Assembly: GCF_033153115.1 (NCBI RefSeq)
Contig: NW_026889803.1
Location: 62,992,001-63,056,000, forward strand
Origin: Saccostrea echinata
Lineage: Eukaryota
DNA length: 64,000 bases
Reading direction: 5' to 3'
Shown: positions 1-64,000 of the stretch, piece after piece
Layout: each line of letters opens with the position of its first letter
Position numbering within the stretch: the first letter of the stretch is position 1
Position numbers and translations under genes: made by a program
Notes under the pieces: model-generated
What the model was told of the DNA's origin: nothing
Database searches by the model: none
Seen by the model: the letters and a program-made list of their open reading frames with translations, nothing else

Positions 1-13000: not shown

Positions 13001-16000
13001 ACAACTGAATGCTAGAGACTATATATTTATTTTACATTTTACCCCTTCATCAATCCTATAGACTCTTTCAATCTTAAAGACTACATGATGTTTACAATAC
13101 TGTATTTTGTGTTTTACTTCTCTATCAATCTTATAGACTCTGTGATGTTTACAGTAGTGTATTTTGTGTTTTACTTCTCTATCAATCTTATAGACTGTGA
13201 TGTTTACAGTAGTGTATTTTGTGTTTTACTTCTCTATCAATCTTATGGGCTCCTTAATGTTTACAGTAGTGTATTTTGTGTTTTACTTATCAATCTTATG
13301 GGCTCCTTAATGTTTACAGTAGTGTATTTTGTGTTTTACCTATCAATCTTATGGGCTCCTTAATGTTTACAGTAGTGTATTTTGTGTTTTACCTATCAAT
13401 CTTATGGGCTCCTTAATGTTTACAGTAGTGTATTTTGTGTTTTACTTCTCTATCAATCTTATAGACTCTGTGATGTTTACAGTAGTGTATTTTGTGTTTT
13501 ACTTCTCTATCAATCTTATAGACTGTGATGTTTACAGTACTGTATTTTGTGTTTTACTTCTCTATCAATCTTATGGGCTTCTTAATGTTTACAGTAGTGT
13601 ATTTTGTGTTTTACTTCTCTATCAATCTTATAGACTCTGTGATGTTTACAGTACTGTATTTTGTGTTTTACTTCTCTATCAATCTTATGGGCTCCTTAAT
13701 GTTTACAGTAGTGTATTTTGTGTTTTATCTATCAATCTTATGGGCTCCTTAATGTTTACAGTACTGTATTTTGTGTTTTGCCTCTTTATCAATCTCATAG
13801 ACTACATGTTGTTTACAGTTCTGTATTTTGTGCTTTACCTCTTTATCAATCTTATAGACTCCGTGATGTTTACAGTTATGTATTTTGTACCAATTACCTC
13901 TTTATCAATCTTATAGACTGCATGATGTTTACAGTACTGTATTTTTGTGCTTTACCTCTTTATCAATCTTATAGACGCCATGATGTTTACAGTACTGTGG
14001 TGTAGCAGGGACAGTGATAGCACACGCATCACAACTCTTCCACTGAATATCTATAGGAATGAATACCACAACAATTACATCATAATAATAAAATAGGCAT
14101 TATTAAAATATGGTAAAAATCAAATATAATCATTAACTTTAAAATATTCAAATGACATATATAGGCCCCTTACTGCAAGTCAAAAATTGGTGTATGAATA
14201 ACCTTGACTTTTGACCTTAACATTGTTAATTTAGTAAAAAATCAATGAAGAAAAAGCCTGAAAGATTTACATTTGCACATATTTCTCCCAACATAATACT
14301 ATTTGAACAATACGTATTTAAATCTGTATAAAAACAGATTCGTCACATAACCACAATTTCATTGTTAAGGGGGCCGACTGGGGTTTTCATTGCACAATAC
14401 TTTGCACAGCATAGTAAAATTAAGCATATTTATGCTTTTAAAGCAACTATTTTCATATAATTTATCAAATATAATGAAATTAAGTAATCACAGGTTAAAA
14501 TTTCTAATTACAATTTTAAAGAACTGATTCTTTAATGATTTTTCAGACCTATAGGTAGATGGACGTCGTAATAGTGTGTTTGTGATGTTACGATAAAGGG
14601 AAGTTCTTTAAGAGGGGGTCTAACAAATGCAATTAAGAAAAAGTATCAAATATATGCCCTTTAAATTTTAAACACAGTCATTTAAAAATCTGACAATTTT
14701 GTTAAAAAATTTTTCATTTATATATATTATTAGTATCTGTCATATTTTTAGTACTCCATGAAGACAGGAAAGAATAGATGGACTTAAGAGTCCTGAAAAA
14801 AAACATAAATTAAAGTTTTATAAAATGTTCATTACTTTCCATAATATAAATCAGTGATATCTTGCGATAACTGTCTATTCGTGTATTCTTGCTACAGATA
14901 TGAATTTAAAATACCCTTTACAAGTAAAACCAAACAAATATCAAAGGCATGGGGCCAGAAGATTTCTTGAATAGACCCTTTTCCTATGACATATTTTGCC
15001 TAGGAGTTATTTCCCTTAGCCGCCATATTGTAGGGCAACATTCCCAGATCCCTTCATTATTCAACCAAGTTCAATTTCTTATACTGGTTACTGAGGTAAA
15101 GATAACACTATTTTTCTTATGAATACACATTTGTTATATCCTCTATTAATTCATGATAATAAGATTGTAAATATTTTCCCCCATATTTTTCTTGAATGCA
15201 TGTTTAAAATTGGTTGCTCAAAGAGGTAAATTCACTGCTTTGCCATACAAGATGGCGGCTAAGGGGAATAACTCCTAAGCAAAATGTGTCATAGGAAAAG
15301 GGTCTATATCAAAAGATAATCAGTGTCACACTTTTTTCATCATGAGCATGATCATGAGCATGTTTGTCAGCTGTTCTTAAGAAAACTGTAGTTGCATGTA
15401 TATTGAACAAAATAATGTCATATTAAAAGGAGATGAGCTAACAAACATGTGCTCCTACTTAATTTTACAAAAAACATGTTCAAAACAACTTCTCGCTTCC
15501 ACTGTTATGACTGTGTTAACCTTGATTTGATTTTGATTGACCTGTTGAATATTACAGTTCATCACTGGTGTCCAGCTGCGAGTGTACTTGTGAAAATAAT
15601 TTCATTGTACAGTATTATTAAACATGACCTCAATCTAAATCACATCTTAGAGCATGTTTGGTTGGTCTTCCATTTTCAGAATTTAGCAAATTAAATGTTA
15701 TAGTTTTGTGTGTCCTTACAATATTAATTCACCAGAGAAATATTTAAATTTCATATTGACATCGCTGAAATGTACAATTCGCATATTCAAATTTCTATAG
15801 AGAGAGAGAGAGAGAGAAATGTCAACACTGATGCCAATCTAGAGCCCCGTCTCCGATTACTATTGATTTAGTGACATAAAAACCACTCCAGGCACGTCAA
15901 ATTCTGGATGGCGACACTAATGTATCCTTGCTTCAATTTTGATTGATGGCAACAGGGCATTGCTTTTGTACAGATGTTCTACCTAATATAACCATGTATA

Positions 16001-19000
16001 CGTAACTTTTTCTATTGCTTGTAATATATTTTGGATTCACTTCATTTACAGCTTGGTAGAGGGATTGCAAAAAGACCCAAAATAGGGTGTCAATTCCACT
16101 CATTCTTTTTGTAAATTTTTACATTTGGACATGCCCCCTCTGGAAACCAGACAATAGAATTTTGTGTTTCTTTCATACAATATAGTATTACTCATGGTAT
16201 ATTATAACTGGAGCAAAATGTCTATTGTGGGATTTGTAAAATTTGCTTTGAAGTGCGAAAAATTAGCTTTTTCCCATAAAATCCTACAATAAAATTAATG
16301 TACTTGTATTTTGAGATTGTCCCAAAAAAATACCTAGACGATAGATTTTCCTAAATTTGGAATGTACACAAGTCAATGTAAGTTACCTATGATATAAAAT
16401 TAAGGAGTTTTTCACACAATAAAATTCCAGTAAGGCTCCCTCAGGTCATAAACGATCGACATAATTCCACAATGACATCACAAGTGGATGACATTCATAT
16501 TTAATTTATACTGCTGAGATTTGAAAAAATAAATCATTTTATGGGTTTAAAACTATAGTACACAAATATTTGTTATAAATCAGTCACAAATGTCAATACA
16601 TATATAAATAATATCATTTTTAAACTTTTATCAGGATATAAAAAGGGGTTGGTACATTATCAAATCTACCATAAAGCCTTCTGGGATTTATGAGATTGAA
16701 AGGATTTTATTGGATTTGACCATGTGACAAAGTTGTATTTATATCCTGATAAAAGTTTAAAAATGATACCTTATTTCTTGATTAGAAATTGATGTTTTAT
16801 AAATATAATATTCCCTTCCCTAACAATAAAAATCCTCAATACAGAGCATCATCCATCCCAAAAATATGGTATGCAAATAAGAGAAAATAATACAGTTGAT
16901 TGTGTGTCTGAAAAATTCACAGAAATAATGAAAATTTCCAAGAATGATGAGAGTTGTGAGTGATACTAACCACAATCTTTAGGGAATGAAAGGAACATAT
17001 CTGTACTGCTAACCCATAGTCCAGGTCCTGACTTTGCTGCCAGCTACAACAAGAGTGCCAGATAAATTAGTTCTGGAAATGTTCTGGGGCAAGATTCTTG
17101 ATACACTTTTGTACACTTAGCTAATAAAAAGAGGCACCCAATAAATGACATTGGTAAATTGAGGGAGAAACAAAATCAACAGCCTATTCAATTTTCAAAC
17201 ATTGTTCTACAATGATTACATATATGTAATAGGATGGTGTAATTCCTTGCCTTTTCCGTTATGTTTCTGATGAGTATATCAATGTTACAGATCAGTCCAT
17301 CATATTCAGGGGTCACATACTCAGCAGGGAGGGTCACAAATGTCCGCCCACACTGGTCATACGGGTAGTGCCGACCCTATCAAAAAATTTTAAAAATTGA
17401 CATACATGTATATGTATTTTTGTGACGTCTGATATTTGACAGTGGGATTGGTAACTAAGGAATTAAGCTTAGAGATTCTTGACATTTTTTTCAAAATGAA
17501 GCTAAATTATGTGGTAACTATGACGTTTTTAACATATTGATGTATGTAAGATACTGATAAAATTGACATTTTGAATGTGTCGAAAGGTTTCTAGTACAAT
17601 GGACTCATTATGAATGTGGCAATAGGTTTGTAGTACAATATACTCCTTAAAATCATGAATGTATCCATTCTAAAACTTACACTGTGTAATATTAATACCC
17701 AGGATTCCTCCAAAACTTCTGCACTGATCACCTAAAGTAAATAGGGTTTACAAAGATTAATAAAAGTAAAGAAGTAGGCTTTATTGGAAAGCCACAAATT
17801 CATGCCAGTCAAGATAGTATATACTACTAGAAAACCCAGTTTTTACTAGTGTGCCATTTTCAAGTTAGACCTTATAGCACAGTGCAATTAAGCCAGCTAG
17901 GACACTCTCTTGCTTAACATATGATAGAAGATCAATAACTCTAATTTCAAAAGTAGTTGTGAATTAATCTCAGAGAGTCTGGAGTCATACTATTGGTTGC
18001 ATGTTAAATATTTAAAATATTTGCAAGTTTCCCAAAACATTTGTTAAAAGTTCTCTAAGAAACACATTTTTGTCTTTATCACACAAAAATACAGCTTAAT
18101 GTACACAATAAAAATCATAAAAGCTTGTAACTTAGGACAGAAAATGACCTACGTGTATTTCAATCAAAATTTGCTTACTGTTTTTTGAGCAAGGTACTTC
18201 ATCTTAATAAAAAAAAATCAGCAAAATTCTGGAAACACAGAATATTCCTTAATTCCAGTATTTAAGGTTTTTTCTCAGAGTCTCAACTGTTGCCCCCCCC
18301 CCCCCCCCCCCACCTTTTAGAGTTTTGACATCTATCTACCATACATAAAGTTTACTCACAAGTTCTGATATTTTTAACCAATGGATTCCATCTACTATTG
18401 GGCTGTTAAATCCCCTTTTTTACTTTTAAATGCTTAATTCTCTCTCTCTCTCTCTTCTCTCTTTCTCTCTCTCTCTCTCTGTGGAAAAAGTGGCAATTTA
18501 ACTCTTTCCCTGAAAAAAAAGTATCCCATTTGAAGAATGCTTTATAGTAAGTATAAGGGTTGCAAACAAGTAACCAATTATTCGAGTACTCATCCAGAGG
18601 TCCAAATATCAAATACTAAAATCGGTATTCAGGTACTTGGAAAAAAATAAACCATGCAATATTTCTTCATTTTCTGCATTATTTGTCAAGCACATTCTAA
18701 TTTCATGTATAATATACCTGAAATTAAAAGATATACAGATATAAGTTTAAAGTTCGAATTTTTTTCTTGAATCATGACTGAGTACTCAAGCACTTGATCG
18801 GAAAGACATGCAAGTAACTGGTTACAAAAAATTGATTGATTTGACAACTCTAGTAAATAAGTTGTCAATTTTTGTGTTCAATCAATTGCAATTGTTTTAT
18901 CCAGTATTAGCACAGATCACAACAAGAGGCCCATGGGCCACATCACTCACCTAAGCACTGTGGCTGGCTAGGAAAAAAGCAGAAATCAGTTCAGTATTGA

Positions 19001-20702
19001 AAGAAATCAGTTCAGTATTGAAAAGTTTAAATACACAAGTGGTACCAACCTACCCCTAAAGGAGGGGAGGGGGGGTTTTGATTTAAACAAACTTGAATCT
19101 ACACCACTTGAGGATACTTCCATATCAATATGACCAATCATTGCTTTGATGTTCTTGGGAAGAAGATTTTTCCTAGAATGTACATGTATTCCCATGTAAA
19201 ACTCTGATTATCCATTGCCCCCCCCCCCCCCCATGTCATGATTTGAACAAATCTGAATCTACACTACCTGAGGATGCTTCCATATAAATATGACCAATCC
19301 TGGCTTTGCTGTTCTTGAGAAGAAGATTTTTAAAGATTTTTCCAATGTATTCCTATGTAAAACTTTGATTGTCCATTGTGGCCCCACCCTACCCCCAAGG
19401 TCATGATTTGAACAAACCTGAATCTTCATTGCCTGAAGATGCTTCTATATAAATATGACCAATCATGGCTTTGCTGTTCTTGAGAAGAAGATTTTTCCTA
19501 TGTACAGTAAAACTCGGGTTATAGCGAAGTCCTGGGGACCTTTGAATTTACTTCACTATATCTGTAATTTGTTATATCAGTATAATGAATTCATTGAATT
19601 ATATATAGCGAATTCACAATACACATTTTCCTTTATGTATGACTGACGACTATGTTCAGGGAAGAATTATATACAAAAGAAATTCTTAAAGAATTAAAGA
19701 TTTTAAATGAATCTAATATCAAACATAAATACTCATGAAAAATAATGTCAATTCAATACTTTAAATATTTTGATTTTAAAAATTTGGTATAAAAGATGTA
19801 CTTTGCATTATTTTTAACTTCTAAGGGATACAAAATCAATTCGCTATATCCATAAATTCGTTATATCCGTGTTCGTTATAACCATAAAATTTTACAAGGA
19901 TTGATTGAGAATTTTGCCGGGGATCTCAAAAAAACTTTGTTATACTTTATTATATCCGTGAATTCGCTATATCTGTGTTCGTACTAAATGAGTTTTACTG
20001 TATTCCAATGCAAAACCTTGATCATCCATTGTTGCCCCACCCTATCCCTGGGGGTCATGATTTGAATAAACTTAAATCTTCACAATCTGAGGATGCTTCC
20101 ATATCAATATGACCAATCATGGCTTTGCTGTTCTTGTAAAGAATATTTTTAAAGATTTTTTTCCTATATATATCTATGTAAAACTTTGTTCCCCCATTGT
20201 GGCCCCACCCTACCCCCAGGGGTCATGATTTAAAGAAACTTGATTCTACACTATGTAATAAAGGTTTAAGATAAATTTCAACTTTTCTGGCACAGTGGTT
20301 CTTCAGAAGAAAATTTTTAAAGATTTTTTCCTATATATTCCTAGGTAAAACTTTGTTCCCCCATTGTGGCCCCATCCTACCCTCTGGGGTCATGATTTGA
20401 ACAAACTTGAAATTACACTACCTGAGCATGTATTCTTTATCAATCTGACTAATCAGGGCTTTGCTGTTCTTGAGAAGAAGATTTTTAAAGATTTTTTACT
20501 ATATGTTCCTATGTAAAAATTTGATCGTCCATTGTGGCCCCACCCTACTCTGGGGGCCATGATTTGAACAAACTTGAATCTACACTACACAATAAAAGCT
20601 TCACCTAAGTTTCAACTTTTCTGGCCCAGTGGATCTTGAGAAGATTTTTAAATGATGCCAACAAATTTTCCCTAATTCTTAATTATCTCCCCTTGATAGA
20701 CA

Positions 20703-20734
<32 letters not shown>

Positions 20735-20856
20735 TCTTTACCCAAGGATGCTTTGTAGCAAGTTTGGTTGAAATTGACCATGTGGTTCTGGAGAAGAACT
20801 CGAAAATGTGAAAAGTTTACAGACGGACAGACGGACGCTGGACAAAATGTGATCAT

Positions 20857-20892
<36 letters not shown>

Positions 20893-21359
20893 TAAACCAC
20901 CTGATTCACTCACTGAATGACCCTTTTGAGCACTTATGTATTCTGTTATGGTCAGTAGAGCATTGACAGTAGCACCTCCACTCCCTACATTAGTTTTTGG
21001 ATCCTCCACAGTGAGTACAATTACATCTTTAGCTATGTAACCTTTAGCTTGTCGCAGCTCCAACTCTGTTTTAAAAAAATCACATTTCTACTAAATCCTA
21101 CCGCTGAATCAATTCATTTTAACAATAATTCATAATATTGTTAGAAAATATCAAATTTATAGTAAAAATCCAAATCAATCCCCATTGCAAAGTATTATCC
21201 TAAAATACAATAATTAACATTTGGAGATCTGCATGGGGATGCAGACTGCTTACAATTGTTATAAAGACATCCATGCTTACCCTTCTGAAAAGCATATGTC
21301 CACTCTTTGCTGGCTGTTGTTAAGACTATAGCAGTCCATTTCACTCCAGAAGAGGTCAT
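4504..21359 (-). CDS. FCSK: L-fucose kinase (fucokinase), N-terminal 9 coding exons; the gene continues beyond the left edge of the window
   Basis: Phase-consistent exons 21359-21281, 21065-20914, 17731-17681, 17376-17251, 17043-16971, 14050-13956, 8331-8251, 6699-6580, 4678-4504. They translate to [14 protein letters not shown]...[19 protein letters not shown]...[11 protein letters not shown]...HGVY...[25 protein letters not shown], which matches fucokinase motifs. Confidence 0.93.
5056..6597 (-). repeat. Minisatellite (about 20 units of 47-53 bp) derived from the FCSK exon 8 3' end and splice donor; interrupted by a MITE
   Basis: The minus-strand unit GGAGAACCCCC(A/T)ATACAG|GTA(C/A)GTCATAGAT... 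begins inside exon 6699-6580. Units alternate as dimers of about 105 bp. Confidence 0.92.
5957..6428. mobile_element. MITE with 14-bp perfect TIR inserted in the minisatellite
   Basis: caggggcgtagctt ... aagctacgcccctg, flanked by G runs, so the TSD length is ambiguous. Confidence 0.85.
6834..7008. mobile_element. Tc1/mariner-type MITE (second copy at about 12512-12685)
   Basis: ta|cagttgaacttcggtatctc ... gagataacaagatttggctg|ta. A closely similar copy starts at 12512. Confidence 0.8.
7125..7755. mobile_element. Palindromic non-autonomous element containing a nested hairpin-bearing insert (about 7151-7638)
   Basis: Outer inverted ends ttatgtagacacttaga / tctaagtgcctacataa. Inner long palindrome at about 7183-7258. 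Confidence 0.6.
8595..9688. mobile_element. HINE-type (Helentron-associated) element with about 160-170 bp tandem core
   Basis: Repeated ggggtcatgatttgaacaaacttgaatc units, an acag/ggac microsatellite, and the end aaaagctcatttgagcctttcggctccagtgagctaaa. Confidence 0.8.
9687..11130. mobile_element. HINE-type element, second family (about 167-bp core, about 7 units)
   Basis: caagaggcccacgggccttataggtcacctgag start, ccatgaaattcacaattttggaagaggcac units, and a gcaataggtcacctgagtaaactcatgtgacctaaaa end. Confidence 0.8.
12512..12685. mobile_element. Tc1/mariner-type MITE copy
   Basis: Aligns with 6834-7008. Confidence 0.75.
13040..13998 (-). repeat. Minisatellite (about 17 units of 53-58 bp) derived from the FCSK exon 6 3' end and splice donor
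   Basis: The minus-strand unit CAGTACTGTAAACATCATGGCGTCTATAAGATTGATAAAGAG|GTAAAGCACAAAAATA begins in exon 14050-13956. Confidence 0.92.
14971..15307. mobile_element. MITE with about 55-bp TIRs
   Basis: atagacccttttcctatgaca...cttagccgccat / atggcggctaagg...tgtcataggaaaagggtctat. Confidence 0.8.
16612..16768. repeat. Inverted repeat (about 30-bp arms), probable MITE core
   Basis: tatcatttttaaacttttatcaggatataaa / tttatatcctgataaaagtttaaaaatgata. Confidence 0.7.
18921..20892. mobile_element. Full-length HINE-type element with satellite core, interrupted by a MITE
   Basis: aacaagaggcccatgggccacatcactcacct start, about 160-bp units, a ggac microsatellite, and an aaagctcacttgagctttcagctcaggtgagctaa end. 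Confidence 0.85.
19505..20000. mobile_element. Tc1/mariner-type MITE nested in the HINE
   Basis: ta|cagtaaaactc ... gagttttactg|ta. Confidence 0.82.
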
Positions 21360-21996
21360 TCTGAATTCAAAAATGCAAAATTTAAGTAAACACTCATTCT
21401 ACATTCTAGAAAGCCTCTATCTTTCATTTTTAAATATCAACTTTGCAGCTTTGTAACATACTGAATGTTTCATCTTTCCTAGCACAATGATCGCTACTGA
21501 AAATGTGTTTCTCCTGCTTACCAATGTTTCAATACCAGTTTGTCTGTTTACAACCATGATAATTTATAAGTGTGTGTATTTTTAAAGTTATATACTGCAA
21601 TTTAAATAGATTAATTTATAAATAATATGCCATATATATCATAGATACACTTTAATCAGAGTATGCTATACAGACAACATGAAGTAGCTTAAAAATGTGG
21701 TACTTCCAGCAATATACCTATAACTGTCGAAAGTCTAGTGATTTACAAGACACAACAAACTATTGAAAAGGCACAAAATATAAAAACTGTTCAACATAAT
21801 GAACACCACTTATGATTAAGGCTTTAATATGAAAAAAAATTTACTGCATACTGTAGATTCCTAAATATAAGGGAGGAATTTATTATTATAATAATTTACA
21901 TGAAACGGAAAAATGCTAGTGAAACCTCAAGTTTTTCCACTTGCTAAAATTTGTTAGAATCAAAATGGGTTTATTTCGATCCCTGAAATTGTTTTA

Positions 21997-24000
21997 ACAG
22001 GTTAGGACCTATCGCCCAAATGGGATATAATAGCCCGTTTGGGATATAATATCCCAAATGGGATATAAATTTACAATCATTATGCAAAAAATGAAAATAT
22101 TTATCTTGGATATAAATATCACAGGGTTACTGTCGTTTCGCCCCAAAGCCAGAACGCCCCATGCATGAGCGCCCCAGAGATTTTTACCGGCGCCCAAGTA
22201 CAACACGAGCGCCCCGAATGCAATTTCATGAGCGCCCCAAATAAGCATCTCGAGCGCCCCAAATAATTGAACGTACTGTCCAATCTTGCATCATGGGCTC
22301 TCGTAATGCGATAACTTTTATGAATTAATATATATAATAAAAGCATTTCAACAGCGATAATTTATTTATTTCACATTTTATTTCAATCTATGCTGCCATT
22401 GGTTTATGTTTAGTTGGATACAACTGTACAAAGTATTTGACCTTCCTCCGTTAAAGAAGGGTACATGACGTTTCGGAACTAACGATCGACGAGACAGGTC
22501 GGGACTTTGGTTTCAACAAATTATTCTATTAATATGCTAAATATAATGTTTTTTCGTACACAAAGCATGTAATATTTAAGCTATATAACCGCATTATAAT
22601 TTATTTACATATTAAGTTGTCATAAAAAATGTATTTTAATGTTTTATTCACAACAGAGGGAGAAAAGTAAAACTTTGTTGATTCATGTTAAAAAAGATTT
22701 CTCGTGTTGATAAAATTTAATTAAATTCATTTTATACCATAAATAATAGTATAATTTTAATTCAAGTGATCTTCAGGTAGTACCGTCCATTATAGTTCAA
22801 CAACATGTCAATAGATTGTTATTACAACAATTAGGATCACATGCTCTGCATATAGGGAGGTGTAAACTGTGTGTCTCATAATCGTCTCATGCATATGGTT
22901 TCTCATTGAAATTATTAAAAAAAAAATGATGTAAAAATATGGAGAGAAAAAATTTTCTCGTTGTTGCTTGTTCATTGGTAAATGTATTCAAATAATATTT
23001 ATAATCATAACATTATATATCCCAGGTCTCGTAATAATAATAATTAAGTTGTTTCTGTGGAATCGTTTTATGAAGAGTCTTCATGGCAAGAAAATGGTAG
23101 GTTAATTTTTATAAATATTTAAATGTATGTAACTTTCTTATCTTTCTTAATTGCTATGAAGTTTCAATTTAGCAGGAATCTATGTTTTGAGATTCCGTAT
23201 GTCATTTTTAACTAAATATATACTAATGTTTCTTTTTATTGGTGATAAATCTTTGGCAATATCATCAATTTAAAAACGAACATCAAACGTCACTCTATGT
23301 TCTCTTTGTTTCATTCAAAAAGTATTTCGGTCTGGGTTCGTATAAACATTGAAAATAATTTGAATACATTTGAAAATGACATCAATATGCTAGCTTACAT
23401 ATTGTGGGGTATTCGTGATATATAAACCTTGATGCACTTGTGGCGATCATGAAATACATGTACAATTGTTCATATTAATTAATGTTTCTTTATATCAACA
23501 TGTAATTAAAGCAATTAATATTTATTTCCTTACTAGGTTACAAGTCTTGGGGCGCTAGTGAAATGAATTTGGGGCGCTCATGAGAGGAATTTGGGGCGCT
23601 CATATTCGTACTTGGGCGCTGGTAAAAATCTTTGGGGCGCTCATGCATGGGGCGTTCTGGTTTTGGGGCGCAGTGACTAGCACCCATATCATAAATCCGC
23701 ATCAAGATACTTATAAAGGAATAACTTTTGGGTAACAAGTTTTTCTGTATGACCACTGTTTAAGAGATTGATCCCTCAGAAGTTTGTAAACTTTTTTGGG
23801 ATCAATCTAACGTCCCGTAGGGTTGCAGAAAAACTTGCTTGCCAAAAGTTATTCATTTTAATGTATTTTGATGCGGATTTATGATATTTATAGCCAAAAT
23901 AAAAATTTTCATTTTTTGCACTGTAAATTTATATCCAATTTGGGATATTATATCCCAGACGGGTTATTATATCTCATTTGGGCGATTGTTCCCAACCTGT
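21997..24000. mobile_element. Long-TIR non-autonomous DNA transposon (TTA TSD, PIF/Harbinger-like) with a nested insertion
   Basis: tta|acaggttaggacctatcgcccaaatg ... catttgggcgattgttcccaacctgt|tta. The left TIR is split by the inner element. Confidence 0.75.
22124..23685. mobile_element. Nested DNA transposon with about 140-bp TIRs and an 8-bp TSD
   Basis: GGG...CCC termini, TIRs built of gagcgccccaa subrepeats, and flanks atatcaca / atatcata. Confidence 0.78.
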
Positions 24001-25489
24001 TTAACTCCTAAAAAAAGTCTTCTATCAATATTATATAAATTAAAATACAGCCAAAAATGAATTGCATTAGGCCCTTATCGACGTTAATTGAACGTCAGCT
24101 GACGCTTGGAAAGGATGGGTGTTTAAACATTGCTCCACGCACCTTGTTTTCTCACTGTCAGTTTGTGTACAGTGGAGTCTGTCATATGAATTTTGTCAAC
24201 ATCGGAAATTTCTCACTCAATATAAATTGGGTTTTCGCAAAATCTGAAGATCCGGAAAAACTATTCAAAAGATCTTTAAAAATTTGGGAAATTGTCCTCA
24301 AGATAATTCTTAAATACAAAATAATGATCAATTATATTATTAATTGAGTTGAAAAATTTCCGCAAAATAGTCAACATTTAAAATCATGTATTGATTCAGA
24401 AATGCTGCTCTGTCGGTTCTAAAGTAAACACCGCCATCTAAACTTCCAGTAACAGTTGTCCAACATGCTGCACATGACTCCGATTTGGTAGGTTCCCACG
24501 TTCTGTCTTCAATGTAATTATGTCACGGTCATGTTTTTGATTTCCAGAGCTCTGCTCCATTTGGTTTTATCAGATTATAGAATATTTCATAGAGTTTATT
24601 ATTTTGGGGTGCATTTCCTGGATATAAATCAAGTGTCACAGCATAATAATAATGAGCAGTTGCCTCCCCCTTTTTCCTTTTGTTTGCAATGAACTATCGT
24701 GAACGTTTGCATCTTCTGAGATACTTTAAGGCTATAAAAATCAAATCAATGAAGAAAATTCTGATACCTTTGGTCTGTTTGCAACTTTTTAATACTGAAA
24801 ATGAGGATGACAACCAACCAACCAACCCCCCCCCCCCCCAACCCCCCCAAAAAAAGATTTTTTAATAAAGTTCATTTTCTCTGAGTTAAGCAAACTGTTC
24901 GTAACAATTGTTTACACTGTGATGTTGTTCGATGCTTATTCAACGTCAGTTATTAGGCTCCTTGCATGTTCAAATGAAACAACATATTGAATATGATTTT
25001 AACAGTATGGCTTGTGGAGGGGACATATTGATTTGATATGTGATGAGTAGGTGGAGGGGGCACATTGACAATATAATGTCAGTAGGCAGCATAATATGTT
25101 TTAATACAGTATTTTTCTCAACCAATGAAATATTTTAGATTTTTATCAGAGGCAGTATAAAATGTGAATTGAATGATGAATTCTTCCATTATATAGATAA
25201 GTTTTTTGAGGTGAAAGGTATCCACAATCACAAAAAGGTTTGTTATGACTATTTTGATGGTTATTTTCAATGCAACTTCATTTATTTTTCTCCAAAATCG
25301 TTTCATAGCTATTCTGCAATTTTCTGCTACATTGCAGGTATATGGGAGGCATTCTAACCGTGGAGATGGCCTGTCCTGAGACACAGTTACATGTAGATTA
25401 TTCTAATTAGGGATACACATGTAGCTTTCTGATAATACAATTTCAAGACAGTCTTTGAATTATCTATCCATATTAATATAACTTTGAAC

Positions 25490-26186
25490 TAGAAATATGT
25501 CCATAGGACATGAATGCCCCGCCAAGGGTATATTAGTAATGCAACGTGAAAATTTGATCAGAATATCTCGAATAGTTTCTTTCAAATTAAAATCTAAAAA
25601 GTTGGATATAGATGATAAAGTCTCACCAAATTATGTATAAGTGCATAAGCTTACATAAATATCTTAAATGGTTTCCTTAAAACTAAGCAAAATGCAAATT
25701 TAAGAAAAGTGAGGTCAAGGTCACAGGAAAGTTCAAGGTCAAACATTTTTGATGCAGTTGAATAGTTCTCACATATACTTATCAGCATATTAAGTTTGAT
25801 AAAAATATTTTGAATGAATTCTTTAAACTGAGTTAAACACAAATTGATAAAAGTGAGGTCAAGGTCAAATGAAAAGTCAAGGTCAAAAATATTGATGCAG
25901 TTGAATTGCTTACATCAGTATGTGTCAGCATATGAAATTTTGACACTAATTTAAGAAAAGTGAGGTCAAGGTCAAAGGAAAGGTCAAGGTAAAAAAATGT
26001 TGTTGCATAGCTCTCATCAATATCTATCAGCATATGAAGTTTGATGAAAATTACTTGGATAGTTTCTTTGAAAATGAGCTTTGAACTGAGCTAAACTCAA
26101 AGCCCAATGGAAGGACAGACAGAAGGATGGAAGACGGACATGACAAACACTATATGCCCCAGCCATATTCATGCCGGGGCATAAAA
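25490..26186. mobile_element. Degenerate HINE-like repeat
   Basis: gaggtcaaggtcaa units, a ggacagac tract, and the end motif shared with 2540-3125. Confidence 0.6.
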
Positions 26187-26590
26187 AGAGAATAAATATA
26201 TAATCCAAAATGTACAAGAAATTTTGCTTTTACAAATTTAATGGTACAATAAATTTGTTAGTCCCAGCAAGCCATCAGACTAGTAATTTAAAGAGTCCAA
26301 AAGTGATATTTTCCTTCAGATGTCTTTTTTTTTCCAAATGAAAGGAGAATACAAGAACATATCCAAAGTAAGGTTTCATTAATCCCTGATATCCCCCAGT
26401 CCCAAATCATATCCCACTGTGGGTGTGCAGTAAGGACTCCGAAGTATTAATCTTCATTTCTCTAAATCATGTGTTAATTTGCTCTGCAATACTAAAACAT
26501 GTATGTCTCTGTAATATGTTCCTTTTATTATCATTTAAGCATATTACAATATATTTTCTTCCTATTCCAGAAGGCTAACATCAGGCTGAG

Positions 26591-28804
26591 ATGGGGATAT
26601 CTGGATTAACAACCTTTATGGATGATAATCTTCATCTTCTGAAGGAATGGCGTCTGCATGATACCAAGGTGGTTATTGATGGTAATAATCTGTACCATCT
26701 TATCTTCTACAACAATCATGTAGATTTTCTGCATGGAGGAGATTATGATCAGTATGCCAGAAAAATTAAAGAATTTTTCACTCTCCTTCAATCCTGCAAC
26801 ATTCAGCCTTATGTTGTGTTTGATGGTGGATATGAGCAAGATGACAAAAAATTCCACACGATTTTAGGAAGAGTGCAGCAGAGACTTGAAATGGCTATCC
26901 GTCTAGCAAAGGGACAGAGGGGCAAAGTAATGCCGATCCTGGCCTATGAAACATTTAAGGAAGTTTTGTTACAAATACACATACCTTTTGCTGTGTGTGA
27001 TTTTGAAGCTGACAAAGAAATTGGAATCTTAGCTAATGATTTTGACTGCCCTGTTTTGTCATACGACAGTGATTTCTACATTCTGCCACTAAGTGCTGGT
27101 TTTATTCCATTTGACAGTGTTAATTTTACATTGCAAGAAAACACCAGAGAGGATGGTACTGCCTATCATTACCTGCCTGCCCGGAGGTACCATGTTGACA
27201 ATTTTGTGAAATTCTTCCCTTCCTTAGGAAGAGATGTTTTACCGTTGTTGGCTGCCCTCCTTGGAAATGATTATGTGGATATTCGTATTTTCCAGTCATT
27301 TTATTCATCAGTCAGATCGTATGAAGGAAGAACACAGTTTAGAATTCCAAAGTCTCATTTGAAAATCCAAAAGGTAATAAGCTGGCTAGAAAGTTTAGAG
27401 TCATACAAGGAAGGAATCGAAAAACTTATGGAAAGTGCAGGATCACCAGCACAGAAAGAGACCATTTCAGTAGCCATAAGAAAAACTATTGAAGCATTTA
27501 CAACCAGTGCAACTGATTCTGGATGCTCTCTTCATAAGTTCTTCAGAGATAATTATAGTACAGAAATGCAAAGTTTAGAGGTAAAAGTACCCTCTAGCTG
27601 GAATTTGGTCCAGGGCTATAATGGGTCAGTGATCCCTAGTTGGTTTTTACCCAGTCATCGACAGGGAATCCTTCCTCCCAGCTTCTTGGACGTCATAACA
27701 TTGCACAGAATATTTCTCTTACTCCAAGTGGAACATCCAAAATCCCAGTCGTCACATCAATGTTCTCTTAAACTAAGGCAGCTAATGTATGGAATTCTTC
27801 TTTCAGAGGATATTGCTGGTCTGGAAAAGAATGATGAGGTAGTGGTAAGCAGAAAATGTGGTGTAGAGGAGTATGATAGAGTTGGACTGGATTTAACCAA
27901 AAAAATTGTATTACCGGCCCGTGCTTTTGAAGGATATGGTCCGGTGCCAAGGCTTCCTGCAATACCAGACCTTTTATCCTCCTATAAAGAGAACTTCCTC
28001 CGTCAGGCACTAAACATACCACTCTTTGACACAGAGCACATGACTAAAGATCTTGAGCTTGTTTTAGGAATCATTCTATACTGGGTCAGGAATGCCAAAC
28101 CAAAAGTAACAGTTTATCATTTACAGGCTGCTGTGGTCTGTCTGATTATGTTGAAAGTAAAGTGGGTACTTATTCATCGTGGGCCTACAGGGACCAGGGA
28201 GAATCTGATAGAGACAGCTGTTCTGGAAACACCTACAGAAACTGTAAAGGAAGTCAGGACCAGGCTTCATCCATACAATGCAAGGCCTGAACACAGCAGC
28301 AAACACCCTGTAGACAGCGAACTGATCCATGGATTTGCTCAGTTCCAGTCCTGTATTCTGGTTGCTTTGCAATTTAACTTTCTTCTTCAGTGCCCTTTCC
28401 CTAGTCCCTACACTCCTCACATATTCTCTGGAACTTTTCTGTATAATTTTTGTCAAGAGCTTCAGAAGCGAAGAAGTCCAGACCTGTTTATATGTGAAAT
28501 GCTTGTGAAGGACTCCAAGCTTCCACAGGTTTACCAGTGCCTTTATGATGTATTGATAAATTCTCTTGAACCAGATGGTTTACTCTCTGACTCTAAATAT
28601 AAGAAGAGAAACAAATCTCACAAAGACAAGGGAAAGAAAAGCAAAAGGAATGCATCTGGTTCTAGCAATTCAAAAAGTCTGGAACTCTCCCCAGAGGTGG
28701 AAAAGAAAACTAAATTACAGGTGCGATACGTGGCAAACTGTCAACTGACCAACAGATTTGCGGGTCTGGTCTTAAGTGATGACAGCCAGGGAGAAAGTGA
28801 CTAG
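26591..28804 (+). CDS. ASTE1: Protein asteroid homolog 1 (XPG/FEN1-family PIN-like nuclease), single coding exon
   Basis: 737 aa with MGISGL, VIDGNNLYH, GGDY, VVFDGG, FEADKEI, SYDSDFY and LLGNDY motifs. A splice acceptor at 26570 lies just upstream of the ATG. Confidence 0.92.
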   Translation: MGISGLTTFMDDNLHLLKEWRLHDTKVVIDGNNLYHLIFYNNHVDFLHGGDYDQYARKIKEFFTLLQSCNIQPYVVFDGGYEQDDKKFHTILGRVQQRLEMAIRLAKGQRGKVMPILAYETFKEVLLQIHIPFAVCDFEADKEIGILANDFDCPVLSYDSDFYILPLSAGFIPFDSVNFTLQENTREDGTAYHYLPARRYHVDNFVKFFPSLGRDVLPLLAALLGNDYVDIRIFQSFYSSVRSYEGRTQFRIPKSHLKIQKVISWLESLESYKEGIEKLMESAGSPAQKETISVAIRKTIEAFTTSATDSGCSLHKFFRDNYSTEMQSLEVKVPSSWNLVQGYNGSVIPSWFLPSHRQGILPPSFLDVITLHRIFLLLQVEHPKSQSSHQCSLKLRQLMYGILLSEDIAGLEKNDEVVVSRKCGVEEYDRVGLDLTKKIVLPARAFEGYGPVPRLPAIPDLLSSYKENFLRQALNIPLFDTEHMTKDLELVLGIILYWVRNAKPKVTVYHLQAAVVCLIMLKVKWVLIHRGPTGTRENLIETAVLETPTETVKEVRTRLHPYNARPEHSSKHPVDSELIHGFAQFQSCILVALQFNFLLQCPFPSPYTPHIFSGTFLYNFCQELQKRRSPDLFICEMLVKDSKLPQVYQCLYDVLINSLEPDGLLSDSKYKKRNKSHKDKGKKSKRNASGSSNSKSLELSPEVEKKTKLQVRYVANCQLTNRFAGLVLSDDSQGESD

Positions 28805-29526
28805 AAGTGCAATTTATTTATTTCAAAGATTAGAGATTGAAATGTTTACATACCTTTTATATTTGTCTGGTTTTAAGCTTGATTATTATAATTTTTTTAT
28901 CATCTTTGTTTTGCACTTCATATGAATCAGTAATGAATTAGTAAATTTGAACATGCTGAACCTTAAATTAGAAAATACAGGTATTATGCTGGTATGCAAT
29001 GAGTCATTTATAATTTATATCATACATTACCTGTTTAATGTTCATTAAGGCCCAACAAGAATTTGAAAGTGCCCTATAGTAATCACTGTCTATCTGTCTG
29101 TCCTTTCATCTGTCTGTCTGTCAATCTCTCCATCCACATTTTTTCTGGGTTTTTGTAGTAACTTTTTTCAATTATTGTCCTGTTTTGTTCAAATTTGGTA
29201 TGTTTGTGGAATGAGCAGCAGGTTAAGCTGTTAGGAGCTGAGGTGGTGTGAAAGATTCCTAACTTTAGTTTGAATACGCAAAGAGAGGTAACTGCTGAAA
29301 ATGTTTCTTCTGTAAACTGTATAAAAGAATGACAGCAGAAGTGAGTCCTATTCCTACAAGTAAGAGCCTCGGTTAACATCCCAATGCTCTTTATATATCT
29401 CTTTGCATGTTACTAAGAGTACAGTGAGTCCCCTGGGGGTTCATTATCTTGCTGAAGAAAATCCAGAGCCAAATCTTTATCTGTTACCTTTAATTAAATA
29501 ACATATAACATTTTCTGTGATTGTAA

Positions 29527-29557
<31 letters not shown>

Positions 29558-29793
29558 TGATTAAGGACATATTTTTTTTCATTACTGCCTTATACAAGGA
29601 TACTTTTAATTTTATGACGGGTACATATAGTTGGATAATTAAATAAACTCTATTATTGCTGAAAATATTCTTATTGTAAACCTTGTATAAAAGTGCAGTG
29701 AGTCCCATGGGCATGATTTTATTGCTTGCTGCAGAAAATCACAGCCCATTATCTATCACATTAAGATTAATTAACACCTCTATCTGCAAATTT

Positions 29794-30775
29794 AACAAGA
29801 TGTGTTTGTGAAACACTGATGCCCCTGTACGGCAACGTACTGTGAAGGTTAAACTTTCTCAAATGCAAATCAAATGTATGTTGGTACCCAAAGTAAGGTC
29901 TTATCTCGAGGAATATACCTATGAAATATGAAAGCCCTATCAGCAACCATTGAATAGATATGGAAATGGTTCAAGTTTTTTCAAAAGTAAGTCAAACATC
30001 AAGTAAAATGGTCAAAATTAATGGTGCCCAAGGAAAGGCCTTCTCATAAGAAATACACATGTGAAATATGAAAGCCCTAGAACCAACTGTTCAAAAGTTA
30101 TGGCCAAGGTAAAAAATTTTCAAAAGTAGGTCAAACTCCAAGGTCAAGAACAATGGATTACAATTGTTGATATCCAAAGGAAGGTCTTATCACAAGAATT
30201 ACATGCATGAAGTATGAAAGCCCTAGCACCAACTATTCAAAAGTTATGGCCAAGGTTAAAGTTTTCCAAAAGTAGGTCAAACTCCAGGGTCAAGGTGAAT
30301 GGGCTATTATTGTTGGTATCCAAAGGAAGGTCTTGTCACAAGAAATACACACGTGAAGTATGAAAGCCCTAGCACCAATTGTTAAACATTATGGGCAAGG
30401 TTAAAGTTTTTCAAAAGTAAGTAAATCTCCAAGGTCAAGGAAAAGGGCCAAAGTTGTTGATATCTAAAGGAAGGTCTTGTCACAGGGATTACACATGTAA
30501 TGTATGAAAGCCCTAGCTCCAATTGTTCAAAAGTTATGGCCAAGGTTAAAGGTGGTTTAAGTTTTGCAAAACTGAGTCAAATTCCAAGGTCAAGGTCAAA
30601 AGGCCAAATATGATGGTACCAAAAGAAAGGTCTTGTCACAAGGAATACGCAGGTGAAATATGAAAGTCATGGCTCCTACCAATCAAAAGTTATGGGCAAT
30701 GTTAAAGTTTTTGCGGACAAACAGATAGACAGACAAACGGACGGACAGGGCAAAAATTATATACCCCCGAATCTC
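29794..30775. mobile_element. HINE-type element, third family
   Basis: aacaagatgtgtttgtgaaacac start, about 150-bp tatgaaagccctagcacc...ggtcaaactccaaggtcaag units, and an acag/ggac tract. Confidence 0.8.
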
Positions 30776-31207
30776 CTTCCACATTTTCAAGTTGAGGTAT
30801 TCTGATCCTTTAAACTGCATCTTAGATGTATATTCCTCTGCGGGACCCTTGCTGACTGGTCAGTTTTTTAATTTCTTATATAAATAGGAATATATTTTTA
30901 ACTGATGCTATGTTTTACATGTATAATGTATATCATATATCCATACTAAAGATGAGTTATTAAATATATGCATTTGAATCATGTTAATCAAGTTTATATA
31001 CACATGTAGTACAACTTTGATATGGATTTTACTTATTGATGGAAATACATGTAATTTTAAAGTGCTGATGCTGAAGTCCGGGATGTAATAGGAACATGTC
31101 CACAACATCTGCTTGGTTGGCATGGTATATTACATGAAAGAAGTAAGATTGGTTTTGTTAATTTTGGATGAACAAGGTGTGTGAAATTCCTATTGTTTCG
31201 CTATATA

Positions 31208-32110
31208 AACAAGATGTGTTTGTGAAACACTGATGCCCCCGTATGGCAACTAATAGCAACGGTTAAACTTTCTCAAATGCAAATCAAATACGTTGGTACC
31301 AAAAGTAAGGTCTTGTCTTGAAGAATATACCTGTGAAATATGAAAGCCCTAGCAGCAACCGTTGAATAATTATAGAAAAGGTTAAAGTTTTTTTTTTCAA
31401 AAGTATGTCAAACATCAAGGTCAAATGGTCAAAATTAATGGTGCTTAAGGAAAGGCCTTCTCCCAAGAAATACACATGTGAAATATGACAAATGAAGCAC
31501 CAATCGTTCAATGACCAAGGTTAATGTTTTTCAAAAGTTGGTCAAACTCCAAAGTCAAGGTCAATGGATTACAATTGTTGGTATCCAAAGAAAGGTCTCG
31601 TCACAAGGAATAGACATTTTAAATATGAAAGCCCTAGCAACAACTGTTTAAAAGTTCTGTCCAAGGTGAAAGTTTTCAAAAAGTAGGTCAAGCTCTAAGG
31701 TCAAGATCAATGGATTATAACTGTTGGTATCCAAAGGAAGGTCTTGTCACATGGATTACATATGTGAAGTATGAAAGCCCTAGCACCAACCGTTTAAAAG
31801 TTAAGGCCAATGTTAAAGTTTTCCAAAAGTAGGTCAAACTCCAAAGTCAAGGTCAAAGAGTCAAAGGTGTTGGTATTCAAAGAAAGGTCTTGTCACAAGG
31901 ATTACATATGTGAAGTATGAAAGCCCTAACACCAACCGATCAAAAGTTATGACCAAGGTTCAAGTATTCCAAAAGTAGGTCAAACTCCAAGGTCTAGGTC
32001 AAAGGGTCAAATTTGTTGGTATTCAAAGGAAGGTCTTGTTACAGTGATTACACGTGTGAAGTATGAAAGCTCTATCACCAATTGTTCAAAAGTTATGATC
32101 AAGGTTAAAG
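31208..32110. mobile_element. Truncated HINE-type element, third family
   Basis: Same start and units as 29794-30775, with the end missing. Confidence 0.78.
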
Positions 32111-34304
32111 TTGGGTAAGACTCTGGTAAGTTATACGCTATCTATATGTGATCACTATAAATGTTTTCACATAGGTTGAAGTGATAAATTCTTATTTACT
32201 GATTAAACTGAGATTTCGACAAAGTGGAAGTCCGCGTCGAAGCACATTTTATGTTAAGACCGCGGAATATTAACTGGCAAGATTGGAAATATACAGTCAA
32301 AACATTTAATGATAGACAATGAAATGAGCGCGGGCGTCTGAGAAAACTTTGGATTGAATTTCTAGTTCGAAATTCATTTTCAATCCACCTCAGCTACTCT
32401 CATACACACAGTGTTACTGATTGATCCAGAAGACACATAATATCTATTTTGGAATAGTTTGAAATTATATGAATCAAAACTTTTATGACCAATGTTAATT
32501 TTTAAAGAAATGAATAGTTGACGACCTTTTGATTCGTGTGTGGGAGAGGGGACTGGCAGGTCTTGTAAATAAACAAGAAAGGTTAGGTTTTGAGTTTTGA
32601 CATCCTCGCTCCCCATCCTCTCAGCCCTGATGGTTTTGTTTGTTATACATTTTTGTCAGTGTAGATCAAAATAAATAATATCTCTTTATCCTAGAAATAA
32701 ATATACAATGTACTCTATTTTGTGAAGACGTGAACAGAAATAAATTTACCCCCCCCCCCCCTTTAGAACTCCTTGGCCGTGTCCTGAAACTTGTATATCT
32801 GTAACTTGCGTGTCTTTAAAAAATATTGGATAGAGATTCGGATCTAAATTAGTTTTAAAATAATTAGGAATTGAACTTTTTGTCTTTCGGATAAAAAAAA
32901 TTAACACAGCATATGAAAATAGCAAAGGTTGATTGAAAATCAACGTCTATAAACTAGAATTTCAATCCAGTGTTTTTTCTGACGTTCGTGACGAATTGTA
33001 TCCGTTCATTTCATTGTATATCATCAAATATTTTACTGCAACAAATGGAAATGACTAAGCTGCATATTACCCATCAAGCCATGCGCGGATCTGGGGATGT
33101 GTGTGTAAATCTACCTGTAACTAAAAAGGTTTCTCAGTATATAGAAAAAAGATCCAGATTGTCAACATGATAATAAGAATCGTCAGATAGAATAGACAAA
33201 CATGGTCCTAATCATATTTCATTATCCTTGTGCTGTTATAAAATTTTATCGTCAATGAAACAAAATTAATTACTCATTGAAATGAAGTTCATTATTATCA
33301 ACAGAACATCCTTCTCCGTCATGTCCAAATAAAAACCTCCGAGGATTTTTCTCGACTTGACGGAAAAGCTTTTGCATCTTTATACATTCAGTGCCTACGT
33401 CACAAACAATTATCATTACAATGACCTCTATGACGTCATATACAAAGATCTTAAACGTCACAATACGCCGTAGCAACTTTGTTTAGGAAAGTTTGTAAGA
33501 ACATTGGCAAAATGCTGGAAAGCATTAGAAAAGCGCTGGTAAGTTACACGCTTTCTTAATGCATGTATACTTTGTAGCTGTATGTAACCCTTCTGATCTC
33601 AATATTTTTCACAAAGTTCTTGTTAGATATTTATCGTTAATTAGACTGTTTTCAACATGAGCCTGCCTAAGCACATTTAGACATTAGATCGAACTTTTTT
33701 TTCTATTTCCTTAATTAATCTACTCTCCTACAGAGAGTCGAAAGTTTTCCCAACAATTTTCGGAAAAAAATTTAAAAAAAAAACATTGTGAAGGGAAATA
33801 TTTATCGGGGAATTTCTTTACCACACTTTGTAATCAAGATACACTAAGATGTAATTCATTAATGACGATAGTACCAGTAAATTCTTACTAGCTCTGTACG
33901 TATGTTACATAATCCATGCAGTTTATCTAAGTTTTAAAAAATATCGTATTTCTATCTTTTGAAGTTTACAAAGAAATATGATATTTCAAAAACTGCTGAT
34001 ATTAGCTGCATTATGTTTGAATTTCAAATCATATTAAGACTGGTTTAAAAAGAACACACAATACACCAAAGGCGTCATCTTGAAACTGTCTTTTGGTTTG
34101 ACAAAAACGCCCGCTTTAGCAGGGTTGGGGGGGGGGGGGCTTGAGTGATTCCTGGAAGTCTCTGATCTGGGTACCTGTAGTTTCGGCATTTTTGTTGGCA
34201 TTATTATAATCATCTAACAATTCACTAGCTGCACCATGTAAATCAAACCAGAAAACTATCAACAGTGTTCACATGTGAGACTCGGTTCATCTCTCCCCTC
34301 TCTT

Positions 34305-35420
34305 TAGAGCTCACTTGAGATGAAAGCTCACATAAGCTTATTCTGATCATACTCTGTCCGCCGTGTGTCTAATAGATATAGCTGTCCGTCCGTCTGTAAC
34401 CTTTTTTGTCCCCCACTTTAGCGAAAGCGAGGGGACATTAAATCTCATTCGTCTGCCAGTCTGTCCGTTTGTCAGTCTGTATGTCATAAACACTTTAACC
34501 TTGGCCAAAACTTTTGAATGATAAGAGATAGAGCTTTCATATTTCACATGGATATTACCTGTGATAAGACCTTTCTAAAAATACAATGAGTTTTGACCCA
34601 GTGACCTAGACCTTGAAGTTCGACCTACTTTTCAACAATTCTAACATTACTTAAAATTGGACATAACTTCTGAATGAGAAAAGATAGGGCTTTCTTATTA
34701 CACATGTATATTACCAGTGACAAGACCCTTTCCAAATGTACTACGATTTTTGACCCCGTGACCTTGAAGTTTGACCTACTTTTCAAAAAAATATATTTGC
34801 TCATAACTTTTGACTGAGAAGAGATAAGGCTTTCATATTTGACACGTACATTACCTGTGATATGGTGTTTCCGAGCATGCTTTGATTTTTACCCCATCGA
34901 CCTTCATGTTTGACCTAATTTTCAAAAAATTTTATTTTGGTGATTACTTTTGAATGACATCTGATATGGTGTTTATATTTGACAAGACTTAGTGCATTAC
35001 CTGTGTCAAAATGTTTCTGAATGTGCTATGATATTTGACCCCGTGACCTTGACCTTCAAGTTTGGCATTATTTTCAAACATTTCATCAGTCTTGCTAACT
35101 TCTGAAGGAGCGAAGAAAGGGCATTCATATTTTCATATTTGACATGTATATTACATGTACCTGTGAGCATTTCCAATTGTACAATGATTTTTAATCCCAT
35201 GACCTTGACCTAATTTTGAAAAATTTTAACATTGTTAATTTTTGATATGAAGGTATGACATTTACATTGGACTTGTGCATTACCTGTTTCAAGACCTTTC
35301 CGATTGTATACTGTGGTTTTTGAATTTTTTTTCACATGTGCATAACTTGTGACAAGACTTTTTGGATTTTATTTTGATATTTGATGTAGATCTGAGAAAC
35401 TATAATCTTTGCCATAACTG
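34305..35420. mobile_element. Degenerate HINE-type elements (composite)
   Basis: tagagctcacttgagatgaaagctca end, gtcc/gtct tracts, and tgaccttgacc...gacctactttt units. Confidence 0.6.
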
Positions 35421-36276
35421 TTATTAATTCAGTAATTTATGTCTCTTTTGTATAATGCACATAATGAATAATGGCATCCCACCCACTAAGACACCCAAAG
35501 CGGGGGGCCACAATTCTTGGAAGAACTACGCACGCTTACATTTTACACCCATTTAATTCATTACTATAGACAATTTTGCCATTAAAACTACTTTGCATGA
35601 AAAGAAGAGTTCAATTGTCATTGATTAATAATTTTAAAATGTGTCAATAATTAATTACTCTTAATTACAACACTTTTTATAATGGGGGGGGGGGGGTTAG
35701 ATGATGTTTTCCATTGAAATCAGTGTTTTAAAAAAACATCCCCAGGTTTTAAAATATTCTTGGATATTGATAAATGTCCCTTAAATCTGTTTGTTCGAAT
35801 AACTCCTGTAAAATTAAACATATATGATTGATTAAGTACAATTTCTTAGTTGTAAACCCCTTTGAAATTTTTGATAAAATGATCACTTTTGCTGTTTTTG
35901 TCTGTAAACATATGTTTCCCCCCATGAAACAACAAAAGCTTTGGTATAAATTTGCTAAATAACAATTCTCAATACATGTAAAAAGGAATTTTTGTTTCGG
36001 GGGGGGGGGGGGGTTAAAAACATTTTCCGTTTTCAAAATTTATATAGTTATCTCTCTTTGTTTTCCCAAATAAGTAATGTTTTGTGTAAATCCATATAAA
36101 TATCTATATAAATATGAAAAATCAATCAAGTATGTTAACTTTTGAAAATTGACTTGGAGGTAGGCGGGAGAACAATACTATTGTTCGCAGTTTGCTTGTT
36201 TACTTTTTCAACTTCTCTAGAAGAAATAAACTAATGCATAGTGTAGACATATGTCTTTAAATAACATTTGAAGACC

Positions 36277-36307
<31 letters not shown>

Positions 36308-37579
36308 AACATGTGAAAGCTCAAAAATATTTTTTTTAAGAACAACAACTTCAGAACAGCGGGACCAAAAACTAGTTACATTTTCTGAGTATATGCAAGC
36401 ATCTACGGGTAGTGTAGATTCAAGTTTAACTCAGTCTCTACTGGGTTTCACAATAGAAGATCAAGATTCTACATGGAACACAATTTTTAAAATCTTCTCA
36501 AGAACAACAGGACTAGGATATGTCTTATCATTTAAAATTCTAAGTTTAATTTATTAATATTTTCAACATGTAGATTGTGAAAAATGTTGCGATTCTATAT
36601 AGAATAAAAGTCATTGTTGTAATCATTTTTGTATGGCTGCATGATGACTTTTTTGCTGGTCAACTGCATTAAATATAGAATTAATTTATTTATTTTCAAG
36701 ATTTCACCAGGATCACAGCACTTTTCAAAAAGCTTACTATTTCTAGAATTGATGTGTGAATGTTTACACGTACTTTGATCCAATGAGTGTTTGCCCTTGC
36801 ACTAGAACGATTTATTAAGATCCTTACATTATGACAGTATACTAGAAAATGTACGGAAAATATATCAATAAAATCATAAAATAGACAATTGCATCCAAGC
36901 TAACGGCCTCTTAGATATCTGCGAATAATATTTTATTTGATTATAAAAAAAATTTCGTTGTGAAAATATTACTTGATCGGCCTCTCACTGCATATAAACT
37001 CCGGCAAGTTCTACGAAATGACGCCATATCGACAAGTGCAGCGATCATATACCTTGATATGTGGGGTTTAACTCCCGATAAAATACCATATTATAGTAAG
37101 TTTTAATGTAGTTTAATTTTCTTTTACAGTTTAAAATCGCAAATCATTTCATTTTGTGGTATTTTAAAGAAATTTAGATTCCTGTGATGTTATAGTTAAT
37201 TTCCCGTATAAATTAGGCCCTACCTCCTTTTTGTGGCCTTAACTGTGCTACGATGTGTAAAGAGGGAAAAGCTGTTTAAAAGTTTCTTTTAAGAAACAGC
37301 AAGATGACTCAGGTGAGCGATATGGCCCATAAATAGGCATCGTCATTATCGGCCGCAGCAGCGGCCGGTCTATTTGTGGTTGTGTTAGAATGTGCACATG
37401 GGGAAATGAGACTTTATTTTTTCATTGCTTTAATGGAATAATTCCTTACTGATAACATACATAAAAGTTATAAATAAAGATTTTAAAAATTTGCTTAATA
37501 TGGTTGTTATAATGTTTCAATTTGTTTTTCATTCCCCATCAGATATCAATTAATTTATGATGTTATAAAAAGTTGTTAC

Positions 37580-40500
37580 ATGATCTGCTCCCCAACATGG
37601 GCGAGGGTAAGATATAAAAGCAAAAATTATAAAGTTTCCGGATATGAATTGCAGTGCCTAAACTAATTAATAATTGTAAGAAGTTTAAGAATCGCATTTT
37701 GTTTTGAATACACTACAACTGCAAATGACACAATGATTTGTTTTCCTGCACTTTATATTTATTGTGATTCATATCATCGGCATTACCACGTGACAAAGAT
37801 CCAGGGTATCAGCACGTGAAGTTTCTACATCCTTTTTTTGTCAGCATCCAAGCATTCATAATAAATATTTTTTTTATATTTGTCTTCTTATGCCTCCTAT
37901 CTTCATATCTATGACTTTTCATACCAACTTAACACGAATCCGCGTTTTCTAGGGGGTCCAAGGTCACTTCTAGTTGGTTTAGTACATATATTAAATAACT
38001 CTACAAATTCCAGAGGGGGGGGGGGTCCGGACCCCACCAACCCCCAACCCCCCTCTAGACCCATGCTTGTAAAACATAACTTATTTTGGAAAACAAAGAG
38101 ATATACGTCTTTAATTTGAGAAAATTTTTCACCATAGAAATTGTCGGAAAATGGAAATTGATTTTCAAAACATCCTCCCCCGCGAAACAACAAACAACAA
38201 ATCCTTTTTTCAGTTTTTCTGAATTGAAAACGTTATTTCACAGATTCATTCCAAAGGTTTTGTTGTCTCACGGGGGGGGGGGGGGGGGGGGGCACGTGTC
38301 TAAAGATTAAAAACAGGAAAATAGTCATATTTACTTTATCACTTTATCAATCTCATATGTTGAATTTTACATAAGTTAAACATACGGTGAGATTTAATTA
38401 AGAGCCATTTATCCATCTCCATGAGTATTTGAAAATCTGGTGATGTTTACGTTTTCAGCCTGATTTCAATTGAAAAAATTTTCTACCCCCTTATGAAAGG
38501 AGTTGTAAATAAGAGCAATTTACATTTTGTCACTGGTTTTTAAATTTTAATTAATTAGTAGGGTTTTGAGATTAAATACAAAATCAACACTAATATATCC
38601 ATTTCTCGCATCAATTTTCTTTTACATCTTCTGAAGAAATGTCATTTATAAATTCATAGAAGTCCCCCTCTGCGTCCATGTTTTTTATCTGTCAGTCAAG
38701 ATCACAGGTTCCTGAGTAACATGACTATATATGTATAATTTTGCGTTATAACGCGAAAGTTTTGCGTTTATTCACGAAAATTTCGCGTTATAACGCGAAA
38801 GTTACGCGTTATAACGCGAAAGTTACGCGTTATAACGCGAAAGTTACGCGTTTATTCGCGAAAACATATAGCTAATTTTAATGTTAAGCATGTGTGTCTG
38901 TTCTAATAACACTCAAGCGTGCCCTAAATTCTTACGTAGGCAAAAAAGGTCTTTTTAGCTCACCAGAGGCACTTTCGGTCAACTTTGGCCTGAGATTGTT
39001 AAGAAATCAGTAGTGAATGTTGGATTGTAGAACCTCTGAACCGTTCAAGACAAACGTAAAAGCTTTGTAATGAGTGAACTTTCAAGTTTCTAGTGTTGAT
39101 TATATCAATATACCAAATTACCCACGATTTCTTGTCATGTCCCCAGACCTAAAGAGGATCTATAAAAGTGGGCCAAGCTTTGACATAGGAATATATAGGA
39201 AAACTCCTTAAAACACACTTTTCAAGGACAGAAATGTTAAAGTAAGTCTTTTAAAATTATTTGTTCACACCATGGCCCTAGCAGCTAGGGCAGGCGCGGA
39301 TCCAGAATTTTTTTTCCAGGAGGGTCCACCCCAGTCACAAAATAAATTTCTAACTAGAAATTTCTTGACAAGCATTAAAAAAAAACTAATTTCCCTTCCC
39401 AAACGTATTAAACGCAGAAAAAAAAAAACCAAACAAGAAAACAAAAAACAAAAACAAAAAACAAAAAAACCTCGTAAAATCCATAACCCAGAGGTGAAAA
39501 AAACATTTCGTGGTGGCGATGGTGGGGTCCACTTTTTCGGGGGGGGGGGGGTTGTTCCAAAGTCATTTTTTATTTGCTTCAGTATCTTTTTTATAATAAA
39601 TCTGCAAATTCCAGGGGGAGGGGGTCCGACCCCCCTCCCCGACCCCCATCTAGATCCACATGTAGGGTAGGTCAAATTGAAAGGGGATCAAAGGTTTACA
39701 TTATCAAAGGCGGTCATACCGATATATGTTTAAGTTTGTTCAAAACATGGACCCTGGATGAGGTTTGGCTATTTTGGGGGGAGGGGGTTAAGTTGATCTG
39801 ATCAAGAAAAGGGGGGATCACAGTTACATGTATAGTTGCTATACTCGAATAACAATTTAATGACGATTCAAGTTTTTTTTTTTCAAATCTTGCCCTTTCA
39901 AATTTGGAGGTAAAATATGGGATCAAAGAGTCACAATATGGGGTCAATTTTACCAAGGGATATATTTGGAAAATGCTTTATAAACTTTTTCAAGAAGTTT
40001 ATCGTATAGATTAACAACCATTCACACGAAGTGTTACACTGAGTGTATATTCAAGTTTGATAAAGTATTTGCGTCCGGGGCAAGAGAGAGGCAACAATTT
40101 AAACCAATACTGGTGACCAAAGCACTATATGGGAATAAACAGGAAAAATTAATAGAATCTTCTAAATACAGAAGTGCCGAGGTAACTTGAGAAATTGCTG
40201 TGGCGGTAATGTGCCCCTTATTAATTGTACATATAAATACATACTTCATTGTAAATACCCTCTTCAGTTACACTTTGTAAAAAAATATTTTTTAAAATTT
40301 TTTAATATCTTTTTTCAGTTGGTGGAAGAGAAATACATTAAAATATTTGATAGTGTGTTGGCTGAGTTGATGAAAGTTGTAGATATGGTAATATTTAATA
40401 CTGTTCATCATAATATGTAAAATGTACATAATCACAAGTAACAATTGAGTCTTAGAAATCGAATAATTGCAAGAAATTCAAAACAGAATACATGTATCTA

Positions 40501-53965: not shown

Positions 53966-54839
53966 GGCGAAAGTTGTGTCATAAAAGTGTATTTCTAAAA
54001 AATGAAGCGAAGACCCACTCATATCGAAAAATTGTGTTATAGTATGAGAAAATTATCCATTTTGCCCTCTTTAGTGTGTGTATGCTATTTTATAGGCAAA
54101 AAATTTCAATCTTTGTGAGACCTTTGCATATTTTGAAGATTTTACATAGACTTTAATTTTAGATAAAATATCAAAGAAAATTTTGTTATAATTGAGATTC
54201 AATTTTTCATGTTTGTCGCACTATTTGCACTTCGATCGCCTTGTTCGTCCGTCTTCTTTTATGCCTCTCACTGTGGTGATTTTTTAAGAGTATTCATGCC
54301 TTTACGTGTCAACAACACTCCTAAAACAATTTTTAAAATGACTTCAAAGATACTTCAAATTTTAATTCAATTATATTATTTTTACCAATCTTGAATTAAA
54401 ATGAGCCCCTATGATCTAAAAGGTATACCATATATTGAGTTGCAGAAACATGCATGAACTTAAATACATGTACATAATGCAATGCAACTTTTACGTCTTA
54501 CAACTTTCAGGGTGTAATGTTTTCTTGTAAATATAATCTACCCAGCGCTTACAGAAGTTTATGATATTAGAGGCTTGTCTTCCGGATTGTTAAATGTAAT
54601 ATAAATTAAAAATATTGAATCTATACTTTAAATACACTTAAAAAGTTGTTACAATAAAGATTCTGGCACTTTCAGACAAGAAATACCATTTTCTTTTTTT
54701 TTAAAAAGTAGCACACCTATATATATAAACACTGTAAGGGACGTAAGGTTTCGTCTTGGAAAAAATAACACCCACCCACTTCAGCGCATATTTCTGGAAT
54801 CTTAAGTATTAATTTATTTCGTTGTTAATGTTCTTTCCG

Positions 54840-55188
54840 AGGCCGTAACGGGGCCACTCAAATCACAAGCGGATCCAGGGTAGATTCCTGATTAGGGTGC
54901 TCCGGGGGGGGGGGGGGGGTCCCGAAACCTAAGTTTTTAGCAATTAACTTAAAGACTTAATCTTTGAAAAATATTTTCATTTTTTGAATTTACATGTGTT
55001 CTTAATTATAATGAAGCACCTGGTGAGATGATGGATTTACAGAAAGTGAAACAAAAGTTGAAAGTATTAATTTAGTACAAAGACAAACGTAATTAATTAA
55101 AGTTTAAAGTAAAAAAAATCATTTTTCAGAAAACCCTAAAATTTTATTGAGGCATTTGCCTCACTTGCCTCAATGGTAGTTACGGCCT
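54840..55188. mobile_element. MITE related to 5957-6428
   Basis: aggccgtaac ... gttacggcct TIRs. The 3' end gaggcatttgcctcacttgcctcaatgg resembles 6388-6414. Confidence 0.65.
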
Positions 55189-56659
55189 TGCTTTCCCCTA
55201 CAGTGATTATTTTTCTAAATGTTGATGTGTCCGTCAGTCGTCACTTAGCACTAGTTCAATCAACAGAAAACTCTATAGGTGTGGTACTTTTTTTTAAAAA
55301 ATGGTATTTCTTGTCTGTAATCTTAAGCAAATCTTTAACATAAGCAGATTTTAAAATACCCATGGATATGAATAAATGAGCCCTAATTTTTTTTCCGCAT
55401 GTTTAACTCATGTAAAGTTAAACATATTAGATTGATGAAGTACATTTTCATAGTTGTAATTTCTTCTGAAATTGGTAAGAAAATGAACATTTGCGCTGTG
55501 TTTTTTTTTTATCTCCTTCCTTCATATTTTTAAAATACTTGGTACGTGAGAGGTTCAGTTTGCCTGGACATAACGATAGAAACATTCAACACAAGCCGTA
55601 ATACTTTCACCAAACTGAGTCCCGTATTTTCTTTTGTTAGTTTTTCTTTCTTTCTTTTTTCGCAATACTAGTAGATAGAGATGCATCGCCCTAGAGTAAG
55701 AACAATGAGACGAGGGAGTGTCCAAGCGAAATAAATCTTACTCTGGCTCTCTTGTAATTTATAGCTTTGCTCTCCTGCGCTCTTTAAACCTATAAAAGTA
55801 CTTCCATAAATCATCAAAACTTTGAGTCGGATATTGTACTTTATTCTTTATATGCTCACAGAAAAATTAATGAATTCTTCCAATCTCTTGCCAAGTTTCA
55901 TCTTGTTAACAGGGCAATTCATATTATGTTGATAGGCCAATACACGTGACATTCTGTACTTATGATAAAACTACTGTAAATTTTTTATCACAAAGACTTA
56001 GAGAGATGAAGAACTCTCTAAATTATTCTTCCTCAAATTTTCCAAAGACAAACATTTATCTCCAACTAGAGGAATCAATGCAACGAATGTACAAGGTATA
56101 GGAGAAAATTTTATTGAGGTACATCATGAATATACATCTGTATATAAATCAAATGACAATCAGTCGACAGGAAATTCAATTCAACATATAAGATTACTGG
56201 AAAAAAATCAAACAAATATGAATTTAATGACTGTTCTCTTTTTACATTATACATGTATAAATTATCTATGAATATGAACAAAATATTGAAATAAAGATAA
56301 TAAATCATGCAAAATAAAAGCAAGCCTTCACAATCCAGATATTTAATATATCCATGCAATACATGTACAAATGATCTGTTCCTACTGAGAGATACAGGTT
56401 TCCACGACAATAAAAATCATTGTTTACAAATGGGATGATATTTGAAAAACAACATAAAAAACAATGAACTTTAAATTAAATTCCAAGAGAAATGGATACA
56501 TAAACATCACGTAAAAATATTGAAATCTTGCCTTGATCACGACAAAAAGTTTGAAATTTGTTATGAAAATTACGGAAGGCAGTCTAGAGTCAAGAATCAA
56601 GAATCAAACTAAAAGAAATTTCAATTCCGTTTTTCATGGTTATTTTTTCCGGTGGTGGT

Positions 56660-59230
56660 CTACCATGGACAATCACGGAGACGTTTTCCTCTGAGAACAG
56701 GTCTGAAGGCAGCAAAATCCTTCCCCAATTTGCGTGGAAACTCTGGCGAAAGAAAATGCGCTCTTTCATGACGATATCCTTGGCGACGCAGCATTCTTCG
56801 ATAATGAGGCTCAAAATCACGGCCACGGGGTCTTCCCCGGAAGACATCTCGACCACATCTTCTTCCCTGGAGTGCATTTTCTTGGTTGTGAGTACTGCAC
56901 TGCTTGAAAATTCTGCAAATTTTCCGTGCTAGCTTTCTAGGCCTAATTTTCATGTCGTCATTCATTTTAACTTTTAAAGTGAGAACTCCGAAGTCGTGTT
57001 CTATAACTCTGCTTTTTTTGCCATGGCAGGTACCATCTTTGTGCGTAGCACGGTTGCATTTTCTTTGACCTTTCTCTTCTATGGGAGTTTCATCTTCTTC
57101 CATATTTTCCTGGTTTTTATTTTTATTTTCTTGTGACTCATTGAGAATCCCCTTATCTCCACATCCGTGCTTGCAGTGATATTTTCTTGCTTCTTCAGAT
57201 TGATTATTTTCATCTGACCCATCATCTTTATAATGATGTCGACGATTTCTGCATTTTCTCCTTTCTTCCCCTTCCTTACCATCCTTGATAGTCATGGTTT
57301 CAACAAGTTCAGAAATCCCAGGCTCCGTATCGTATTCATTCCGGGATGTCAAAACATCAGATTTCTTCTACTCTTCATTTGCAAGCATTGTGGCTCTTCT
57401 TCGATAGCTTTTACAGCGCCGGCCAAGACATTTTTTCTCTTTTCCACCGGCAGAATCTGTAGAAGATTCACAGACATGTATAGGCAAACCATTCACCTTA
57501 AACCTCAGGAAAGACTTTCTATTTCGGTTTCTACCTGGTCTGCATCTCTTACTAGCTAGCATCTCGTCGTCCTTTTCTCGTCTGCACACAGCAACAGATG
57601 CTGAGCGCCTGCATCTTTTTCCTTTTCCATGCATCATCAAACTGAATTCCCTAAGGTTTTTTCCATACAGACGAGTAGGTGGAGCTGACCTTGCTCGTCT
57701 GCAGGACTTCTTCTCTCGGCAATATCCTCTAACATTTTCCCGATCTCTCCTTGAGTGGCAATTCTCATTGACCACCGATGCACCGAAATGTCGGACAGGG
57801 CGCTGATCGTGTCTCAGACTCCAGCGATCCCTGTTCCAGCGGTACCAGCCACCAGTCATTTTTGGACAAGTTCTACTGGACACTGGAATCTGGTCCCCAT
57901 CTTGACATGTTAACGACCATTGTTGTCGTCTGCCACACCGGTATCCATGATTGTTATCCCCAGGGTGATCGAATTTTTCGCGATTTTCTACTTTGCGACG
58001 TAAGTACCTCCGCGTTCTTTTTTCGGAGGGAGGGTGGTCATTCATCAGTTGTTTTCTTAACCTTGGAAATGACACAGGACTTTGGCCATTGTCGAAACTT
58101 TTCCAATGACGTCGACGACGCTGCCATCTCAGGGGACAGAACTCGTCCGAAGTCAGATTATCCTTCAATAAAAATGAAACTTAAGATTACGATTTAGATC
58201 TTTGAATATGTACCTTGTTACAGTATGAGATTGTACATCAAAATTAAAGATTAAACAGTGAAACACTGTTTGATTTTCAAGATTCACAACCGATAATACG
58301 ACATTCATATAACATGATGAATCCTGAAGAAAGAGCTGATTGTAGACAGTCCGCCTTACTATTCGACATGTGAGCACATTTTCAAAATTGGATCTTTTTA
58401 TGCATTAAAAGCTTTTTATACTCGGAAAAAAATTCAGTTTATAACTACATGTATTTCTGACCAAGGAACAAAAACCAAAATGAATAAGAAATAAAATGGA
58501 AAAAAAAAAAAAATCATATTTTACCATTTCATTATCACCTCTGTGGTCCGTTCCCTCCTTTCTCGAGTGATCTGTAAAACACATCATTGCAATAGTCAGA
58601 TGATAACATGTAACAGTTTTTAATTTCTCAAAAATATGATAGTTAATTAAGAACAGCTATAATCAATATTTTACATTTGTATTTACCTTCAATTCTTTGA
58701 AGAAAAATTCTCAGGGTCTCCTCGTTTGCGCTCTTCGTCGCCTCTCGGAACTCCTCATCACTCGACATTGTGATTAGGTCACTCTCGTCATCTGCAATAT
58801 TGTTATATAAATATTTAAAATATTTTTATAAGGATTATTTCAGCTATAGGTTAAACACCACTTCAAGGAAAATGTTCTGGGGGAAATTACAAAAGCTGTA
58901 ATTAATATGAACTTCTGTTTACTCATTCCGTGCACGGATTTGCATTTAAGTTCATCTGCATTCATTAAACTTTCCATAACTTGACAATGAGTACTAAAAT
59001 ACCCAATGTTGTAAAAAAAAAAAAAAAACAAACAAACTTTCGGGAACCAAATGGTTGATAAAAAAGACAAATATCTTACCTTTCCAATAGAGCGTATAAG
59101 TTCCAGTGGTCTTTCCAAACAATTCTGACACCTTTCTCTCAAATTCAGCAAAATCTGGTTGATTTTCCAGCGTCATCCGTCTTATTTCTGGCTCTTCGGC
59201 AGACATCAGGGTTACTTTCACTTTTATCAT
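56660..59230 (-). pseudogene. PB1-basic-tail protein, copy B, with an in-frame TAG at 57370-57368 (truncated gene, pseudogene or null allele)
   Basis: Exons 59230-59080, 58791-58687, 58571-58525, 58162-56660 are colinear with copy A. The frame continues after the TAG to the same DCPW* end. Confidence 0.75.
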
Positions 59231-59389
59231 GATTTGTTGATACACGTGGTTTTGTTTACAAACAAATAGCTCCTTGAATTAATTTACTTTTAACAAGAAA
59301 ATTTTAACGGTACCTTTTTGGAGTTTGATAGTCTTATACGTTCAGCTGCTATCAAATATTCACCTCGGCGCTTCTACGCTCAATGGCGC

Positions 59390-59790
59390 TCTGGGCGCCT
59401 TTATATAGGCGCCGTGTTGAGTCATGTGACTGGTATTTCGTAATTGAGTCACGTGAGGGGTCATGGTAAGTTCATATCTCATTAATATTCATTATTGACA
59501 ACATTTAAAAAACACTATTTTTCAATAATTTCAATACTTTTCTGCAAGGTAAAGTTGCAGAAAAATCGTCTAAATAAATCTTTGTATAATACATTTCAAT
59601 TAATGCCTGAAAGATGAGATATAATGACTTATTAGACCTGCTAATTTAAATATTCATTATGTGTGGGTTGGCGGAAATATAAGATTTAGAACATTCTCGA
59701 TAACGGAAAAACATTTTTAGAATTAATCACATGACTATTATTAGCGCCCTATAAAAGCGCCATATGGCGCAAAGGCGCACTACCTGACGC
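59390..59790. promoter_or_regulatory. Bidirectional promoter between PB1 genes B and C
   Basis: Minus-strand TATA at about 59400-59407, TGAGTCA 59418 and 59445, GTCATGTGAC 59421, TCACGTGA 59449, aGAAcaTTCtcGA 59688, TCACATGAC 59727, TATAAAA 59750. Confidence 0.72.
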
Positions 59791-59917
59791 CGATACTTTT
59801 CAAGGACAAGTTGTTGAAATATATACTTGCTATACTTTAATTTTTTTACTGTATTAATCACGTTTGATATTTAAAGTTACTAAACGAACTGAATAATTTT
59901 AAAAGTACACGTGAAAA

Positions 59918-61024
59918 ATGAAAGTAAATATTATATCCGAAATGGGTGTAATTCGTGATTTTGATTTTGTTGATGGAAGTTTTGACTATACATCGTTGTT
60001 GACAGTAACAAAAGAAAATTTTCCCCATATAAAGAGGTATGCCCTTCTGTGGAAAGGTATGTAAAAAGAACTTATATATATATAAAAGAGTACGATCTAT
60101 AAATAAGAATTAACGGGATATGTTTCATTGATTATAAATTTCTTATTCATTCCATTCATATTTTTATGGAAAATGTGATATTCTTTTATACTGCAGGGTT
60201 AGTTTTAAAATGATTTTTAAGTTTAGTAGAGGTTGGGTAAATAAATAAAGTATCTTTTAAGAGAATATTATTTTAAATCAATTACAGACAGTGATGGAGA
60301 TAAGATTACGCTTTCGTCCCAAGAAGAGCTGAATGAAGCGGTAACCTACAGAACAGAGGAGGAACTTGATATCTATATAACAGGTATATACATTGGAATC
60401 TAATTAATATCAAACATTAGTATCTCTTTTTGTAGATAAATGCCATGTATTGAAATATTATGTGTTCACAAAGGTCTACTACTATTCTTTATTTTCCATA
60501 TAAATCTATATAGCATTGTTAACTTTGGGATCGGGGAATTTAAATTTTATCGGTCCATTTTGTCATTTTTCAATGGTTTTTCTTTTTGACTGTACATCAA
60601 TCCTCCTTACCCTGACGGAAAAAATCTGGATCTTTTTTTACTTCTTAATTTAAATGATTTTTTTTTTCTTTCAGAAATCTCTGATGAAATTTCGAGTAGG
60701 TTGTACCGTACAGATGAGGAAATTGGTTTGGACATTGATGACAGTATCACACATCACAATGCACATCAAACAAACCCTCGATGGGACAGAAGAAAATGTT
60801 ATAAAAGAATTAAAGCGGTAACGGAGAAGACTCCAGACAATCTGCCGGATTTCTTTTCAATTTCTAAAGTTCCGTGTAGAATCAAGCGACGTCTGAAGAG
60901 AAGCGACAGGAAGTGTCTACGTCATCGGATTAGAGCAAGCAGCTGCTACCCACGTCAAAAACATGGCGGTAGAAAACGTCTGCGTGATGTAAATAAATCG
61001 CTAGAAAACATGTCCATTTCATGA
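59918..61024 (+). CDS. Short divergent PB1-basic-tail protein, copy C (about 194 aa)
   Basis: Exons 59918-60056, 60288-60383, 60675-61024. Translation MKVNIISEMGVIRDF...LLWKDSDGDKITLSSQEELNEAV. It has the same phase-1 intron at WK|D as A and B, and an Arg/Cys-rich tail. Confidence 0.85.
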
Positions 61025-61559
61025 TCTACATTTGTGTTGACCCAGAGCTGCAGCTGATGATTTAATCAGCTAAACTTTGGATCTAATCGGCAACACAAAG
61101 CAAGCCTCTGGAATAACATATTTCATTTTAAAATTATAATTAAAATGTTTCTTCCACTGCATGTCATTCTCATGATGGTTTAAATGTATTGTAGACAAAA
61201 TAAATGTATTCCTAATTTCCTGTTTATCTGTGTTGTGTTTTTGAGATTGATCATTCCTCTTATCTTCACCTTTTTCATTCTTGTTAATCAGCATTACACT
61301 ATACTAGTCTAGTACATATATTCCGAAGCTGACTGACATGATTTCAAAGTCTAAATCCTCTAGATTCCTATCCCCCAAGAAAGAAATGTAAGAGAAAGAC
61401 CATTTGATTCAAAGGGGGGGAGGGGGGGTGGCAGATTTTGGAAATAATAAAGACAATAGAGGAAGTTCAATCTGATTATCATTTTTTCCCACTGCATGGT
61501 GTTCAAATTAAGTTTTCTATAATCTATTTGCCTTACTAATACAATGATGCAACAAGGGA

Positions 61560-62708
61560 TTTTTTTATGCCCCCGGATCGAAAGATCCCGAGGGTATATT
61601 GTTTTTGTCCTGTCTGTCTGTTTGTTTGTCTGTCTGTTGTCAACTTTAACCTTGCCCATAACTTTTGATTGGTTGGAGCTATGACTTTCATATTTCACAT
61701 GTGTATTCCTTGTGACAAGACCTTTCTTTGGGTACCATCATATTTGACCTTGACCTTGGAGTTTGACCCACTTTTGCAAAATTTTATGAGACTTTAACCT
61801 TGGCCATAACTTCTGAACAGTTGGAGCTTGGGGTTTCAAACTTCACATGTGTATTCTTTGTGACAAGGCCTTCTTTTGGATACCAACCACTTTGACCTTT
61901 TGACCTTGGACTTTGACCTACTTTTGAAAAACTTTAACCTTGGCCATAACTTTTGAACAGTTGGTGCTTAGGGTTTCAAACTTCACATGTGTATTCCTTG
62001 TGACAAGACCTTCCTCTGGATATCAACCACTTTGAACCTTTTGACCTTGACCTAGGAGTTTGACCTACTTTTGAAAAACTTCAACCTTGGCCATAACTTT
62101 TGAATGGTTGGAGCTAGGGCTTTCATACTTCACATATGTAATCCTTGTGACAAGACCTTCCTTTGAATACCAACGACTTTGACCTTTTGACCTTGACCTA
62201 GGAGTTTGACCTACTTTTGAAAAACTTTAACCTTAGCCATAACTCTTGAAAGGTTGATGCTAGGGCTTTCATACTTCACATATGTAATCCTTGTGACAAG
62301 ACCTTCCTTTGGATACCAACCACTTTGACCCTTTGACCTTGACCTAGGAGTTTGACCTACTTTTGAAAAACTTTAACCTTGGCCATAACTTTTGAATGGT
62401 TGGTGCTAGGGCTTTCATACTTCACATATGTAATCCTTGTGACGAGATCTTCCTTTGGATACCAACCACTTTGACCTTGACCTTGACGTTTGACTTTTAT
62501 TTAAAAAACTTTAACCTTCACCATAACTTTTGAACAGTTGTATCTAGGTCTTTCAAATTTCACAGGTGTTTTCCTCGAGTCAAGATCTTTCTTTGGGTAT
62601 CAACATTTTTTATCTTTTGGCCTGGATTTTGACTTGCATTTGAGAAACTTTAACCTTCGACATAAGCTACTATACGGGGGCATAGTGTTTCACAAACACA
62701 TCTTGTTT
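61560..62708. mobile_element. Full-length HINE-type element, third family, reverse orientation
   Basis: ttttatgcccccggatcgaaagatccc hairpin end, a tgtc tract, about 150-bp units, and a gtgtttcacaaacacatcttgtt end. Confidence 0.85.
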
Positions 62709-63359
62709 CTTCTTCTTTTTAGCCTGGAACCGTCCTCACTTTGCTATCTTTTAGTGTAAGCAAATTAAGGATCTTGGTTGCATGGGGTGTCAATGTTTTT
62801 GTAAAAAGGTTGGTTGTTGTAAGACTTGTTACATAACCAAGTCAAAGCTAGTTTGTAATCCAATACTTCTTATTTAGAAGTTATCCATTTTTAGCCATAA
62901 AAATGGGGGAAGGGGTGTTTCTTTTCTTTTTTTTCACCTGGGAAATGGAACAGACTCATACTATTTATATGAGGTAGAATAGTCTCTGACCATGACCCAC
63001 TGGCCTCTCAGATAATAATGGTTCCTAAAATTGTAAATTAATACACATAAATATTCAAAACCATAATTATATTTAATATTTTATTTTACTTTTGTCTATT
63101 TAGTAATGCACAACACCTCTTTCTCTCACTGATACACATTAACAACATGGATTTTCCTGTAAAACTTGGTCTCTTTACTGAAAAGAAAAGAAAATGTATT
63201 ATTGATACAAAGCATCCACTGTATGTATGTACGAGAAAAATGATACTTTTCAGGACAGTGCAAACTTTAGATTTAATTGCCAGAAATATAGATATAAAAT
63301 GAGAACTTCACAGTTTATCTACTGAGTATTTCATTTTTTCTAACATATAACATACCTCT

Positions 63360-63490
63360 CTAACCAAGGAAATTGATGACAACTAAATGAAGTATAACAT
63401 GTGCAAATATAAAGTCTGCAAAAGCTCTTTCTGGGCTGATTCCAACAAAATCTGTCTTGTTCTGGGGGTTGACCTGCAGCCTCAAACATA
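63360..63490 (-). CDS. DAD1: DAD1/OST2 oligosaccharyltransferase subunit, last coding exon
   Basis: After a ttttgcag acceptor the exon reads [42 protein letters not shown], the DAD1 C-terminus. It is absent from the ORF track. Confidence 0.95.
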
Positions 63491-63809
63491 CTGCAAAAAA
63501 AAAAGAATACTAAATAATTATCTTTAAACAGTACATATATATTACAAATGCTGTTATTACTTTGTCAATTACATGTATTTTATCATAAAGAACTACCACA
63601 TTAAATAGCTTAAGTTAATGAAGATATAAGGGTACCCTCTTCCAGCACGGGAGGGGCCTTGATTAAAATACATTCTACACAAGCTCCTTTCTAAATACAA
63701 CTTCATTCTTGCTGTGCAATTTCAGTAAGACCTAAACAGGAAGGATGAAAGTAAGGTTTAAGTTTGTCAGTGGAATCATAAGAATAATACTGAAGTGCAT
63801 ATTGTACTA

Positions 63810-64000
63810 CACTACAGTTAACACTCAAGGAGCTTTACTGTTCCTATGACTACAGTTAACACTCAAGGAGCTTTACTGTTCCTATGACTACAGTTAACAC
63901 TCAAGGAGCTTTACTGTTCCTATGGCTACTGTTAACACTTAAGGAGCTTTACTGTTCCTATGACTACAGTTAACACTCAAGGAGCTTTACTGTTCCTGTG
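63810..64000. repeat. 38-bp minisatellite in the DAD1 intron, running off the window
   Basis: actacagttaacactcaaggagctttactgttcctatg, about 5 copies. Confidence 0.9.

Follow-up and report, generated by a model that had tools for sequence, protein, structure and literature searches.

Vertebrate SQSTM1 (p62) is a target of MiT/TFE factors, and the CLEAR/M-box E-box of such targets is TCAYGTGA, a sequence likewise recognized by USF, BHLHE40/41, and further factors of the bHLH-zip class. According to the accessible portions of the studies concerned, p62 polymerization is driven by a double arginine (PMC6978347), and NBR1, which has the acidic PB1 face only, terminates p62 chains (PMC9582228). Selective autophagy in oysters has already been tied to OsHV-1 infection in the available text of one report (PMC9014014), and in that of a survey of autophagy in oysters, one SQSTM1 is listed and PB1 appears a single time (PMC7595595). 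As for promoters that serve two genes, the available text of one study calls a promoter bidirectional when divergent starts lie <1 kb apart (PMC4089025); the typical vertebrate example is described as a TATA-poor CpG island, and the accessible part of the human survey gives only one region with a TATA box at both positions (PMC2559893).

Here we describe a promoter region between two oyster PB1 genes, B and C, which resembles metazoan bidirectional promoters in that it is divergent, has expected starts ~400 bp apart, and is CpG enriched relative to its background (observed/expected ratio of 1.34, versus 0.50 for the window, i.e., the whole 64,000-nucleotide stretch that was analyzed). It differs from the typical vertebrate form in having a G+C content of 35.8%, no CpG island, and two TATA boxes. 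The analysis suggests a likely origin and a testable role for a small oyster family that databases call uncharacterized.

The B/C gene pair and its relatives

The window covers positions 62992001-63056000 of contig C54 in the 923-Mb genome of Saccostrea echinata (G000). Gene models were built from splice signals, with four coding exons each for A and B and three for C:

56660..59230, minus strand: gene B, long PB1 gene; coding exons 59230-59080, 58791-58687, 58571-58525, and 58162-56660; splice-signal model
59918..61024, plus strand: gene C, short PB1 gene, 194 aa; exons 59918-60056, 60288-60383, and 60675-61024; splice-signal model
48852..51502, minus strand: gene A, paralog of B, 624 aa; exons 51502-51355, 50958-50854, 50717-50662, and 50417-48852; splice-signal model
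51660..52073, no strand assigned: duplicate promoter, with both TATA boxes and without a C gene to its right

Each of the three genes encodes an N-terminal PB1 domain. B (LOC133171651) and C (LOC133171543) lie head to head on opposite strands, with 688 bp from ATG to ATG, and exon 4 of A is 100% identical to the S. echinata protein LOC133171658. The B model is 601 codons long, codon 366 being an in-frame TAG in the assembly, and the database entry for B has 365 aa. Since this TAG (window 57368-57370) reads TCG in 3/3 covering runs, from both studies that provided transcripts, the expressed B is the long form of ~601 aa, matching the long/short description of the original prediction, and the 365-aa entry probably reflects either an error in the assembly or a rare allele.

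The transcript evidence consisted of assembled contigs from six runs, whose RNA nature is our guess. Five runs from two studies carry the B/C stretch; the sixth (X6) comes from another organism and matches in pieces only. Contigs join across the modeled GT-AG introns of A, B, and C: all three splice joints of A occur in 3/4 runs, two joints of B are listed in 3/4 runs and its third follows from the record coordinates, and the first joint of C is spanned by contigs in X1 and X3 of one run set and in X3, X4, and X5 of a second. The long and the short PB1 gene predicted to lie head to head are thus both spliced in transcript contigs. Contigs end at 59369, 59367, 59356, 59281, and 59259 on the B side and at 59825, 59864, and 59902 on the C side; the furthest of them stop 31 nt (B, 59369) and 68 nt (C, 59825) short of the TATA boxes described below, so that spliced contigs of B and C approach to within 456 bp of each other. 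Because contigs cannot show a start, these ends only bracket the promoter, and the stretches that they leave uncovered (59370-59824 and, beside A, 51728-52168) are uninformative either way.

Long and short types also occur in S. cucullata (three each, on one 280-kb contig), O. edulis, and C. gigas, in all of which they carry consecutive protein accession numbers; judging from these numbers, adjacency of the pair appears to have been kept in three genera. A profile search of 1.84 billion proteins returned 286 hits at an E value of 0.001, only the top seven of which match strongly beyond PB1. Among 20 further hits scanned with Pfam, 19 have ZZ, UBA, or both, as in p62 and NBR1. Literature searches for A/B/C-type genes, and for six oyster LOC identifiers of which five are family members, found no paper, and the main text of a heatwave preprint does not mention them.

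Elsewhere in the window, a long IQ-repeat exon at 43122-44195 (Pfam IQ, 3.7e-42) belongs to a plus-strand gene that ends near 47800 and that we take to be ASPM-like in appearance. Satellite-like arrays of ~146-bp and ~166-bp repeats occupy 61601-62665, 29877-32151, and 8819-10957; the 146-bp family contains many direct repeats of AGGTCA and inflates the counts of nuclear-receptor motifs.

Motifs between B and C

Consensus strings for M-box, CLEAR, ARE, HSE, BRE, and xLIR were taken as commonly given. The region at 59390-59790 contains the following features:

59407-59400, minus strand: TATA box of B, TATATAAA, within feature 59400..59414, with the heptamer CGGCGCC, which we take to be a BREu-type consensus heptamer, directly upstream
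59418..59430, plus strand: AP-1 heptamer TGAGTCA (59418-59424) overlapping M-box GTCATGTGAC (59421-59430)
59445..59456, plus strand: TGAGTCA (59445-59451) overlapping the palindromic E-box TCACGTGA (59449-59456)
59458..59474, plus strand: perfect nuclear-receptor DR5, GGGTCA-5 nt-AGTTCA, missed by the original prediction
59484..59492, plus strand: 9-mer AATATTCAT, copy 1, presumably POU/homeodomain-like, identical in the duplicate
59501..59640, no strand: AT-rich spacer between motif blocks, about as diverged as introns
59649..59677, plus strand: AATATTCAT, copy 2 (59649-59657), and the presumably ETS/E2F-like TTGGCGGAA (59668-59676), 9/9 and 9/10 identical in the duplicate
59688..59700, plus strand: partial heat shock element (HSE) AGAACATTCTCGA, two consensus units and a degenerate third (GAT)
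59727..59735, plus strand: M-box TCACATGAC, 15 nt upstream of the TATA box of C, counted from TCACATGA
59750-59757, plus strand: TATA box of C, TATAAAAG, within feature 59744..59781, which also holds the GCGCC flanks and, downstream, a conserved 17-mer

All of the motifs named in the original prediction lie where it had placed them: the two outward-facing TATA boxes, claimed to be about 350 bp apart, are separated by 343 bp, and both TGAGTCA sites overlap E-boxes, forming the composites at 59418..59430 and 59445..59456. The BREu-type heptamer, both copies of AATATTCAT, and TTGGCGGAA, like the DR5, are additions to that set. The left M-box reads TCACATGA and is located 14 nt upstream of B's TATA box.

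The null model consisted of 5,000 dinucleotide shuffles of the 401 bp. Three TCAYGTGA E-boxes were observed, a number that no shuffle reached (0/5000; shuffle mean, 0.017), and two TGASTCA sites were observed, a number reached once (1/5000; mean, 0.027). By count alone, neither the two strict TATA boxes (393/5000 shuffles) nor the two-unit HSE GAANNTTC (606/5000) is unusual. All three E-boxes have the extended form GTCAYGTGA; 154 kb of this genome contain 7 such sites, 3 of them here. The motif set is therefore real and beyond chance. With three TCAYGTGA sites near the expected starts, the region has the sites of an MiT/TFE target; the predicted CLEAR/M-box match holds for these three E-boxes but not for the exact CLEAR palindrome GTCACGTGAC, which does not occur in the promoter.

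The duplicate promoter beside gene A

The segment 59074-59791 matches 51349-52073 with 79.7% identity, and a DNA search of the genome found no further promoter copies (2/2 matches within the window). No remnant of gene C was detected to the right of the duplicate by blastn or tblastx (52000-56700). At the position expected for C, to the right of A's second TATA box, the window contains a 103-bp near-palindrome (52241-52343; 83% self-match), one arm of which is matched by contigs from elsewhere with loose ends, as in a dispersed element.

Identity is uneven, at 84/92 in the left block, 70/140 in the middle, and 114/151 in the right block, and the claim that most motifs are retained while the spacers diverge stands only in part. 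Both TATA boxes, TCACGTGA, and the HSE-like 13-mer (13/13) are identical in the duplicate, the first M-box keeps its core TCATGTGA with its AP-1 part changed, and both DR5 half-sites are kept (51741-51757). In contrast, the two TGAGTCA sites have become TTAGTCA and TGAATCA, leaving no exact TGASTCA, and the right M-box is broken (TTACATGGC). The spacers have diverged in the middle 140 bp, where the alignment z score of 2.7 compares with 2.7 to 5.4 for three introns, and in the right block, where 28/30 motif positions but 85/120 nonmotif positions are identical (P = 0.006). They have not done so in the left block, where the corresponding values are 30/33 and 73/78 (P = 0.82). The right block as a whole is also more similar (114/151) than the ~61% at fourfold sites (P = 0.0001), and it contains identical runs of 16 bases around the HSE-like site and 17 bases downstream of the TATA box. 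A 12-mer at window 51952-51963, GGAAGTGAAAGT, which we take to be an ETS/IRF composite-like site, occurs only in A's promoter; B/C retains just its GGAA part.

Given that A and B differ at 0/19 fourfold sites in exon 1 but at 42/107 in exon 4 (P = 0.0003), gene conversion has probably homogenized the left block. The 5′ untranslated regions (UTRs) of A and B are 96% identical, and conversion across exon 1, the UTR, and the left block is probably the simplest reading. Motif retention in the left block, the DR5 included, consequently says little about selection, and the use of the duplicate as conservation evidence for the left-hand motifs is undercut; more generally, a duplicate is weak evidence for motifs wherever gene conversion has acted. 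Only the right block, with its partial HSE and TATA box, appears to have been retained in a selection-like manner, either on A's behalf or as a state dating from before a recent loss of C.

These patterns bear on whether anything is shared between the two directions. If the left block drove B and the right block drove C as two independent one-way promoters set back to back, one could readily account for a TATA box and M-box on each side, for a middle 140 bp that evolves like an intron, and for the loss of C beside A with no effect on A's splicing. We nevertheless regard this arrangement as doubtful, since the right block has been kept beside A in the absence of a C gene, as fits its use by the left gene (although a recent loss of C would fit as well), and since the B/C-type pair is apparently adjacent in three genera.

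Relationship to SQSTM1

The true SQSTM1 of this genome, located through its UBA domain on contig C25 near 20.70 Mb, carries PB1, ZZ, and UBA. Its intron 1 lies at WK|D in phase 1 with the junction TGGAAAG|GT, the position found in A, B, and C, and its intron 2 follows PB1 in phase 1, also as in A, B, and C; exon 2 measures 99 nt in SQSTM1, compared to 105 nt in A/B and 96 nt in C. The likeness extends to the promoter, which in SQSTM1 reads CGGCTCC-TATATAAAG and is preceded by TCACATGA, oriented as in B/C. Shared by SQSTM1 and B are TATATAAA with a CGGC(G/T)CC flank and the upstream TCACATGA; their TATA regions agree at 16/17 bases, which alone is not significant (E = 0.35). On their transcribed sides, the promoters of B and C each have, in 5′-to-3′ order, TCACATGACT, then 12 to 13 nt, then a GCGCC-flanked TATA box, and their cores align with a z score of 3.8 over shuffles.

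A tight core pattern, built after all four promoters had been seen, occurs at four places in 923 Mb, namely, SQSTM1, A, B, and C, versus one place for a reversed control; because the pattern was built afterwards, the informative part is that nothing else in the genome matches. A looser M-box-TATA pattern, with a spacer range chosen afterwards, has 2,836 matches, or ~3 in 10,000 per 200 bp and strand. The B/C promoter also differs from that of SQSTM1 in having an extra E-box, the DR5, and the HSE-like site. SQSTM1 itself stands head to head with a p62-like gene, with ATGs 2.1 kb apart, and this neighbor has no M-box near its start. In the interval 20698441-20710400 of contig C25, one or more p62-like genes are encoded on the plus strand; they show PB1 exons, a stretch resembling ZZ, and two UBA-like exons. 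Upstream of SQSTM1 (L032:1448-1456) we observed GGGAATTCC, presumably an NF-kB-like palindrome, which is absent from the B/C promoter.

In PB1 trees, the A/B group has support of 97/99 and the C group 100/99, while the attachment of each to the rest is without support; when NBR1-like rows are included, the A group leans weakly toward them (73/36). A single clade of A, B, and C types is not rejected (p-AU = 0.43; 24 rows minus 5, of which four are NBR1-like and one is a long-branch p62). The PB1 tree fits both an in-place inverted duplication and the copying of the pair formed by SQSTM1 and its SQSTM1-like neighbor.

Taken together, these data suggest that A, B, and C are likely offshoots of SQSTM1/p62, a link that comes out stronger than originally claimed by virtue of the common intron positions and TATA-plus-M-box core. 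Common descent of the B, C, and SQSTM1 core promoters is likely the best reading, with convergence on a TATA-plus-M-box design as the alternative. The 5′ end of SQSTM1 (promoter plus two PB1 exons) would have been duplicated and brought into a head-to-head arrangement prior to the divergence of the oyster genera, and likely descent of both halves from one TATA-containing promoter would explain the double TATA of B/C, which is rare in the human survey.

A broken copy of an A/B last exon, with stops, lies on contig C10 (7520201-7522094), where it has been duplicated into a back-to-back pair of opposite orientation; neither a promoter match nor PB1 exons were found within 40 kb of it. Four other PB1 loci, two of which we take to be Par6-like and TFG-like, were inspected and set aside.

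Regulation of the pair

The region between B and C is a genuine pair of divergent TATA promoters, serving two expressed genes that occur across oysters and are likely p62 offshoots. Our main reading, to which we assign a probability of roughly 55%, is that these 400 bp form a divergent TATA pair, each member with TCACATGA ~15 bases upstream, that makes the spliced, p62-derived PB1 genes jointly MiT/TFE responsive. Each TATA box would fix a start ~30 nt downstream, near 59377 for B and near 59780 for C, and transcription both ways would be activated by MiT/TFE bound to the three E-boxes, which lie within 310 bp; HSF (at the partial site) and a nuclear receptor (at the DR5) are possible modifiers. 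Since each TATA box is preceded by the same E-box as that before oyster p62, lysosomal stress likely induces B and C jointly.

The E-boxes are most likely read by MiT/TFE, in view of the form of the sites, the presence of an MiT/TFE gene in the genome, an M-box 40 nt before the first matched codon of V-ATPase G, and the increase in C. gigas SQSTM1 mRNA under NH4Cl and OsHV-1 given in the available text of PMC9014014. MiT/TFE responsiveness of the promoter pair is likely. Counting against the joint model are the control loci, of which V-ATPase G was the only one in four with an M-box within 1.5 kb upstream (two of the four were probably searched over an interval that excluded the promoter); the other bHLH-zip factors that read TCAYGTGA; the broken right M-box of the duplicate, where the HSE-like site and TATA box were kept; the neutral-like 140-bp spacer, which is compatible with two separate promoters; and the PB1 tree, in which the attachment of A/B and C is without support.

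The E-boxes could instead be read by USF-type or clock bHLH factors and the DR5 by RAR/RXR or another nuclear receptor, placing the pair under tissue, developmental, or xenobiotic control rather than autophagic control. The DR5 at 59458-59474 is perfect, both of its half-sites are kept in the duplicate, and DR5-type sites number 4,765 in 923 Mb, or ~1 per 194 kb. It fits the consensus of a DR5 retinoic acid response element, two copies of (A/G)G(G/T)TCA separated by 5 nt, and C. gigas RAR and RXR bind DR0 to DR5 in yeast one-hybrid assays, according to the accessible text of PMC9656583. However, the site was found after scanning 29 repeat geometries, it sits in the probably converted block, and the upstream region of SQSTM1 has no DR5. 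Moreover, the C-type ortholog LOC105318145 and SQSTM1 are both absent from the list of 586 C. gigas ATRA genes (PMC9656583, table S1), a comparison that covers these two genes, the identifier of the long ortholog coming from a later annotation. We therefore think such control improbable, although well short of negligible.

That the pair is a multi-stress module, with NRF2/AP-1 and HSF1 inputs as important as MiT/TFE, is quite unlikely. In keeping with it, the two exact TGAGTCA sites are matched in only 1/5000 shuffles, and the HSE-like 13-mer is identical in the duplicate, where it adjoins TTCTAGAA. The AP-1 heptamers, however, share four or three bases with the E-boxes and so are not independent of them. 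The predicted AP-1/ARE-core match survives as two exact TGAGTCA sites, both mutated in the duplicate; no match to the NRF2 ARE (TGACNNNGC or RTGAYNNNGC) occurs in the promoter or its duplicate, and NRF2/ARE input finds no support. The HSE consensus consists of three alternating nGAAn units, and no three-unit HSE (GAANNTTCNNGAA) is present in the promoter. The predicted partial HSF site has two units, inside the 16 identical bases, and a degenerate third; given this conservation, a weak HSE stays possible despite the missing unit, and HSF input is possible but weak. Chance motifs, with the similarity due to recent duplication or conversion alone, as the probable homogenization of the left block (0/19 versus 42/107) might suggest, are largely refuted and very improbable in view of the shuffle tests, the selective retention in the right block, the position directly upstream of two spliced genes, and the recurrence at SQSTM1.

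PB1 types and comparison with p62 and NBR1

Pfam detects PB1 in A and C with E values of 6.6e-13 and 2e-7, respectively, and the nearest solved structures are all SQSTM1 PB1 domains (best 9 of 11). A, B, and C thus share with SQSTM1/p62 a PB1 domain of the p62 type but are without its ZZ, UBA, LIR, and KIR: Pfam found no ZZ or UBA in A, C, the C. gigas-type long protein, or the exon 4 frames of B, and the xLIR pattern matched 0/13 oyster proteins, versus 2/2 p62 controls. Their tails are long, strongly basic, and rich in Arg and Cys, with a net charge of +62 in A, compared to −13 and −14 in two p62 proteins. Lacking ZZ, LIR, and UBA, A, B, and C would be offshoots of p62, not p62; functionally, they fall outside the SQSTM1 family but may act on it. 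In the tail of C (residues 137 to 141; window 60849-60863), FFS is invariant in 7/7 C-type sequences, with D, E, or N before it and I, V, or T after it; despite its likeness to a LIR core, it fails the xLIR pattern.

The A/B type has K7, R21-R22, and the acidic (OPCA) motif in 6/6 sequences. The C type has N at the K7 position and no double arginine in 6/6 sequences but keeps the OPCA acidic motif, in which DGD and EE are invariant in 7/7. By these residues, A/B fit PB1 type AB, the polymer-forming class, and C fits type A, which is acidic only and NBR1-like. Given the roles of the double arginine in p62 and of NBR1 as a terminator, B is predicted to polymerize or copolymerize and C to cap. 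The two products would then tune p62-type polymers, B extending the chain through both PB1 faces and C capping it through its acidic face, and, if so, the pair would be a lineage-specific oyster tuner of selective autophagy. In its fullest form, which is speculative and which we judge unlikely as a whole, this idea describes an oyster two-gene switch made from the p62 promoter and PB1 exons and kept in Saccostrea, Ostrea, and Magallana, in which a polymer-former and its dedicated terminator, under one shared lysosomal-stress promoter, set the size of p62 bodies or form a separate basic, cargo-free condensate.

The predicted partnership parallels that of p62 and NBR1, in which one partner has both PB1 faces, like A/B, and the other has the acidic face only, like C. 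C is nonetheless a 194-aa oyster protein and not NBR1, and its partnership with B is predicted from residues. Unlike p62 and NBR1, B and C are without cargo- or LC3-binding domains, and they are encoded head to head.
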